A stretch of 64,000 nucleotides of DNA from Megasphaera sp. (GTDB lineage Bacteria > Bacillota > Negativicutes > Veillonellales > Megasphaeraceae). Below the pieces are notes generated by a model. That model had not been told where the DNA came from. It was given only the letters and a program-made list of their open reading frames with translations, and made no database searches. The translations under genes and the position numbers were made by a program. How positions within the stretch are numbered: position 1 is the first letter of the stretch; each line of letters begins with the position of its first letter. The stretch is taken from NCBI GenBank assembly GCA_022641375.1, contig JALCDF010000003.1, positions 363 through 64,362 of the forward strand, written 5' to 3'. Positions 1 through 64,000 of this stretch are shown here, one piece after another.

Positions 1-406
1 AAGTCGTCGCTGTACCAAAATCTATAATGATAACAGGTCCGCCATATTTCCCATATGCTGCTACAGCATTTACGATACGGTCGGCACCGACTTCACGGGG
101 ATTATCATATTTAATATCCATGCCGGTCTTGACTCCGGGACCGATTACCAGCGGTATTAACCCAAAATAACGTTGGCACATCCGTTCCAGTGTCGGCATG
201 ATTGGCGGTACTACGGAAGAAATAATGATGGCATCTATCTCTTCTGAATTGACCCCATTCAAATAAAATAAATTGCGGATAAGTACACCATATTCATCAG
301 TCGTCCGCAACCGATTCGTTGAAACCCGCCAATGATCCAGCAATTTTTTTTCTCTAAAAACACCTAACACAATATTTGTATTCCCTACATCAATTACTAA
401 TAACAT
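1..406 (-). CDS. coaX: Type III pantothenate kinase (3' end runs off window)
   Basis: Manual translation from ATG at 406 gives [17 protein letters not shown]...HWRVST...TTDEYG, the type III PanK N-terminal motif; later [12 protein letters not shown] and [10 protein letters not shown]; sits downstream of birA. Confidence 0.93.
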
Positions 407-537
407 AACATGCTGTCTCCCCTATTAAAATATGAAGTTATTTATGCCTAATATCATAACAGAGTTTTCCGTCCTTGAACAGGCCTTTTACTCAAATCAA
501 CCCCATATTCAGAAAAGTAAAAAATTTAATACTGCTT

Positions 538-1512
538 CTATCCAACAGCCGGACGGACATGGACATCCCCGGCAATGACTTTTTGCGGCCCTTCATCAGT
601 CATGACGATGAGATTGCCGGTTTCATCTAAATCTACAGCTTTACCCCTGAATGTCGTATTCGGTAAAATTACGTCTACCATCTGACCCAGCATACAGGAT
701 AAGTTTTTCCATTCCTCTAAAATAGGAGCAAAGCCGCTTTCTTTTGCCAGCATATACTGCGCTTCTAATTGCCGTAATACTTCCTGCAATAATGCCGCCC
801 GGTGTACCGGTACCTTTTCTATGGCGAAGCTGGTTGCTGCTTCGCGTAATTCACGGGGAAGATCTTGCTGGCTTATATCAGTATTGATACCAATGCCCAT
901 CACTAAATAATTAATACGCTCTGCAGACGCATTAAGTTCTGTCAGTATCCCCACCAGTTTGCGATTATGGACCAGGATATCATTCGGCCATTTAATCCCT
1001 CCACCGGTTAATCCCATCTTACGAAATGCTTTCGTTAACGCTACCGCAGCAAGTAATGTCATTTTAGAAACTTCCATAGGAGAAAAATCAGGCCGCAGGA
1101 TGACAGAAAACCAAAGGCCCTTTCCATATGGAGAAAAAAATGACCGGCTCAAACGGCCGCGGCCGCCGGTTTGTTCTTCGGCAATGACGATAGTTCCTTC
1201 CGGTTCTCCCTGGTCTGCCAGTTTTTTCGCCACGTTATTCGTCGAATCCAGCTTTTCATAATAATGGATCGTATGCCCCAATACCTTCGTCTGTAATCCT
1301 TTGCGGATCACATCCGGCTGCAACAATTCCGGTGCGGCCTGCAGACAATATCCCTTTTTTGTGAACGATTCAATGACATAGCCCTTTTTTTTCAACGCAT
1401 GGATATGTTTCCATACCGCCGTCCGGGATATGCCCACATGTTCTGATATTTTTTGACCGGATACAAATTCACCTTTATGCGCCAACAGATACTCTAAAAT
1501 ATCTTGTCTCAT
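538..1512 (-). CDS. birA: Bifunctional biotin--[acetyl-CoA-carboxylase] ligase / repressor
   Basis: N-terminal HTH (SRTAVWKHI), QTGGRGR, KWPND, KLVGIL motifs; start placed at MRQDIL behind GAGGTGG. Confidence 0.95.
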   Translation of the reverse strand: MRQDILEYLLAHKGEFVSGQKISEHVGISRTAVWKHIHALKKKGYVIESFTKKGYCLQAAPELLQPDVIRKGLQTKVLGHTIHYYEKLDSTNNVAKKLADQGEPEGTIVIAEEQTGGRGRLSRSFFSPYGKGLWFSVILRPDFSPMEVSKMTLLAAVALTKAFRKMGLTGGGIKWPNDILVHNRKLVGILTELNASAERINYLVMGIGINTDISQQDLPRELREAATSFAIEKVPVHRAALLQEVLRQLEAQYMLAKESGFAPILEEWKNLSCMLGQMVDVILPNTTFRGKAVDLDETGNLIVMTDEGPQKVIAGDVHVRPAVG

Positions 1513-1567
1513 ACTTCCACCTCTGCCTATAACAATCATTTAAATGTATATTTACCTTGATTAAAGT

Positions 1568-1595
1568 AAAAGCCACAACCCGTAGGCGTGGCTTT
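1568..1595 (-). terminator. Intrinsic terminator after ftsH
   Basis: AAAGCCAC...GTGGCTTT inverted repeat just after the ftsH stop. Confidence 0.65.
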
Positions 1596-1603
1596 CTGCT
1601 CTC

Positions 1604-3550
1604 TTACTCTTTTGTATTACTCGGTACAGCATTTCCCCAGGGACTGACTTCTACCTGGGTTGGTGCAGCTGCTTCGTCCTGCTGAACCGGTTCATCAACA
1701 GCCGGCACATCTGTATCCGTCGTTTCTTTTGTTTCTTTTACATCATCAGGCCCCTGTAAGGTGCCATATTGGACCAGATTATCCACTTGCTGATGATTAA
1801 TCGTTTCTACTTCCACTAATGCATCTGCCATGTGTTTCAATGCATCGATATGGGTACGAAGGATACGTAATGTATCGGCATATGCTTCGGAAACGATGTC
1901 ATGCATTTCCTTATCGATCAATTCGGCGACACCTTCACCATAATTGCGGTCGTGTCCCAAATTTTTCCCTAAAAATACCTGTTCCTGTTGTTCACCAAAT
2001 ACCATCGGGCCCAGTTTTGTACTCATGCCCAGACGGGTAATCATCTGACGGACGATACGGGTAACACTTTGAAGATCCCCGGAGGCACCGCTGCTGATTT
2101 CATTAAAAACAATTTCTTCAGCCGCCCGGCCGCCTAATGCGACCCGGATTTGTGCCAGATAATATGATTTCGTTTCATAAGACCGGTCTTCTTCCGGCAG
2201 CATCATCGTATAACCGCCAGCCCGGCCGCGAGGAATAATCGTAACCTTGTGGACCGGATCAGCATCCGGAAGGAGATAAGCGATGATGGCATGACCTGAT
2301 TCGTGAACTGCCGTCAGCCGTTTTTCCTTATCACTGATGACATGACTGCGCCGTTCCGGACCAAAACATACTTTTTCGCTCGCTTCTTCCAATTCAGGCA
2401 TATTGATGACCTTCTTATTTTCTCTGGCCGCCAACAATGCCGCTTCATTCAACAGATTGCCTAAATCCGCTCCGGTAAATCCAGGCGTCTTCTTAGCAAT
2501 GATTTCCAGATCTACATCTTTTCCCAACGGTTTGCCCTTGGCATGAACTTCGAGAATAGCCCGACGTCCCCGCAAATCCGGACGATCCACTGTAATCTGC
2601 CGGTCAAAACGTCCCGGCCGCAACAATGCCGGATCAAGGATATCCGGACGGTTCGTCGCCGCAATGGTGATAATCCCTTCATTAGCTCCGAATCCATCCA
2701 TTTCAACAAGGAGCTGATTCAGCGTCTGTTCCCGTTCATCATGACCACCGCCGAGACCGGCACCACGTTGCCGGCCGACAGCATCGATTTCATCAATAAA
2801 AACGATACAGGGCGCATTTTTCTTAGCCTGGGCAAAAAGGTCCCGCACACGGGAAGCCCCGACACCAACAAACATTTCTACAAAATCAGAACCGCTGATA
2901 CTGAAAAAAGGTACGCCGGCTTCGCCTGCTACGGCACGAGCTAACAATGTTTTCCCTGTGCCCGGAGGACCAAACAGCAATACCCCTTTAGGGATTTTGG
3001 CGCCAATATTATTATATTTGCTGGGATTACGCAGAAATTCTACGATTTCCGCCAATTCATCTTTGGCTTCATCTTCACCTGCTACATCTTTGAAGGAAAC
3101 TTTTATCTTTCCTTCCCCATGCATTTTCGCATGGCTCTTGCCAAAATTCATGACACGGCCGCCGCCGCCCTGGGTCTGCTGCATGATAAAAAACCACACA
3201 CCAATCAAAATCAGGATCGGTAAAACGGAGGTCAGCATATTCATCCACCAGGATGGCTGTTCGGGTGGTTTGGCAATGACATTTACTTCGGCATCACGCA
3301 GAGCCGGCATAAGTGCCGTATCTGTCGGCGCATAGGAAGTAAAAGATGTACCATCTTTCAGCTGCCCGACAATGGTATGATCTGCCGTAATCTGTATAGC
3401 ATCCACTTTCTTCTGCTGTACCTGATTGAGGAAATTCGTATACGAAATTTCCGACTTATCGGCCTTATTTGTCGTAAAGGCATCGATAATCGATACGGCG
3501 ACAATAATAATAAGTAAGTATAGACTTACGTTACGTACAAATTTACTCAA
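1604..3550 (-). CDS. ftsH: ATP-dependent zinc metalloprotease FtsH
   Basis: Two TM segments, Walker A GPPGTGKT, Walker [12 protein letters not shown] motif, HESGH zinc motif. Confidence 0.98.
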
Positions 3551-3697
3551 AATATGGCTCCTTTCATAAAATCTATGTGAAGTTTGTATAATCCAACCAA
3601 TACATTCTTATATTAACATACTTCTTCAAAAGCAACAACAGCTTTTATTAAAATCAACTGATTGTTTTTATACATCCTGCGGGGGACCTCAAACTGC

Positions 3698-4237
3698 TTA
3701 TTTTGCGTAAACTTCTTTTTTTAAAATGCCGATATATGGCAGATTACGATATCTGCCAGCATAGTCAAGACCATAACCGACAACAAACGCATCCGGTATT
3801 TCAAACCCGTTATAGTCAACCTGGACATCTACTTTACGGCGTTCCGGCTTACTCAGCAATGTCGCCAGCCTGACTGAATTGGCTCCGCGGTCTTCCAGGA
3901 GCGGGCGAAGTTTATTCAGCGTAATCCCCGTATCAATGATATCTTCGACGATGAGGATATCCTTCCCCTTCACTTCGCTGTCCAGATCTTTACGAATCTT
4001 AACAAATCCTGACGACTGGGCAGATGTCCCATAACTGGAACAACTCATAAAATCAAAAAGAACAGGGCAATCGATCGTACGGGCCAAATCCGTAAAAAAA
4101 GTAACCGCTCCTTTTAAGATGCCGCACATCAATATCGTCTTGCCGGCATAATCCTTCGTAATCTGTCTGCCCATTTCTTGTACGCGCTGATGAATTTGTT
4201 CTTCCGTCAATAATATTTCCTGCAAATCTGTATGCAT
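3698..4237 (-). CDS. hpt: Hypoxanthine phosphoribosyltransferase
   Basis: ILIVEDIIDTG PRPP loop, FVVGYGLDY; tilS-hpt-ftsH synteny. Confidence 0.97.
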   Translation of the reverse strand: MHTDLQEILLTEEQIHQRVQEMGRQITKDYAGKTILMCGILKGAVTFFTDLARTIDCPVLFDFMSCSSYGTSAQSSGFVKIRKDLDSEVKGKDILIVEDIIDTGITLNKLRPLLEDRGANSVRLATLLSKPERRKVDVQVDYNGFEIPDAFVVGYGLDYAGRYRNLPYIGILKKEVYAK

Positions 4238-4288
4238 GTACGTATTCCTCCTGAATAATGAATATATTTATATCTGATACAGCTATAT

Positions 4289-5278
4289 CTATTTTTTCTT
4301 TTTATTTCGTCCGACCGCATTGCCAATGCATAACGCATCCCATGTCGTATAGGCCCGAAATTTTTTGGTCCGGAATTCTTTTCCGGCTCCCTTGGCCGCT
4401 AATTGCAATACTGTCGTTATCCATATAAAAGAAATATTCAGACTGCTGCCTGTCCATTCTTCCAACAACAATCGAACCAGCCGGCGCTGCATAGCCAGTG
4501 GTTCTGACAAAAGGCATTGTTTCCCTATGGCAATGCTGTCCTTATTCCGTTTGATCCAGCCTTCATATCTTGTTTTAGCTTCCTGGCAGATAAAATCATC
4601 ATCTGCCCTGACAATATCAGCCAGCTGGTTTAAATCATTGATAATCGCCGGGTTATACGCCTGTAATTCCGGCAGCAAATCCATACGGATACAATTGCGC
4701 CGATAGATTCTTGACGCATTCGTTTCATCTATGCAGGGAGAAAACTGATGACTTGCCGCATATTTTTCAATATCCTTGCGCGTTACCGCCAGAAATGGAC
4801 GGATAATCATACCGCTTTTAGGACGCATACCCGCTAAACCCGAAAGCCCGCTGCCCCGTAACAGATGGAGCAGTACTGTTTCTGCCTGATCATTACGGTG
4901 ATGAGCTACAGCAATAGCCGCCGCACCGCAATTTTCAGCTGTATGATACAGCAGGCGATACCGTTCTTCCCGGCCTGTTGATTCTTCCGATTCATGGCGC
5001 CAATGTGCTAAAGCCGGTACATTGACATAATGCCAGACAAAATCACATCCCCGTTTATGAGCTTCCCGTCGTACTACAGCCACTTCTTTATCAGCTGCCC
5101 GGCGAATCCCATGATGAATATAACAGGCTGTAAGGTGTAGATGATATTTATCCCGCAGCCGGGATAAGATATCCAACAGTACCAGTGAATCCGGTCCTCC
5201 GGAACAGGCTACGACGATACGATCCCCATCATGGAATAATTTATGCGTATGACAGAACCTTTCTACCGTTTCAATCAT
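4289..5278 (-). CDS. tilS: tRNA(Ile)-lysidine synthetase
   Basis: SGGPDS PP-loop, AHHRNDQAET, IRPFL, RNCIR; synteny. Confidence 0.95.
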   Translation of the reverse strand: MIETVERFCHTHKLFHDGDRIVVACSGGPDSLVLLDILSRLRDKYHLHLTACYIHHGIRRAADKEVAVVRREAHKRGCDFVWHYVNVPALAHWRHESEESTGREERYRLLYHTAENCGAAAIAVAHHRNDQAETVLLHLLRGSGLSGLAGMRPKSGMIIRPFLAVTRKDIEKYAASHQFSPCIDETNASRIYRRNCIRMDLLPELQAYNPAIINDLNQLADIVRADDDFICQEAKTRYEGWIKRNKDSIAIGKQCLLSEPLAMQRRLVRLLLEEWTGSSLNISFIWITTVLQLAAKGAGKEFRTKKFRAYTTWDALCIGNAVGRNKKKK

Positions 5279-6201
5279 AGTTCTGATTCCGCGCTGCTAT
5301 TCCAGGCTGCATCATGAAAGGAATGCCGGTAAAAGACGCCTTCCATCAGATCTTTTTCGCTTACGATGAATTCGTTGAGACCATAATTCAATAAAAATGA
5401 TCTGGCTATAATAAGTCCCGCTATGATAATGTCACTGCGGCTGGGCTGCAGCCCCGGTACATGCCGCCGTTGTTCCGGCGTCATGCGGCTCAATTTTTTG
5501 ATATGATGCGACAATTGTCCCAACGTGACTTTACAGCCTTCTATGCGTTTGGAATCATATACAGTCAACCCCATATCCATTGCCGCCAGCGTCGTTAAAG
5601 TACCGCCGACGCCCATGAGCAGCTCCGGACGAACTTTCATAGGAAGCCAGATTGACAGGCAACGGCTTTCCAGTTCATGGATATCCTGATCTGTCATCAT
5701 ATCATTTTTTGTGAACCGGACAGCACCCATGGGATAGCTGTGGCTCCAACGGACAAGTCCGCCTGTCCCGGCAGCAACTTCGCTGCTGCCGCCGCCGATA
5801 TCAAGTACGGCAACGATCTTATCCTGCGGTGCGGAAACCGTCGCCCCGCAAAAACTAAGGGACGCTTCTTCTATGCCGGAAATAATCCGGCAATGCCAGC
5901 CAAAACGAGCTCGTATTTCAGCCAAAAAAGCTTTGCCATCACAAGCTTCGCGAACAGCACTGGTAGCTACCGCACAAACAGGAACGTCCTGAAGAAGGGA
6001 TTTCCAATCTTCCATGGCCTGGAAAGATGCATCCATCCCTTCCGGGGATAAATGTCTGGTTTCATCCATGCCCCGGCCTAAACGGGTCGTCGCTAAAATC
6101 TTAGGCGTAAATTCCCATATTCCCGCTGTCTCCTGCCATCCTTTCAGCAATCGTAACGAATTGGAACCGATATCTATGACAGCATATTCATCATGTTTCA
6201 T
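5275..6201 (-). CDS. Ppx/GppA family exopolyphosphatase
   Basis: IDIGSNS, ATSAVREA, ISGIEEA, DIGGGSSE motifs. Confidence 0.92.
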   Translation of the reverse strand: MKHDEYAVIDIGSNSLRLLKGWQETAGIWEFTPKILATTRLGRGMDETRHLSPEGMDASFQAMEDWKSLLQDVPVCAVATSAVREACDGKAFLAEIRARFGWHCRIISGIEEASLSFCGATVSAPQDKIVAVLDIGGGSSEVAAGTGGLVRWSHSYPMGAVRFTKNDMMTDQDIHELESRCLSIWLPMKVRPELLMGVGGTLTTLAAMDMGLTVYDSKRIEGCKVTLGQLSHHIKKLSRMTPEQRRHVPGLQPSRSDIIIAGLIIARSFLLNYGLNEFIVSEKDLMEGVFYRHSFHDAAWNSSAESEL

Positions 6202-6302
6202 GATAACACCTCACTGTATCTCCGGGCCTGATATAGAAAGCAAAAAGAGCATTCCTGAAAGGAATACTCTTTTGGCGGCCCTATGCTTGCCAAGATACAA
6301 AA

Positions 6303-6737
6303 TCAATCAGCATGTCTGGCGCCACGGCCACCACGTTTTGATTCCGTATTCCGTTTCAAATCCATGAGGCGTTCATCGCTTTCCTTCATAAATTTGCTGA
6401 GCCTGTCCTCGAATGATACCGGACCAGACGAACGGCGGTTCGAATTGAACCCGTTATGCTGATGAAATTCACGACGGGGACGAAATTCCTTCTTTTCCGG
6501 AGCCGCCTGGGTCTGCTTAATGGAAAGAGCTATTTTGCCTTTTTCATCAACAGACAAGACTTTAACATTTACCTTGTCCTGCACCTTCAAAAAATCATGG
6601 ACATCCTTTACGTACTCATTAGCGACTTCAGAAATGTGGACTAATCCCACTTTCTTATCCGGTAATTCTACGAATGCGCCAAATTTCGTAATTCCTGTTA
6701 CGGTCCCTTCCAACACACTGCCAACTTCGATTGTCAT
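6303..6737 (-). CDS. S1 RNA-binding domain protein (YabR/YugI-like)
   Basis: GTVTGITKFGAFVEL...GLVHISE S1 motif; SFEDRLSKF tail; start at MTIEVG behind GGAGG. Confidence 0.9.
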   Translation of the reverse strand: MTIEVGSVLEGTVTGITKFGAFVELPDKKVGLVHISEVANEYVKDVHDFLKVQDKVNVKVLSVDEKGKIALSIKQTQAAPEKKEFRPRREFHQHNGFNSNRRSSGPVSFEDRLSKFMKESDERLMDLKRNTESKRGGRGARHAD

Positions 6738-6847
6738 GCTGTTTGTGATTCCTCCTTGTTTTCTCAGCATAGCTGATAAGCGTATGAACACATTATACTC
6801 ATAAACGATAAAAAATTCAATCGTTAAATCCAAATCTATGTATCTCT

Positions 6848-7171
6848 TCAGCGTTTATAAAGAATTTCCCCAGGCTTGGCCAATCCAAATTCTTCCCGTG
6901 CCTTTTGGGCAATTTCACCGGGGTCGCCAGCCTGGTCCTTTCTGGCTTTAAGTCTTTCATTCTCTTCTGTCAGCTCCTGCTCTTGCTGCAAGGTCTGCCG
7001 CATATCCTGATGAATTTCCCATAATTGGTATAGTTTGGTACTGAGAAATAAGCCGCCGAAAATTAATATAAAAAGGATGCAGATCCTGTATTTGGTCCAC
7101 GTCGTCTTTTTTTTATTGCGCAACTTCCGTCTGCCTCGCACATCCGGTTTGCGTCGTTCGGTCTGTCTCAC
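6848..7171 (-). CDS. Septum formation initiator, FtsB/DivIC family
   Basis: Basic N-terminus, single TM, coiled coil, AREEFGLAKPGE motif; divIC-yabR synteny. Confidence 0.85.
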   Translation of the reverse strand: MRQTERRKPDVRGRRKLRNKKKTTWTKYRICILFILIFGGLFLSTKLYQLWEIHQDMRQTLQQEQELTEENERLKARKDQAGDPGEIAQKAREEFGLAKPGEILYKR

Positions 7172-7359
7172 TCTTATTGGTCAGCTCCTTTAAAAAATGC
7201 AAGGTCCTATAAAAGCCTTAATGTATAGTATACCTTTATTTTCAGACAAGATAAAGGGGCTTTTTCAGTTTTATTAAATTTCTCTCTTTAAAAAGAGGAT
7301 ATCTTTCTATATAATAATAGGGAACGTATATAATTTTTTATGCGCAGGAGGTACGCTCC

Positions 7360-8763
7360 ATGAAATATGAAAAAATATCAACAGAAGTATTAGAAAAATT
7401 AAAATCCATTGTTGGAACCAAAAATGTCCAGACCGATTCTGACCGGATACAACCTTATTCCCATGATGAAGTCACCGATCCGGCTTACCATCATATGCCA
7501 GAAGCCGTCGTCTTCGCCGAAACGGCACAGCAAGTCGCCGCCATCGTTCGTTTGGCCAATGACTGCCATTTCCCCGTCGTCCCCCGCGGCGCCGGCACCG
7601 GCCTGGCTTGTGGCGCCGTACCTACATATGGCGGCATCGTAGTATCCCTAGAAAAAATGAATCGAATCTTGGATATCAATGAAGACGGACTGTATGCTGT
7701 CGTGGAACCGGGCGTCCGTACATCCGATCTGCAACAGGCCGCTGAAGCTAAAAATCTTTTCTATGCCGGCGATCCCTGCAGCGGCGATTCCTGCTTTATC
7801 GGCGGCAATATCGCCACCAATGCCGGCGGCAACCGGGCCGTCAAATATGGTACGACCCGTCATCAGGTCTATGCCATAGAAGTCGTCAACCCCAAAGGCC
7901 GTATCGTTCATTTGGGTGCCCGTCTGCAAAAACAGTCTACAGGCTATTGTATGGATCAATTGATCATCGGTTCTGAAGGAACGCTGGGAATCATCACGCA
8001 GGCTACGCTGAAGCTGCTGCCTAAACCCCAATTTTCTTTGGATCTGCTGGCTGTTTTCGATGACACGGAAAAAGCCATTGGTGTCGTCACTAAAATCATT
8101 AAAGCCGGTATTACCCCAACCTGTGTGGAATATATGGATAACATTACCATCAAATCGGTAGAACGATATCTGAACGAAACGCTCCCCGGCAGCACCCACG
8201 GCAACTACCTCATCGTTGAAGTAGAAGGATCCAGTGAGGATGATCTGGATGAAAAAGCCGTTACGTTGGACGAACTCTGCACTCAAAACGGGGCTGACTC
8301 CCTTCTCGTAGCCGATCACGACAAAATTTGGCAGGCTCGTAAAGCCTTTGCCGAAGCGGTCCGCTCCGAAAGTCTCATCGTATGCAAAGAAGATGTCGTC
8401 GTACCGGTCGACAAAGAACCACAATTACTGCATTATATTTTGACATTAGCTAAGAAGTATAATCTGATTACACGCATCGCCAGTCATGCCGGTGACGGCA
8501 ATATCCATCTCAATATCCTGAAAAATGAAGACTCCACCTATGAAGACTGGAACGACCGCGTACATCAGAACCAACAGGAACTCTACACCTTTATTTATCA
8601 GTCTGGCGGTCGTCTCTCCGGAGAACACGGCATTGGCTACAAACGAAAAGCACTTATGGAAGAATTCACCGATCCCGATGAATTAGAAATGATGCGGGAC
8701 ATAAAAAAAGCCTTAGATCCAAATAATATTTTAAATCCAGGAAAAATATTCGACATCAAATAG
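7360..8763 (+). CDS. FAD-linked 2-hydroxyacid (probably D-lactate) dehydrogenase, GlcD/LctD family
   Basis: PRGAGTGL, GGNIATNAGG, GSEGTLG, HAGDGNIH, GEHGIG, DPNNILNPGK motifs. Confidence 0.88.
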   Translation: MKYEKISTEVLEKLKSIVGTKNVQTDSDRIQPYSHDEVTDPAYHHMPEAVVFAETAQQVAAIVRLANDCHFPVVPRGAGTGLACGAVPTYGGIVVSLEKMNRILDINEDGLYAVVEPGVRTSDLQQAAEAKNLFYAGDPCSGDSCFIGGNIATNAGGNRAVKYGTTRHQVYAIEVVNPKGRIVHLGARLQKQSTGYCMDQLIIGSEGTLGIITQATLKLLPKPQFSLDLLAVFDDTEKAIGVVTKIIKAGITPTCVEYMDNITIKSVERYLNETLPGSTHGNYLIVEVEGSSEDDLDEKAVTLDELCTQNGADSLLVADHDKIWQARKAFAEAVRSESLIVCKEDVVVPVDKEPQLLHYILTLAKKYNLITRIASHAGDGNIHLNILKNEDSTYEDWNDRVHQNQQELYTFIYQSGGRLSGEHGIGYKRKALMEEFTDPDELEMMRDIKKALDPNNILNPGKIFDIK

Positions 8764-8786
8764 CAACACTTGTTGCCGGTATGTAT

Positions 8787-8819
8787 AAAGGGACACGTCA
8801 TCATAACGTGTCCCTTTTT
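8787..8819. terminator. Bidirectional terminator between convergent genes
   Basis: AAAGGGACACGT...ACGTGTCCCTTT perfect 12-bp inverted repeat. Confidence 0.8.
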
Positions 8820-8823
8820 GCAA

Positions 8824-10041
8824 TTAGTGCAGATGCGGCAGGATATGCCCCATTTTATTTTTTTTCGTTTCCAAATAAAATTCATCGAATTTCTGTGCTT
8901 CCATTTCAATGGGAACCCGTTCCATAATTTCCACACCAAATCCTTCAAGGCCATACACCTTTTTAGGATTATTTGTCAGAAGTCGTAATTCCCGTGCCCC
9001 CAAATCCTGAAGGATTTGCGCACCAATCCAATATTCACGAAGATCCGGTGCAAATCCTAATTTTTCGTTGGCTTCCACTGTATCGTATCCTTGTTCCTGA
9101 AGAGCATACGCTTTGAGCTTATTGATAAGGCCGATGCCACGCCCTTCCTGACGCATATACAACAGGATGCCCCGGCCTTCTTTATTGATTTGCGTCAACG
9201 CTGCCGCCAGCTGTTCCCCGCAATCACAGCGTTTGGAACCAAAAACATCACCGGTAAGGCATTCCGAATGGACCCGGCAAAGGATATTTTTGCCATCACC
9301 GATATCTCCCTTTACTAATGCCACATGATGTTCCCCTGTCAAATCATTGATATATCCATAAATCTTAAATTCACCATATTTCGTCGGCATATTGGCTTCT
9401 GCTTCACGAGTCACATGTTTATCATGACGACGGCAATAATTCTGCAAATCATGAATCGTAATAAATTTTAAACCATATTGATCGGCAATATCCCACAACT
9501 TCGGCGACCGCTTCATCGTCCCGTCTTCATCCATGATTTCACAACATAAGCCGACTTGTTTTAGTCCCGCCAAACGAAGTAAATCTACCGTAGCTTCCGT
9601 ATGCCCGCTGCGAGTCAAAACCCCGCCGCGCTTGGAAATAAGCGGGAACATATGGCCAGGACGCCGGAATTCTTCCGGACGAGCCATTTCTTCTGTACAT
9701 TTCCGTGCTGTCAATGCCCGTTCTACCGCGGAAATACCCGTTGTCGTATCAACATGATCGATGGAAACGGTAAATGCTGTTTCATGATTATCCGTGTTTT
9801 CACTGACCATCGGCGGCAATCCCAATTTATGGGCATATTCAGCACTCAACGGCATACAAATGAGTCCCTTACCATGCGTCGCCATAAAGTTCATGTTTTC
9901 AGTTGTGCAATATTGAGCCGCACAAATGAAGTCCCCTTCATTTTCCCGATCCGGATCATCCGTAACGACGATGATATGGCCGGCCTGTAATTCTTCCAAT
10001 GCTTCTTTAATCGTATTGTATTGTCTTCTTTTCTTTTCCAT
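8824..10041 (-). CDS. ribBA: Bifunctional DHBP synthase / GTP cyclohydrolase II
   Basis: [44 protein letters not shown]. Confidence 0.97.
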
Positions 10042-10066
10042 TATATTAAAAACCTCCTGATATTAC

Positions 10067-10103
10067 AAAATCCCTGAACTATACATACAGTTCAGGGATT
10101 TTT
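10067..10103 (-). terminator. Riboswitch-controlled terminator in ribBA leader
   Basis: AAAATCCCTGAACT/AGTTCAGGGATTTT inverted repeat between the FMN aptamer and the ribBA RBS. Confidence 0.8.
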
Positions 10104-10144
10104 AGTCAAATAGAATAAGCTGCACAAAAAAAGCAGCTATATCA

Positions 10145-10273
10145 TATCTTCTTCCATCCAGACTATACTGTCGGTTTTGGAATTACACCAAATCACGAGC
10201 CGAAACTCTTACGCAATATCATGCGTTCGCGGACTATACCGCCGATCGGGAATTACACCCTGCCCTGAAGATA
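10145..10273 (-). ncRNA. FMN riboswitch (RFN element)
   Basis: Minus strand reads ATCTTCAGGGCAGGGTGTAATTCCCGATCGGCGGTATAGTCCGCGA...GATTTGGTGTAATTCCAAAACCGACAGTATAGTCTGGATGGAAGAAGAT, matching the RFN consensus; upstream of ribBA. Confidence 0.96.
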
Positions 10274-10349
10274 CTATATAATTTCTGTATTTATTATACA
10301 CAGAAATCACTTCATTGGCAAGTATATCCCCAAGACCGATATTTCCTCT

Positions 10350-11021
10350 TTATGACGATGTGTTTTTCAATACGAAATGTTCTTTATGATATTCCAGCAT
10401 GCCTTCTCTTTTCATCTTGCTCAATTCCGCACTCATCGCACTCCGATCAATGGAAAGATAGTCCGCCAGTTGCTGGCGATTGAAGGAAATCGTAAATTCC
10501 GAACTCCCATACCGCCGGGCCTCATCAGATAAAAAAATCATGAGTTTCTGCCGTGTCGACCGTTGTGAAATATACCGTATTTTTTTTGTCAGAATAAAAT
10601 TTTTCTGTGCCATAATCCTCAATAAATTCATAGTCAGCGTTTCCTGAGCAGCCGTCAAATCCGCATGGTGCTTCATGATGTGACTCATATCAATAAAAAG
10701 CACGGCAGCTTTATCTATAACCGCAACGCTGACCGTCGCTGCAACTCCAGGAAGGCAGGCAAAGGCTTCACCAAACATATTTCCTGCTCCAACGGGAGCA
10801 ATAATATTACGATTTCCCCAATAATCTTCCTGAATGATATGAAGTTTTCCGGATAGGACAATACCTATATGATGCACATCATCACCGGCAAAAAAAATAA
10901 AATCGCCTTTTTCATATACTTGTTTATGAACACCAAATTCATGAAGAAGTGTCATAATCGCCCGTTCTTCCATTCCTTGAAACAATGGCGTTTTTTTTAT
11001 GATTGATAGAACCTGTTCCAT
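10350..11021 (-). CDS. Crp/Fnr family transcriptional regulator
   Basis: cNMP-binding-like domain (MFGEAFA) and C-terminal HTH NRQQLADYLSIDRSAMSAELSKM. Confidence 0.9.
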   Translation of the reverse strand: MEQVLSIIKKTPLFQGMEERAIMTLLHEFGVHKQVYEKGDFIFFAGDDVHHIGIVLSGKLHIIQEDYWGNRNIIAPVGAGNMFGEAFACLPGVAATVSVAVIDKAAVLFIDMSHIMKHHADLTAAQETLTMNLLRIMAQKNFILTKKIRYISQRSTRQKLMIFLSDEARRYGSSEFTISFNRQQLADYLSIDRSAMSAELSKMKREGMLEYHKEHFVLKNTSS

Positions 11022-11156
11022 ATATTTTCCTCGTCACTCCCTTTTACAACGGCTGCCTGGACAAAATAAACCTCTATCTAAACAAAAGACCTGCCACAGA
11101 ATCAGCTATACAGCATTTTCTGCAACAAGTCCTTTTCATTCCCCCATACTTAGGGA

Positions 11157-11609
11157 TTATACATTCCATTCTTCCTTTAATGTCGATAAGCACATAAAGG
11201 TTTGCGATGAAGCCACTGTCGGTATTTCATTCAACACCTGCATCAGAAAATGTTCCAATTCATCCGGTGTCTTGACCAGTACTTTTAACAGGTAATCAAA
11301 GGCTCCGACAACATGATGGCATTCCAGTACTTGTGGAAACTTTACGATCTTTTCCCGAAATTCATCCACATCTCCGGAACGTTCCAGATTAACCATAATG
11401 AAGGCGGTAACGGTATATCCAGTCTTACGACGACTGATTTTTGCACCATAGCCTTCAATAATGCCATTATGTTCCATTTTACGAATGCGTTCCGCTACAG
11501 CCGGTATGGAAAGACCCACCACTTTACTGATTTCCGTGGCAGATGCCTTACCATTTTTTTTCAGAATTGTTAATATCTTTTCATCAATATGATCCATTTT
11601 CACTACCAT
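11157..11609 (-). CDS. Lrp/AsnC family transcriptional regulator
   Basis: MDHIDEKILTIL...GLSIPAVAERIRKME HTH; ECHHVVGAFDYLLKV RAM domain. Confidence 0.93.
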   Translation of the reverse strand: MVVKMDHIDEKILTILKKNGKASATEISKVVGLSIPAVAERIRKMEHNGIIEGYGAKISRRKTGYTVTAFIMVNLERSGDVDEFREKIVKFPQVLECHHVVGAFDYLLKVLVKTPDELEHFLMQVLNEIPTVASSQTFMCLSTLKEEWNV

Positions 11610-11755
11610 CCTCTACTGATATATCATTATTCACTATTATACATCTATCATTATCGTACATTCTAAAGGAAAAGTAAATACATAAAATGGTTTAAATTTT
11701 GTTTTTTATCCTATATTTTATAAATATTTTTTTCTTTAATATGTTAGGACTTATT

Positions 11756-12811
11756 CTATTTCATGGTATGAAAATCGGAATTCATGTCTGAAAAATGGTT
11801 TTGGAAGCTATCCGTCATATAAATAGTACCATCTGTACCGGTAATTTCACATTCTACATCCGGCATCTGTTCGATCAGTGCCATCCCCTGTTGCGGACCT
11901 AAAACAAAGATGACCGTTGTCATCATATCACTGAGCATACCACCATGTTCTACTGAGCCATCAATGACGATAGAATCGCTCATGACGCCGCTGTCAGCAG
12001 GATACCCTGTATGAGGATTGAAAATATGATGATACCGTATCCCATCCTGGATGAAATACCGTTCATAATCGCCTGATGTTGACAACGCCTGATTTTCAAT
12101 AGAAACAATGCCTAAATAATCGCCATCTTTATCTGAACGGGGATGTTTAATACCGATATTCCAAGGTTTCCCCTTCCCAGTTTTGCCGACAGCATACATA
12201 GAGCTGGCTCCCATATTGATTAAACCACTCTGAATGTGGTGTTTTTCGTAAATTTTACGAATTTCATCAACAGCAAAACCCTTGGCGATACCACCTAAGT
12301 CTATGCTCATGCCTTCTTTTGCAAGCATCACACTGTGATTTTCCGGACGCAGCAAAACATCCTTATAATTCACTTTTTTTAGCCCGCCATCGATTTCTTC
12401 CTGCGACGGTATATGCTGATCATCATTGCCAATATCCCAGAGATTGGTGATAACACCTACCGTAATATCCCAAATTCCATCCGTCTTTTCCGAATACTGC
12501 TGAGAAAAAGATATCATCTCATATATAGCCGGATCTACCTGAACATATTCCCGGCCTGCCGCTTTATTGATGCGGCTTACATCACTCTGCGGATTTTGGG
12601 CGCTTGCCAATGCATCCAATTCATTGATACGTTGAAACCCTTCCGTAACAGCTTCCTGCGCTTCCGGACCAGAAGCCCGGAGGGATACTGTCGTATCCAT
12701 CGCAATGCCGCTCTTATCAAAAGACTGCCCCGGATGCGTACACCCGGAGCAGCCCAAAATGATGACGGAAGCGGCAACAGCTATCATTGCTGTATATCGT
12801 TTCCAATTCAT
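11756..12811 (-). CDS. apbE: FAD:protein FMN transferase (lipoprotein)
   Basis: Lipobox-like LGCSGC, AMDT, DLGGIAKG, TSGDYERY, HHIFNP; directly after rnfB. Confidence 0.93.
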   Translation of the reverse strand: MNWKRYTAMIAVAASVIILGCSGCTHPGQSFDKSGIAMDTTVSLRASGPEAQEAVTEGFQRINELDALASAQNPQSDVSRINKAAGREYVQVDPAIYEMISFSQQYSEKTDGIWDITVGVITNLWDIGNDDQHIPSQEEIDGGLKKVNYKDVLLRPENHSVMLAKEGMSIDLGGIAKGFAVDEIRKIYEKHHIQSGLINMGASSMYAVGKTGKGKPWNIGIKHPRSDKDGDYLGIVSIENQALSTSGDYERYFIQDGIRYHHIFNPHTGYPADSGVMSDSIVIDGSVEHGGMLSDMMTTVIFVLGPQQGMALIEQMPDVECEITGTDGTIYMTDSFQNHFSDMNSDFHTMK

Positions 12812-12816
12812 ATATA

Positions 12817-13662
12817 TTACCCTACTTTTTCTGCTGTCTTTGCCGCTGCAACCATGGAAGCAATTGCCTTCGTCGGGCATTTTGCTACACAAGTCGGATC
12901 TTCGCAAGCTCTGCAAATTTCCGGATCAACAACAGCAAGATGATCTACAATCTTAACGCCGCCTTCATGAGAACAATTGCGCATACAAAGGCCGCAGCCA
13001 AGACATGCCGCTGTGCAATCTTTACGAGCTACACCGCCAACTTCTTTCGAAGAACAACTGACAGCTACTTTCGTACTGATTGGCAACAATTCAATGACGT
13101 GATTCGGGCAAATGCTAGCGCATTTACCACAACCGGTGCAAACTGCTTTATTGACATGCGGAATACCATTGGCTCCCATTGTCATCGCACCAAACGGGCA
13201 GGCACGAACACAGTTACCAAAACCAAGGCACCCAAATTTACAAAGCTTCGGGCCCTGCTGTACAGTTTTAGCAGCTGCACAGTCATGAATGCCTTTATAT
13301 TCGTATGCTTTTTTGGCAATGCCATTACCGCCACGGCAACGGATATGAGCCACTTTAGGTTCAGTAGCTTCTGCCACTTTGCCGGTCAATTCAGCAACGA
13401 CTGCAGCTACTTCTGCCTTACCAGGGACACACAGATTAGGTGGTACGTCCGGATCAGTAACAACCGCTTCGGCATATTTAGCACAGCCGGCAAATCCGCA
13501 AGCGCCGCACTGGCCTTGGGGAAGTGCTTCTTTGACTTCACCAATGAGCGGATTTTCTTCCATGGCAAATTTCTTATCTGCAAATGCGAGGACAAAGCCA
13601 AATACGATGCCGACACAAGTCATGATAACAACTGCCATCATAGCAATGAATGAATAATCCAT
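12817..13662 (-). CDS. rnfB: Rnf complex subunit B (polyferredoxin)
   Basis: N-terminal TM, LPQGQCGACGFAGC, several CxxCxxCxxxCP motifs. Confidence 0.95.
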   Translation of the reverse strand: MDYSFIAMMAVVIMTCVGIVFGFVLAFADKKFAMEENPLIGEVKEALPQGQCGACGFAGCAKYAEAVVTDPDVPPNLCVPGKAEVAAVVAELTGKVAEATEPKVAHIRCRGGNGIAKKAYEYKGIHDCAAAKTVQQGPKLCKFGCLGFGNCVRACPFGAMTMGANGIPHVNKAVCTGCGKCASICPNHVIELLPISTKVAVSCSSKEVGGVARKDCTAACLGCGLCMRNCSHEGGVKIVDHLAVVDPEICRACEDPTCVAKCPTKAIASMVAAAKTAEKVG

Positions 13663-13690
13663 GATTTGTTTTCCAACTCCTTTGCGTAAC

Positions 13691-14266
13691 TTAAATCATA
13701 CCGGAGAAACCAAGAAATGCTAAAGAAAGCATCCCGGCAACAATGAATGCGACCGGTGTACCTTTCAGATATTCCGGAACGTCGGCATAATCCAATTTTT
13801 CACGAGCGCTGGCCATGAGGATCAACGCCAATGCAAAGCCCAGGCCGGAACCAATAGCAAATACGAGGTTTTCGAGGAAGTTGTAACCACTCTGTACACT
13901 GATAACCGGTACGGACAAAACGATACAGTTCGTAGCAATCAGCATGAGGTAAATGCCCCACATGTTATACAGTGTCGGCGATTGTTTCTTAATGACGATT
14001 TCCAGTAACTGTACGAAACTGGCGATCAATACGACGAACGTAATGGTACGCAGGAACGTCAGACCAAAAGGAATCAATACAAAGTTATACAAAAGCCATG
14101 CTAATATCGTACTCATGGTAATAACCGCAGTTACGGCAAAACCCATACCAATGGAAGCATTCAAGTTCTTAGAAACCCCGAAGAAGATACATAAGCCCAG
14201 GAACTTGGTCAATACAAAGTTGTTAATCAATACTGCGCCGATAAACAGCGTAAAGTATGTGCCCAT
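13691..14266 (-). CDS. rnfA: Rnf complex subunit A
   Basis: NNFVLTKFLGLC, LIATNC; hydrophobic; operon order CDGEAB. Confidence 0.95.
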   Translation of the reverse strand: MGTYFTLFIGAVLINNFVLTKFLGLCIFFGVSKNLNASIGMGFAVTAVITMSTILAWLLYNFVLIPFGLTFLRTITFVVLIASFVQLLEIVIKKQSPTLYNMWGIYLMLIATNCIVLSVPVISVQSGYNFLENLVFAIGSGLGFALALILMASAREKLDYADVPEYLKGTPVAFIVAGMLSLAFLGFSGMI

Positions 14267-14889
14267 TATCCTTCACTCCCTTCGAGTTCTTTCTTCTTTT
14301 CGCGAGATACATTCCACATCTTAACACCGGCCATCAAGAAACCGATAAGCATAAAGGCTCCTGGCGGCAATGCCAAAATCAATGCCGGCTGATAACTCGG
14401 TCCGAACATGGATACCCCCATGAGAGTACCATTGCCGAAGAGTTCACGAATAACGGAAATGATAAGCATGGCAACAGTAAAGCCGACGCCCATGCCCATG
14501 CCATCGAGGAAGGATACGACAACCCCATTCTTAGATGCAATCGATTCAGCACGAGCCAGGATAATAGCAAATACAACGACCAGGTCGAGGTATACGCCGA
14601 GGGCTTTGTACAAATCCGGTGCATATGCTTGTAAGAACAGCTGTACGCAGGTAACAATTGTAGCAATGCAGGTAATGTATACCGGCACACGTACTTTTTT
14701 ATTGATGTGATGACGAATAATAGAAACGACGACATTGTTACTCGTAATAACGAACCATACCGTCAGGCCCATCGTCAAACCATTGATAACACTCGTCGTA
14801 ACAGCCAGGCCAGGGCACAAGCTCAAGGCGAGTACGAAGTACGGGTTTTCTTCAATAATGCCTCTACTAAATACTTTCCACAGATTCAT
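14266..14889 (-). CDS. rnfE: Rnf complex subunit E
   Basis: ENP...LSLCPGLAVT, RELFGNG, LPPGAF. Confidence 0.95.
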   Translation of the reverse strand: MNLWKVFSRGIIEENPYFVLALSLCPGLAVTTSVINGLTMGLTVWFVITSNNVVVSIIRHHINKKVRVPVYITCIATIVTCVQLFLQAYAPDLYKALGVYLDLVVVFAIILARAESIASKNGVVVSFLDGMGMGVGFTVAMLIISVIRELFGNGTLMGVSMFGPSYQPALILALPPGAFMLIGFLMAGVKMWNVSREKKKELEGSEG

Positions 14890-14891
14890 TA

Positions 14892-15443
14892 TTACATACC
14901 CCCAATCTGAGCTGCCTTTTCAACAGCTTCTTTGACGCCTTTGGTAAAGGCACGGGAAGAGATGGTAGCACCCGTCATTGCCTGGATATGTTTTGTATCG
15001 CTTTTGTCTTTTGTTACTTCCAAAGCATCGATTTTCTTACCTTTGAATTGACCTTTGAAAGGATCTTTTGCGCCTTTATCACCTAAACCAGGCGTTTCGT
15101 TAGCTTCCAAAACTGCATAATCCATTACTGTACCATCAGTTGATACAGCTGTGAGTAATTTGATCGGGCCGCCATAACCTTTCGGTGCGGTCGGAATAAT
15201 ATAGGCAATTTTCTTGCCGCCCTGTTCTGCGATAAAGGTATCTTTTTCACCTTCAACAGGTACAAATGCATCCGCAGTCGGAACAAGGCCTTTCATTGAA
15301 GCTTCCTTCTGCTGTTCCGCTTTAGCGGTCGCCGTCGGTCCTGTAATAAGGAATACTACGCCGATGATACAACCGGATACAAAACAGGTAATAATTAAAT
15401 TAAGTGCAATTTTAATGATATTACTGGGTTTCTTGTCAGCCAT
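14892..15443 (-). CDS. rnfG: Rnf complex subunit G (FMN-binding)
   Basis: GYGG, ETPGLG, TGATISS FMNylation motif. Confidence 0.95.
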   Translation of the reverse strand: MADKKPSNIIKIALNLIITCFVSGCIIGVVFLITGPTATAKAEQQKEASMKGLVPTADAFVPVEGEKDTFIAEQGGKKIAYIIPTAPKGYGGPIKLLTAVSTDGTVMDYAVLEANETPGLGDKGAKDPFKGQFKGKKIDALEVTKDKSDTKHIQAMTGATISSRAFTKGVKEAVEKAAQIGGM

Positions 15444-15444
15444 T

Positions 15445-16476
15445 TTATTTAGCCCCCTTTGTCTTTACTGCACCAAAGACAGTCGGTTTTACGAGGCGGT
15501 CAATGAGCGGGGTCAGGGCATTCATAAGCAAGATAGAATAGCAGACACCTTCCGGATACCCGCCAACCAGACGAATCAATACTGTAATCAGGCCGCAACC
15601 TAATGCAAAGATGATCTGCCCTTTCAGGGTAATCGGAGCGGTAACCATATCCGTTGCCATAAAGAATGCGCCAATAATAAGGCCGCCGGCCATCATATGG
15701 AAAAGTCCGAGCTGCGGACCATAAATAACGCCTGTAACAATCCCAACGGTAGCAATCATCGTTACAGGAACCTGCCAATTGATATAGCCTTTATAAATAA
15801 GATAAAGACCACCAAGAATCAGAAGGACTGTAGAAGTTTCACCCATGGAACCATTACGGAAACCAAGAAACATATTCATGATCATTGTTCCATAATCGTT
15901 ATTAAATAATGCAAGCAATGAATCATAACCGCCGTGTTTCAACACATTCAGCGGTGTAGCACCGGCAACGCCATCAATAACGGTGCCGTTAATCTGTGTC
16001 CATGTCGTCATCGCAATCGGCCAGGAAACCATCAAGCCTGCACGACCAACATGAGCCGGGTTGAAAAGGTTGTAACCTAAACCACCCATGGATTGTTTAC
16101 AAACAACAATTGCCAGGAAAGAGCCAACGATGCTCATCCACCAGGGAAGACTCGGCGGGCAGCACATTGCCAGTAATAAACCGGTAATGACCGCACTACC
16201 ATCTTTGATGGTGACTTTCTTGTGCATCATTTTTTCCCATAAAAATTCGAAAACTACTGCAGACACGATTGCAACAATAATATTAACAAGAGCATTGACA
16301 CCGAAATAATATACGCCGAACGCAGCAGCAGGTACAAGTGCGGCGACAACGTTCCACATAATTTTAGGAATCGTTTCGTTACAGCGAACATGCGGTGAGG
16401 ATGAAACAGTAAGTGTAAATTCCTGCATGTCTTTAGCATCCTTTCCTATAGTTTGTCCTTTAACTTCTGGACTCAT
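15445..16476 (-). CDS. rnfD: Rnf complex subunit D
   Basis: SSSPH, GGLGYNLFNPA, GATPL FMN site, FFMATD, GGYPEG. Confidence 0.96.
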   Translation of the reverse strand: MSPEVKGQTIGKDAKDMQEFTLTVSSSPHVRCNETIPKIMWNVVAALVPAAAFGVYYFGVNALVNIIVAIVSAVVFEFLWEKMMHKKVTIKDGSAVITGLLLAMCCPPSLPWWMSIVGSFLAIVVCKQSMGGLGYNLFNPAHVGRAGLMVSWPIAMTTWTQINGTVIDGVAGATPLNVLKHGGYDSLLALFNNDYGTMIMNMFLGFRNGSMGETSTVLLILGGLYLIYKGYINWQVPVTMIATVGIVTGVIYGPQLGLFHMMAGGLIIGAFFMATDMVTAPITLKGQIIFALGCGLITVLIRLVGGYPEGVCYSILLMNALTPLIDRLVKPTVFGAVKTKGAK

Positions 16477-16496
16477 GATATCCCTTCTTCCATTGA

Positions 16497-17840
16497 TTAC
16501 TTAGCTGCCGCTTTCGCTTTAGCCGCATTCATCATTGCTTTGACGTGGCCCTTAGCATTACGGACATACTGGACGATGTTACGTTTTGCAGGGCAGGTAT
16601 ATACGCAGCTGCCACATTCTACGCAGTTCATAACGCCATATTCCTGACATTTTTCCCAAGCTTGGCAAGAAGAGAAAATGCTGAGCTGGCTGGGAACCAG
16701 TCCCATTGGACATGCAACTACACAGCGGCCGCAACGGATACACGGTGATTCTTCCCCAACCTGACATTTTTCAGCAGACAGAGCTAAAATACCGGATGCC
16801 CCTTTAGTAATAGGGATATCGAGCTGATATTGAGCAAAGCCCATCATCGGGCCGCCGGCAATAACACGATCCGGCTGCTGAGACCAGCCGCCGCAGTAAT
16901 CAATAGCTTCCTGGAAAGTTACACCCATACGCAGGCGCAGATTCTTCGGTTCTTTGATACAATCACCTGTAATGGTGGTCAGACGTTCAATCATAGGAAT
17001 CCCATGACAAACGGCATCCGTAATAGCCAGAACCGTGCCTACATTGCTTACAACACATCCTACATTCATAGGAAGTCCGCCCGGTTCAACCTGGCGGCCC
17101 GTGCAGGATTCAATCATCATTTTTTCAGCACCTTGCGGATATTTCGTTTTGCAAGGAAGTACTGTTACTTCCGGAAGATCTTTAAATGCTTCCGTCAAGT
17201 TTTTAATTGCTTCCGGTTTATTATCTTCAATGCCGATAAATCCCTTGTGGACGTCAAGGACTTTCATGCAAATCTGTACACCGGTAACCAGTTTTTCCGT
17301 CGTTTCCTTTTCTACCATTGCGCGGTAGTCGCAAGTCAGATACGGTTCACATTCAGCACCATTGACAATAAAGGTATCAACAGGTTTGTTTGGAGCCAAT
17401 TTGATATGAGCAGGGAACGTAGCACCGCCGCAGCCGACTACGCCGCATTTTTTAATCAGATCCAGGATTTGTTTGTTATCGAGCTGTCTCCAGTCGTGTT
17501 CTTCCGGAATCCCTTCTGCCCATTCATCATTGCCATCTGCCTGAATAACAACAGCCATACATTTGACCATCGTATTATGCGGCATAGGCGCTACCTTAAT
17601 GACCTTACCGGAAGTAGACGCATGGATGTCTGCGTGCATGAAGGCATCACTAGTCCCTATGAGCTGGCCTTTTTTGACCAAATCGCCCACCTTGACTGTC
17701 GGAGTACAAGGAGCGCCGAAATGCATGCTCATCGGGATGACTACTTGAGCCGGTACTGCTGGGGTTTCTATGGCACTATCTTTTGCATAGCGTTTTCCAT
17801 CATCAGGATGAACCCCACCTCTTTTAAAGGTATTCAACAT
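16497..17840 (-). CDS. rnfC: Rnf complex subunit C
   Basis: GGATFP, NGAECEPYLTCD, YPQGAEK, GGPMMG, two 4Fe-4S motifs. Confidence 0.96.
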   Translation of the reverse strand: MLNTFKRGGVHPDDGKRYAKDSAIETPAVPAQVVIPMSMHFGAPCTPTVKVGDLVKKGQLIGTSDAFMHADIHASTSGKVIKVAPMPHNTMVKCMAVVIQADGNDEWAEGIPEEHDWRQLDNKQILDLIKKCGVVGCGGATFPAHIKLAPNKPVDTFIVNGAECEPYLTCDYRAMVEKETTEKLVTGVQICMKVLDVHKGFIGIEDNKPEAIKNLTEAFKDLPEVTVLPCKTKYPQGAEKMMIESCTGRQVEPGGLPMNVGCVVSNVGTVLAITDAVCHGIPMIERLTTITGDCIKEPKNLRLRMGVTFQEAIDYCGGWSQQPDRVIAGGPMMGFAQYQLDIPITKGASGILALSAEKCQVGEESPCIRCGRCVVACPMGLVPSQLSIFSSCQAWEKCQEYGVMNCVECGSCVYTCPAKRNIVQYVRNAKGHVKAMMNAAKAKAAAK

Positions 17841-18128
17841 CAAAAATCACCTCATTAATATATAATGAAAACTATGAAAACATGAAGCAACTCACTGCTA
17901 AGAACTGATATGATTTTTATTGCGCTTCTGCCCGTCCGATTCCTGTTATGGTATATCCCACCCAACAGGGGCCGGAAACGCACTGCTGCCACTCATTCTG
18001 ACTGCATCATATCCATTCTTACCAATGTCACCACCTTGGTCGTTCGAACAATCGAAAATACACAAGTGCGGTTTGGAAAGACAAAACGAAGGATAGGATA
18101 TCTCCGAATCATGCTTTCAATCGCTTAC

Positions 18129-18157
18129 ATTATAGCATTATATAGTGTATTATTCAA
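18129..18157 (-). promoter_or_regulatory. Sigma70/A promoter of the rnf operon
   Basis: Minus strand TTGAAT-17 nt-TATAAT with extended -10 (TGc). Confidence 0.7.
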
Positions 18158-18483
18158 TGTGAAAATAATAGCATGTTCATGGTTTAATTTCATATCTGGT
18201 ATACGATTATTACTCTACTATTATGGTGATATTTCATTTGTGCCTCATATTTATCCATTGGTATGTCTCTGAGGGGTGTTGGTAAAAATAAGTAATCCAT
18301 GCTTTATCCAACGGGGTTTCAAGTTTTACTGCATGATTGTTTTAAATATTTAGTTTGCATATATTGCATTATATTTATTTTGCAACTAAAAAAAAGCCTC
18401 ATGTTATTTTCATCACAATGTACAAAAAACAGGAATCTGTAGAGATTCCTGTTTTTATATCACCAAGCTATGCATAAAACGTA

Positions 18484-20121
<1,638 letters not shown>

Positions 20122-20180
20122 TCATTTAAACTCAGAATATTTAGTATACTGTATGGTTTATCTTATTTCCATATATTATA

Positions 20181-21848
20181 TTACATTTTTTTTGGAGCAG
20201 AAACCCCTAATATAGCCAAGCTGTTAGCAATGGTAATACGCACTGCCGTAACCAGTGCCAAGCGGGCTTTTTCCAATCCCTTATCTTCCTGGATAATACG
20301 GCAATGGTTGTAGAATGAATGGAACAACCCTGCCAGTTCATGGGAAAAATGAGCAATGCGATGCGGTGCTCTTTCCTGGGCAGCCCGAATGATTTCATCA
20401 GGAAACGCTGCCATTTTCTTTATTAATTCTAATTCTTCTTCTGTATGAAGCTTATCCCACTGGACATCGGACCAATCAAGATCTGCCACATCGACACCGG
20501 CTGCCTTGGCCTGTTTATAAATACTGTAAATACGGGCATGGGCATACTGAATGTAGTATACAGGATTTTCATTACTGTGCGACTTAGCCAGGTCCAAATC
20601 AAAATCAAGCTGCGTATCCAAAGACCTCATGATAAAGAAATATCGTGCCGCATCAGTTCCCACTTCTTCGATCAGTTCATTTAATGAAATCGCCTGGCCT
20701 GTCCGCTTAGACATTTTAACAGGCTGCCCATCGCGGAACAAGCTGACCATCTGCAATAATAACACTTCAAGATGTTTCGAATCATATCCCAGCGCTTCCA
20801 TTGCAGCTCTGACTCTGGCTACGTAACCATGATGATCGGCACCCCAAATGTTAATCAGTGTTTTAAATCCCCGGTCAAATTTATTTTTATGATAGGCGAT
20901 ATCTGCAGCCAAATACGTCGGCACACCATTATCCCGGATAACGACCCGATCCTTGTCGTCACCATAGTCTGTCGATTTCAACCACAAGGCACCATCTTTT
21001 TCGTATATTTTTCCCCGCCGCTTCAACACTTCGCAAGCTGCATGGATTGCATCCGGATGCAAGGTCCGTTCGCTGAACCAATTATCATAATGCACATTGA
21101 AATTAGCCAGATCTCGTTTTAACGCTTTTAACTTTTCTGCATACGCACGGTCCTTAAAGAGTTCCAATCGTTCTTTTTCCGGCATACGCAAATAAGCATC
21201 TCCGTCCTGGTCTATAATGGCCTGAGCCGTTTCGATGATATCGTGGCCATGATACCCATTTTCCGGGATTTCCGATGGCTTACCTAATAATTGTAAATAC
21301 CGGGCATTTACCGACGCTGCCAGATTATCCATCTGGTTACCGGCATCATTGATATAATATTCAGCCTGGACGTTATATCCGGCAGCACGCATCAGATTGA
21401 CCAACGCACTGCCATACGCAGCACCCCGTCCATGACCGACATGGAGCGGTCCCGTCGGATTGGCGCTGACATATTCCACCTGAACCGTATCATCCTGACG
21501 AAATGGCGCTTTGCCAAAATCTGCTCCCTGTCCCAGGATATTCTTTAACGTATCATACATGACATCATGTTTCAGAAAAAAATTAATAAAGCCGGCACCG
21601 GCAATGTCTGCCTTATCAAGCCAGGAATAGTGCATTTGATCGACGATTGCCTGCGCAATCTGGCGCGGTGCCCGATGCGCCACCCGGGCTGACTGCATCG
21701 CAATAGCAGTAGCAAAATCACCAAATTCCTTTTGCGGCGGTACTTCCAATACAATATCCGGATACTCACCGGCAGGTAATTGTCCGGCTTTTACAGCACT
21801 TTTCAAGGCTTCATCAATACCTTGTCTTAATAATTCTTTCATTTCCAT
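20181..21848 (-). CDS. argS: Arginine--tRNA ligase
   Basis: SANPTGPLHVGHGR HIGH motif, GADHHGY, KMSKR, YIQYAHAR. Confidence 0.98.
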   Translation of the reverse strand: MEMKELLRQGIDEALKSAVKAGQLPAGEYPDIVLEVPPQKEFGDFATAIAMQSARVAHRAPRQIAQAIVDQMHYSWLDKADIAGAGFINFFLKHDVMYDTLKNILGQGADFGKAPFRQDDTVQVEYVSANPTGPLHVGHGRGAAYGSALVNLMRAAGYNVQAEYYINDAGNQMDNLAASVNARYLQLLGKPSEIPENGYHGHDIIETAQAIIDQDGDAYLRMPEKERLELFKDRAYAEKLKALKRDLANFNVHYDNWFSERTLHPDAIHAACEVLKRRGKIYEKDGALWLKSTDYGDDKDRVVIRDNGVPTYLAADIAYHKNKFDRGFKTLINIWGADHHGYVARVRAAMEALGYDSKHLEVLLLQMVSLFRDGQPVKMSKRTGQAISLNELIEEVGTDAARYFFIMRSLDTQLDFDLDLAKSHSNENPVYYIQYAHARIYSIYKQAKAAGVDVADLDWSDVQWDKLHTEEELELIKKMAAFPDEIIRAAQERAPHRIAHFSHELAGLFHSFYNHCRIIQEDKGLEKARLALVTAVRITIANSLAILGVSAPKKM

Positions 21849-22276
21849 TACGAATGGTCCTCCTGCACGGTAATAGTTAATTGCGTATAATTAGATGCAA
21901 GCCCTTCGAGTTGTACATCATATCCCAAAAGAATAGTGCCGATACCATCCTGAAGATCAACGTTGCATTCATATGTCTTCATGGTTACCGACAGATTCCC
22001 GAAAGGTGTTTTATACTGAGAACGAAATGATTTTCCCTCTTTATACATCTGCCGCTGCTGCACCTTGCCCAGCCGCAGCAATATAACGGTGTCATCCGGC
22101 AGTATTTTAATAACCGTCGTCACACCTTTCATCTCTGTCAATTCACTCTCTTCGTAAACGATATAACGGATATCATTACGAATATAAAATTTACCTTCTG
22201 ATATTAATTCCAGCTTTATTTCTTTCCCTTCCAGATTACGTTGGATACTCTGGACTTTTACTAAGACGGGTTTCAA
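21848..22276 (-). CDS. DUF1934 (YwiB-like) beta-barrel protein
   Basis: YIVYEES...TTVIKI...YKTPFG pattern; conserved position upstream of argS. Confidence 0.8.
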   Translation of the reverse strand: MKPVLVKVQSIQRNLEGKEIKLELISEGKFYIRNDIRYIVYEESELTEMKGVTTVIKILPDDTVILLRLGKVQQRQMYKEGKSFRSQYKTPFGNLSVTMKTYECNVDLQDGIGTILLGYDVQLEGLASNYTQLTITVQEDHS

Positions 22277-22386
22277 TGAATCCCAACCTTTCCTCTCAAT
22301 AATCCAATGTTATTATTATATAACAAGAACAGTGAAAAGAAAACACCTTTTTTCAGCTTCTGAAATGCCGCTGTTACTCTGTCCGG

Positions 22387-23121
22387 CTAAGATAATTCTA
22401 TCAGATACCGCCAATATTTTTTTGGCATGAACTGACGACGCAACTTTTCATTATGACGTGCTTTGATGGCAATCGTATCATAATATGTTTTCCATAATCC
22501 TTGCAGTGACTTTTCTTCGTCGGATACAATAACCTCAGGCACCGTTACGGGTATTTCCACTATCGATAAATGATGCCGGTCATAGTACACTCCCATATGG
22601 CGTCCCGTATCATGAATGATCCATTCCTCACCACACAGGCGCCGTACAAAATGAGGCGCCATCACGGGAACGACACAACACGTCGGCTCCAGGCGGCTAT
22701 ACAACATACCCGTTGGCAATTCCTGAAAACGCAGCAATCCCAACAGCGCATGCCGTTCATTCCCTGTTTTGCGGGCCCATTGGCGGACTGTCCAGACAGG
22801 CTCATCACTCAGATGACCCAAAAACTTCTGTTGATAGTGAAACGCCAGCCGCAGATACCGCAACAACACTTCTTCTTTATGCGGCATATCCGCCAAAAAG
22901 GCATAATACAGAAAATGACTCGTCTTGCCGCCACATTGTTTCTGTAATGCGTCCAGGATACGGGAAACCTTACGGTTATCCGTCATGACGTACGTACTTT
23001 CCCCAAAAAGAGATATTTCGCCTTGCGGCCTGATATCTTCGATATGATTGACCCCTGCACTCCAGCCATCAAAAACAGCAGAAAGAAAACCCAAAAAAGT
23101 TCCATCATATGTATAATTCAT
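22387..23121 (-). CDS. Putative DNA repair protein, TIGR03915/DUF4130 family
   Basis: YDGTFLGFLSAVF, ERHALLGLLRF, HFVRR, WIIHD, LWKTYY, MPKKYW; coupled to the radical SAM gene. Confidence 0.9.
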   Translation of the reverse strand: MNYTYDGTFLGFLSAVFDGWSAGVNHIEDIRPQGEISLFGESTYVMTDNRKVSRILDALQKQCGGKTSHFLYYAFLADMPHKEEVLLRYLRLAFHYQQKFLGHLSDEPVWTVRQWARKTGNERHALLGLLRFQELPTGMLYSRLEPTCCVVPVMAPHFVRRLCGEEWIIHDTGRHMGVYYDRHHLSIVEIPVTVPEVIVSDEEKSLQGLWKTYYDTIAIKARHNEKLRRQFMPKKYWRYLIELS

Positions 23122-24377
23122 CAGCGATTCTCCTCAAAAAGGCTCATCTGTTCATACGTTCCGAGCGGTTCTCCACTAACAAGGCGCTGACGAATAAACT
23201 CCGGAGAATCTGATTCACCGTAAAATTTCCCTTTGCAGGTAATGAAATATTTGGCCCGCTTCAATACAATCCCCAGACGTCGCAATGTATCATAGGATAA
23301 AAAAGAATGGCGCCGGGCCGCACAAATACGTTTTGCAGAAGTTACCCCGATGCCGGGAACGCGAAGTAACATATGATAGGATGCCTTGTTCACTTCGACT
23401 GGGAATATTTCGGGATGACGTAATGCCCAGCATGCTTTGGGATCTAAATGTAAATCAAAATCCGGCGTACTGTCTGCAAGGATTTCATCAGCAGAGAATT
23501 GGTAGAACCGCAGCAGCCAATCCGCCTGATATAAGCGGTGCTCCCGTAACAAAGGCGGCTTAGCAATCGCCGGCAGATTAGGTCCACTCAACGCTGGTAC
23601 ATATGCCGAATAGTATACCCGCTTCAGATTGACTTTGTCATACAATGCTTCGCTGAGCCGTAAAATGGTCTTATCACTATCCGGCGTAGCCCCGACAATG
23701 AGCTGCGTCGTCTGTCCTGCCGGCACAAAATCCGGAGCCTTACGGCTATGCTTCTTATTTTCTCGTCGTTCGGCAATCCCCTCTTTAACAGCTCCCATAG
23801 GCATCAATATTCCTTGTTTGGTTTTCTGTGGCGCCAGTAGTTTCAATCCTGCCGATGACGGTAATTCTATATTAACGCTCATCCGATCAACATATTTACC
23901 CAATTCATGAATCAAGCGGCCATCTGTACCGGGAATCCCTTTCATATGGATATAGCCGTTGAAATGCCGCTCTTCCCGTAACATCCGGGCGGTTTTAATG
24001 AGCAGCTCGGTCGTATAATCCGGCGAACGGTATACCCCAGAGCTAAGAAACAATCCTTCAATATAATTGCGGCGATAGAATTCAATCGTCAAATCCGATA
24101 TTTCACAAGGAGTCAGTATGGCACGTTTCGTCTCCCGGGAGCAGCGGTTGACGCAATAAGCACAATCATACAAGCAATAGTTCGTCATTAATATTTTCAA
24201 CAATGATACACAACGTCCATCTGCTGACCAGGTATGACAAATGCCGGAACAAGCTGCATTCCCGATTCCGCCATTTTGATTGGCCCGTTTGCTGCCACTC
24301 GATGAACAGGATACATCGTATTTGGCTGCATCACTCAGGATAGTCAGTTTTTCCTGCATCTTTTCCCAATCCATCAT
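23121..24377 (-). CDS. Putative DNA modification/repair radical SAM protein (TIGR03916 family)
   Basis: AAKYDVSCSSSG, CLYDCAYC CxxxCxxC motif, REHRLYQADWLLRFY, HhH LLRVPGIG. Confidence 0.93.
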   Translation of the reverse strand: MMDWEKMQEKLTILSDAAKYDVSCSSSGSKRANQNGGIGNAACSGICHTWSADGRCVSLLKILMTNYCLYDCAYCVNRCSRETKRAILTPCEISDLTIEFYRRNYIEGLFLSSGVYRSPDYTTELLIKTARMLREERHFNGYIHMKGIPGTDGRLIHELGKYVDRMSVNIELPSSAGLKLLAPQKTKQGILMPMGAVKEGIAERRENKKHSRKAPDFVPAGQTTQLIVGATPDSDKTILRLSEALYDKVNLKRVYYSAYVPALSGPNLPAIAKPPLLREHRLYQADWLLRFYQFSADEILADSTPDFDLHLDPKACWALRHPEIFPVEVNKASYHMLLRVPGIGVTSAKRICAARRHSFLSYDTLRRLGIVLKRAKYFITCKGKFYGESDSPEFIRQRLVSGEPLGTYEQMSLFEENR

Positions 24378-24425
24378 CTCATCACCCGCCTTTTAACTCC
24401 CGTTTCTTCACCCGTATACTAAGAC

Positions 24426-24452
24426 AAAAGGCCGGAATGGGATTCCGGCCTT
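24426..24452 (-). terminator. Terminator-like hairpin between small ORF and radical SAM gene
   Basis: AAGGCCGGAAT...ATTCCGGCCTT followed by a short T-tract on the minus strand. Confidence 0.65.
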
Positions 24453-24461
24453 GGAAATGGG

Positions 24462-24620
24462 CTAATCCATATGCAGCCCTTCTTTTAATTTTGCAAAAAT
24501 TTTTTTTTCTTCTTCCGTCAAGGGACGTCCTAAATCAACGTGCAGTTCCTCGCCGTTACTCTTCGCTTTTTCCTGTTCATGCGGATCGCCGCTTTTGGCA
24601 CTGTCATCACGAATAATCAT
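24462..24620 (-). CDS. Small hypothetical protein (52 aa), below ORF-track cutoff
   Basis: GGAGGTG RBS, then ATG; MIIRDDSAKSGDPHEQEKAKSNGEELHVDLGRPLTEEEKKIFAKLKEGLHMD*; extended -10 upstream and terminator downstream. Confidence 0.7.
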   Translation of the reverse strand: MIIRDDSAKSGDPHEQEKAKSNGEELHVDLGRPLTEEEKKIFAKLKEGLHMD

Positions 24621-24697
24621 AGTGTCACCTCCCTTTGTATTGGCCTTATTATATCATGTATCGAACATATATGCTAGTAACTCCCTGAAAATATTGC

Positions 24698-24726
24698 TTG
24701 ACATATATAGTAATACAGTGTATGAT
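24698..24726 (+). promoter_or_regulatory. Promoter of tRNA-Ser
   Basis: TTGACA-17 nt-TATGAT. Confidence 0.75.
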
Positions 24727-24745
24727 TATATAGTCAGTTGTTTAT

Positions 24746-24836
24746 GGAGTGGTACTCAAGAGGCTGAAGAGGACGGTTTGCTAAATCGTTAGAGCTCGTA
24801 AGGGCTGCGAGAGTTCGAATCTCTCCCACTCCGCCA
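24746..24836 (+). tRNA. tRNA-Ser (anticodon GCT)
   Basis: GGAGTGG/CCACTCC acceptor stem, ACGGT-TTGCTAA-ATCGT anticodon arm, long variable arm, GTTCGAATC T-loop, G discriminator, encoded CCA. Confidence 0.96.
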
Positions 24837-24849
24837 TTTAATTGGAACG

Positions 24850-24886
24850 AGAGGCATCGGAAATTTCCGATGCCTCTTCTTTTTTT
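24850..24886 (+). terminator. Terminator after tRNA-Ser
   Basis: GAGGCATCGGAA/TTCCGATGCCTC hairpin plus T-tract. Confidence 0.85.
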
Positions 24887-25022
24887 ACATGGTATGAACC
24901 GTTACCGTGTCGAAAATTTTTAATCAGACAACACCTATTATATTGTATTATATATAGTTAAACCAAAAGCTGCCCATTCAAAAGAACAGGCAGCTTTTAA
25001 TTTACGATCTTACTATTTTAAA

Positions 25023-25730
25023 TCAATCGAGTTGTACATCAATCCAGCCAGCGGCTTCCGGAGCAATCGATCCCGGAGCGAATAACCCATGTATATTGGT
25101 TTCTCCATCAAGATAGAAATTATCCTTCGCCTGATCCAGAGAATTAGCAAATCCCGGTAACAGTGTAATTCCCTTAGCCTTCGCTGCCTTTTCCACACAA
25201 GCCTTCACATTAGCCTGCGCAAACGGATCCGTATCATTACAAATTTTAGCGACTTTGGTCAAATCCGCAGCTTTTACAATACCGCCTTCCTTGGTATAGG
25301 TCAGGCCTTCTTTCTGATTAAATGTATACATTTTGCCATCTTTGTGTGGTACCGACGCATTTTCATCTAATACGACACTAAGCATAGCATAGGTATTACA
25401 CATAACCTTGTAGCTGACAGAGCCCTGCATTTTTTCTGCAACGACATCTTTATTATATTTATTTCCACCGCCCAGCTGAACATGTTTTACACCATTCATA
25501 AAAGAATCCACATGATTCTGAATATCAGCATTAATCACATTTTGTGCCTGCACGTTCGCCATTGATGAAACTTGCGGATAACTATAATTAAGTTGTCCTT
25601 CGTGACGAACCGTATCGTTTACCCGAATCGGGGTCGTCAAATACGGTGTAGTCGCTTTAGCCATCCCTACTGTCGGAACCACTAACGCAGCTCCCAACAT
25701 CAACGTTACAATCCATTTCGCTTTTTTCAT
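25023..25730 (-). CDS. Secreted protein, PdaC/RsiV(DUF3298)-like
   Basis: Signal peptide MKKAKW...GMA; YPQV...INADI, LSVV, NFYLD...F.PGSIAPEAAG pattern resembling DUF4163/DUF3298. Confidence 0.6.
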   Translation of the reverse strand: MKKAKWIVTLMLGAALVVPTVGMAKATTPYLTTPIRVNDTVRHEGQLNYSYPQVSSMANVQAQNVINADIQNHVDSFMNGVKHVQLGGGNKYNKDVVAEKMQGSVSYKVMCNTYAMLSVVLDENASVPHKDGKMYTFNQKEGLTYTKEGGIVKAADLTKVAKICNDTDPFAQANVKACVEKAAKAKGITLLPGFANSLDQAKDNFYLDGETNIHGLFAPGSIAPEAAGWIDVQLD

Positions 25731-25800
25731 CGAGTGCCCCCCAAGAAACATGTCTGCTTCTTTATACATATACAATAACAGCAATAATCTCTATATCCTG

Positions 25801-26427
25801 CTAGTCGTTAATAGAATCAACAGATATTTCCAACCGCTGATTCGCTATTTGCGGAACTCCGTAAACAGTACACGTTTCACCGACATAGGCATGATTACCA
25901 TTCAACCGCAAAGCAACACGGGTACCATGATTATCTTTAAAGGAAACATAGCCATCGCCATAGGATTCAACAACTTTACCTTTGATTGCTACACGCTGGC
26001 CCATATACCGCTGCGACGATAATAATTTGGAAACAGTGACATTAGTATAGTCACCATGATTAATATTGCCGCCTACACTGCCGCGGTTATTCTGATTCTG
26101 TTCCTGATCATAGGAAACACTGTTTGCATCTAATACCATCGTATTATCGCGGATAACCAGGATACCGGTTACACTAAGAGCATGATTCCCCGATACGACA
26201 CCGCATTTTGACAAATCACAACGAATGAAATCACCATTAAAATCAACCAATTTATACATGTTATCGCCATATGATTCTGTAATCTGGCCCTGAACCGTAA
26301 CCTGAGTACCAACATAGGCTTCATTGGTCATCAATTTGCTGACCGTAGTTGCATAACCAGGTGTAAAAGACGTCACTGCTACAGCACAGCCAAGCATCGT
26401 TGCTATCAATAATTTTTTTCCGAACAT
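25801..26427 (-). CDS. Secreted protein with two tandem OB-fold (BOF/YgiW-like) domains
   Basis: Signal peptide; two similar units TVSKL...V.V.G...ESYGD....D..G. Confidence 0.65.
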   Translation of the reverse strand: MFGKKLLIATMLGCAVAVTSFTPGYATTVSKLMTNEAYVGTQVTVQGQITESYGDNMYKLVDFNGDFIRCDLSKCGVVSGNHALSVTGILVIRDNTMVLDANSVSYDQEQNQNNRGSVGGNINHGDYTNVTVSKLLSSQRYMGQRVAIKGKVVESYGDGYVSFKDNHGTRVALRLNGNHAYVGETCTVYGVPQIANQRLEISVDSIND

Positions 26428-26724
26428 AATACAGACCCCCTTTTAAGAAGTGCATATGAATAATATAATTAAATTTTAACACCTCGTGAAAATAAATTCA
26501 AAAAAGCTAAAATAAAATTCTTGAAAAAAAATACATATTAAGGCGTATATACAACCAATATTCATACCTTTTTCACTAAAAAAGGATTGCTTTTTAACAT
26601 AAATTTATGCATTTTTATTTACGTATGTTTTTATATGACGACAAAAAAACGCGGCAGAAACCGTCCCCTTTACAGTTTCTGCTGCGTTTTTTTCATCACT
26701 TCATAAATTTATCTTATCTGATTT

Positions 26725-28113
26725 CTAATGCCCGTCAACCATTTCCCCTTCGAGATCTTCAGCAACGGCTTTTTCCTTTTCTTCTTTAACATGTGCATAA
26801 TATTTTTTCGTTTCCGCTACTACAACGCCAGAAAGTCCAATAAGAGCAATCAAATTCGGTATCGCCATCAGACCATTTACAATATCGGCGAGGACCCAGA
26901 TAATGTCCAGTTTTATAAACGCACCGCAGGCAATGAGAATAATAAACACGATGCGGTATGGCATAATTCCCTTCACGCCAACAAGGTATTGGATACACCG
27001 TTCTCCATAATAATTCCATCCCAGGATCGTCGTAAAAGCAAATAATGTCAAGCCGACACAAAGAATCATACTGCCCCACGTCGGATAGGCCTGTAAAAAT
27101 GCAGCATTCGTCAATGCTGCTCCATTCAGTGTCCCCATCCATGCCCCGCTGACAACAAGGCAAAGGCCGGTAAGCGTACAAATAATGATGGTATCAATGA
27201 ATGTGCCCGTCATAGAAATGAGCCCTTGTTCAGCCGGCCATTTCGTTTTGGCCGCTGCCGCAACAATAGGAGCACTGCCAAGACCGGATTCATTGGAAAA
27301 TACGCCGCGCGCTACACCGTTACGCATAGCTACGATTACTGTCGATCCAAGGAAACCGCCGGCAGCCGCTGTCGGCGTAAACGCATCGGTCACAATTTCT
27401 GCAACCGCCGCCGGAACCATATCGTAAAAGACAATTAAAAAACCAACGGTAGAAATAATGTAAATAACTGCCATCGTCGGAACGATTTTAGAAGCTGCCT
27501 TGGCAATCGACTGCAGACCCCCGATGGTCACTGCCGCAACCAGGATAGTCAGTACAACAGCGGTATATTCAACAGGAATATTCGCAGAAAGCCTCGTGAT
27601 TTCAACAATCGCATTGACCTGCGCAAATGTCCCGATACCAAAAAAAGCAACAAGAACGCCAAAGAACGCAAACAAAAATGCTAGCGGTCTGTACTTTCTG
27701 CCCAGACCATTTTCAATATAGTACATCGGACCGCCGGCAATTTCACCGTTTTTATCTACTGTCCGGTATTTAACGGCCAGGCATCCTTCGGCATATTTCG
27801 TGGCCATCCCAACAAAAGCAGCCATCCACATCCAAAAAATCGCACCGGGACCGCCGGCATGCACCGCCGTAGCAACGCCGACGATATTCCCCGTACCGAC
27901 GGTTGCCGCTAAGGCTGTACACAGTGCTTTAAAACTATCGATATCCCCATCGCCCTGATTTTTAGCTGTAAAAATCAGCTTCAATGCCCGCGGCAATTTG
28001 AATATCTGCAAGAAATGAAGACGTGCCGTAAGCATGATACCTGTCCCAATAAGCAGGAACAGAAGCGGCGGCCCCCAAATAAAACTGTCAATCCCATTCA
28101 ACGTTTCCAACAT
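26725..28113 (-). CDS. Alanine/glycine:cation symporter (AgcS/AlsT family)
   Basis: ATVGTGNIVGVA, GGPGAIFWMW, GGPMYY, RGVFSNESGLGS. Confidence 0.95.
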   Translation of the reverse strand: MLETLNGIDSFIWGPPLLFLLIGTGIMLTARLHFLQIFKLPRALKLIFTAKNQGDGDIDSFKALCTALAATVGTGNIVGVATAVHAGGPGAIFWMWMAAFVGMATKYAEGCLAVKYRTVDKNGEIAGGPMYYIENGLGRKYRPLAFLFAFFGVLVAFFGIGTFAQVNAIVEITRLSANIPVEYTAVVLTILVAAVTIGGLQSIAKAASKIVPTMAVIYIISTVGFLIVFYDMVPAAVAEIVTDAFTPTAAAGGFLGSTVIVAMRNGVARGVFSNESGLGSAPIVAAAAKTKWPAEQGLISMTGTFIDTIIICTLTGLCLVVSGAWMGTLNGAALTNAAFLQAYPTWGSMILCVGLTLFAFTTILGWNYYGERCIQYLVGVKGIMPYRIVFIILIACGAFIKLDIIWVLADIVNGLMAIPNLIALIGLSGVVVAETKKYYAHVKEEKEKAVAEDLEGEMVDGH

Positions 28114-28250
28114 TTGCCATTCTCTCCTTCAACCAACATATACAAAAACTCATAACAAAAAAACAATAAAATAATAACAAAAAAAACCTATCATCAGATG
28201 ACTCTGAAGATAGGGATATAGTAACATAGTAACAAAAATATATTGCTGTA

Positions 28251-28414
28251 TGCTCTGTCCTTTTGCCTGAGAGATTGGAAATCAATGATTTCTTTCACCT
28301 TCGGCGCCCTATAGGGACTCTCCAGAGTTGTGTCCACATACGGTCCTATCCCAAAGGATACCTGAGAGTTTTACTCCGTCGGCAGGCTGTCGCCTTCTCC
28401 CGCATGTTTCATCC
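28251..28414 (-). ncRNA. Tandem glycine riboswitch
   Basis: Minus strand GGATGA...GGGAGA...CCGACGGAG...CTCTCAGGTA...GGAC...CTCTGGAGAG...CGCCGAAGGTG...CTCTCAGGCAAAAGGACAGAG; two aptamers upstream of the Ala/Gly symporter. Confidence 0.93.
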
Positions 28415-28558
28415 ACTTCATATGTGATTTAGTCATGATTATACCGCTAACACGCTTATTTTGCAAGATGTTTATAATTTCGAAATATTAATTTTATTAT
28501 TGCGTTATAATCATATTTAAATTTAAAAAAAGCCGCTTCCGTAGAAGCGGTAGAAATA

Positions 28559-29314
28559 TCATATGATACTTTTAATCAAATCAATCGCTGCCGTAGCTGT
28601 CTGCCGCCAGCATAACGGCGTAATCGCAATGTGATTACTGCGCACAGCCGCTACATCACTATTAGACGGCGCCGATTCCATATCAATGTCGCCAACAATA
28701 TGATAACAAATACTGCCATCGATATCTTTCTTTTCCGCAATCACATTATGGTAAATCTGTACCGTCTGCGGCACTACACGTGCATTGGCCAGACAAATCG
28801 GCCCTTTAGGCGGTATATTAACATTCAAGATACCCGGATAGCGGCCGCCGCAAATAATATGCTGTATCATATCACATACCAGGCGCCCCGTCCGGATACA
28901 GCGTTCTTCTTCTATGACATTCATAGAAACAGCAATGGCCGGGACCTGATAATACGGTCCTTCCATCGCCGCTGACACCGTCCCTGAATACAAGACATCA
29001 CTGCCCAGATTATAGCCATTGTTGATGCCAGAAATAATGAGATCCGGCTTGTGATCAGCCAAAAAATATTCCATCGCCATCTTGACACAATCTACAGGAG
29101 TACCGGAAACAGCGATTTCCCGTACGGAAGCACCTGCTGGTGTCACTTCTTTACAATATAACGCTTTATTAATAGTCATCGAGTGAGATGCCGCACTACG
29201 TTGACCATTTGGTGCTACAACTGTTACAGCATAACCGGCTGCTATCAATTCTTTCTTTAAGATCTGCAGGCCCGGAGCACGCTGACCATCATCGTTCGTC
29301 AATAGAATATGCAT
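28559..29314 (-). CDS. surE: 5'/3'-nucleotidase SurE
   Basis: ILLTNDDG, SAASHS, GTPVDCV, SGINNGYNLG...YSGTVSAA. Confidence 0.95.
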   Translation of the reverse strand: MHILLTNDDGQRAPGLQILKKELIAAGYAVTVVAPNGQRSAASHSMTINKALYCKEVTPAGASVREIAVSGTPVDCVKMAMEYFLADHKPDLIISGINNGYNLGSDVLYSGTVSAAMEGPYYQVPAIAVSMNVIEEERCIRTGRLVCDMIQHIICGGRYPGILNVNIPPKGPICLANARVVPQTVQIYHNVIAEKKDIDGSICYHIVGDIDMESAPSNSDVAAVRSNHIAITPLCWRQTATAAIDLIKSII

Positions 29315-29327
29315 GCTAGTTATTCTC

Positions 29328-30578
29328 CTACTTTTTGTTTTCTTTCCGTAATAAAGCAGCACTATCATAGGATACAGCACGAGTATGGATTGTATGACTC
29401 CACTTCATTTTATGCCGATCCTTAAATCCTAAAAATGTAACCGGAATCCAACTGTACATAAACAGGGGATATACAATAAGGTACAGCCATGATTTCATGG
29501 GAACTTTAATTTGAAGCAAGACAATAATCGGTATAAGGTACTGCCCTACCCCGATGACCGTCCACATCTGAAGGGGAACAATCTGATACAAGATATTCGT
29601 ATATAAAGGAATATATGAATTAATCGAGGCGATAACAGCATAAATTGTCGACATCATCATAAAAAAAGGCTGTGATAGCGTAACGATACCGTCAAGCATG
29701 CGAATATTACCGATTTTTATTCCCTTGGCAAAAAGCTTGGGTATAAATCGGCCGCCGCAATCACATTGCCCCTGGGCCCAACGTTTACGCTGCCGACAGG
29801 ACTGCATAAATCCTAATGCCTTTTCATCGTAGATGATGGCATCATGCGCCCAACAAGTCCGCACCCCTTCCAACAGGACTTTCATAGAAAATTCCATATC
29901 TTCTGTCAGGCAGTCACATCCCCAGCCGTAGCGGCGGACGATGTCCGTAGCGATACACATCCCCGTTCCGCCTAAAGCAGTGGACAAGCCGATGTTATAT
30001 TTCGCCAAATGCCACATATGGTTAATCAACCAGAATGCAATAGAAAAGGTACCGGCAATCCACGTATCTGTCGGGTTCTTCGCATCCATATATCCTTGTA
30101 TGACTTGTTCCCCTTTACACAAGTGGTTATTCATTTCCCGTAAAAATTCCGGATGAACCAGGTTGTCTGCATCAAATACCACAAACGCATCATACTGCTT
30201 CTTCTGCGCCAGCATTTGAGAAAACATCCAATCCATCGCATACCCTTTACCTACATGTTCCACATTGGTCCGTACCTTAACGATAGCACCATGTTCACGG
30301 CATATATCTGCAGTATGATCCGTACAATTATCCGCAACGACATAAATATCGTACATATCCCGCGGATAGTGCAGCTGCTTTAAATTATCAATGAGCTGCC
30401 ATACGACCTTCTCTTCATTATGCGCACAAATAACAGCGGCAAAGGTCTTCTGCGGTTCTGCCGTAATCCGTTCTTTACGCTTCAATAACCCGAACAATGC
30501 CAAGATGAAATAGTACAGGGAATAAAAAACAATAATGACTTGGATGGGTATCATGATGATATCCAAAATATGTTCCAT
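29328..30578 (-). CDS. Membrane-bound GT2 glycosyltransferase
   Basis: AHNEE, ADNCTD, FDADN, LTED, QRKRW processive GT2 motifs; N- and C-terminal TMs. Confidence 0.9.
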   Translation of the reverse strand: MEHILDIIMIPIQVIIVFYSLYYFILALFGLLKRKERITAEPQKTFAAVICAHNEEKVVWQLIDNLKQLHYPRDMYDIYVVADNCTDHTADICREHGAIVKVRTNVEHVGKGYAMDWMFSQMLAQKKQYDAFVVFDADNLVHPEFLREMNNHLCKGEQVIQGYMDAKNPTDTWIAGTFSIAFWLINHMWHLAKYNIGLSTALGGTGMCIATDIVRRYGWGCDCLTEDMEFSMKVLLEGVRTCWAHDAIIYDEKALGFMQSCRQRKRWAQGQCDCGGRFIPKLFAKGIKIGNIRMLDGIVTLSQPFFMMMSTIYAVIASINSYIPLYTNILYQIVPLQMWTVIGVGQYLIPIIVLLQIKVPMKSWLYLIVYPLFMYSWIPVTFLGFKDRHKMKWSHTIHTRAVSYDSAALLRKENKK

Positions 30579-30597
30579 ACATACCTCTCCCAAACAC

Positions 30598-31266
30598 TTA
30601 GTGAGCGAAGTTCATAGCTGTATTCACTAATCCGAACACGATGTACAACAAGAACGGCATCGTAATAACCAAATGCCAATCAACAAACGCTAATACAGCA
30701 ACCCCGAAAATAATGGCGATAGCCAAAGCCGACTTGTGAAGAACATCCGGGCTGGCCCCCTTAAAATCAGGATTATGAATTTTACTGACCAAATGATATC
30801 CCAAAGCCAATACGAAGATAGCTATGAGCCATGCCGGAAGATGTGCTCCGGAAATAACATAGGTAGCAATAAGGCAGCCACCGTTCGGAATAGGCATCCC
30901 CTGGAAATATCCATGAACCACCGTCGTATTCAGGTTAAAACGAGCCAGCCGCAAACCGCCGAAACAAGCATAGATGATAGCCGGAACAGCACCTAGCCAG
31001 CCTAATTCCTGCAGGGCATAACTATAAATCAAAAATCCCGAAGCCGCTCCAAAAGAAACACAGTCCGATAACGAATCAAGTTCCTTCCCAAACTCCCCGG
31101 ATACGCCGAGCGCCCGGGCACTCCGTCCATCACAGGCATCACAAGCCATGGCCAGTAAAATACAAATACCGGCATACGTATACAATCCATGCAGTGTCAT
31201 GATCATACTCAGTACACCAAACCCAAGGTTACTCGATGTGAACAGACAAGGTATTACGTTTCTCAT
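30598..31266 (-). CDS. pssA: CDP-diacylglycerol--serine O-phosphatidyltransferase
   Basis: DACDGRSAR...GKELDSLSD CDP-alcohol motif, LRLARFN; overlaps psd. Confidence 0.92.
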   Translation of the reverse strand: MRNVIPCLFTSSNLGFGVLSMIMTLHGLYTYAGICILLAMACDACDGRSARALGVSGEFGKELDSLSDCVSFGAASGFLIYSYALQELGWLGAVPAIIYACFGGLRLARFNLNTTVVHGYFQGMPIPNGGCLIATYVISGAHLPAWLIAIFVLALGYHLVSKIHNPDFKGASPDVLHKSALAIAIIFGVAVLAFVDWHLVITMPFLLYIVFGLVNTAMNFAH

Positions 31267-31901
31267 TTTACAATCCTCCCTATAATGGTTTCTCCACAAC
31301 GTACTTTCTGCCCCTTCTGTACGGTAATATCTACATCATCATCAACATAGATTTCAGCACAAGAACCAAATTTAATCATACCATACAGTTGTCCGTGCAG
31401 CAGCGTATCTCCCAGTGTAACCCAGGAAACAATACGTCGTGCCAAAATGCCGGCAATAACCGTCACTAAAATCTGTGTCCGGCCATTTTCGATTCCGATG
31501 GAATACCGTTCATTTTCATACCCGACGCCTTCCTTATATGCAGGACGAAAACGCCCACATGTATATTGCTGGAAATTGATAACTCCGGATAAAGGCGCCC
31601 GGTTGACGTGAGCGTTGAAAATCGATAAAAAGATAATGATCTTACGGCATTCTTTATTCAAATATGTCTCTTCATACACCTTTTCTATACCCACGACCGT
31701 TCCATCAGCCGGTGCCACAAGGGCTGTTTCATCATCAGGAACCTGGCGATGGGGATTGCGGAAAAAATAAGCGAAATACAAAGCCAGCACTGTCGGTATG
31801 GCCGCTACATAGGCATTCAAAAAATATCCGGCCGCTATGGCAAGAATAACTGCTACTGCTATGAATATGTAGCCATCTTCGACAATAAATGGTTTATTCA
31901 A
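31263..31901 (-). CDS. psd: Phosphatidylserine decarboxylase proenzyme
   Basis: FFRNP, APADG, HVNRAP, KFGS autocleavage motif. Confidence 0.93.
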   Translation of the reverse strand: MNKPFIVEDGYIFIAVAVILAIAAGYFLNAYVAAIPTVLALYFAYFFRNPHRQVPDDETALVAPADGTVVGIEKVYEETYLNKECRKIIIFLSIFNAHVNRAPLSGVINFQQYTCGRFRPAYKEGVGYENERYSIGIENGRTQILVTVIAGILARRIVSWVTLGDTLLHGQLYGMIKFGSCAEIYVDDDVDITVQKGQKVRCGETIIGRIVK

Positions 31902-31916
31902 GACATCACCTCAAAT

Positions 31917-32648
31917 CTACTTTGCCTTTTTATTGCCTTTAACAGCAATGACAAACTTAGGCAAAGCTAACATACGCTTGAACCGCGTCGGTTCTTTAGC
32001 AAAACGATACAACCATTCCAAGCGATGTTCCTGCATCCATTTAGGGGCTCTGGCCGACTTCCCAGACAATACATCCAAGGTACCGCCAACGCCCATACAC
32101 AAACACGGGCCCAATTCATACATATGATTAGAAATCCATTTTTCCTGTTTAGGCACACCTAACGCTACTAAAAGAATTTGTGTCCCTTTACAACGAATAT
32201 CGTTAATGATTTCTCTTTCTTCTTCAGCAGTAAAAAAGCCTGAATGGGTGCCAACTATATTCACATCGCCGTATTTTCTCTGCAAATTGGCAGCAGCCAT
32301 ATCGGCAACGCCTTCAGCACCTCCGAACAGATACACGGACGTTTTACGTACTGCCGCTTCTTCCAATAATTTGCATGCTAAATCAACACCTGTTACCCGT
32401 TCCTTAAAATGGCAGCCCTGTTGTTCCGCCGCCCACAAAACACCGGCACCATCCGGAACAACCAAATCAGCCTGCTGCAGAATATGGGCTAATTCGTCAT
32501 CATGACAGGCTCTCATGAGCATTTCCGCATTAGCCGTAGCAATAGCAGTCGTTTTCCCTTCATCAATACATTGAAAAGCATAACTGCAAGCTTCTTCTAT
32601 GGTCACATTCTGTATAGGAACGGATAATATGTCTATGGTACTCGTCAC
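31917..32648 (-). CDS. WecB/TagA/CpsF family glycosyltransferase
   Basis: TANAE, PDGAG, ERVTGVDL, ALGVPKQE, GVGG, LEWLYR...EPTR. Confidence 0.93.
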   Translation of the reverse strand: MTSTIDILSVPIQNVTIEEACSYAFQCIDEGKTTAIATANAEMLMRACHDDELAHILQQADLVVPDGAGVLWAAEQQGCHFKERVTGVDLACKLLEEAAVRKTSVYLFGGAEGVADMAAANLQRKYGDVNIVGTHSGFFTAEEEREIINDIRCKGTQILLVALGVPKQEKWISNHMYELGPCLCMGVGGTLDVLSGKSARAPKWMQEHRLEWLYRFAKEPTRFKRMLALPKFVIAVKGNKKAK

Positions 32649-32663
32649 ATTAGTCCTCCATCC

Positions 32664-34202
<1,539 letters not shown>

Positions 34203-34269
34203 TCAATATGTACATATTTTCAACAGGGAAATTTGCGAGAAATATGATAATATCCCTTGATAACCGCAA

Positions 34270-36309
34270 TCAATTACTTAACAGGCCTTCAAACGTCCGA
34301 CCAAAGCGGTGTTGTAATGCGGTCAGTACTACTATTTTGTCAAAAGAACCTTTTAAATACTCCGCAGCTTCATGACGGGCAGCTATGACTAGAGACACAT
34401 CATTGATAATATCCGCCGCTTTTAGATCCGGCAAACCATGCTGGGCATACCCAAACAAATGTCCCGAACCACGCAGCAATAAATCCTTTTCAGCCAGGAC
34501 AAACCCATCATGGATTGTTTCCATCCATTTCAGCCGCTGCCGTGTCTCTTCAGAACCGCCTTTAGCCAACAGGATGCAGTACGCCTGCTGGCTGCCACGC
34601 CCAACACGTCCCCGCAATTGGTGAAGCTGAGCCAGGCCGAATCGTTCCGCACCGTCGATGAGCATCAGCGTAGCATTTGGCACATTTACCCCCACTTCAA
34701 TAACGCTCGTTGCCACTAAAAGCTGAATATCACCCTGTTGGAACGATTCCATGACAGATGCCTTATCCTTCCCATTCATCCTGCCGTGGATGAGGCCACA
34801 GCGGCGATTTTTAAAAATCCCCTGCTGAAGTTGTTCATACAAATCCGTAGCTGCCTGCAAGTCTATGGTCTCTGATTCTTCCACTAACGGACAGACAACA
34901 TAACACTGCTGTCCCTTAGCCATCAGTTTTTCCATAAAAGAATAAATGCGCTGTCGCATCGGTTCACCAACCGCATATGTTTTAACAATTTTTCGTCCCG
35001 GCGGCAGTTCATGGATAGAAGATACATCAAGGTCTCCATACACCGACAATGCCAGCGTCCGGGGAATGGGCGTCGCCGTCAAAAACAGCGAATGAGGTGC
35101 CTGGCCTTTGCTCTGTAAAGCGGCCCGCTGGCGTACACCGAACCGATGCTGTTCATCGGTTACTACCAACCCTAAATCCGCAAAAACGACATCTTTTTGA
35201 ATCAGGGCATGGGTGCCGATCAGGATCTGGATACTGCCATCCTTTAATTTTTCCAGCAGGAGCTGGCGTTCTTTGGCTGTAACATGCCCGGTCAACAGAG
35301 CTATCTGTACCGGAAGTCCCTGAAATAATTGGGTGAATGCTTCATAATGCTGTGTTGCCAGGATTTCCGTCGGGGCCATGAGGGCTCCCTGATAGCCATT
35401 TTCCACGATTTTCGCCAAAGCCATGGCTGCTACAACCGTCTTCCCGGAACCGACATCCCCCTGAATCAGGCGCTGCATGGGCACTTCACTTTCCATATCA
35501 TTCTGGATATCTAAAAAAGCTGCGGTCTGTCCCCGTGTCAACGTAAAGGGCAGCTTCCCCAGCAATCGTTTAAGCAGGTTTCCATTGGGCCCGCATTTAA
35601 TACCTCTGCGTATCCCCTCATAACGACGCCGCAGCAACAATCCCAGCTGCATATCGAACAACTCTTCGAAAGCCAATTGGCGCCGCGCCTGCTGCTGTTT
35701 TTTCATATTTTCCGGAAAATGCATGGCTTCATAGGCATCTTGAGACGGCATTGTAGAATATCCGTACTGCCGGGCTCCTGCCCATCCCGGCAATACTTCC
35801 GGCTGCCGGGATGCCAAATCCAAAGCATGGCGGACGGCCTTGCGCACATCTGACTGGTACAACCCATCCGTAAGGCCGTATACGGGCATGAATCCACCGG
35901 CAGTCACCCGTCCTGGTTCTGTCTCAGGACTATTCATCTGGCGATGGCCGTATGCCCATTCCATACGGCCAAAGACAGTCCATTCCCTGCCCTTTTTAAA
36001 AAATCGTTTTTTAAAAGGCTGATTGAACCAAATCAAATCCACTGCGCCGCTATCATCTGCAACGGTTACTTTGAGGATCGACATCCCCCGCCTCGGCCGC
36101 AGTTCCTGTATCATAGAAACAGTTCCACAAATCAAAACAGGCTGTTCCGCCGGTAATTTGATTTGTCCTATAGGATAGATATGGCTCCTGTCTTCATAGG
36201 CCCTGGGGAAATATTGCAGCAAATCCGATATGGTCTCAATCCCCAGCCTGTTAAAAAGTTTTTCTTTCTGTGTACCTATCCCTTTTAATTCACAAATTGA
36301 AAATTTCAT
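34270..36309 (-). CDS. recG: ATP-dependent DNA helicase RecG
   Basis: QGDVGSGKT, DEQHRFG, TATPIPRTL, QLHQLRGRVGRG. Confidence 0.97.
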   Translation of the reverse strand: MKFSICELKGIGTQKEKLFNRLGIETISDLLQYFPRAYEDRSHIYPIGQIKLPAEQPVLICGTVSMIQELRPRRGMSILKVTVADDSGAVDLIWFNQPFKKRFFKKGREWTVFGRMEWAYGHRQMNSPETEPGRVTAGGFMPVYGLTDGLYQSDVRKAVRHALDLASRQPEVLPGWAGARQYGYSTMPSQDAYEAMHFPENMKKQQQARRQLAFEELFDMQLGLLLRRRYEGIRRGIKCGPNGNLLKRLLGKLPFTLTRGQTAAFLDIQNDMESEVPMQRLIQGDVGSGKTVVAAMALAKIVENGYQGALMAPTEILATQHYEAFTQLFQGLPVQIALLTGHVTAKERQLLLEKLKDGSIQILIGTHALIQKDVVFADLGLVVTDEQHRFGVRQRAALQSKGQAPHSLFLTATPIPRTLALSVYGDLDVSSIHELPPGRKIVKTYAVGEPMRQRIYSFMEKLMAKGQQCYVVCPLVEESETIDLQAATDLYEQLQQGIFKNRRCGLIHGRMNGKDKASVMESFQQGDIQLLVATSVIEVGVNVPNATLMLIDGAERFGLAQLHQLRGRVGRGSQQAYCILLAKGGSEETRQRLKWMETIHDGFVLAEKDLLLRGSGHLFGYAQHGLPDLKAADIINDVSLVIAARHEAAEYLKGSFDKIVVLTALQHRFGRTFEGLLSN

Positions 36310-36441
36310 AAAAACTCCTTGTATTTTTCTTTCATATATTGTATCATATTTTGTATGCTTTTATAAATAAGCCTTGATTTGCTACGACTTTTATGATAAA
36401 ATTTTTATGTTGTACTGTGATGGTGCAGGGAGGTGTAACTA

Positions 36442-36633
36442 ATGGCAAACTATTGCGAAATCTGCGGTAAGGGAACACAAAGCGGCATGAATGTCAGCCA
36501 TTCCCATTTAAAAACGAAAAAAACATGGAAACCGAATATCCAAAGAGTACGTGCTGTCGTAGACGGCGAAGTCAAACGTGTTAACGTTTGCACTCGTTGC
36601 CTTCGTTCTGGCAAAGTACAGCGTGATGTTTAA
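36442..36633 (+). CDS. rpmB: 50S ribosomal protein L28
   Basis: CEICGK...NVSHSH...WKPNIQ...VCTRCLRS; divergent from recG. Confidence 0.98.
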   Translation: MANYCEICGKGTQSGMNVSHSHLKTKKTWKPNIQRVRAVVDGEVKRVNVCTRCLRSGKVQRDV

Positions 36634-36641
36634 TCCCATAT

Positions 36642-36675
36642 AAAAAAAGATGATTCTTTTGAATCATCTTTTTTT
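36642..36675. terminator. Bidirectional terminator (rpmB / three-gene operon)
   Basis: AAAAAAAGATGATTC...GAATCATCTTTTTTT. Confidence 0.85.
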
Positions 36676-36698
36676 ATTACCCTCATTACCCTTTCCTT

Positions 36699-37796
36699 TT
36701 ACAATCCGTCCTGCCCCACTATGTGGTCGGCAAACGCTGCTGCCCGTTCATGGATTTGATTACAACGTAATATGCTTTTAGGTGCATTAGCTGTTTCCAC
36801 TAACGCAAACCGTCCCGGTAAAATAAAATTTTTATTACAATTCATCGCATCTATGATCTGCTCAGCTACAATATCACCACCGCTATATCCGGACACGATA
36901 AGTCCATACACTTTCTTATCCGCAAACGCTTCTCCTTCTTTACGGAACAATGCTGTCAAGCGGTTAATGAACGCTGTGATATTCGCACTGACAGCATCAT
37001 TGTAATTGGGACAAATAAGAACTAATGCATCACACTGCCGTACCGCCGGATACACTTCATCAACCATGACCCCGCCATAAAAGCAGTCTCCTTTTTCACC
37101 AAAATGAAGACAGGCTTCATAACTGCAGCCACGGCAATCAATGACGGATCCGTTACGCAGTGAAATTTCGTTTACCTGCGCCCGATCTCCGATGGACTGG
37201 CGCACCATTTCCCATAATAATAACGTATTTGATGTCTTGCGGCTCGATGCATGCAAAGCAACAATATATGGCTTTTTCCCCTGGGGGAGAGAGCTTTTTT
37301 TTTGCAACATTTTATCCGTGATTTTTAAAATCAGGCGATGCGCACTCTTTTCATACGCTTCGAACGGATGAATCCCCTGCACCATGGCCTGCGTATTAAA
37401 GTTGTATAAAGAACCGGTCGCTTCAACAAGCGGCTTGCCGGGAAATGAACAGCCAGCCCGATTAGCCATGGACACCATTTCACGGCCCACTTTTTTAGTA
37501 AAGAATTCATCGGGGCCATCTATCATGACGCCTCCCCAGCAGCCTTCAAAGCAATGGTCATTTTGGACTAAAAAGCGCAGAAATCTGGCATATGAAGCAG
37601 TAACCCCCCAGAGTGGCAGCGCCACGGCAAAAAGGATCGCCCTTTCCCCCAATTTATACGTATCCAAAAAAGATAGTAACCCATGCATGGTACTATACGA
37701 TTCATGAGGAACTCCATCTAACGCACTGGCAAGAATAGCATCCATACGCCGCGATTGTTCTGATTCGCTCCAACCGATCCGCACTACTGCTAACAT
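36699..37796 (-). CDS. Two-domain flavodoxin-like / NAD(P)H-FMN reductase family protein with 4-Cys motif
   Basis: C-domain ASSRKTSNT FMN-phosphate loop, CRGCSYEACLHFGEKGDC, PNYNDAVSA, SGYSGG; N-domain looks like a degenerate copy. Confidence 0.75.
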   Translation of the reverse strand: MLAVVRIGWSESEQSRRMDAILASALDGVPHESYSTMHGLLSFLDTYKLGERAILFAVALPLWGVTASYARFLRFLVQNDHCFEGCWGGVMIDGPDEFFTKKVGREMVSMANRAGCSFPGKPLVEATGSLYNFNTQAMVQGIHPFEAYEKSAHRLILKITDKMLQKKSSLPQGKKPYIVALHASSRKTSNTLLLWEMVRQSIGDRAQVNEISLRNGSVIDCRGCSYEACLHFGEKGDCFYGGVMVDEVYPAVRQCDALVLICPNYNDAVSANITAFINRLTALFRKEGEAFADKKVYGLIVSGYSGGDIVAEQIIDAMNCNKNFILPGRFALVETANAPKSILRCNQIHERAAAFADHIVGQDGL

Positions 37797-37812
37797 TCCT
37801 ACCGCCTTCTTT

Positions 37813-38787
37813 CTAACGAATATTGCATAAATTGCTATATGATTTAACTAACCGGCTGTATAAGGGCCGACATATCGGTTCGTTTTCATAGATGATACCA
37901 TCCGGTCCCATATAGTTTTTAATGCCAAAATACGCACCCCTGCCGGCACTTCCCAGATAAACGGACCCATAATGCCACTGTCCCCGCAACGTCAGCAGGA
38001 TAGACAATGCTGCCGAAGATAACGAGGGTGCAATATACGGCTTATATCCCAGATCACGTATCGCTATATTTGCATGGATAACCTTCTCTGTCAGCATCCG
38101 TGACAAGGTATCATCATAGTGTATCAAACTGTCCGCAATGACCAGGTCCTGACCATGAGGACCGAAAGCACGTCCTTCCGTAAGATACTGATGTATCCGT
38201 TCATCTCTTTCCGCATAGTAACAGGCCCGGGCATTCATGACTCCCAGCCCATATCCCTGTATCTGTGCCGGATGGCAGCCTGACCTGTCAAGAAAAGCTG
38301 CACATAACGGATCTACCGGGTCGGAAACAATGCATACCAACCCCTTATACGATGACTGGCGGGCTAAGGCCGCAAAATGGCCGATAAGGTTCCGGTTTGC
38401 TTCGAGTTGAGCCATACGCACATCGCCTTGCGCCCCCAGGGGAGGAACCCCCTTACTGGCGCAAAAAACGAATACGTCGCAATCAAATAACTGCGCTTCA
38501 TCAATACAATCCACCGGCGGCAACGGCAGATAAGTTCCCCCAAAGGGATACCGGATCTGATTTATTTCCATTTCCAGCCGTTGTGTATTTTGTTTATTAA
38601 TATCACAAATGCCGATAGAACGGATAACATCTCCCCCCAGGAGCCGCAAGCCAATGAGCATCGTCGTGCCCACATCACCCAGCGCCAGGATATGGACCCG
38701 GGCCGGCTTCCGTATCGGATTATGATCTAATGGCAGACCTGCTGTTCCCAATTCGTTGGGCAGATTACTGATATAATATGATTTCAT
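37813..38787 (-). CDS. Divergent lactate/malate dehydrogenase-fold protein
   Basis: HILALGDVG Rossmann loop, ICDIN, VRMAQLEAN, VSDPVD, MNAR, GPHG. Confidence 0.75.
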   Translation of the reverse strand: MKSYYISNLPNELGTAGLPLDHNPIRKPARVHILALGDVGTTMLIGLRLLGGDVIRSIGICDINKQNTQRLEMEINQIRYPFGGTYLPLPPVDCIDEAQLFDCDVFVFCASKGVPPLGAQGDVRMAQLEANRNLIGHFAALARQSSYKGLVCIVSDPVDPLCAAFLDRSGCHPAQIQGYGLGVMNARACYYAERDERIHQYLTEGRAFGPHGQDLVIADSLIHYDDTLSRMLTEKVIHANIAIRDLGYKPYIAPSLSSAALSILLTLRGQWHYGSVYLGSAGRGAYFGIKNYMGPDGIIYENEPICRPLYSRLVKSYSNLCNIR

Positions 38788-38808
38788 GAAACATCCTCCC
38801 CCTGCACT

Positions 38809-41800
38809 TTATCTATCCATGCGGTCCGACGACGGGGCCGAATCCATTTCTCCCCAACGCAGCCGCACCAGCCGTTCGATATCATTTTTGATGAACCGCA
38901 CGGGATCCATGTTCTCATCAAATTTAACTCCCACATCGATATCGGGAATACGGGGATATGTAATGACTTCGCCGAGGCGTTTCAACGTAAGACGCCGTTC
39001 ATACGTTTCCTGATACACATCCTGCAACGTTTCCATGATAAGAGCCGCATTCTGCAGGCAGACCAGGGAATACACAAAATCGGTTTCTTCACTGCCGTTG
39101 CCAATAAATGCCGGTTTAACATAGGGTAAAACGAGATTGATGGACGGGTTGGAATCATACCCGCTGTAATTATTCGCATTATCCATGCTGTCACCGCCAA
39201 TAAAGGGATAGCAATCCCGTTCATTGAGCCAAACTTCCAAGGTCGGCAAAAAATAGGCACTTTCTGTCTTAATATTTTTTTCTGCCATCATATCCATCGC
39301 CTGTCCCGTCATGACACCGACGAGTACTTCTTTGATGTTGACATCATTTTTCTTTAAATACGGTGTCAGCATATTCATACGGTGCCCTTTATGAAGCAAA
39401 TCATCAATCAGTATAACCGGGCGATTAAAAGATTTTATCATCTTGACCTGATTTTCTACTGAAGAATAATGATGAGATTCGGCAATCGTAAAACCCTTGA
39501 CCGAGCGGTTAAAGTATTTATCGATATGCAGTGTCTTGGTCACCGTATTGGGTACCAGCACATCACTGAGTGCTTTGCCAAACGGAACCGACATATATGG
39601 CCCCCGCCGCTTCTTTTTATCTTCGACAGTAGATACGCCATTGATTTCTGCCACTTTGTTGATAATTTTATTGTGAACAGCACTCATATTGAACGACAAC
39701 AGCAATTTCCCGGGATAAATATAATTCATGACTGACAATAAATTATCATGAGCCAAATCCAACGCATCCCGGACACGACGATTTTTGTTAAAAGGATTCT
39801 TGATGATTGTTTCTACATCACGGAAAATAACCACCGGTGATTTCATATTCACGGCATACAGAGGATGTGCTGCCCCTCTGGGTGCGATATTGACAAACCC
39901 CTGCATCTGCAAGGCATTGATTATCTTCGTATCATAGCCGCCTTCATCTACCGGTTTGTAAACAACATATGCAAAATCCCGGCCGATAAGTTCCGTCAGC
40001 ACTTCGGTAATCACGATTTGACTGACGTTAGCAATACCGGCATTATCATCGACATACAGAAAGCCGATGCAGGCAACGCTGCCGCCGGCAGCCTCACGAA
40101 TATGGGCTGCTACTTCAGAATCACCGAACTCACTGAGCAATTGCCGCGTGCCGATGCGATGAACCGCAGCATACGCAATCATTTCCTTATGCTGCCCCGC
40201 ATCATCGACATACAGTGTCCATACCCCTTCTCGTTCGATATAGCGATCCAGGATATCCGTATTATACCCTTTATCCCACAAAGTACCGCAAACAGGCCAT
40301 AAGCTTTCCGCACCACGGGGTTTAAAAGCACCGATACCAATTTCCCGTGCTTCCAGTACATGCTTATACGCCGGTTCTCGTAAATAAAGATTATTATCAT
40401 AAATAAAATTTTGGGCTACTGCATCGATAAGATTAGAAATATCCCTGTTCAAATCAATATTTTCACGAATTTTTGTCGAACTGATATCTTCATAAAATTT
40501 ATCCAGTGTCAGGCGAATAACATTTGCCTGGATATGGTATCCCGCTTCATCGCTGCCTTCCCTGTCGCCTTCACTCGTTTCTCGGGCAAAGGCAATATGA
40601 TTCACCGTATGAATGGAATTTTCTGTCGGCTCACTTGTATATGCCGATGCATGGGCAATCACATCCGTCCCGACAGCAATATACAAATCCTTGCCTTCAA
40701 AAATGTCTTTGAGACGTTTCACATCAGCCGGATTGGCGATATTCACAGGAATATCGTCTGGGAACGGATACATGTCTTCTTCGTCAGCCACGGACATATT
40801 CATGATTTTGCGCCGCATCAGCCGCGGCTGCGTGTGTTTGGACCAGGAAAACTCATCCAGGGCCAGATACACATCAAATCCTAAATCACGAATTTTTCTG
40901 GCAACGGCCTTATGCCCCAGACTAAACGGGTCAAAGGTTCCCGGATAAAAACAAGCCTTATTCCTGGCCGGGAAATTGAAATCGCCCGTTTCAAACTGAT
41001 GGCAGCTGATATACCGGTACATATGATTCAATACAGCCGCATTACTATAGAAGTCAAGCAGTCCTTCGGCACTTTCGTCAAGGAGAACCAGTAATTTTTT
41101 ATAACAATGCATAAACAAGAAATCTTTTCGTTCCATCGACATCACCGGACTATTGAATATGAAACGTCCGATATTGCGAAATGCATCCCGGCTTAATTCC
41201 TTGTCATAATGCGCATAGGCTTTAATGATGATATAAAGAAGACGTCGTTGACGCTTTTCATTATTACCATCCTCACTGCCGAATTTACAGGCAAATTCAT
41301 CGAAGTTTTCTAAAATAACCCCAACCGTATGCACCATGGAAGATGCCAGCGCAATATTCACGGTCATGATCTGCGCTTCCATCGTGGCTACAAATTCATC
41401 AAATTCCTGGACAGGAAGTTTTAAAATCATACGTCCCAAAAAATCTGGTACATACTTAGAAATTTGCGGGTCGCCTATTTCCAAGCCATTAAATAATTCT
41501 ACCGCTAATTCATTGCGCTGGGAATATGTCATATATTCAGCAATAGCCAGCAAACTAGCCCCGGCAGTCTGGCGAACGGAGATGGTCTCACTGACTTTAA
41601 GTAAATTAGTCAAATGCATGCCCAGGTGCATGACAGATCCGACATCACTTTTTTTATCCATATAATGCAACATAATTTCGATATTGGCAACTTTAACGAT
41701 CCAATGCGTTCCCATCTTAAGGTCATCAAGGAATAAATTCCCTACCCGGTTGACAAATGATTTGCGATCTGTCGGCAAAGACATAAGCGTCAGTAAATCC

Positions 41801-43662
41801 TGATAATATATGTCATCACCATACCCATCCATGAGATGACGGGCACAGCGTAAAGCCGCTACCCTGACGGGCAATTCCGATGCATCAGCAGCCGCCTGAA
41901 TAAACGACCCGGCCGTTTCCATAAATGTATCATCAATATAGGACCGATCTATATCCATCAGGGTTTTTAACAAAATAATACAGCGTTCCGTCGGATAGTC
42001 CGTATTTCTATAATATTGACGCAATTCTTTCAAATCTTGTTGTTGATCCGGCAAGGAAGCGCCTGCTAATGCTGCCTTAACAAAAAAGCTCAGACAATAC
42101 CCTATCCATATCTTATGCTGCTCCGTATAACGCAAATCCGGATGAATGATCATAGCTGTATAACGGGCAAACAACGATCTGCTGGTAACCGTCCGGGAAG
42201 GCAGAGAAACTCCTTTGGGCAGTTCTTTTGTATAGCGATCATTAAAATCAGCAACGATATGCCCCATGAGCAACGCTGCCTGAATACGGATATCCCCTTC
42301 TTTATGGGACAATAGTTCATAAAGAAATTTCAACGTCATCAGTTTTTGATGTTCTGTCATATACGTAGAATATTCTTCGAAAATGCTAATATATGTCCGC
42401 ACATCCTTCCAGCGTCGTTCGCTGCGGGCCGCTTCAATAAGATTGCCAAAATCACTTTCATCGCGAAAAATACTCATCAGGCGGATATTGTGATCAATAG
42501 CCGCATATTTCAGCTGATCTACAACATCCTCTCTTTCCAGGAGAACTTTTTCTTTGTGAATATAGAAGGGAACATGGTGAGGCGATTCGGCAAAATCTGC
42601 CGGTAATTCGGTAACAACACCTAATTCTTTCATGAAATCTTCAAAATCGGCCAATTTTTCATATACTTTTTGATACCGTTGCTTTTTGGTTTCATCCACA
42701 TTATCAAGTTTCCCCAGAATCACATCAAATGCCTGCGCAAGTGAATAAAAATGGACCACTTCGGCTCCGGTTACCGACCGAGTGCTTTTTACCCGAAAAT
42801 CAGCATAAATAAGCAATAGTGATTCAACAGACAAATTTTCTAATTCCAAATCCCACACAGAATGATTGGCAGCAATGTGCCCGATAGACGGCAAGCCGAC
42901 ACGTTGACAGCATATCCCCGTGTAATAATAATGCAAATAGGGCACTCTTTTTTCTTCATTCTTTTTGCAGCCATATTTACCTATGTCATGACAAGCTGCC
43001 GCTCCGGAAATCAATGCCAAATCCACGGGAACACCAGCTTTGTACAATTGCCTGGCAACATACATCGCTACATAATGGACACCGCCGACATGTCCCAACG
43101 TATTAAATGGCGTAATATCAATGCCTATACGCATGAGCTCATATATATATTGAGCCGCAATAAGGTGGCGCATATGCAGATATTCCCGGCCACATCCCTG
43201 GGAAGCAGCAGCTTCTTCATTCAACAGCCGCATCGTCCGTGTCGGATCAAACGGAAGAATTTTATTTTCAAAATGAAACAATCCCCGCAAAATCTGCAAG
43301 AATATTGCCGCACCCAATTTTTTTTGGGACAGTTCTCTTTTTTCGACTTCATTATTACTTCCACCGGATGGAACAGGAAAAAGCCGCCTCAATATTTTAT
43401 GATAACAATATGCCGGCCATCCTTCGGACGGTTCATCATGCAGACAGGCAATATAGGCCTTGGCCAATTGGCATACTTGCTGTGTTTGGAAGCGGGCACC
43501 AGGATTACGGCTGGCTGCCAAACGGGATGCTAATATACGGATACGGTTTTCACGAATAAACACGGCCATATCTTCTTCATCAAATCCTGCCATGCCAAGA
43601 AAACGACGGTCCTCTAATGCCTTGCATATTTCTTTAAATACTGCCTCTTTTTCATTTCCCAT
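38809..43662 (-). CDS. Large multidomain protein (~1617 aa): HD domain, HEAT-like repeats, NadD-like nucleotidyltransferase, GNAT-like region, PRTase
   Basis: H...ACHDIGK...H...NH...YAD; FYPGTFDPFSLGH, VGTD, ISSTKIR; RPVILIDDLLHKG; start at MGNEK behind GGGGTG. Confidence 0.8.
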   Translation of the reverse strand: MGNEKEAVFKEICKALEDRRFLGMAGFDEEDMAVFIRENRIRILASRLAASRNPGARFQTQQVCQLAKAYIACLHDEPSEGWPAYCYHKILRRLFPVPSGGSNNEVEKRELSQKKLGAAIFLQILRGLFHFENKILPFDPTRTMRLLNEEAAASQGCGREYLHMRHLIAAQYIYELMRIGIDITPFNTLGHVGGVHYVAMYVARQLYKAGVPVDLALISGAAACHDIGKYGCKKNEEKRVPYLHYYYTGICCQRVGLPSIGHIAANHSVWDLELENLSVESLLLIYADFRVKSTRSVTGAEVVHFYSLAQAFDVILGKLDNVDETKKQRYQKVYEKLADFEDFMKELGVVTELPADFAESPHHVPFYIHKEKVLLEREDVVDQLKYAAIDHNIRLMSIFRDESDFGNLIEAARSERRWKDVRTYISIFEEYSTYMTEHQKLMTLKFLYELLSHKEGDIRIQAALLMGHIVADFNDRYTKELPKGVSLPSRTVTSRSLFARYTAMIIHPDLRYTEQHKIWIGYCLSFFVKAALAGASLPDQQQDLKELRQYYRNTDYPTERCIILLKTLMDIDRSYIDDTFMETAGSFIQAAADASELPVRVAALRCARHLMDGYGDDIYYQDLLTLMSLPTDRKSFVNRVGNLFLDDLKMGTHWIVKVANIEIMLHYMDKKSDVGSVMHLGMHLTNLLKVSETISVRQTAGASLLAIAEYMTYSQRNELAVELFNGLEIGDPQISKYVPDFLGRMILKLPVQEFDEFVATMEAQIMTVNIALASSMVHTVGVILENFDEFACKFGSEDGNNEKRQRRLLYIIIKAYAHYDKELSRDAFRNIGRFIFNSPVMSMERKDFLFMHCYKKLLVLLDESAEGLLDFYSNAAVLNHMYRYISCHQFETGDFNFPARNKACFYPGTFDPFSLGHKAVARKIRDLGFDVYLALDEFSWSKHTQPRLMRRKIMNMSVADEEDMYPFPDDIPVNIANPADVKRLKDIFEGKDLYIAVGTDVIAHASAYTSEPTENSIHTVNHIAFARETSEGDREGSDEAGYHIQANVIRLTLDKFYEDISSTKIRENIDLNRDISNLIDAVAQNFIYDNNLYLREPAYKHVLEAREIGIGAFKPRGAESLWPVCGTLWDKGYNTDILDRYIEREGVWTLYVDDAGQHKEMIAYAAVHRIGTRQLLSEFGDSEVAAHIREAAGGSVACIGFLYVDDNAGIANVSQIVITEVLTELIGRDFAYVVYKPVDEGGYDTKIINALQMQGFVNIAPRGAAHPLYAVNMKSPVVIFRDVETIIKNPFNKNRRVRDALDLAHDNLLSVMNYIYPGKLLLSFNMSAVHNKIINKVAEINGVSTVEDKKKRRGPYMSVPFGKALSDVLVPNTVTKTLHIDKYFNRSVKGFTIAESHHYSSVENQVKMIKSFNRPVILIDDLLHKGHRMNMLTPYLKKNDVNIKEVLVGVMTGQAMDMMAEKNIKTESAYFLPTLEVWLNERDCYPFIGGDSMDNANNYSGYDSNPSINLVLPYVKPAFIGNGSEETDFVYSLVCLQNAALIMETLQDVYQETYERRLTLKRLGEVITYPRIPDIDVGVKFDENMDPVRFIKNDIERLVRLRWGEMDSAPSSDRMDR

Positions 43663-43710
43663 GGTTTTCACCCCGTAACGATACCATCCAACACACTCAA
43701 GGCCTATTTC

Positions 43711-43737
43711 AAAAAAAGACGCCAATGGCGTCTTTTT
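43711..43737 (-). terminator. Terminator-like hairpin after the PSRP gene
   Basis: AAAAAGACGCCA/TGGCGTCTTTTT. Confidence 0.75.
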
Positions 43738-43750
43738 ATACCATCTGTTT

Positions 43751-44572
43751 TTATTCTTTGTAGAGCTCTTTATTTCTCTTGACGATTTCTAAAACCAGAT
43801 TAGCTGTTTCTTCAATTGCTTTAGACGATACGTCAACAATGGGACAATGAAGCCGGCGCATAACACCACGAGCATATGTCAATTCTTCGTTGATGCGTTC
43901 AATATTGGCATAACTCGCATTGGAATCCAATCCCATACTGCGAAGACGTTCCGACCGGATAAAGTTCAATTTAAACGGATCAATGATCAGGCCGACGATT
44001 TTACGAGCCGGTACCTGAAATAATTCCGGCGGCAGGGGTACTTCCGGTACCAAAGGCAAATTAGCCGCTTTGACTCGTTTATGAGCCAGATACATAGATA
44101 ATGGCGTTTTCGATGTCCGGGATACGCCGACAATGACAATGTCTGCCTGAAGAAATCCCATGGGGTTTTTACCATCATCAAATTTAACGGCAAATTCAAT
44201 AGCCTCTACCCGTTTGAAATAATCTTCATCAAGCTGGTGGATCATACCGGCTTTCATGGTAGGATCCGTTGATGTCAGGTTCCCGATACCTTCCAGCATG
44301 GGCCCGATAATATCTACTACAACCACATCGGTATCAGCCGTCAAATCTTTTAACTTCCGCCGTAATACCGGTGAAATAATGGTGTAACAAATCATCGATT
44401 GATTTTCTCTTGCTTTTTTTACTATATCTTCAATTTGTTGCTCCGACCGGATATAGGGGATGCGGACGATATTGAACTTTTCCTTATCGTACTGGCTGGC
44501 TGCGGCACGAGCTACGCGTTCAGCCGTCTCACCGAGAGAATCGGAGCAGGCATAAATAATAGGTATTGACAC
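43751..44572 (-). CDS. PEP synthase / PPDK regulatory kinase-pyrophosphorylase (DUF299, YqfL-like)
   Basis: SDSLGETAE, YFKRVEAIEFAVKFDDG, GVSRTSKTP, AIEETA. Confidence 0.95.
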   Translation of the reverse strand: MSIPIIYACSDSLGETAERVARAAASQYDKEKFNIVRIPYIRSEQQIEDIVKKARENQSMICYTIISPVLRRKLKDLTADTDVVVVDIIGPMLEGIGNLTSTDPTMKAGMIHQLDEDYFKRVEAIEFAVKFDDGKNPMGFLQADIVIVGVSRTSKTPLSMYLAHKRVKAANLPLVPEVPLPPELFQVPARKIVGLIIDPFKLNFIRSERLRSMGLDSNASYANIERINEELTYARGVMRRLHCPIVDVSSKAIEETANLVLEIVKRNKELYKE

Positions 44573-44573
44573 G

Positions 44574-45215
44574 TTATGTTCTCCTTCCTAATCCACATTC
44601 TACAAATAAGCGTGTAATATTTGTCTTAGAAATCCTGCCAACAATCTGTAACTCTTTTCGATCTTCTTCCTCTGTATCTAACAGATTTACAACAGGCAGG
44701 CAATCCACTTCATATTCTATCATACGTTGTGCTGCTACAAGAGCCTTTTCATCTGGCCTGACATATATCAATTTACTTGCCGGAGTCATCACCATACGGA
44801 CAGGCAATGCCCGTAAATCATTATGTCCCATCGCTGTCTTCAGCAAATCCTTACGGGATACTACACCAGCCATGATATTATTGGTACCAACAAATACAGT
44901 ACCTACATCTTCTGTAAACATGGCAATGATTGCATCATATGCACTAGTGTGTTCTCCTACAATGACCGGCTGTGACAAACATGATTCTATGCTGATATCG
45001 GTAATAGCCCGCAACAGTACATCTTTTTCTTTATGTCCTGTATAAAAATACCCCAGTTTGGGTCGGGCATCAATGAGTTCCAACATTGTCAAAATAGCTA
45101 AATCCGACCTCAACGCCGCCCGGGTCACATGCAGCCGGTCCGCAATATGCTGACCGGTTATGGGACTATTTTCTCTTACGATCCGTAAAATTGTTTCCTG
45201 CCGTTCGGATAACAT
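44574..45215 (-). CDS. ccpN: CcpN-like HTH-CBS transcriptional repressor
   Basis: PITGQHIA...RAALRSDLAILTM...ARPKLGY, CBS pair, GRISKTNI; coupled to the DUF299 gene. Confidence 0.88.
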   Translation of the reverse strand: MLSERQETILRIVRENSPITGQHIADRLHVTRAALRSDLAILTMLELIDARPKLGYFYTGHKEKDVLLRAITDISIESCLSQPVIVGEHTSAYDAIIAMFTEDVGTVFVGTNNIMAGVVSRKDLLKTAMGHNDLRALPVRMVMTPASKLIYVRPDEKALVAAQRMIEYEVDCLPVVNLLDTEEEDRKELQIVGRISKTNITRLFVECGLGRRT

Positions 45216-45336
45216 ATGTTTTCACCTCCCAGCGTTTTCCTAATGTCGTCTTATATAATAATATCATTATATCACCCATAATAAAAGGCGGCCAAAAATA
45301 ACTGCTATATTTTTGACCGCCCTCCTTATTTATTAT

Positions 45337-47736
45337 TTACCATGTATAATCTTCCGTATCTGCACGGCCTTTTCCTGTAAGAGAATCCATTAAGATGCGC
45401 TGTTCGATTTGTGCTACATTTTTACGTGTAGCTACGACTGCATCAGGATTAACGGATACAGAATCAATGCCACTCTTGATAAGGAATTCGGTGAAATCCG
45501 GATATACGCTCGGAGCCTGACCGCAAATAGAAACGGTCTTGCCATCTTTATGAGCAACGGCGATTAAATGACGAATAGCTCTCTTCACTGCCAGATTACG
45601 TTCATCAAACAATGGTGCTACTGTATCATTATCACGGTCACAACCCATGATCAGCATCGTCAAATCATTAGAACCAATGGAATATCCATCGACGAATTGA
45701 TTGAACTGATCTGCTAAAATAATATTGGACGGAATTTCTGCCATCAGCCATACCTTGAAGTCCGGACTGCGATGCAATCCTTCGTTGGCCATAATGCCTA
45801 CAATCTTTTGCATTTCGTCAACACGGCGGCAGAATGGAATCATTACATTGAGGTTTTTAAAACCATATTCTTCACGAACTTTTTGTACTGCCTTGATTTC
45901 CAGTTTGAACGCTTCCATATATTTAGGATCATAATACCGGGAAGCACCCCGCCATCCCAGAAGTGCGCTGCTTTCCTGCGGTTCGTATTTATCGCCGCCT
46001 TTAAGGTTGCGGTATTCACTGGATTTAAAATCACTGAACCGTAAGGTAACCGGACGCGGAGCCAACGCCTGGCATACTTTACGCATGCCATCGGCAAGCT
46101 GGTCTACGACCCGTTCCGGATGGCCTATTTCAATCAAATACAGCGGATGTTCATGAATGAATGTCGTCCAGATAAATTCTTCACGCATAAGGCCGATGCC
46201 ATCACACGGAAGTTTACCATATTTTTCAGCCAGATCCGGATTACCCAGATTCATATAAATCTTAGTACCCGTAATCGGAGCCGCTTCTGCCGCTACGACT
46301 GTCGCACCTGCCGCTGCCGGCGCTGCTGGTTTGACAATATCTTCTACGATTCCTTCATATACGATACCATTGGTCGCATCAACGGTGATTTCCATACCAT
46401 CCGTAATCGTCGTCGTCGCTTCTGTACTACGGCTCTTCGTCCCAACGATACAAGGAATACCGAGTTCACGGCTGACGATAGATGCATGACACGTCATACC
46501 ACCGGCATCGGTTACAATCGCTTTGGCTTTCTTCATCGCCGGTACCCAGTCAGGTGCCGTCATCGTCGTCACCAGGATTTCCCCATCATTGAATTCTTCA
46601 ATTCTGCTGGGATCCAGGATAATATGTGCCTTGCCGGCTGCATGACCCGGACTTGCCGGCAGCCCTTTAACAACAATTTTACGGTCGGTTGTAACAGCCT
46701 TGCCCAGGGTATCCGCCGAATCGGAAGATTTCTTTTCTTTATTCTTTCTGGACCAAACCGTTTCAGGCCGGGCCTGGAGGAGCCAAATCTTATCTGTCCG
46801 TTCGTCAACGCCCCATTCCATATCCATGTAACAGCCATAATGCTTTTCAATCGCTTTCGCATAGGACGCCAGTTCTTTGACCTGTTCATCCGATATGACC
46901 TGTTTTTTTTGATCATCTACAGGTACCAGCTGTTCTTCACAATCTCCACCGGGTTTACGAACCAGTTTTACCGGTTTGGTATTGATCATTTTAGAAATAA
47001 TAGACAAATCATCTTTCTTTACTTTGAAGTTATCCGGTGTAACAGTTCCCTGTACGACATATTCGCCAAGACCCCAGGCACCTTCAATCGTAATCGTCGA
47101 ATCATCGCCGGTTACCAGATCAACGGTAAACATGACACCTGCTGCCTTAGAAAATACCATCATCTGTACTGCCGCACTCAGGGCAACCTGCAGATGATCG
47201 AATCCCTTTTTCGTACGATAGTATGTTGCCCGGTCCGTAAAGGTCGACGCATAACATTCCTTGACTTTTTGAATGACCATATCCGGTCCCTGGACATTCA
47301 AATATGTATCCTGCTGGCCGGCGAAGCTGGCATCGGGAAGGTCTTCCGCCGTAGCGCTGGAACGCACGGCAACAAACGGATTATCTTCGCCTACTTTTTT
47401 ACCTAATTCAATATAGCCCTGACGAATCGCATCGGCCAAATCCTTTGGCATGTCAACACTGCAAATCGCTTCACGAATGGCCGCTGTTACATTGCGCAAT
47501 TGAACCGGATCTTCCACATCCGTCAAGCCTTTCAGCAATTCCTTGATTTTTAAATCCATGCCCGTTTCATGCATAAAATGGCGATACCCTTCGGCTGTCG
47601 TAGCAAAACCATACGGAACCGGTACATCCGTCTTTGAAGTCAGTTCCCCCAAAGAAGAGGACTTGCCGCCGACGAGAGCTACATCTGCCCGGCGTAATTC
47701 ATCAAACCATAATACATATGCTTTATTTCTGTCCAT
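45337..47736 (-). CDS. ppsA: Phosphoenolpyruvate synthase (pyruvate, water dikinase)
   Basis: VAVRSSATAEDLPDASFAGQQDT, QARPETV, GGMTCHASIVSRE phospho-His, SIGSNDLT, SICGQAPS. Confidence 0.96.
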   Translation of the reverse strand: MDRNKAYVLWFDELRRADVALVGGKSSSLGELTSKTDVPVPYGFATTAEGYRHFMHETGMDLKIKELLKGLTDVEDPVQLRNVTAAIREAICSVDMPKDLADAIRQGYIELGKKVGEDNPFVAVRSSATAEDLPDASFAGQQDTYLNVQGPDMVIQKVKECYASTFTDRATYYRTKKGFDHLQVALSAAVQMMVFSKAAGVMFTVDLVTGDDSTITIEGAWGLGEYVVQGTVTPDNFKVKKDDLSIISKMINTKPVKLVRKPGGDCEEQLVPVDDQKKQVISDEQVKELASYAKAIEKHYGCYMDMEWGVDERTDKIWLLQARPETVWSRKNKEKKSSDSADTLGKAVTTDRKIVVKGLPASPGHAAGKAHIILDPSRIEEFNDGEILVTTMTAPDWVPAMKKAKAIVTDAGGMTCHASIVSRELGIPCIVGTKSRSTEATTTITDGMEITVDATNGIVYEGIVEDIVKPAAPAAAGATVVAAEAAPITGTKIYMNLGNPDLAEKYGKLPCDGIGLMREEFIWTTFIHEHPLYLIEIGHPERVVDQLADGMRKVCQALAPRPVTLRFSDFKSSEYRNLKGGDKYEPQESSALLGWRGASRYYDPKYMEAFKLEIKAVQKVREEYGFKNLNVMIPFCRRVDEMQKIVGIMANEGLHRSPDFKVWLMAEIPSNIILADQFNQFVDGYSIGSNDLTMLIMGCDRDNDTVAPLFDERNLAVKRAIRHLIAVAHKDGKTVSICGQAPSVYPDFTEFLIKSGIDSVSVNPDAVVATRKNVAQIEQRILMDSLTGKGRADTEDYTW

Positions 47737-47797
47737 TATTCTTACCTCCTATGCCAGCACAATAATCATGTATGCTAATAATCTTTTTTACAAAATT

Positions 47798-47826
47798 ATA
47801 GTACTCTATTTGTGTTATGTTGTCAA
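47798..47826 (-). promoter_or_regulatory. Promoter of ppsA
   Basis: Minus strand TTGACA-17 nt-TACTAT. Confidence 0.6.
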
Positions 47827-48069
47827 TGGATTTATTCATTTTGTTATATTACTTTTAGATATAATGTATACTGATTGTATGATTTTTGGTTTATGTATTG
47901 TGTGAATGTATCCTTGTGATATACATATTGTAATATTGTCTCTCCACTATGCAACTGTGGGTGAAAAACGGTCGGTTCATATGATATTACCATTAGATGT
48001 GCTATAATAAGAAAATATAAAGTTTATTTTCTATTACTACTTAAAAAACTATGCAATACAGGAGGATAT

Positions 48070-50097
48070 ATGTATACACCGAGACGCAGAGCTAAACATG
48101 CTAAAAAGAAAGGACCGCTTCACCGCATCCGTATCTTACTCGCATCAGTTTTAGTCATCATTGCCGGGCTCAGCTTTGGCTACATCTTCGCTGCCTACCA
48201 GAGCCTGCCGGCCGTAGGCAACAATATGAGGCCTTCCGTGTCATCTCAGGTATTTGACATCCACGGCCGTCTCATCACGACACTTCATTCCGATCAGAAT
48301 CGTCTGCCTATTGATATTAACAAAGTACCTCAAAATTTACAGGATGCTTTCATTGCTGCCGAAGATAATCGTTTTTATGACCACATCGGTATCGATCCTA
48401 TCGGCATCGTCCGTGCCGTGGTGGCTAACCTGACGAACCGCGGCATCTCACAAGGCGGCAGTACCATTACGCAACAGCTTGCCAAAAATGCCTTCCTGTC
48501 CCAGGAACAAACATTAAAACGGAAAATACAGGAAGCCATGCTGGCGTTAGAAATCGAACGAAAATACAGTAAAAAAGAAATTTTGGAAATGTATATGAAT
48601 CAGATTTATTTTGGCCAGGGAGCCTATGGTATCCAGACCGCAGCCAAAACATATTTCGATAAAGACGTAGATAAATTAAATGTCGCCCAATGTGCCATGC
48701 TGGCAGGATTACCGAAAAGCCCGAATTATTATTCGCCGTTTAATAATCCTAACGAAGCCGGCAATCGTAAAAACACTGTATTGGATCAAATGGTTAAATA
48801 TGGTTATATTACAGCTGCAGAAGGAGAACAAGCAAAGAAAGAAGATTTGGGCCTGACCAAGAAAAAAGCAACCACAGAAAACGAAGAAACTTCTTCATTT
48901 ATCGATTATGTCTCCTCACAAGTTGCTAAAAAGTATGGGGACGATGCCTTATACAAGGAAGGCCTGAAGATTTATACGACGATGGATGCCGAAAAACAGC
49001 ATGAAGCCATTCGTGCATTGCGGCGCCTGCCGGATAATTACACGGATGAAAAGGGACTGACCCAGCCTCAGGGTGCCCTGGTATCCATTGATCCTAAGAA
49101 TGGTCATATTCTGGCTATGGTCGGCGGCCGCGGCCAGGATAGCTTCAACCGTGCATATCAGGCCGTACGTCAACCTGGCTCGGCATTCAAACCATTCGTT
49201 TATGTTACTGCCCTGCAACACGACATGTCTCCCAGCACGACCTTTGAAGACAAACCCATTACCTACGGCGGCTGGAGTCCAAAGAACTCAGGCAACAGCT
49301 ATCGCGGTACGATGTCCATGAGTGATGCGCTGGCTTTATCCGTCAATACAGTTGCAGTTCAGGCAGCTGATAAAGTAGGAACTAAAAATATCATCGCTAA
49401 TGCTAAAAAGATGGGAATTACAACCCTGGATGACTCAAAAGACCAAAATCTCGCCATGGCCCTCGGCGGCCTTACCAGAGGTGTATCACCTTTAGAAATG
49501 GCCAGCGCTTATGGCACGTTCGCTAACAAGGGAGTCCACGTAAAGCCAACAGCTATCGTTAAGATACTGGATCGTAACGGCAACACCCTGGAAGATGAAG
49601 CTACCATGAAAGGATCTAAAAATGAAACACGGGTCATCTCCGAAAAAGAAGCCTATGAAATGACTTCCATGCTTGAAGGCGTCATTGACCACGGGACTGG
49701 TACAGCCGCTTCTATCGGCCGTCCGGCTGCCGGCAAAACCGGTACTACTGATGATAACAAGGATGCCTGGTTCGTCGGTTATACCCCGGATATAGTCACT
49801 GCGGTCTGGATCGGTGATGACTCCGGTTCGCACAGCCTCGGCGAAGTATATGGCGGTACGATCCCGGCTGAAATCTGGCATGATTATATGGTTTCAGCAA
49901 CAGAGGATGAATCCTCTGCCGATTTCAATGTTCCCAGTGGAATGGAACGGATAAAAGAATCTTCCCACGAAGAAAAAACTTCCAAGACCACGGAAAAGAA
50001 ATCTACAGCTACAACAGACAAGTCAGCAACTAAGCAAAAGACTGGTTCTACTCAGCAAAACAAACAGCAGGCCGGCAGGAATAATAAAGAACAATGA
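48070..50097 (+). CDS. Class A penicillin-binding protein (PBP1A family)
   Basis: EDNRFYDH, GGSTITQQL, RKIQE transglycosylase; SAFK, SVN, KTG transpeptidase motifs. Confidence 0.96.
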   Translation: MYTPRRRAKHAKKKGPLHRIRILLASVLVIIAGLSFGYIFAAYQSLPAVGNNMRPSVSSQVFDIHGRLITTLHSDQNRLPIDINKVPQNLQDAFIAAEDNRFYDHIGIDPIGIVRAVVANLTNRGISQGGSTITQQLAKNAFLSQEQTLKRKIQEAMLALEIERKYSKKEILEMYMNQIYFGQGAYGIQTAAKTYFDKDVDKLNVAQCAMLAGLPKSPNYYSPFNNPNEAGNRKNTVLDQMVKYGYITAAEGEQAKKEDLGLTKKKATTENEETSSFIDYVSSQVAKKYGDDALYKEGLKIYTTMDAEKQHEAIRALRRLPDNYTDEKGLTQPQGALVSIDPKNGHILAMVGGRGQDSFNRAYQAVRQPGSAFKPFVYVTALQHDMSPSTTFEDKPITYGGWSPKNSGNSYRGTMSMSDALALSVNTVAVQAADKVGTKNIIANAKKMGITTLDDSKDQNLAMALGGLTRGVSPLEMASAYGTFANKGVHVKPTAIVKILDRNGNTLEDEATMKGSKNETRVISEKEAYEMTSMLEGVIDHGTGTAASIGRPAAGKTGTTDDNKDAWFVGYTPDIVTAVWIGDDSGSHSLGEVYGGTIPAEIWHDYMVSATEDESSADFNVPSGMERIKESSHEEKTSKTTEKKSTATTDKSATKQKTGSTQQNKQQAGRNNKEQ

Positions 50098-50104
50098 TAG
50101 TTGC

Positions 50105-50146
50105 AAAAATGCCGCTAACGTATCGATATGCGTTAGCGGCATTTTT
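50105..50146. terminator. Bidirectional terminator
   Basis: AAAAATGCCGCTAACG/CGTTAGCGGCATTTTT. Confidence 0.85.
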
Positions 50147-50167
50147 ATTTTCACAAAACAATTCTTT

Positions 50168-51325
50168 CTATTTTTTTAGTACTTTATGAATCACCGTGCT
50201 GGCAGCCATGATAATAACGATGACCGGAAATGTAATTCCCAACGGGGTATCCACGTTGAGCAAGATACGATACAAGATAAATCCTATCACCCAGAGAATC
50301 ATATTGATTCCATTTACCGATTCACTGCTATGGTCTCGATGCAGGACGAAATAATCCGAAATTAATATGGCCGTCATCGGTGCAAAGACAGATCCTATGA
50401 GGTAGAGAAAATCTTGAAATTGATCCGCCGCCGCAAACACTGCCAGCAGGACACCTAAAACAGTAGCAACAAGTGCCAATATCTTTTCCGATACCTGCGG
50501 AAAAATACTTCTACCGCTTACCCCAGCCGAGAAAGCATCCAGGAATGTCGTCGTAACCGTCGATAATAAAACGACAAGAATACCTGCAATCCCCATACCG
50601 GCTCCCAACATGATCGCGGCGATGTCGTCCTGCCCGGTAAGCAGGGCAGCGCCCATGCCGATAAGAAACATCCACGAACTGGCAATGAAATACGTCGTAC
50701 AACTTACGGCTGTAGCCCGGCCCGGATTTTCTGCCGTGCGGGTGTAATCCGAAATAATAGGAAGCCATGATAATGGCATGGCAACTGCCAATTCAACACC
50801 TCCGCCAAACGAAATATCGCCTGCTGCCTGCGGCGTATTGCCCTGAAAGACGACAACACTCAGAATAATCGTCAAAATAAATAATGCTGCAATCACAACA
50901 ATATTTATTTGCCCCAGCTTCTTCAATCCCAGAAGGATCCATAGCGCAATGAGGAGGCCCAGGATAACACTCCATACCGATGTCCCTATCACAACAATCG
51001 TATTCGCAGCCAACGCTGCACTGGCTACCATGACTGCCGTCCAACCGATAAGCTGAATGACATTCAGCCCGGCAAATAACAGCGCTCCCTTCTGACCAAA
51101 GGAGATACGCACTGTTTCCATCGCACTCATCCCGGTCCGGCCGCCAATAAGTCCGGCAAGGAACATGACCGTCCCGCCAATGAGATGACCTATGATAATA
51201 GCCGCAAATCCTTTAATGAACCCCAAAGGCGCCAGCAACATGCCCGTCAGTATTTCTGCAATAGAAATACCCGCTCCAAACCATAGCAGCCCATTTGAAA
51301 ATACCGATGTTTTGTTTTTATCCAT
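50168..51325 (-). CDS. cytX: Putative hydroxymethylpyrimidine transporter CytX (NCS1 family)
   Basis: LLWFGAGISIAEILTG, NVIQLIGWTAVM, AMPLSWLP...DYTR, STVTTTFLD. Confidence 0.8.
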   Translation of the reverse strand: MDKNKTSVFSNGLLWFGAGISIAEILTGMLLAPLGFIKGFAAIIIGHLIGGTVMFLAGLIGGRTGMSAMETVRISFGQKGALLFAGLNVIQLIGWTAVMVASAALAANTIVVIGTSVWSVILGLLIALWILLGLKKLGQINIVVIAALFILTIILSVVVFQGNTPQAAGDISFGGGVELAVAMPLSWLPIISDYTRTAENPGRATAVSCTTYFIASSWMFLIGMGAALLTGQDDIAAIMLGAGMGIAGILVVLLSTVTTTFLDAFSAGVSGRSIFPQVSEKILALVATVLGVLLAVFAAADQFQDFLYLIGSVFAPMTAILISDYFVLHRDHSSESVNGINMILWVIGFILYRILLNVDTPLGITFPVIVIIMAASTVIHKVLKK

Positions 51326-51427
51326 TATATATAAATACCTTCCCTTCCTGTGATATACTGCTACAGTGTAGTATATCACAGGTCGGTCTGAAATTATAGT
51401 AACCCCGGCTGGAAGAGCTCCCTGTCA

Positions 51428-53074
51428 TTATTTACAAATACGGTCCGCCCAGGCAAACAATTCATCCAAATCGTAATCACCGCCATGTCCCTGCCCCCAG
51501 GGTGATGAAAAATCAACATCGTATCCTGCATTCTGCAGTTTCAAGGCCAATACGGCCGGCACGGATATAACTGTATCCCGGTCCTTCGCTCCATGACGAA
51601 TGCGCCAATGTTTTGCTACGGTTGCCCGACCATTACCGATATAATTCAATGGATTCATCTCTCTGACGATGTTTTTATCGGCTATCCTGCTCTTTTTTAC
51701 TGTTGAATATTTCTGACTGTATTTCGTGAAATGTTGCTTATCCATCGCCGCCGTACCAAATTCCTGGTTTTCAGCCCCGCTCAAATCAAAGGCATCAAAA
51801 GCCGGTACTGCCTTAAGACGGGTCACATAGGAAGCGTATTTTTCCATATCCATGGCCGTGACCGTGCCATCACGAATCGTCAGCCAATCCATTGCTGACA
51901 GGTCCATCCCATCATCCAGTGCTTTTTGTGCAGAAGCTATATATATCGATTGGATATAGTCCTTAAATGTACCGTTTCCTTCTTTATCAAGGGTCAATAG
52001 TACCCCTTTGGCATCTTTCAAATCCAGGCTGTTAATATATGCTGCATAACTGCTTTTTAATGTTTGCGAAGCCGTTATTTGTGCTGCTGTCAGGGACTGC
52101 GCCTGAGCCGATTCTCCCGGTGCATTATCCGGTCGCCCCGGCTGTTGTATAATTACCGGTCCCGGTCCCAACGGGATAATCTTGCCATGACCGCCTCTGA
52201 TGAACGCCGGCATCAAAGCCCCTCCCCGGCTGCTTTGGTGATATTCATGAACACCGTTGAAGACCCATTCATAGGCCATATCGGCATGATCCAGATCGGT
52301 AATGGGGCAATAGACACTGGATGCAAAAATATCATCTCGTTCGTCAGCTGCGCCGAGAGCCTGTAAATACGGTTCATAGTCCATGCTGTCTCCGGTAGCT
52401 CCCATAAGCGCTGACAAAGCTCCGCCGGCACTGGTTCCGTCAGAAATTATTTTTTCTGTATCACCGGGAATGCTTCCTTTATTATGACGTATATAACGGA
52501 CAGCCGCTTTCATATCGACTATACAGGCAGGCGCCTTCCCGATATAGTTTCCCTTAGCATCCGCTGTCGTACGCCCTCTGGCACCAGGAGCGGCAACTAC
52601 ATGCCCTCTGGCTAATGCAATCAGGATAGCATTGGGGTCTCCCATCATGCGATCCTGTTCCGAAGGAGTGCCTGCCTGCGCCGGCATATATCCTCCTACT
52701 GTATTAGGCATGAAAATCGGAGCTGTCCAGGCCGTATATCCGTTAATCGTCTGCCCTTCATAATACTCTTCAGGAACATATATATTCATCGATTGACAAT
52801 CTTTATTCACCGGTTTTGCTACATACACCCGATCGGTATACGCACGAAAAACAACGGCATGACCATCGACATGCATGGTCTGCTTATCATACCGGCTGGT
52901 ATCTATATCAAGAGTCCCTGCCTGCGCCGCCGGTTTAGAAGTTTGTACAGCTGATGCCGAATCATGAATATCCCGTCCTGGCATTCCGCTATCCGACGAA
53001 GCAAATGCAGTCGTGCCGCAAAATAATAGTGTCGCTAAAACGGCAGCGGATACCTTCTTTAATTCTTTTTCCAT
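51428..53074 (-). CDS. Secreted bacterial tannase-like alpha/beta hydrolase
   Basis: Signal peptide; PNTVGGY, APACIVDMKAAVRY, GTSAGG nucleophile, YCPI, WRIRHG, HGGDYD. Confidence 0.8.
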   Translation of the reverse strand: MEKELKKVSAAVLATLLFCGTTAFASSDSGMPGRDIHDSASAVQTSKPAAQAGTLDIDTSRYDKQTMHVDGHAVVFRAYTDRVYVAKPVNKDCQSMNIYVPEEYYEGQTINGYTAWTAPIFMPNTVGGYMPAQAGTPSEQDRMMGDPNAILIALARGHVVAAPGARGRTTADAKGNYIGKAPACIVDMKAAVRYIRHNKGSIPGDTEKIISDGTSAGGALSALMGATGDSMDYEPYLQALGAADERDDIFASSVYCPITDLDHADMAYEWVFNGVHEYHQSSRGGALMPAFIRGGHGKIIPLGPGPVIIQQPGRPDNAPGESAQAQSLTAAQITASQTLKSSYAAYINSLDLKDAKGVLLTLDKEGNGTFKDYIQSIYIASAQKALDDGMDLSAMDWLTIRDGTVTAMDMEKYASYVTRLKAVPAFDAFDLSGAENQEFGTAAMDKQHFTKYSQKYSTVKKSRIADKNIVREMNPLNYIGNGRATVAKHWRIRHGAKDRDTVISVPAVLALKLQNAGYDVDFSSPWGQGHGGDYDLDELFAWADRICK

Positions 53075-53299
53075 ATATATTCTCCTTTCTCTGACTTAAA
53101 ATTGAATGTACTTTATTGTACCACAAATTCCGAAACACAGACAAAGCTCCTTGTTTATAGCAGTATATTGTGCTCTTTGTCACAATTCCGTATAACATCC
53201 ACCATGTAATCTTTCCATGCCTTTCGTCTCCTCCTGTTCTATGCTATACTTGCATATATAATCATAATTTATATTACAATACTATACAGGGTGATAAAT

Positions 53300-54454
53300 A
53301 TGAAAATAAACAACAAAGTAAAACTAGCCATTGTTGTCGTCCTTCTTGCTGCCTGCTCCGCCGGCGGCTACCAATATTATCAGACACAACAAACCGCTAA
53401 ACAGGCCGCCGCTATTGAAACTGCTGATGTACAACGCATGAATTTAAAATCAACAGTTTCAGCAACAGGGACAATCAATCCCGTTGATTCCGTCGAAGTT
53501 TCACCGAAAATTACCGCTCGTATTACTTCGATCCTCGTAAAGGAAAACGATACCGTCTCCTCCGGCCAGACCGTCGCCACACTCGATGGTAAAGATTACG
53601 AGGCTAAGCGGGATCAGGCTCAGTACAAGGTAACTAATACGAAGCAAGATTATGAACGCTACCTTTACCTCTACCAGGTAGGTGCCGGAACAAAACAAGC
53701 ATTAGATACTGCCGAATACAACTATAATACGGCTGTCAGTGCCCTGTCTGAAGCCGAATCGGACGTCAATGAAACCATTATTACGGCCCCCATGTCCGGT
53801 GTCGTTGTCGGTGATCCCAAACCGGTGGGAACCATGGCCGTACAAGGGAACAGCAATCCGACGGTTATCATGCGTATCGCTGATACGTCAACCAAACAAA
53901 TCCAGGCTAAAATTGATGAAACGGATATCGGCCAAATCAAGCTCGGCCAGAATGCCACTTTTACGGTAGATACCTATTCAGGACAAACATTTACAGCCCA
54001 TGTATCGAAGATTTCCCAAACCGATACGTCGAACACCTGGGATACGAACAGCTCCAGCAGCTCGTCCTCTTCGTCTTCTTCCTCTTCATCGTCGGCCAGT
54101 GTCATTTATTATTATGTCACCCTCGACGTAGATGATCCCGATAATGTTCTCCGCCTGGGCATGACCGCCCGGGTCGACATCGAAACAGCCGATGTAAACG
54201 ATGCTCTTGTCGTCCCTATCGCTGCTTTGAAGACGGATGACAATGGCTCTTACGTCCTGCGTGTCAATAGTGCCGGCCAGACGGAACAGGTTGCTGTCAC
54301 CACCGGGATCATGAGTGATGAATACGTCCAAATCCTGAGTGGTCTTGATGCTGGAGACAAGGTATCTATTACGTACAACACTTCTTCCAGCAAATCTTCC
54401 AGCTCGTCATCTTCATCAAGTAAAAATAAACAACAGGGTCCACCGCCAATGTAA
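53300..54454 (+). CDS. Efflux periplasmic adaptor subunit (MacA/YknX-like)
   Basis: N-terminal TM, SATGTI, lipoyl half-motifs, [20 protein letters not shown]. Confidence 0.9.
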
Positions 54455-54473
54455 GGACAAGGGAGGGTCCATC

Positions 54474-55181
54474 ATGAACCATGCAGTTATTGAATTAAAA
54501 GATATCAAAAAAATATACCATATCGGCGGCGAAGATTTCGCTGCCCTGGCTGGTATTACTCTGGAAATCAACGAAGGAGAATTCGTTGCCCTTATGGGGC
54601 CATCCGGTTCCGGCAAATCGACGCTCATGAACATCTTAGGTTGTCTTGACCGTCCCTCCTTTGGCTCTTATCAACTTGGCGGCAAAGAAGTCGCCTATCT
54701 GTCGGATGATGAATTGGCCATCACACGAAACCGTCGTATTGGCTTCGTCTTCCAAAATTTCAATCTCCTATCCCGCATTACCGCCCTGGATAATGTAGCT
54801 CTTCCACTGGTATATGCCGGCATCGGCCGTAAAGAGCGAAATGAACGAGCCATGGAAAAATTACGTTCCGTTGGTTTGGAAACCTGGGCCTATCACCAGC
54901 CAAATGAATTGTCCGGCGGCCAGCGCCAACGTGTAGCCATCGCCCGGGCATTAGTCAATAATCCTCATATCATCATGGCCGATGAACCTACAGGGAATCT
55001 GGATACAAAATCTACAAGAGATATTATGAAACTTTTTGAAGTCCTTCACGAAGAACGTAAAACGGTCATTTTGGTCACCCATGAACCGGAAATCGCGGCT
55101 TGTGCCAGCCGCCAGCTTCTCCTCTGCGATGGGAAGATTACTCGTGATGAAGGAAAAGGAGTGGTCATGGATGTTGTTTAA
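54474..55181 (+). CDS. ABC transporter ATP-binding protein (MacB/LolD type)
   Basis: [33 protein letters not shown]. Confidence 0.95.
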
Positions 55182-56388
55182 TGAAAGTATAGCTATCGCT
55201 GTAACTGCCTTGTTGTCCAATAAAATGCGGTCTATCCTGACCATGTTGGGCATTATCATCGGTGTCGCCGCGGTCATCATCATGATTTCCATCGGTTTTG
55301 GCGTCCGTGCAAATGTTACCAGCTCCATTGCCAGTCTGGGCAGTAATATGCTCATCGTATCCCCGGGCTCCACCAATAATGGCGGCGTCCGTTCAGCCGC
55401 CGGTTCCAGTCAAAAACTGAAATATGACGACGCTGTCGCCATCAAAAATAAAATCAAAAACATCGACTATGTATCCCCAACCGTAAACAGTTCTTATCAA
55501 ATTGTCCACGGCAATGAAAACTGGAATTCCTCGGTTTACGGCGTCACCCCGGAATACCTGAAAATTCGTTCGCTTACTGTAGAAAGCGGCTCCTTCATTA
55601 CCGAAAGCGATCTCAATTCCCGTAATCGTGTCGCTATTATCGGTCCTACCGTTGCTACGAATCTCTTTGGCACGACGAATCCCGTAGGTAAAAATATCCG
55701 TGTCAATAACCAGCCGTTTAAAGTCATTGGCGTCCTGCAGGCAAAAGGCCAGTCCAGTATGGGTACGGACCAGGATGATATGGTTATCGTTCCCCTGACA
55801 ACGGCACAGGAACGGCTCATGGGCATTACCTATGTCCGTTCCATCAACATCCAGGTCTCCAGTGCTGATAAAATCGAATCCGTACAAAGCCAGGTAGAAA
55901 CACTGTTACGACAACGGCATCATATTGCCGAAGGCAAGGATAACGACTTTACGGTCCGCAATCTGACCAGCCTGATGGAAACCATGACCAGCACGACGAC
56001 CATGCTTACGATATTTTTAGGCAGTATCGCTGCTATTTCGCTTCTCGTAGGAGGTATCGGCATCATGAACATCATGATGGTATCCGTAACCGAACGAACA
56101 CGGGAAATCGGTATCCGCAAAGCATTGGGAGCAACCTTCCAAAATATCATGACCCAGTTCCTCATCGAATCCATTGTCATCGGCGTAATCGGTGGCCTTT
56201 TAGGGGTTACGATTGGTGTTGGCGGGTCCCTGCTCATTTCCAAATTCACTAGTTTCAATACCGTAATTACGTTAGCACCGATTCTCCTCTCTTTTGGTTT
56301 CTCTGTCGGTATCGGACTTTTCTTCGGTATTTATCCGGCTAAGAAAGCTGCCCGTCTCGATCCTATCGAAGCATTGCGCTACGAATAA
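55171..56388 (+). CDS. ABC transporter permease (MacB/FtsX type)
   Basis: [50 protein letters not shown]. Confidence 0.95.
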
Positions 56389-56504
56389 TCTTATATGTGC
56401 ATCCTTGATCGTATATAAATAACCGCTCCAGGAATGAGGACCCATGCGGGCTCGTTCCCAGAGCGGTCTTTTTATATCTTACATACCGTTTTCCTGACTT
56501 ATAT

Positions 56505-57029
56505 TTATTCCCTGATCCATCGTCTGATATCATCTTCGGCATCCATAATCGTTGTGCCAAAAAGCATGATACCTTTTTCTACCTTAGCCTGCGGGCACAG
56601 TGCATGAATATCTTCCAGACTACGTCCCCAGCCGCTTCCTTCGTGCGTACAGAAAGGCTTGATCACTTTACCTGCAAAGTCATGTCCTTCCAGGAAGGTC
56701 CACATAGCCATCGGCATGGTGCCGCACCAATTAGGATATCCCAAAAAGATGACTTCATACTCACTCATATCTTCTATATCGTTTTGCAATACCGGACGAG
56801 CATCTTCTTCATTTTCTTTACGGGCGATTGCCACTACTTTATGATAATCGTCATTGGGATATACCGCAGCCGTACGAACATGGAACAATTCGCCACCTGT
56901 ATATTTGCGGATCATATCCGCAGCTCTTTCTGTATTACCTACAGGCAAATCAACGAGCTTACCACTGGCATAATTCATGCCGGCATGGGAAAAATATGCA
57001 ATGAGGCATTTCTTTTCTCTATAATTCAT
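56505..57029 (-). CDS. Flavodoxin (flavodoxin_4 type)
   Basis: IAYFS...GNTE, LGYPNWCGTMP, PFCTHEGSG. Confidence 0.88.
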   Translation of the reverse strand: MNYREKKCLIAYFSHAGMNYASGKLVDLPVGNTERAADMIRKYTGGELFHVRTAAVYPNDDYHKVVAIARKENEEDARPVLQNDIEDMSEYEVIFLGYPNWCGTMPMAMWTFLEGHDFAGKVIKPFCTHEGSGWGRSLEDIHALCPQAKVEKGIMLFGTTIMDAEDDIRRWIRE

Positions 57030-57272
57030 GTGCGTTTCACCCTCCACCACTACAAAATAACATCGTATACATTTATTATACGGCAAAATAAACGGAGTGG
57101 CTAGTAATTCTCATGCAGATTTGAAAACATCCAGGATATTCATCACTAATAAGAATAAATATGATTTTATTTTTATATGCTGTTAAACCAGTCCCCGTCT
57201 TTTCAACTATTCACTAATGTAGTAGAATAATAGTGTTAACATAATAAAGATGTTATTAAGGAGGGCAATTTT

Positions 57273-58514
57273 ATGGCTCATGTAAATGAAAACTATTTGA
57301 AACTCCCCGGCAATTATTTATTTGCCACGATTGCAAACAAAGTGGATGCCTATGCAAAAGCGCATCCTAATGCCAATATTATCCGTCTGGGCATCGGCGA
57401 TGTCACCCGTCCCCTGGCTCCGGCTATCATTGAAGCTATGCACAAAGCTGTCGATGAAATGGGAAGTGCTGATACCTTCCGTGGTTACGGCCCGGAACAA
57501 GGCTATGATTTTCTCCGCAACGCCATCATCAAAGGAGATTATGAACCCCGCGGTATCCATCTCGATACCGATGAAATCTTTATCGGCGATGGTGCTAAAA
57601 CGGATGTCGCTTATATTCAGCAAATATTTGGCAGCGATTTAAAATTTGCTGTCGCTGACCCGGTATACCCGGTATACCTTGACTCTAATGTCATGATGGG
57701 ACACACCGGCAACTGGAATGCCGGCAAAGGCATATACGATGACGTCGTATACCTTCCCTGTACTCCGGAAAATGGTTTCAAAGCTGAACCACCGACAGAA
57801 AAAGTGGATATCGTATATCTTTGCAACCCCAGCAATCCTACCGGTACGGCCATGACTGCTGCCGAACTCACAAACTGGGTCAACACCGCAAAGAAAAATA
57901 ACTTCGTCATCATTTATGATTCGGCGTATGAAACCTATATTACCGAACCGGATGTCCCCCACAGCATTTTTGAAATCGAAGGTGCCAAGGACGTTGCCAT
58001 CGAACTGCGCTCTTATTCAAAATGCGCTGGATTTACAGGCACCCGCTGCTCCTATGTCGTCGTACCTAAAGCAGTGAATGCCTATACGAATGACGGGCAA
58101 ACCATTGCCCTGAATCCGTTATGGAACCGTCGGCAGTGCACGTTCTTCAACGGCACCCCTTACATCGTACAGCGTGCTGCCGAAGCATATTATACACCGG
58201 CAGGACAGAAACAGTGCCTGGCTGATGTTAAGTACTACATGGAAAATGCACACATCATCCGTGACGGCCTGACCAAAGCCGGCTACACTGTCTATGGCGC
58301 TACTAATTCTCCATATGCCTGGGTCCAGACTCCGAACGGCATGAAAAGCTGGGATTTCTTTGACCTTGTCCTCGATAAAGCCCAAGTCGTCACCACACCG
58401 GGTACCGGCTTTGGCCCTCACGGCGAAGGTTACATGCGCTTAACCGCTTTCAGTACCAGAGAAAATACTCTCGAAGCCGTACAGCGCATTGCCAATTTAA
58501 ATTTGATTAAATAA
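57273..58514 (+). CDS. dapL: LL-diaminopimelate aminotransferase
   Basis: YLFA, LGIGDVT, GYGPEQGY, PSNPTG, YDSAY, SYSKCAGFTGTR. Confidence 0.95.
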   Translation: MAHVNENYLKLPGNYLFATIANKVDAYAKAHPNANIIRLGIGDVTRPLAPAIIEAMHKAVDEMGSADTFRGYGPEQGYDFLRNAIIKGDYEPRGIHLDTDEIFIGDGAKTDVAYIQQIFGSDLKFAVADPVYPVYLDSNVMMGHTGNWNAGKGIYDDVVYLPCTPENGFKAEPPTEKVDIVYLCNPSNPTGTAMTAAELTNWVNTAKKNNFVIIYDSAYETYITEPDVPHSIFEIEGAKDVAIELRSYSKCAGFTGTRCSYVVVPKAVNAYTNDGQTIALNPLWNRRQCTFFNGTPYIVQRAAEAYYTPAGQKQCLADVKYYMENAHIIRDGLTKAGYTVYGATNSPYAWVQTPNGMKSWDFFDLVLDKAQVVTTPGTGFGPHGEGYMRLTAFSTRENTLEAVQRIANLNLIK

Positions 58515-58529
58515 AAGGTGGTCTAACCA

Positions 58530-59636
58530 TTGAGTACCAATTTGGAAATCGGCATTGTCGGTCTGCCGAATGTCGGTAAAAGCACATTGTTTAATGCTAT
58601 TACCAAGGCCGGCGCAGAAGCTGCCAACTATCCCTTCTGCACAATTGAACCCAACGTCGGTGTAGTAGAAGTCCCGGATGCCCGCATCCAGGTCCTCACC
58701 GATATGTACAAACCAAAACGCACGATTCCCGCTGTCACCCGCTTTGTCGATATTGCCGGACTCGTTGCCGGAGCTTCAAAAGGTGAAGGATTAGGAAATA
58801 AATTTTTAAGCCATATCCGTGAAACAGATGCCATTGCTGAAGTTGTCCGCTGTTTTGAAGATTCTAATGTAACTCACGTAGACGGCTCTATCGACCCGGT
58901 CCGGGACATTGAAACCATCAATACCGAACTCTGCCTGGCCGATCTGGAAACAACCCAAAAAAGAGCCGACCGGATTGCTAAAGTCGCTCAATGCGGCGAT
59001 AAAGCAGCCCGTATCGAATATGACGTCTTAAAAAAAGTACTGGCTTCCCTGGAAAATGGTGATCCGGTCCGCAAAGCGGAATTGACAAAAGACGAACTTC
59101 CCCAGATAAAGGATTTGAATCTCCTTACATTGAAGCCTATCATTTATATCGCTAATGTTGCGGAAGATGAAGCTTCTGACCCCGATTCCAATCCCCATGT
59201 CAAAGAATTGGAATCCTATGCCAAAACCGAAGGCGCTCAGGTTGTTGCCGTTTCTGCCAAAATCGAAGCAGAAATTGCCGAACTCCCCGATGATGAAGCA
59301 AAAGACTTTCTGGAAGAATTAGGACTTCCGGAAGCCGGCCTGGACAAATTAATCAAAGCCAGCTATGCCCTTCTTGGTCTGATCAATTTCTTTACTGCCG
59401 GCCCGGATGAAGTACGTGCCTGGACAATCGTCAACGGAACCAAAGCACAAAAAGCCGCTGGCAAAATCCACACCGATATTGAACGGGGATTTATTCGTGC
59501 TGAAATCGTTTCCTATAATGATCTGATTGATTGTGGCAGCGAACAAGCCGCAAAAGAAAAAGGACTCATCCGCCTCGAAGGCAAAGATTATATCATGCAA
59601 GATGGTGATGTCACCTATTTCCGTTTCAACGTGTAG
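58530..59636 (+). CDS. ychF: Redox-regulated ATPase YchF
   Basis: [38 protein letters not shown] domain. Confidence 0.98.
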
Positions 59637-59674
59637 TCATGCCATCGCAGCAAATTTAAAAACTTCAGTTTAAC

Positions 59675-59710
59675 AAAAAAAGAATCAGATTAAAATCTGA
59701 TTCTTTTTTT
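59675..59710. terminator. Bidirectional terminator
   Basis: AAAAAAAGAATCAGAT/ATCTGATTCTTTTTTT. Confidence 0.85.
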
Positions 59711-59711
59711 G

Positions 59712-60248
59712 TTAAATAAACAGGGTCATATTGCCTTTTTCCGATGCGGCTAAGAAGGTCCCTACACCAGCTACTTCTATATCATCCAACAATTCTTCTC
59801 TGCGGATACCCATAGCATCCATGGACATCTGGCAAGCCAGGATCCGTACCCCCTGTTTACGGGCCTGTCCGATGAGCTCTTCCAATGAATTGATATTCTT
59901 ATCTGCCATGACTTTTCTCATCAGTTTGGTCCCCATACCCATCATATTCATCTGGGACAATTTCAATCTTTTACTCCCTCTGGGCATCATCCATCCAAAC
60001 ATTTTTTCCAACACTTTTTTATGGACAGACACCGGCTGGGATTTACGAATCGCATTTAATCCCCAGAAGGTAAAGAACATCGTTACATGTTTTCCCATGG
60101 CCAATGCCCCATTGGCTATGACAAAGGCCGCCATGACCTTATCAAAATCGCCACTGAAAACGATAATCGTCTTGTCGTCATTTTTAGGCAATACATCTGA
60201 CTGTTGTCGCAACTGTATTGCCTGACCTACTCCCCCTTGCGTACCCAT
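59712..60248 (-). CDS. DsrE/DsrF/DrsH-like (DsrE2) sulfur-carrier domain; probably the frameshifted C-terminus of the upstream CoADR
   Basis: FSGDFDK, MFFTFWGL, ACQMSMD motifs; overlaps the CoADR end in the -1 frame; start uncertain. Confidence 0.8.
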   Translation of the reverse strand: MGTQGGVGQAIQLRQQSDVLPKNDDKTIIVFSGDFDKVMAAFVIANGALAMGKHVTMFFTFWGLNAIRKSQPVSVHKKVLEKMFGWMMPRGSKRLKLSQMNMMGMGTKLMRKVMADKNINSLEELIGQARKQGVRILACQMSMDAMGIRREELLDDIEVAGVGTFLAASEKGNMTLFI

Positions 60249-62167
60249 ACACTGACCTTGCCCTTGCTCTTTTCCCGATGTACCACAGTATTCCCGGTCG
60301 TCTGGCACCAGGCTTCACTGTCCTGCCAAAATCCCGGATCAGAAGCGGTAAATTTACCGATTTCACTACTCTTCATCGTATCCATCGCTTCTTTTAACTT
60401 CATGAGCGGTCCCGGGCAGGCAATGCCGGTTATATCGAATTCCTTATCAAACGCTACCGTCTGGGAGGACACCACCGCTGCCTGACTTTGCAGCTGCCGT
60501 TCCGGCGGCTGCGCTGTCGGACTGGCCGTAAAATCCTGATCGTTTATATTCATGATACCACCTTGAAGACTTTTTACATGAAATCCCTTCTGTCGCAGTA
60601 TCCGTTCAGCATAATAACTGTTTTGCCCTACTTTGCAAAGCGTAATATAAAATTGGGCTGGATCCAATTCAGAAAGGCGTGAACGCAATTGAGCCAGGGG
60701 AATATGAATGTACTTCTCCACCATCACCGGTACATACCCCTCAGGCGGACGGACATCAATCACTACCGCCCCCTGGTCAACAGCAGCCTTCATGTCATCA
60801 TAGGTTACATTTTCCATCAGTCCATCCAAAACATTTTCCGCAGCGAAACCAGCCATGTTGACTGCATCTTTAGCCGAGCCAAAAGGTGGGGCATAGGCTG
60901 ATTCCAATTCAGCCAATTCGTGTACATCCCCGCCATGACGCAGCACGGCAGCGATTACATCAATGCGTTTATCGACCCCATCTGTTCCATATATCTGAGC
61001 CCCGAGCACCGTTCCGCTCAGATTGAAAATTAATTTGATAGCCATTTTAACAGAACCCGGATAATATCCGACATGGTTATCCGCATAGATGCGTACAGTC
61101 TTGTATTCCTGTCCCCGCGCTGCCAATGCCCGTTCATTCTCTCCCGTAGCACCAAACGCCAAATCAAACACTTTAAGGATAAATGTTCCCTGGGCGCCCG
61201 GATAATGGGTTTCATGGCCTGTAAGATTATTGGCAGCAATGCGTCCCTGGTGACTAGCCGGTCCCGCCAATGCCAGACTCATCGGCACATCCGTATGGAC
61301 CCGGAACGTCTGCACCGCATCACCGACAGCATATATATTGGGAATATTAGTTTGCATCATATCATTGACAACGATATAGCCCCGCTGATTTAATTCGATA
61401 CCGCTGCCTTGCAAAAATTGCGTTTCCGGGCGTATACCAATAGAGGCCACCACGAAGTCGGCCTCTATGTTTCGTCCGCTCTGCGTTGTAACGACAATTT
61501 TATCACCTTGTTCCGTAAACGTACTGACTCCATCTTTCAAGATTAATCCAATACCATGATCATTCATTTCACGTTCGGCCCGCAATACCATATCCGTATC
61601 AAAAGGTGCCAAAATATGCGGTGCCGCTTCAATAATCGTCGTCTCCAAGCCACGTTGCCGTAGGTTTTCAGCCATTTCTACACCTATGAATCCGCCACCG
61701 ATTACCACGGCCTGGCCAGTACCGGCCAATGAATCCGCCAATGAACGAATCGCATCAATGTCCGGAATCGTACGGACCATATGAACGCTAGGATTATCGA
61801 TTCCCGGGATAGATGGCTTCAGAGGTACTGCTCCCGGAGACAGGATCAGTCCATCATATCGTTCCGTATACATTTTACCGGCGTGCAGAATAGTCACATT
61901 CTGCTGTTCCGTATCTACGGATACAACGGTGCTTTCCGTTCGAATATCGATATTAAAACGTCCCTGTACCGATTCTGCCGTCTGTACGATTAACCGCGAG
62001 CGGTCTGTAATGACATTGCCAACATAATATGGTAAGCCGCAATTCGCAAAGGAAATATACGGCCCCCGTTCCACTAAAATAATTTTTGCTTCTTCATCTA
62101 ACCGGCGCAGCCGTGCCGCCGCTGATGCACCTCCGGCTACACCACCGACAATAATATATGTTTTCAT
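60227..62167 (-). CDS. CoA-disulfide reductase with rhodanese and TusA/SirA domains
   Basis: GGVAGG, SFANCGLPY redox Cys, GGGFIG, YAPPF; rhodanese DVR...CKVG; TusA-like GIACPGP. Confidence 0.9.
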   Translation of the reverse strand: MKTYIIVGGVAGGASAAARLRRLDEEAKIILVERGPYISFANCGLPYYVGNVITDRSRLIVQTAESVQGRFNIDIRTESTVVSVDTEQQNVTILHAGKMYTERYDGLILSPGAVPLKPSIPGIDNPSVHMVRTIPDIDAIRSLADSLAGTGQAVVIGGGFIGVEMAENLRQRGLETTIIEAAPHILAPFDTDMVLRAEREMNDHGIGLILKDGVSTFTEQGDKIVVTTQSGRNIEADFVVASIGIRPETQFLQGSGIELNQRGYIVVNDMMQTNIPNIYAVGDAVQTFRVHTDVPMSLALAGPASHQGRIAANNLTGHETHYPGAQGTFILKVFDLAFGATGENERALAARGQEYKTVRIYADNHVGYYPGSVKMAIKLIFNLSGTVLGAQIYGTDGVDKRIDVIAAVLRHGGDVHELAELESAYAPPFGSAKDAVNMAGFAAENVLDGLMENVTYDDMKAAVDQGAVVIDVRPPEGYVPVMVEKYIHIPLAQLRSRLSELDPAQFYITLCKVGQNSYYAERILRQKGFHVKSLQGGIMNINDQDFTASPTAQPPERQLQSQAAVVSSQTVAFDKEFDITGIACPGPLMKLKEAMDTMKSSEIGKFTASDPGFWQDSEAWCQTTGNTVVHREKSKGKVSVWVRKGE

Positions 62168-62472
62168 TCGGATTCATCCCCTTTCGATTCTTCTGGAAAT
62201 AATATAGCTAATATTTGTTTTATCGTACCATTGCACAGACTGTATGTAATTTCTACGCCATGCCTTTCTGCCTTCACAATGCCTGCCATGCGAAGTTTCT
62301 GTAAATGTTGAGAAATCGTAGACTGCGGTTCTTGTAAGCACGACTGCATATGAGATACATTACATTCCCCATGATGCCATAGCCCGCGGACAATACACAG
62401 CCGTACGGGATGCGAAATTACCTTTAATAAATCTGCGGTTTCTTGTAACTGCAATAGGTCATTATGGTTTAT
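62164..62472 (-). CDS. ArsR/SmtB family transcriptional regulator
   Basis: HPVRLCIV, QSTISQHLQKLR...GIV...ERHG; stop overlaps the CoADR start; start codon uncertain (ATA at 62472 or TTG at 62508). Confidence 0.88.
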   Translation of the reverse strand: MNHNDLLQLQETADLLKVISHPVRLCIVRGLWHHGECNVSHMQSCLQEPQSTISQHLQKLRMAGIVKAERHGVEITYSLCNGTIKQILAILFPEESKGDESE

Positions 62473-62517
62473 ATATATTTTCCTTTCTCCATCTGTATTA
62501 TATATCAATATATTTAT

Positions 62518-62546
62518 ATATTACGATATATAAATATAAATGTCAA
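62518..62546 (-). promoter_or_regulatory. Promoter of arsR-cdr operon, overlapped by an AT-rich imperfect inverted repeat
   Basis: TTGACA-17 nt-TAATAT; ATATCAATATAT..ATATATTACGATAT dyad at 62502-62529. Confidence 0.6.
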
Positions 62547-62620
62547 TGCTAAAAAAGACATCCGGATAACTTTTCCCGATGTCTTTTGAGGTTCTCACTT
62601 GCAAATGCAGTTTTAAGGCT

Positions 62621-63253
62621 TTATTTTAAATTCATAACCTTTTCATACGCTTCTGCCAATTGATTGAAATTATGGATGGAAACTGCTTTCCACGTGCCAT
62701 CTTCCTTTTGCACCATATCTATCTTAAGGACAAAATCCTTCTGCAATTTCTGCTCTACTAATTTGACCGTTACGACAGCTTTCTTGCCCGTTTTCTCCGT
62801 TTTACTGACGCCATAATAATTAACTGCATTCGTATGGATTTCCGGAATAGTGATGCCTGCTTTTTTCCATATGGAATTCTGCTTAAACAACATATCCTTA
62901 TCTTCATCACGGCCATTTTCCACATAGTCTTTCGTCTGTTTCGTCAATGCATTGACAACGTCTTCCTTCAACGGATTTCGCACGGCCTGGACAGCATCGC
63001 TGCTTTCTTCGCCAAGTTCTTCAATATCATATTGGGTCAAATCATCAAATGCTTTTCCATATACATCTCTTATATCGATATGTTTTTCTACCTTATTCCA
63101 ATCATGGCTTTTTATGCCTTCCCGAATAAGATTTAAAGAATATCCCGGTGTCTTGATCCAATACAAGAAATACCAGGAAATAAAACAAAGGACAAGAATG
63201 CCCATCATCGATACTGTAAAAATAATTTTTTGTCTTCGATTCAACGATATCAT
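62621..63253 (-). CDS. Membrane-anchored hypothetical protein (DUF2939-like)
   Basis: N-terminal TM followed by TPGYSL...D...VEKHID pattern. Confidence 0.55.
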   Translation of the reverse strand: MISLNRRQKIIFTVSMMGILVLCFISWYFLYWIKTPGYSLNLIREGIKSHDWNKVEKHIDIRDVYGKAFDDLTQYDIEELGEESSDAVQAVRNPLKEDVVNALTKQTKDYVENGRDEDKDMLFKQNSIWKKAGITIPEIHTNAVNYYGVSKTEKTGKKAVVTVKLVEQKLQKDFVLKIDMVQKEDGTWKAVSIHNFNQLAEAYEKVMNLK

Positions 63254-63397
63254 CCCAAAACACTCCTTACTACATTATATTAGGTTCAAAATATAATATA
63301 TACTCTTTTTTGAATTAGTTCAATAAAATTATCGCCAAAATCAAAAATTATTTTTACTGACGATTTTAACTATAGGAATCCTAATCGCATATAGTTA

Positions 63398-64000
63398 TTA
63401 TTCATCTGATATCGTCGCTGCTTTTCGTCTCCACCAGGAAGCCCGTATCGGATTCCAAGGTACTCCCAAAGCCTTTTCATAGCATTCAGCAATATTTCTC
63501 ATTCCGTCTGCATACTCATTTTGTGCCGATTTCAAGAACCAGGCCGCTGCTTTTTCTGCATTTTTTTCAACACCATGCCCATCACGATACAGCTGTCCCA
63601 GGTTATTTTGAGCCGGACCATCACCATTAAGGGCCGCCTTTGTATACCAATAAAAAGCCTTTTCATAATTTTGGACTAATCCCAATCCTGTCTCATAGAG
63701 ATATCCCAAATTATTCTGAGCTGTCTTGTTTCCTTTTTTAGCCGCCATCGTATACCAAAACGCGGCTTTAGATTCATCCTTCTCACCGGCATACCCGAAC
63801 TGATACATGATCGCCATATTGCACTGCCCATGACAGTTACCATGATGAGCGGCGCGTTTATACCAATATAATGCTTGTTTGTAATCCTGAGCGACTTTTA
63901 TCCCCATCTCATACAAATGTCCCAGGTTATTTTCTGCAAGGTCATACGATTGTTTGGCCGCCTTTCTATACCAAAACAATGCTTTAGCGATATCTTCTTT
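63398..64000 (-). CDS. Sel1-like repeat protein (5' end outside window)
   Basis: Repeated AQNNLG.LY..G.GV....KA..WY.KAA..G units; frame open to the window edge. Confidence 0.92.
   Translation of the reverse strand, partial: KEDIAKALFWYRKAAKQSYDLAENNLGHLYEMGIKVAQDYKQALYWYKRAAHHGNCHGQCNMAIMYQFGYAGEKDESKAAFWYTMAAKKGNKTAQNNLGYLYETGLGLVQNYEKAFYWYTKAALNGDGPAQNNLGQLYRDGHGVEKNAEKAAAWFLKSAQNEYADGMRNIAECYEKALGVPWNPIRASWWRRKAATISDE

Follow-up and report, generated by a model that had tools for sequence, protein, structure and literature searches.

The window, the whole 64,000-nucleotide stretch analysed here, carries on its minus strand three closely packed genes. These encode a giant five-module protein (P0001; 38809..43662; 1,617 aa counted from ATG), a protein with a lactate/malate dehydrogenase (LDH/MDH) fold and a rewired active site (P0002; 37813..38787; 324 aa) and a flavodoxin-fold Fe-S/flavin protein (P0003; 36699..37796; 365 aa). 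The genes are separated by only 21 and 16 bases, and a purine-rich stretch (GGGGTG, GGGGGAGG and AGGCGGT) lies 5′ of each start, in line with the three co-oriented genes and their ribosome-binding sites described in an earlier sequence-only reading. The placement between a ppsA–ccpN–PSRP block and rpmB given there was likewise recovered. PSRP, the PEP synthase regulatory protein, flanks the trio at 43751..44572 on the minus strand (NCBIfam PRK05339, 2.8e-96); the convergent plus-strand gene at 36442..36633 is one that we take, by recognition of its translation rather than by family scan, to be rpmB (ribosomal protein L28). GC and GC3 of the trio resemble those of the neighbouring genes. Two hairpins fold at its edges, one at 43713..43737, 3′ of PSRP and outside the trio (-14.5 kcal/mol), and a two-way one at 36640..36677 in the interval between the trio and rpmB (-18.8 kcal/mol; both raw folding values without comparison with shuffled sequences); neither was among the sites listed by a terminator scan of the region. 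At the empty site of a genome lacking the trio (G463, L043), PSRP and rpmB lie 173 bases apart and both hairpins are retained, the simplest reading being that they terminate PSRP and rpmB. Hence the hairpins earlier proposed to bound the trio do fold but likely belong to the flanking genes. The minus-strand interval from the hairpin to the giant's start contains no sigma-70-like site that could serve as the trio's own promoter; one such site lies 5′ of ccpN at 45295-45266, and sites of this type are rarer in the region than in shuffled sequences. RNA depth gave no usable ranking of the genes.

The three genes travel together in many anaerobic bacteria. The complete trio, in conserved order, was present at 26 of 26 genome loci and at 33 of 35 informative metagenome loci, the two exceptions having no flavoprotein gene adjoining the LDH-like gene, and the giant and LDH-like genes mark an identical set of 11 among 401 genomes examined. 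These counts bear out the proposal of a self-contained unit whose members co-occur across genomes. Scoring of 7,996 candidates gave 2,711 homologs of the giant, and its C-terminal 733 aa gave 563 representatives after clustering at 50%; the family comprises thousands of proteins, with members including Megasphaera, Acidaminococcus, Hornefia, Alkaliphilus, Peptoclostridium and Clostridium aceticum (P0337 and P0342 were left out of the FastTree tree). A search of the ESM Atlas returned the family itself and unnamed clusters and nothing else. The trio is patchy inside its own genus (19 of 25 genomes) and occurs in none of 131 other Veillonellales genomes. No fourth conserved gene was seen in 79 loci, where recurring neighbours are lineage-specific, and no common theme emerged from the 127 of 207 neighbour representatives scanned. 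The neighbours included no recurring transporter, base-supply gene, client enzyme, receptor or regulator gene, and the suggested linkage to nadD/yqeK was not seen among them. With three genes and no other conserved partner, the unit is compact enough to be directly testable.

The giant consists, in order, of a six-ligand HD hydrolase, HEAT-like helices, a NadD-fold adenylyltransferase (NTase), a degenerate GNAT fold and a type I PRTase fold (all coordinates below are on the minus strand). Its first description as an HD–NTase–PRTase protein was correct for these three modules but omitted the HEAT-like and GNAT-fold ones. The single giant sequence found no match in a sequence search of solved structures, and no ACT or TGS match was found in it. 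The HDIG-type phosphohydrolase module (42613..43185; residues ~160-350) is the best conserved (mean column conservation 0.60). With a threshold of E<=0.1, 28 of 32 homologs matched Pfam HD (best 1.2e-6), the window's copy lying below the gathering score; among 88 full-length homologs, 80 retain all six metal ligands of the H...HD...H...H...D pattern (H191, H225, D226, H244, H267 and D288). The HEAT-like helical region that follows (40993..42465; residues ~400-890), likely a scaffold, is weakly indicated by Pfam HEAT (E 0.039), by precomputed PF02985 assignments on several homologs and by a profile match to CAND2 (E 0.038).

The adenylyltransferase module (40363..40965; residues ~900-1100; Pfam CTP_transf_like, 1.5e-8) has the HIGH-class fold with motifs of the (H/T)xGH and SSTxIR types. 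Its own signatures are PGTFDPF-S-x-x-H, in which the first motif takes the form S/T-x-G/S-H, a family-specific DEFSWSK, GxD and SSTxIR. The PDB matches listed by Foldseek for the model (pLDDT 92) were all NadD, with TM-target 0.69-0.81. ATP-side residues H917, K942, D1000, S1062 and R1066 are kept in 71 of 88 homologs and Y1008 in 85 of 88; from a hand alignment, we presume that Y1008 stands at the position of the NadD Trp that stacks against the pyridine ring. The giant scored 31.6 bits against a cut-off of 112.45 for NadD (TIGR00482), and its best homolog (56.3 bits) is also below. The next module (39847..40350; residues ~1105-1272) was assigned to the GNAT fold from the strands and helices of its model and from a Foldseek search of BFVD, which matched GNAT acetyltransferases with E between 2e-5 and 3e-4 and a TM-target of at most 0.70. 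It is degenerate: Pfam matched only 1 of 32 homologs (E 0.0047), 2 of 168 columns are at least 90% conserved, and the CoA-binding motif A (R/Q-x-x-G-x-G/A) is not conserved in the aligned rows printed. Neither a sequence search of its profile against solved structures nor an hhalign comparison of the region with one neighbouring GNAT-like protein gave a match.

The type I PRTase-fold module (39223..39840; residues ~1275-1480; model pLDDT 94) is marked by VPFG, K1376, D1420-D1421 and an atypical loop, DDLLHKGHR. Its four motif residues are jointly kept in 73 of 88 homologs (K1376 in 85, D1420 in 85 and D1421 in 80). Foldseek matched the model to UPRT, XPRT and APRT (E 2e-5 onward), at 10-15% identity and TM-target 0.33-0.50. 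A VIA fold search over model residues 3-250, which barely covers the C-terminal extension, matched an OPRTase domain (Z 11.3, rmsd 3.1, 120 aligned); top Z scores were tied across OPRT, APRT, UPRT and HPRT, favouring no subfamily, and the regulatory PyrR (Z 8.1) and PurR (Z 7.8) ranked below the enzymes. With all these type I PRTases the module shares the core fold and di-acid, but it differs in its HKG(Y/H)R loop and in an extension of its own. The usual PRPP loop of the class has a di-acid followed by Thr/Ser/Gly-rich residues, whereas here it reads DD-x-x-H-K-G-Y-R across homologs, with the di-acid kept. Given this atypical loop and the remoteness of the matches, the module may only bind. 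The conserved C-terminal extension (38833..39222; W..E...YPFIGGD and SIN), with 12 of 130 columns at least 90% conserved, is possibly a base-binding hood. The HD, NTase and PRTase motif sets are jointly intact in 62 of 88 full-length homologs; the NTase set alone is altered in 9 of 88 and the PRTase set alone in another 9.

The LDH-like protein was matched by Pfam Ldh_1_N (2.9e-6) and by profiles of LDH/MDH structures (down to 2.3e-9), and lies below the family cut-offs (31 versus 303.55 for LDH and 26.3 versus 283 for MDH). We mapped the LDH active-site positions through these profile matches and counted residues in 40 homologs. In common with the L-lactate/malate dehydrogenase superfamily, it has a Rossmann motif, the strand B Asp (36/40) and the equivalents of Arg109, Arg171 and His195 (40/40 each). 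In contrast to LDH/MDH, Asn140 is replaced by Asp and Asp168, a catalytic residue in those enzymes (PMC4109310), by Met in all 40, and around position 102 neither Gln nor Arg is conserved. R244 and K249 are invariant. Most homologs have an extra N-terminal domain of ~100 aa that is absent from the window's copy. In the flavoprotein, Pfam FMN_red covers residues 178-333 (1.1e-18), and C221, C224, C229 and C238 are kept in 33 of 33 homologs; a sequence search found no relative among solved structures at E<0.3. The flavodoxin-like FMN_red domain and compact four-Cys cluster are shared with the iron-sulfur flavoprotein Isf, but the spacing is CX2CX4CX8C instead of the CX2CX2CX5-7C reported for Isf (PMC3164229), and the length is doubled by an extra N-terminal domain.

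Known relatives exist for every module, but none of the modules qualifies as a member of the family closest to it. Literature searches found no published study of the trio and no characterised pathway with the same parts, as the earlier reading had supposed. The newness is one of architecture; the chemistry could still prove to follow a make-and-break scheme already known, in variant form. One of the closest likenesses is the reported NadD–YqeK fusion or gene pair of NaMN adenylyltransferase and HD diphosphatase (PMC9426524, PMC12879401), with which the giant shares a NadD-fold NTase and an HD hydrolase in a single chain, and the NTase part of the giant alone gave a weak match to NCBIfam PRK07152 (27.7 bits). 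Unlike that fusion, a two-domain protein with NadD before HD that serves as the cell's NadD, the giant has its HD first, 550 residues from the NTase; it also has HEAT-like, GNAT-fold and PRTase-fold modules, and two redox partners accompany it. Trio carriers also keep a separate true NadD, with a canonical one above cut-off in G000 and in five of five other carriers, and PncB was present in 5/5 carriers. A second product is therefore likelier than duplicate NAD synthesis, and a role of the trio in housekeeping NAD synthesis was rejected on these grounds and on the giant's score under the NadD cut-off.

The explanation that we tentatively place first, short of calling it probable, is that the three co-inherited genes serve an NAD-like adenine dinucleotide other than NAD itself: the giant would both make it and destroy it, and the redox pair would use or finish the product. 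It draws on the folds, the conserved active-site residues, co-inheritance and the ordinary NadD and PncB of the tested carriers, from which we infer the steps. The PRTase module would couple PRPP with a base, and the NadD-fold module would transfer AMP from ATP. The LDH-like protein would then convert a 2-oxo or 2-hydroxy acid bearing a further anionic group, with electrons passing to or from the flavin/Fe-S protein. The HD module would cleave the dinucleotide, much as YqeK acts on NadD products, while the HEAT region and degenerate GNAT domain may set the balance of making and breaking. In favour of this scheme, the modelled NTase comes closest to NadD among the solved structures listed, the ATP-side residues, Y1008, PRTase Lys and di-acid and HD ligands are mostly kept, the LDH-like protein has the Arg109, Arg171 and His195 equivalents with invariant R244 and K249, and the LDH-like and flavoprotein genes are fused in one genome (L045). 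A precedent has also been tested, in which NadD is joined to an HD diphosphatase able to split NaAD and its analogues (PMC9426524). Against it, the PRPP loop is atypical and the PRTase matches are remote, homologs with only the NTase or only the PRTase motifs altered (9/88 each) are odd for a strict two-step pathway, the LDH/MDH catalytic Asp168 is Met throughout, no recurring transporter, base-supply or client gene lies nearby, 2 of 35 metagenome loci have no adjoining flavoprotein gene, and small-molecule synthesis has no need of a 490-residue helical scaffold. If a new dinucleotide is made, it would be a new cofactor or signal. It is possible, if doubtful, that anaerobic Bacillota hold here a complete undescribed pathway for such an NAD-like redox cofactor or second messenger, built and destroyed by the giant and kept separate from the NAD pool, with the rewired LDH and Fe-S flavoprotein running on the product.

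GlnD/GlnE and RelA–SpoT also set a synthase against an HD hydrolase and append small domains, a likeness to the giant; it differs from them in NTase fold, in having no ACT or TGS match and in that PII was not found in three of five carriers. A somewhat unlikely second explanation holds that only the NTase and HD are catalytic, making and breaking a second messenger in RelA/SpoT style, and that the other parts act as sensors: the PRTase-like one of PRPP or purine nucleotides, the GNAT-like one of acyl-CoA, the LDH-like one of a 2-oxo acid or NADH, and the Fe-S flavin one of redox state. The HD being the best-kept module, the degenerate GNAT, the atypical PRPP loop and the loss of Asp168 suit this, as do the regulatory PyrR and PurR among the fold matches, though under the enzymes, and a mycoplasma NadD–HD fusion reported to hydrolyse c-di-AMP (PMC12879401). 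However, the kept Arg109, Arg171 and His195 with an invariant Asp at 140 look like a rebuilt active site, most homologs retain the catalytic Lys and di-acid of the PRTase, and the neighbourhood has no recurring gene for a receptor or regulator.

Less likely again is a writer-eraser of a protein modification, in which a target protein bound by the HEAT region would be marked, by adenylylation through the NTase or phosphoribosylation through the PRTase, and the HD would reverse the mark; in one form the target lies in nitrogen assimilation. An NTase with an HD and small regulatory domains follows GlnD logic, the long, weakly indicated helical region would suit protein binding, and at L059, L104 and L107 the trio is followed immediately, in the same orientation, by a glutamate dehydrogenase gene. 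Yet the NTases of GlnD and GlnE have the pol-beta fold, and that of the giant is NadD-like. PII was found in 2 of 5 carriers, the three others having 98-99% completeness, glutamine synthetase type varies among the five, and GSIII_N occurs in none of 157 genomes, 20 carriers included. Amt was found in 19 of 20 carriers, yet 59 of 137 non-carriers have it too, and no amt, PII or glnA gene was among the 127 of 207 neighbour representatives scanned. The GlnD/GlnE-style alternative offered in the earlier reading is thereby weakened in its literal form, and a nitrogen link as a general rule is unsupported in the genomes compared, since Amt, PII and glutamine synthetase type do not track the trio. 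A nickel-pincer (Lar) link was also rejected, LarC being found in only 4 of the 21 family f9 carriers, whereas 4 of the 6 non-carriers in the own genus have it.

It is quite improbable that the trio serves damage control or side salvage, recycling or destroying wrong or damaged NAD analogues that accumulate in anaerobes. The NadD-like pocket agrees with this, as does what we take by eye to be a NiaR-like gene 3′ of the trio at L012 and L013 (no family match at 1e-25), and NadD–YqeK proofreading is a reported precedent (PMC9426524). The trio is absent, however, from the 131 other Veillonellales genomes, all of which require NAD; nad genes do not recur among the neighbours, and the scaffold and GNAT module are left unexplained. 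That the trio is just a spare NadD or LDH of the ordinary kind, as database names suggest, or else an island of defence or mobile genes is very improbable despite the patchy distribution in one genus, given the scores under the NadD and LDH cut-offs, GC and GC3 like those of the neighbours, and searches that gave no support for defence, phage or plasmid cargo (no PADLOC 2.0 defence family for the three proteins at E<=1, no trio in 50,697 phage records or in viral contigs, and a 2.6-Mb record as the single match in a plasmid collection). Databases name homologs of the giant nicotinate-nucleotide adenylyltransferase or cytidyltransferase, and metabolic models of anaerobes from the gut, the rumen and digesters would be misled by this labelling of the family as plain NadD.

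The sequence-only reading had described three co-oriented genes with ribosome-binding sites, and these are present on the minus strand as open reading frames for the giant (43662-38809; 1,617 aa), the LDH-fold protein (38787-37813; 324 aa) and the flavoprotein (37796-36699; 365 aa), with purine-rich leaders ahead of them and gaps of 21 and 16 bases between them. Each is single-copy in the window's own genome assembly (79% complete), GC and third-position GC resemble those of the adjoining genes, and the giant's nearest named relatives carry a Megasphaera label (85% identity). The further proposal of a self-contained, co-occurring unit was borne out. The complete trio is found in the same order in all 26 distinct loci, retrieved with the giant as query (15 genomes and one record) or the LDH-like protein (10 genomes). 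Of 54 metagenome loci, many of them close kin with one downstream gene common to 18, 14 stop in or at the giant, a further 5 after the LDH-like gene; counting from gene layouts, 33 of the remaining 35 hold all three genes, and the flavoprotein gene is missing at that place in loci L089 and L092. When 401 sampled genomes of the phylum were searched, the giant profile and the LDH-like query picked out the same 11. The giant is present elsewhere in two genomes that keep the LDH-like/flavoprotein pair away from it, and was likewise not found in three genomes lacking the LDH-like gene. No fourth gene recurring across lineages was found among the neighbours of trio loci. The trio is a real, widespread and tightly co-inherited system, and its anatomy is well supported. 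In one locus (L045, genome G606, 9457-12420) the LDH-like and flavoprotein genes share one frame of 988 residues; this is a single assembly, and a lost stop codon may be the cause.

Within its own order, the trio occurs in the window's genome and 19 of 25 same-genus genomes, and in none of 131 others; in another class it occurs in 21 of 72 genomes, every carrier belonging to one family. In four same-genus genomes without the trio, PSRP adjoins rpmB over about 170 bases, while in a fifth the contig ends. The two hairpins had been taken for the trio's own borders, but one empty site keeps both, so they belong to PSRP and rpmB. A FastTree phylogeny of 50 giants nests copies from Megasphaera and Acidaminococcus (9 rows, support 99) in a clade that also holds Hornefia, Emergencia and Anaerovoracaceae-labelled ones, a placement that suggests lateral transfer into Negativicutes, although the midpoint rooting does not fix its direction. 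The trio region also appears in four metatranscriptome runs from two studies; a contig crosses the PSRP hairpin into the giant in all four, and one spans the giant and the LDH-like gene. These contigs, which reveal neither a single transcript nor its level and whose libraries may contain DNA, are at most compatible with transcription that reads through from the side of ccpN and PSRP.

Of 88 diverse, full-length homologs of the giant, 80 retain the six HD metal ligands, 71 the five NTase residues and 73 the four PRTase residues; 62 have all three sets intact, 18 are altered in a single set (NTase or PRTase), and six rows that keep no set may be misaligned. The middle 490 residues look HEAT-like, a weak resemblance. 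The model of residues 895-1277 (pLDDT 92) matches NadD best and GNAT acetyltransferases as well. Against the NadD family model the giant stays far under the cut-off. Of the enzyme-like modules, the GNAT part shows the lowest conservation, with no conserved CoA motif in the homolog alignment. The model of residues 1274-1617 (pLDDT 94) shows a type I PRTase core whose structure matches point clearly to no one subfamily, and the PRTase-module loop reads DDLLHKGHR.

In LDH/MDH, Arg109, Asp168, Arg171 and His195 are catalytic and Asn140 is first-shell, according to PMC4109310. The LDH-fold protein retains the equivalents of Arg109, Arg171 and His195; Asn140 is replaced by Asp and Asp168 by Met in 40/40 homologs, in which R244, K249 and P250 are invariant. 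Since this double swap would preserve the net charge of the pocket, the site appears rebuilt, not dead, a reading that leans on what a mutant study reportedly found. Most homologs, at 413-430 aa, carry an N-terminal domain of ~100 residues that is absent from the window's protein; the same short form occurs in Acidaminococcus and loci L012, L013 and L034. The flavoprotein contains an FMN_red domain and four invariant cysteines spaced CX2CX4CX8C, in contrast to the CX2CX2CX5-7C given for Isf in PMC3164229.

As for chemistry, we infer, tentatively, that the trio makes a separate NAD-like product that the redox pair would use or finish. A PRTase followed by an adenylyltransferase is how dinucleotides are built, and PMC9426524 gives a tested case of NadD and an HD diphosphatase acting as a make-and-break pair. 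A product apart from ordinary NAD is favoured because ordinary salvage is present in carriers (true NadD in 6/6 and PncB in 5/5 tested). Against such a product stand the atypical PRPP loop, the 18 homologs altered in one set, the missing Asp168 and the lack of any base-supply or client gene near the trio. A second-messenger hub whose modules would serve mostly as sensors is somewhat doubtful; a mycoplasma NadD-HD fusion additionally cleaves c-di-AMP (PMC12879401). A writer-eraser of a protein modification seems rather unlikely, NAD damage control more so, and an ordinary spare enzyme highly improbable. One complete genome (G448, contig C1) holds three NadD-family genes above cut-off, the giant not counted. 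The literature search found no paper on the trio by domain combination or by six homolog accessions, in keeping with the earlier claim of no characterised pathway; it covered main texts, with few subscription papers among them, and could have missed an omics mention. As far as we could find, the trio has no described counterpart.

In three loci (L059, 17819-19165; L104; L107), glutamate dehydrogenase is encoded directly 3' of the trio in the same orientation. A nitrogen-assimilation link gained no support as a general rule in the carriers covered: Amt is present in 19/20 carriers but also in 59/137 non-carriers, PII in 2/5 carriers, and glutamine synthetase types vary among carriers. The window's genome encodes an apparent Amt-PII fusion, an ammonium transporter and PII domain in one 611-codon frame (contig C31, 7283-8902), and across many genomes in the order, Amt hits fall in frames of 608-688 codons. 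The sole glutamine-synthetase-like gene found there (contig C1, 88111-88935) and in locus L115, in a frame of ~645-680 codons, matches Gln-synt_C in part and GSIII_N not at all. A link to LarC was dismissed, its presence not tracking the trio; it is split into two separately placed genes in the window's genome (contig C50, 5473-6276) and most genomes of the family. What we take to be a NiaR-like regulator lies 3' of the trio in L012 (8950-9462) and L013 (14922-15488), with a response regulator 5'. Presumably LutABC-like lactate-utilisation genes lie downstream, facing the trio, in loci L035 and L036, and farther off in L037.

Follow-up and report, generated by a model that had tools for sequence, protein, structure and literature searches.

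A five-domain giant protein heading a three-gene operon of anaerobic bacteria is a candidate make-and-break nucleotide switch

We found that the minus strand of the analysed window (64,000 nucleotides of Megasphaera sp. DNA) carries, at positions 38809-43662, a giant gene whose 1617-aa product unites HD, HEAT, NadD-like, GNAT-like and PRTase-like domains, and which stands first in an operon of three genes conserved among anaerobes that ferment amino acids. Our tentative reading, to which we give somewhat less than an even chance, is that the intact protein is a switchable enzyme that makes and breaks a nucleotide product, with metabolic sensors setting the balance, possibly at glutamate/2-oxoglutarate. 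The domains are individually known; their combination falls outside the families of NadD, YqeK, GlnD/Rel, classical GNATs and LDH, and no paper on this five-domain architecture was found in the literature searched.

The gene is a single intact open frame, preceded by a GGGGTG ribosome-binding site 6 nt upstream of the ATG; its base composition is in line with that of the window, and the identical protein sequence is present in two protein collections. Homologues numbered 2711 among 7992 scored candidates, which argues that the architecture stands above chance. All five modules, proposed in an earlier note on this DNA, were supported (NadD and GNAT by a confident structural model; HD, HEAT and PRTase by family profiles), and the motifs quoted there lie where it had placed them: H225-D226 at 42990-42985, PGTFDPFSLGH at residues 907-917, ALQMQGFV at 1250-1257 and RPVILIDDLLHKG at 1414-1426. 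The architecture described in the note stood; the two operon partners, an LDH-like protein and a flavoprotein, had been missed. A single-sequence PDB search gave 0 matches, and residues 1-900 folded without an alignment were uninformative (pLDDT 42.7), so that the HD and HEAT parts are assigned from family profiles. Residue conservation was counted in 127 family sequences of less than 70% identity.

The nucleotidyltransferase (NTase) domain (residues 900-1100; 40363-40965, minus strand) has the NadD fold, which was recovered in fold searches of the model (Z 17.1-17.8, rmsd 2.6-3.3 Å, 170-188 residues) and is shared with the NadD/NMNAT structures 5llt, 2h29 and 6buv over about 180 residues (Z 17-18). 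The ATP-side motifs (T/H)xGH, GxD and SSTxxR are present, together with the Arg and the second His of HxGH, and the residues concerned are nearly invariant (H917 in 126/127; K942, D1000, R1027 and R1066 each in 127/127), while position 916 is Gly in 64 and Ser in 61 of the 127 sequences. The SxGH variant, once taken as a telling substitution, is unremarkable and no sign of decay, because solved NadDs carry TYAH (5llt) or HTAH (2h29). In NadD, the (S)YT motif and a stacking Trp serve the nicotinate side. It is here that the giant protein differs: in the aligned columns SYT is replaced by NIA and the Trp by Tyr1008, which retains an aromatic residue at the stacking position, and an invariant DEFSWSK loop is present. 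The acceptor pocket thus appears, from these residues, to differ from that of NadD. The suggestion of a non-standard substrate or of regulatory domains was broadly borne out, though partly on other grounds, the real difference being the acceptor-side change.

Embedded in its 1617-aa chain, this domain scores far below the family cut-off of NadD (TIGR00482; 31.6 bits against a curated 112, with 40-51 bits for five relatives). Since the genome carries a separate nadD-yqeK pair elsewhere, the giant protein is not the housekeeping NadD; a separate NadD was also present in 5/5 other carriers examined. Databases label it nicotinate-nucleotide adenylyltransferase or cytidyltransferase, and both names, that of an ordinary NAD enzyme included, are mislabellings.

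The HD domain (residues 131-350; 42613-43272, minus strand) contains H191, H225, D226, H244 and D288 in 127/127 sequences and H267 in 126/127. This six-ligand H..HD..H..H..D pattern is given as the mark of a dinuclear HD site in PMC8177086. The motif is common to YqeK, and the earlier note had likened the module to that protein; this likeness did not hold, as only 2/65 members match the YqeK profile TIGR00488 (best E 0.024) against 64/65 that match the HD part of the DVU_1551 family NTP transferase (NF045665), and this genome has its own nadD-yqeK pair besides. In addition, the Arg located three residues ahead of the first His in YqeK is replaced (Thr188). The closest clade is DVU_1551/TIGR00295. 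In the DVU_1551 family the HD domain is likewise fused to a nucleotidyltransferase, although the match is limited to the HD part (22 bits, where the family cut-off is 315). The HH of the HD-GYP/PgpH motif H..HD..H..HH..D is replaced by N266-H267 (Asn in 126/127), and these polynuclear phosphodiesterases gave weak PDB matches (E 0.4-1). Like the NadD-YqeK fusion or pair (PRK07152; JCVI-syn3A 0380), the giant protein combines a dimetal HD hydrolase with a NadD-fold adenylyltransferase, but its HD domain is N-terminal, lies 550 residues away and belongs to another clade, and three additional domains and two partner genes are present. The catalytic sites of both the HD and NTase domains are under strong selection.

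Between them lies a HEAT-repeat solenoid (residues 386-892; 40987-42507, minus strand) with conserved polar residues, the profile PF02985 being matched by 35/57 members. It is followed, after the NTase, by a GNAT-fold domain (residues 1106-1275; 39838-40347, minus strand), the least certain call of the earlier note, which the fold search of the model upheld (Z 13.8, rmsd 3.0, 150 residues). This is the least conserved of the enzyme-like domains among the 127 sequences. GNAT acetyltransferases bind acetyl-CoA through the loop motif R/QxxGxG/A, which is absent after the fourth strand here and in two other members (P0454 and P0456). In the citrate lyase ligase CitC, too, a GNAT fold and a HIGH-type nucleotidyltransferase are joined in one protein; however, its domain order is the reverse, the giant protein's GNAT domain has no CoA loop, and profile and fold searches with the giant protein returned no match to CitC.

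The Type I PRTase-like domain (residues 1310-1495, with VPFGK, PNTVTK and DDLLHKGxR) and a C-terminal extension occupy 38833-39735 (minus strand). PF00156 was matched by 32/56 members (best E 2.5e-5), and 17 of 18 PDB profile matches of the region were PRTase-fold proteins, at weak E values of 0.007-2.6. The three-domain model (pTM 0.84) shows the NTase, GNAT and PRTase packed together into a single unit. The PRTase fold was absent among the matches listed in three fold searches of this model, which were filled by the other two domains; this absence does not count against the fold, whose assignment consequently rests on sequence profiles and on the beta-alpha pattern of the model. The PRPP loop holds two acidic residues (D1420 in 127/127, D1421 in 118/127), followed by H/N-K-G-x-R instead of x-T-G-x-T. 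The HKG replacement is not a trace of decay, given that no other motif is retained so well in distant relatives: Q1405 is found in 88, G1362 in 87 and D1420 in 86 of 88, and the PRTase triad is kept in 74, whereas the NTase triad is kept in 67 and the HD triad in 65, a ranking partly built in because these relatives were collected with a PRTase-domain profile. A similar Asp-Asp loop with non-canonical residues occurs in Firmicute PurR, whose catalytically silent PRTase domain senses PRPP and ppGpp, according to PMC8789054. The giant protein differs in that Pfam detected no DNA-binding domain, and its ligand binding is predicted.

The LDH-like gene follows at 129/143 loci and the flavoprotein gene at 124/143. 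In the window, the former (37813-38787, minus strand; 324 aa) starts 21 nt past the giant gene and encodes an LDH/MDH-fold protein (PDB match E 9e-13) that scores 31 bits against the L-lactate/malate dehydrogenase cut-off of 304. Its site is remodelled: R124 and R187 (144/144) and the catalytic H211 (142/144) are kept, while M184 replaces the Asp of the His-Asp pair and D156 the Asn of NP (both 144/144), K249 being another residue of the site. These invariant substitutions suggest a new substrate. The flavodoxin-fold (FMN_red) protein (36699-37796, minus strand; 365 aa; 16 nt past the LDH-like gene) matches PF03358 (E 1e-18), gave no PDB profile match, and contains C221, C224, C229 and C238 in 133/133 sequences with the spacing CX2CX4CX8C; the iron-sulfur flavoprotein Isf has the compact motif CX2CX2CX4-7C. 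A predicted complex of both partners with HEAT residues 640-895 scored 0.00, which has no bearing either way.

The distribution of the giant gene is patchy. It was identified in 76 of 121 Peptostreptococcales genomes (about six in ten), where the LDH-like gene occurs in 76/76 carriers and 1/45 non-carriers, and the operon is also present in Megasphaera, Acidaminococcus, Oscillibacter and Atribacterota. At loci where the LDH-like gene was not found, the giant gene is split, eroded or HD-less. The natural HD-less forms have exchanged both partners for a gene encoding a PPDK_N domain, which abuts them in 5/5 cases with upstream DNA; members of this PPDK_N family lie next to gdhA in three of the four best matches, and again at locus L064. 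The literature searched, including the accessible part of PMC5552732, held nothing on a PPDK_N-gdhA link. The N-terminus of one HD-less protein, P0503, found itself alone at E 1e-20. Six of the 16 HD-less sequences retain 15/15 NTase residues, and the other ten, forming one clade, are down to 3-10/15 with the PRTase loop kept. Among 72 distant full-length relatives, 7 are without HD ligands, 3 of which retain 13-15/15 NTase residues, and another 7 have the HD domain with just 7-11/15. The HD and NTase sites are therefore not strictly coupled.

The mechanism that we infer would proceed in five steps. The NadD-like domain would transfer an adenylyl group from ATP to an acceptor that is not nicotinate mononucleotide but some nucleotide or a protein-bound group, and the dimetal HD domain would cleave the product. 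Like PurR, the PRTase-like domain would bind PRPP or some purine nucleotide; jointly with the GNAT-fold and HEAT modules it may tilt the make/break balance, while the NAD(H)-binding LDH-like protein and the putative FMN/Fe-S protein would report 2-oxoacid and redox status. In the weakest step, glutamate dehydrogenase or its regulation would be the likeliest target. The gdhA gene (NADP-glutamate dehydrogenase) is near the giant gene at 20/222 loci (related loci included, hence not independent) in four arrangements; five control genes were each near at 0-1 loci, and alsT at 3 once the Megasphaera loci are set aside. It was found at 0/40 Peptostreptococcales and 1/20 Lachnospiraceae loci, and lies on a different contig from the giant gene in this genome. 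Such a switch is favoured by the strong selection on both catalytic sites, the fusion of the nearest HD family to a nucleotidyltransferase, the coverage of NAD synthesis by a separate NadD, the altered acceptor pocket, the PurR precedent, the single packed unit of the model, the tight co-occurrence of the partners and the gdhA and PPDK_N neighbourhoods. Against it stand the loose coupling of the HD and NTase sites, the lack of gdhA at most loci, and the survival of the PRTase-like loop in variants missing the two catalytic sites, where a domain that did nothing but sense for those sites would be superfluous. Rel/SpoT and GlnD are bifunctional enzymes with a polymerase-beta-type transferase and ACT/TGS domains. 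The likeness to them is in logic alone (one polypeptide carrying an HD hydrolase, a nucleotidyltransferase and domains that sense ligands), since the transferase of the giant protein is of the NadD type and Pfam found no ACT or TGS domain. If correct, the make-and-break switch would represent a new nucleotide signal or modification of gut and digester anaerobes and would account for the way in which these organisms keep glutamate, nucleotides and redox state in balance.

Several other explanations were weighed. A fairly unlikely one, still to be taken seriously, is an assembly line for a NAD-like dinucleotide, in which the PRTase would couple PRPP with a base, the product would be adenylylated by the NadD-like domain, and the HD domain would proofread, as YqeK does for NadD (described in 10.1101/2021.12.01.470718); the partner proteins would synthesise the base or employ the cofactor, and the system would point to a new NAD-like cofactor. 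The conserved acidic pair of the PRPP loop, the rigid unit shared by the PRTase and NTase in the model, Tyr1008 and the altered LDH-like site all agree with this proposal, but the clade in which the NTase decays while the PRTase loop is kept does not, the operon was not accompanied by a gene for a transporter, for synthesis of a base or for a client enzyme, and the 500-residue HEAT scaffold is left unexplained. The boldest reading, in our opinion unlikely, is a new nucleotide-signalling or protein-adenylylation switch of anaerobes that ferment amino acids, in which the scaffold would write (NadD fold) and erase (HD) an adenylylated mark, read metabolites and control glutamate dehydrogenase. 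Through its own domains and the two partners it would sense PRPP (or purine nucleotide), 2-oxoacid and redox state; where a lineage has lost the HD domain, the kinase-like PPDK_N protein would provide a different input.

We consider it quite unlikely that the true output lies in the PRTase-like C-terminal unit, acting as an enzyme or a binding module on a partner such as glutamate dehydrogenase, with the HD domain, NTase and partner genes as exchangeable inputs. The retention of its triad in the distant relatives and the swap of partners by HD-less genes favour this idea, yet the former is affected by the way these relatives were gathered, and in the main clade the HD and NTase domains are the more conserved (0.24-0.25 of positions near-invariant, versus 0.15 for the PRTase). 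An NAD(H) repair or stress system of strict anaerobes, in which the HD domain would cut damaged dinucleotides, the NadD-like domain rebuild them and the partner pair re-oxidise aberrant reduced forms, is improbable: both partners are redox-type proteins, and rubrerythrin-perR (in one clade as frequent a neighbour as gdhA, about 12/20 loci), an NAD(P)HX repair gene (6 loci) and NiaR-type 3H regulators (2 loci) lie nearby, but each of these neighbours is contributed by one to three lineages, the pocket for nicotinate has changed, and the PRTase and GNAT domains are given no role. Finally, that the gene encodes just another NadD or NadD-YqeK whose extra regions are inert, or serves in anti-phage defence, is highly improbable in spite of the database names and the patchy distribution, considering the low NadD score, the true NadD elsewhere, the strong selection on the remaining domains, the window-like base composition and the housekeeping neighbours.

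A mobile or defence origin was rejected, with 0 phage records, 0 PADLOC matches for the three proteins and 1 "plasmid" record of 2.6 Mb. A strict P-II/GlnD link was likewise discarded, as P-II was not found in 1/4 carriers checked, and so was a link to selenium, selD being present in 100/121 genomes, including many non-carriers, and missing from carriers such as G401. Upstream of the operons no shared motif was found; none of seven regulator sites was clearly above shuffles in 103 leaders (best CodY, 19 vs 11), and promoter and terminator scans gave counts at chance level. Two terminator-like hairpins were recognised by eye on the minus strand, one between ppsR and the giant gene (43711-43737), outside the list of the terminator scan, and the other at the end of the three-gene operon (36642-36675).

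The giant, the five-module protein of the window, is encoded by a single 1617-codon frame (38809-43662, minus strand) whose base composition matches the rest of the window; inspection by eye placed a ribosome site ahead of its ATG and a terminator-like hairpin between it and the upstream ppsR gene. Of the 7992 scored candidates, 2711 matched as homologues, the nearest named ones being Megasphaera proteins (72-85% identity). The motifs from which the earlier note had read HD, HEAT, NadD-like, GNAT-like and phosphoribosyltransferase (PRTase) modules were all found where it had placed them.

A model of residues 893-1606, computed from 64 aligned sequences, was confident (pLDDT 85.7, pTM 0.84), and fold searches with it matched residues 900-1096 (the NTase) to NadD (Z 17.1-17.8, rmsd 2.6-3.3) and residues 1107-1275 to the GNATs (Z 13.8, rmsd 3.0). 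The PRTase part was absent from the matches listed by these searches; its assignment is based on sequence profiles: PF00156 was matched in 32 of 56 family members, and PRTase-fold proteins made up 17 of the 18 matches, all weak, of a search against PDB profiles. HEAT repeats were matched in 35/57 members. By profile matches, the HD domain was closest to those of DVU_1551-type NTP transferases (64 of 65 members) and TIGR00295 (42/65), not to YqeK (2/65), and residues 1-900, folded without an alignment, gave an uninformative model.

Residue conservation was counted in 127 sequences of <70% identity, filtered from 335. The six HD ligands are retained in 126-127 of them, a pattern described in PMC8177086 as a sign of a dinuclear site. 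The same paper assigns HH to polynuclear HD phosphodiesterases and an Arg three residues ahead of the first His to HD phosphohydrolases, whereas the giant family carries NH and Thr, respectively, at these positions. Since the ligands are kept and both of these residues are exchanged, the HD domain is, judging from its sequence, likely to be active without fitting cleanly into either class. The ATP-side residues of the NadD-like domain are near-invariant. The earlier note had regarded its SxGH motif as an unusual substitution, an argument which carries little weight, because solved NadDs themselves have TYAH and HTAH; moreover, 64 of the 127 sequences have Gly at position 916 and 61 have Ser. 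In an alignment with the genome's own NadD, SYT of the latter corresponds to NIA, and Trp to Tyr1008; the SYT and Trp of NadD have a role in nicotinate binding. The GNAT domain is the least conserved among the enzyme-like domains, and its sequence lacks the CoA loop. The PRTase loop retains both acidic residues, followed by H/N-K-G-x-R. A precedent for a silent PRTase domain acting as a PRPP/ppGpp sensor is PurR, according to PMC8789054.

An LDH-fold gene lies 21 nt downstream of the giant and a flavodoxin-fold gene 16 nt further, with a hairpin last. Where 3 kb or more of downstream DNA was available (143 loci), the LDH-like gene is found in 129 and the flavoprotein gene in 124; the former also occurs in all 20 further Lachnospiraceae loci. 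The LDH-like protein retains both Arg residues and the His. In 144/144 sequences, however, Asp replaces the NP Asn and Met the catalytic Asp, and 141/144 have Lys249, which we place at LDH Thr246. Four Cys are present in 133/133 flavoproteins. Exceptions were found in Mogibacterium, where no LDH-like gene was detected in two genomes (2/5 solo loci tested), one of them with a split giant, and the giant of a third has lost His917; these giants (L053, 9986-15281; L050) come as two pieces (858 + 913 aa) or with an eroded NTase, and their partners are not adjacent. Six second copies in Peptostreptococcales (L109, L111, L113, L126, L133 and L135) are without LDH-like and flavoprotein partners. Five of the six have a panB-like gene just upstream, and those of L109 and L126 have lost one HD ligand.

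Folds, residues, operon and distribution were observed; beyond them, we tentatively propose that the giant may be a make-and-break switch, whose reactions, ligands and targets we infer. Such a switch fits the two opposed, strongly conserved catalytic sites, together with the scaffold, the pair of redox-type partner proteins and two folds which bind ligands and have non-canonical loops. Rel and GlnD follow make-and-break logic; the proposed logic of the giant is alike, whereas its component parts are different.

Other readings of the same parts appear less probable. That the giant and its partners form a cofactor assembly line is rather doubtful; NadD-YqeK proofreading has a precedent in 10.1101/2021.12.01.470718. 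A PRTase-centred output with exchangeable inputs is unlikely; motif retention among 88 distant relatives was highest for the PRTase (74, against 67 for the NTase and 65 for HD), in a set itself found with the PRTase domain. A role in NAD repair is still less plausible. The giant is not the housekeeping NadD: the source genome has an overlapping nadD-yqeK pair at another site, and NadD scored above the cut-off in 5/5 other carriers tested, whose giants reached 40-51 bits against the NadD profile. It is highly improbable that the giant is a plain NadD or a defence gene. Returning to the proposed switch, we rate the system as new in architecture, because it falls short of the defining tests of every known family, whereas its function is only proposed; full-text searches of open papers yielded no description of this architecture.

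The best 150 of 341 matches to a PRTase-domain profile included HD-less relatives of 1050-1310 aa. One of them, P0503, represents 29 cluster members (1065 aa in 14 of the 15 listed) on contigs of up to 178 kb. Whole HD-less giant genes occur in five genomes (incomplete, from one clade), in which neither the HD nor the LDH-like profile was matched (0/5 each). The NTase is eroded (3-10 of 15 residues) in 10 of 16 HD-less sequences and uneroded in six, some of which may be fragments. Of the 72 distant relatives that are full-length, some show joint decay of HD and NTase and others decay of one without the other. Two relatives (P0454, P0456) lack HD and the greater part of the GNAT, but their NTase and PRTase motifs are intact.

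A PPDK_N gene (750-880 aa) abuts the HD-less giant in all five cases with upstream DNA (L248, L249, L251, L252, L253). Its family (also L257-L260 and L064, 4884-8024) comprises proteins of 750-1050 aa with the PPDK_N ATP-grasp domain as sole Pfam match and an N-terminus which we take to resemble RecA/KaiC. In L064 a gene of this family is flanked by two gdhA genes next to the giant, and a separate search found gdhA adjacent in 3/4 best matches; the family may regulate glutamate dehydrogenase in a kinase-like and so far unstudied way. In Megasphaera-type loci only, the giant is immediately preceded on its own strand by ppsA-ccpN-ppsR (43751-47736, minus strand), with the hairpin in between; that this coincides with the PPDK_N link is possibly due to chance.

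The gdhA gene, which encodes an NADP-glutamate dehydrogenase, is near the giant in 20/222 loci, in four arrangements: divergent and upstream (Anaerovoracaceae), downstream behind a YcbB-type two-component pair and gltS (Lachnospiraceae), immediately downstream (L177, L178), and immediately upstream with gltS downstream (L254). Control genes from the window, some of them not universal, were found in 0-1 loci (five genes) or 3 (alsT), Megasphaera loci excluded. We regard this link as a lead rather than a result: it was seen in only 3/25 lineages at the 55% level (L254 not included), in 0/40 Peptostreptococcales and 1/20 Lachnospiraceae loci, and the source genome's gdhA is on a contig other than the giant's. 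A neighbour as visible, in one clade, also counts against it, namely a reverse rubrerythrin gene, mostly with a perR-like gene, divergent upstream of the giant in about 12/20 Lachnospiraceae loci (L232-L246). NAD-related neighbours are a NiaR-type 3H regulator (L042, L044) and NAD(P)HX repair genes (L064, L066, L068, L195, L198, L199). In one clade (L048, L058, L069, L077) a type III glutamine synthetase gene is beside the operon, mostly accompanied by asparagine synthase and CTP synthase genes.

In Peptostreptococcales, presumably the order of Anaerovorax, from which 121 genomes were drawn, 76 carry the giant, 77 the LDH-like gene and 76 both. The giant is rarer in Lachnospiraceae (4/121 and 22/391), and a phylum sample of 401 genomes gave 13 strong matches. 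Named carriers, which we take to be mostly amino-acid fermenters, include Acidaminococcus, Anaerovorax, Sedimentibacter, Oscillibacter, Alkaliphilus, Caloramator and Atribacterota. In Acetoanaerobium noterae the operon (L090) lies among housekeeping genes on a record of 2.63 Mb (NZ_CP154629.1), which is entered as a plasmid and is probably a chromosome. In the window, a short ORF (~36441-36632, plus strand) between the flavoprotein gene and recG is convergent on the operon terminator and, as we read it, looks like ribosomal protein L28.
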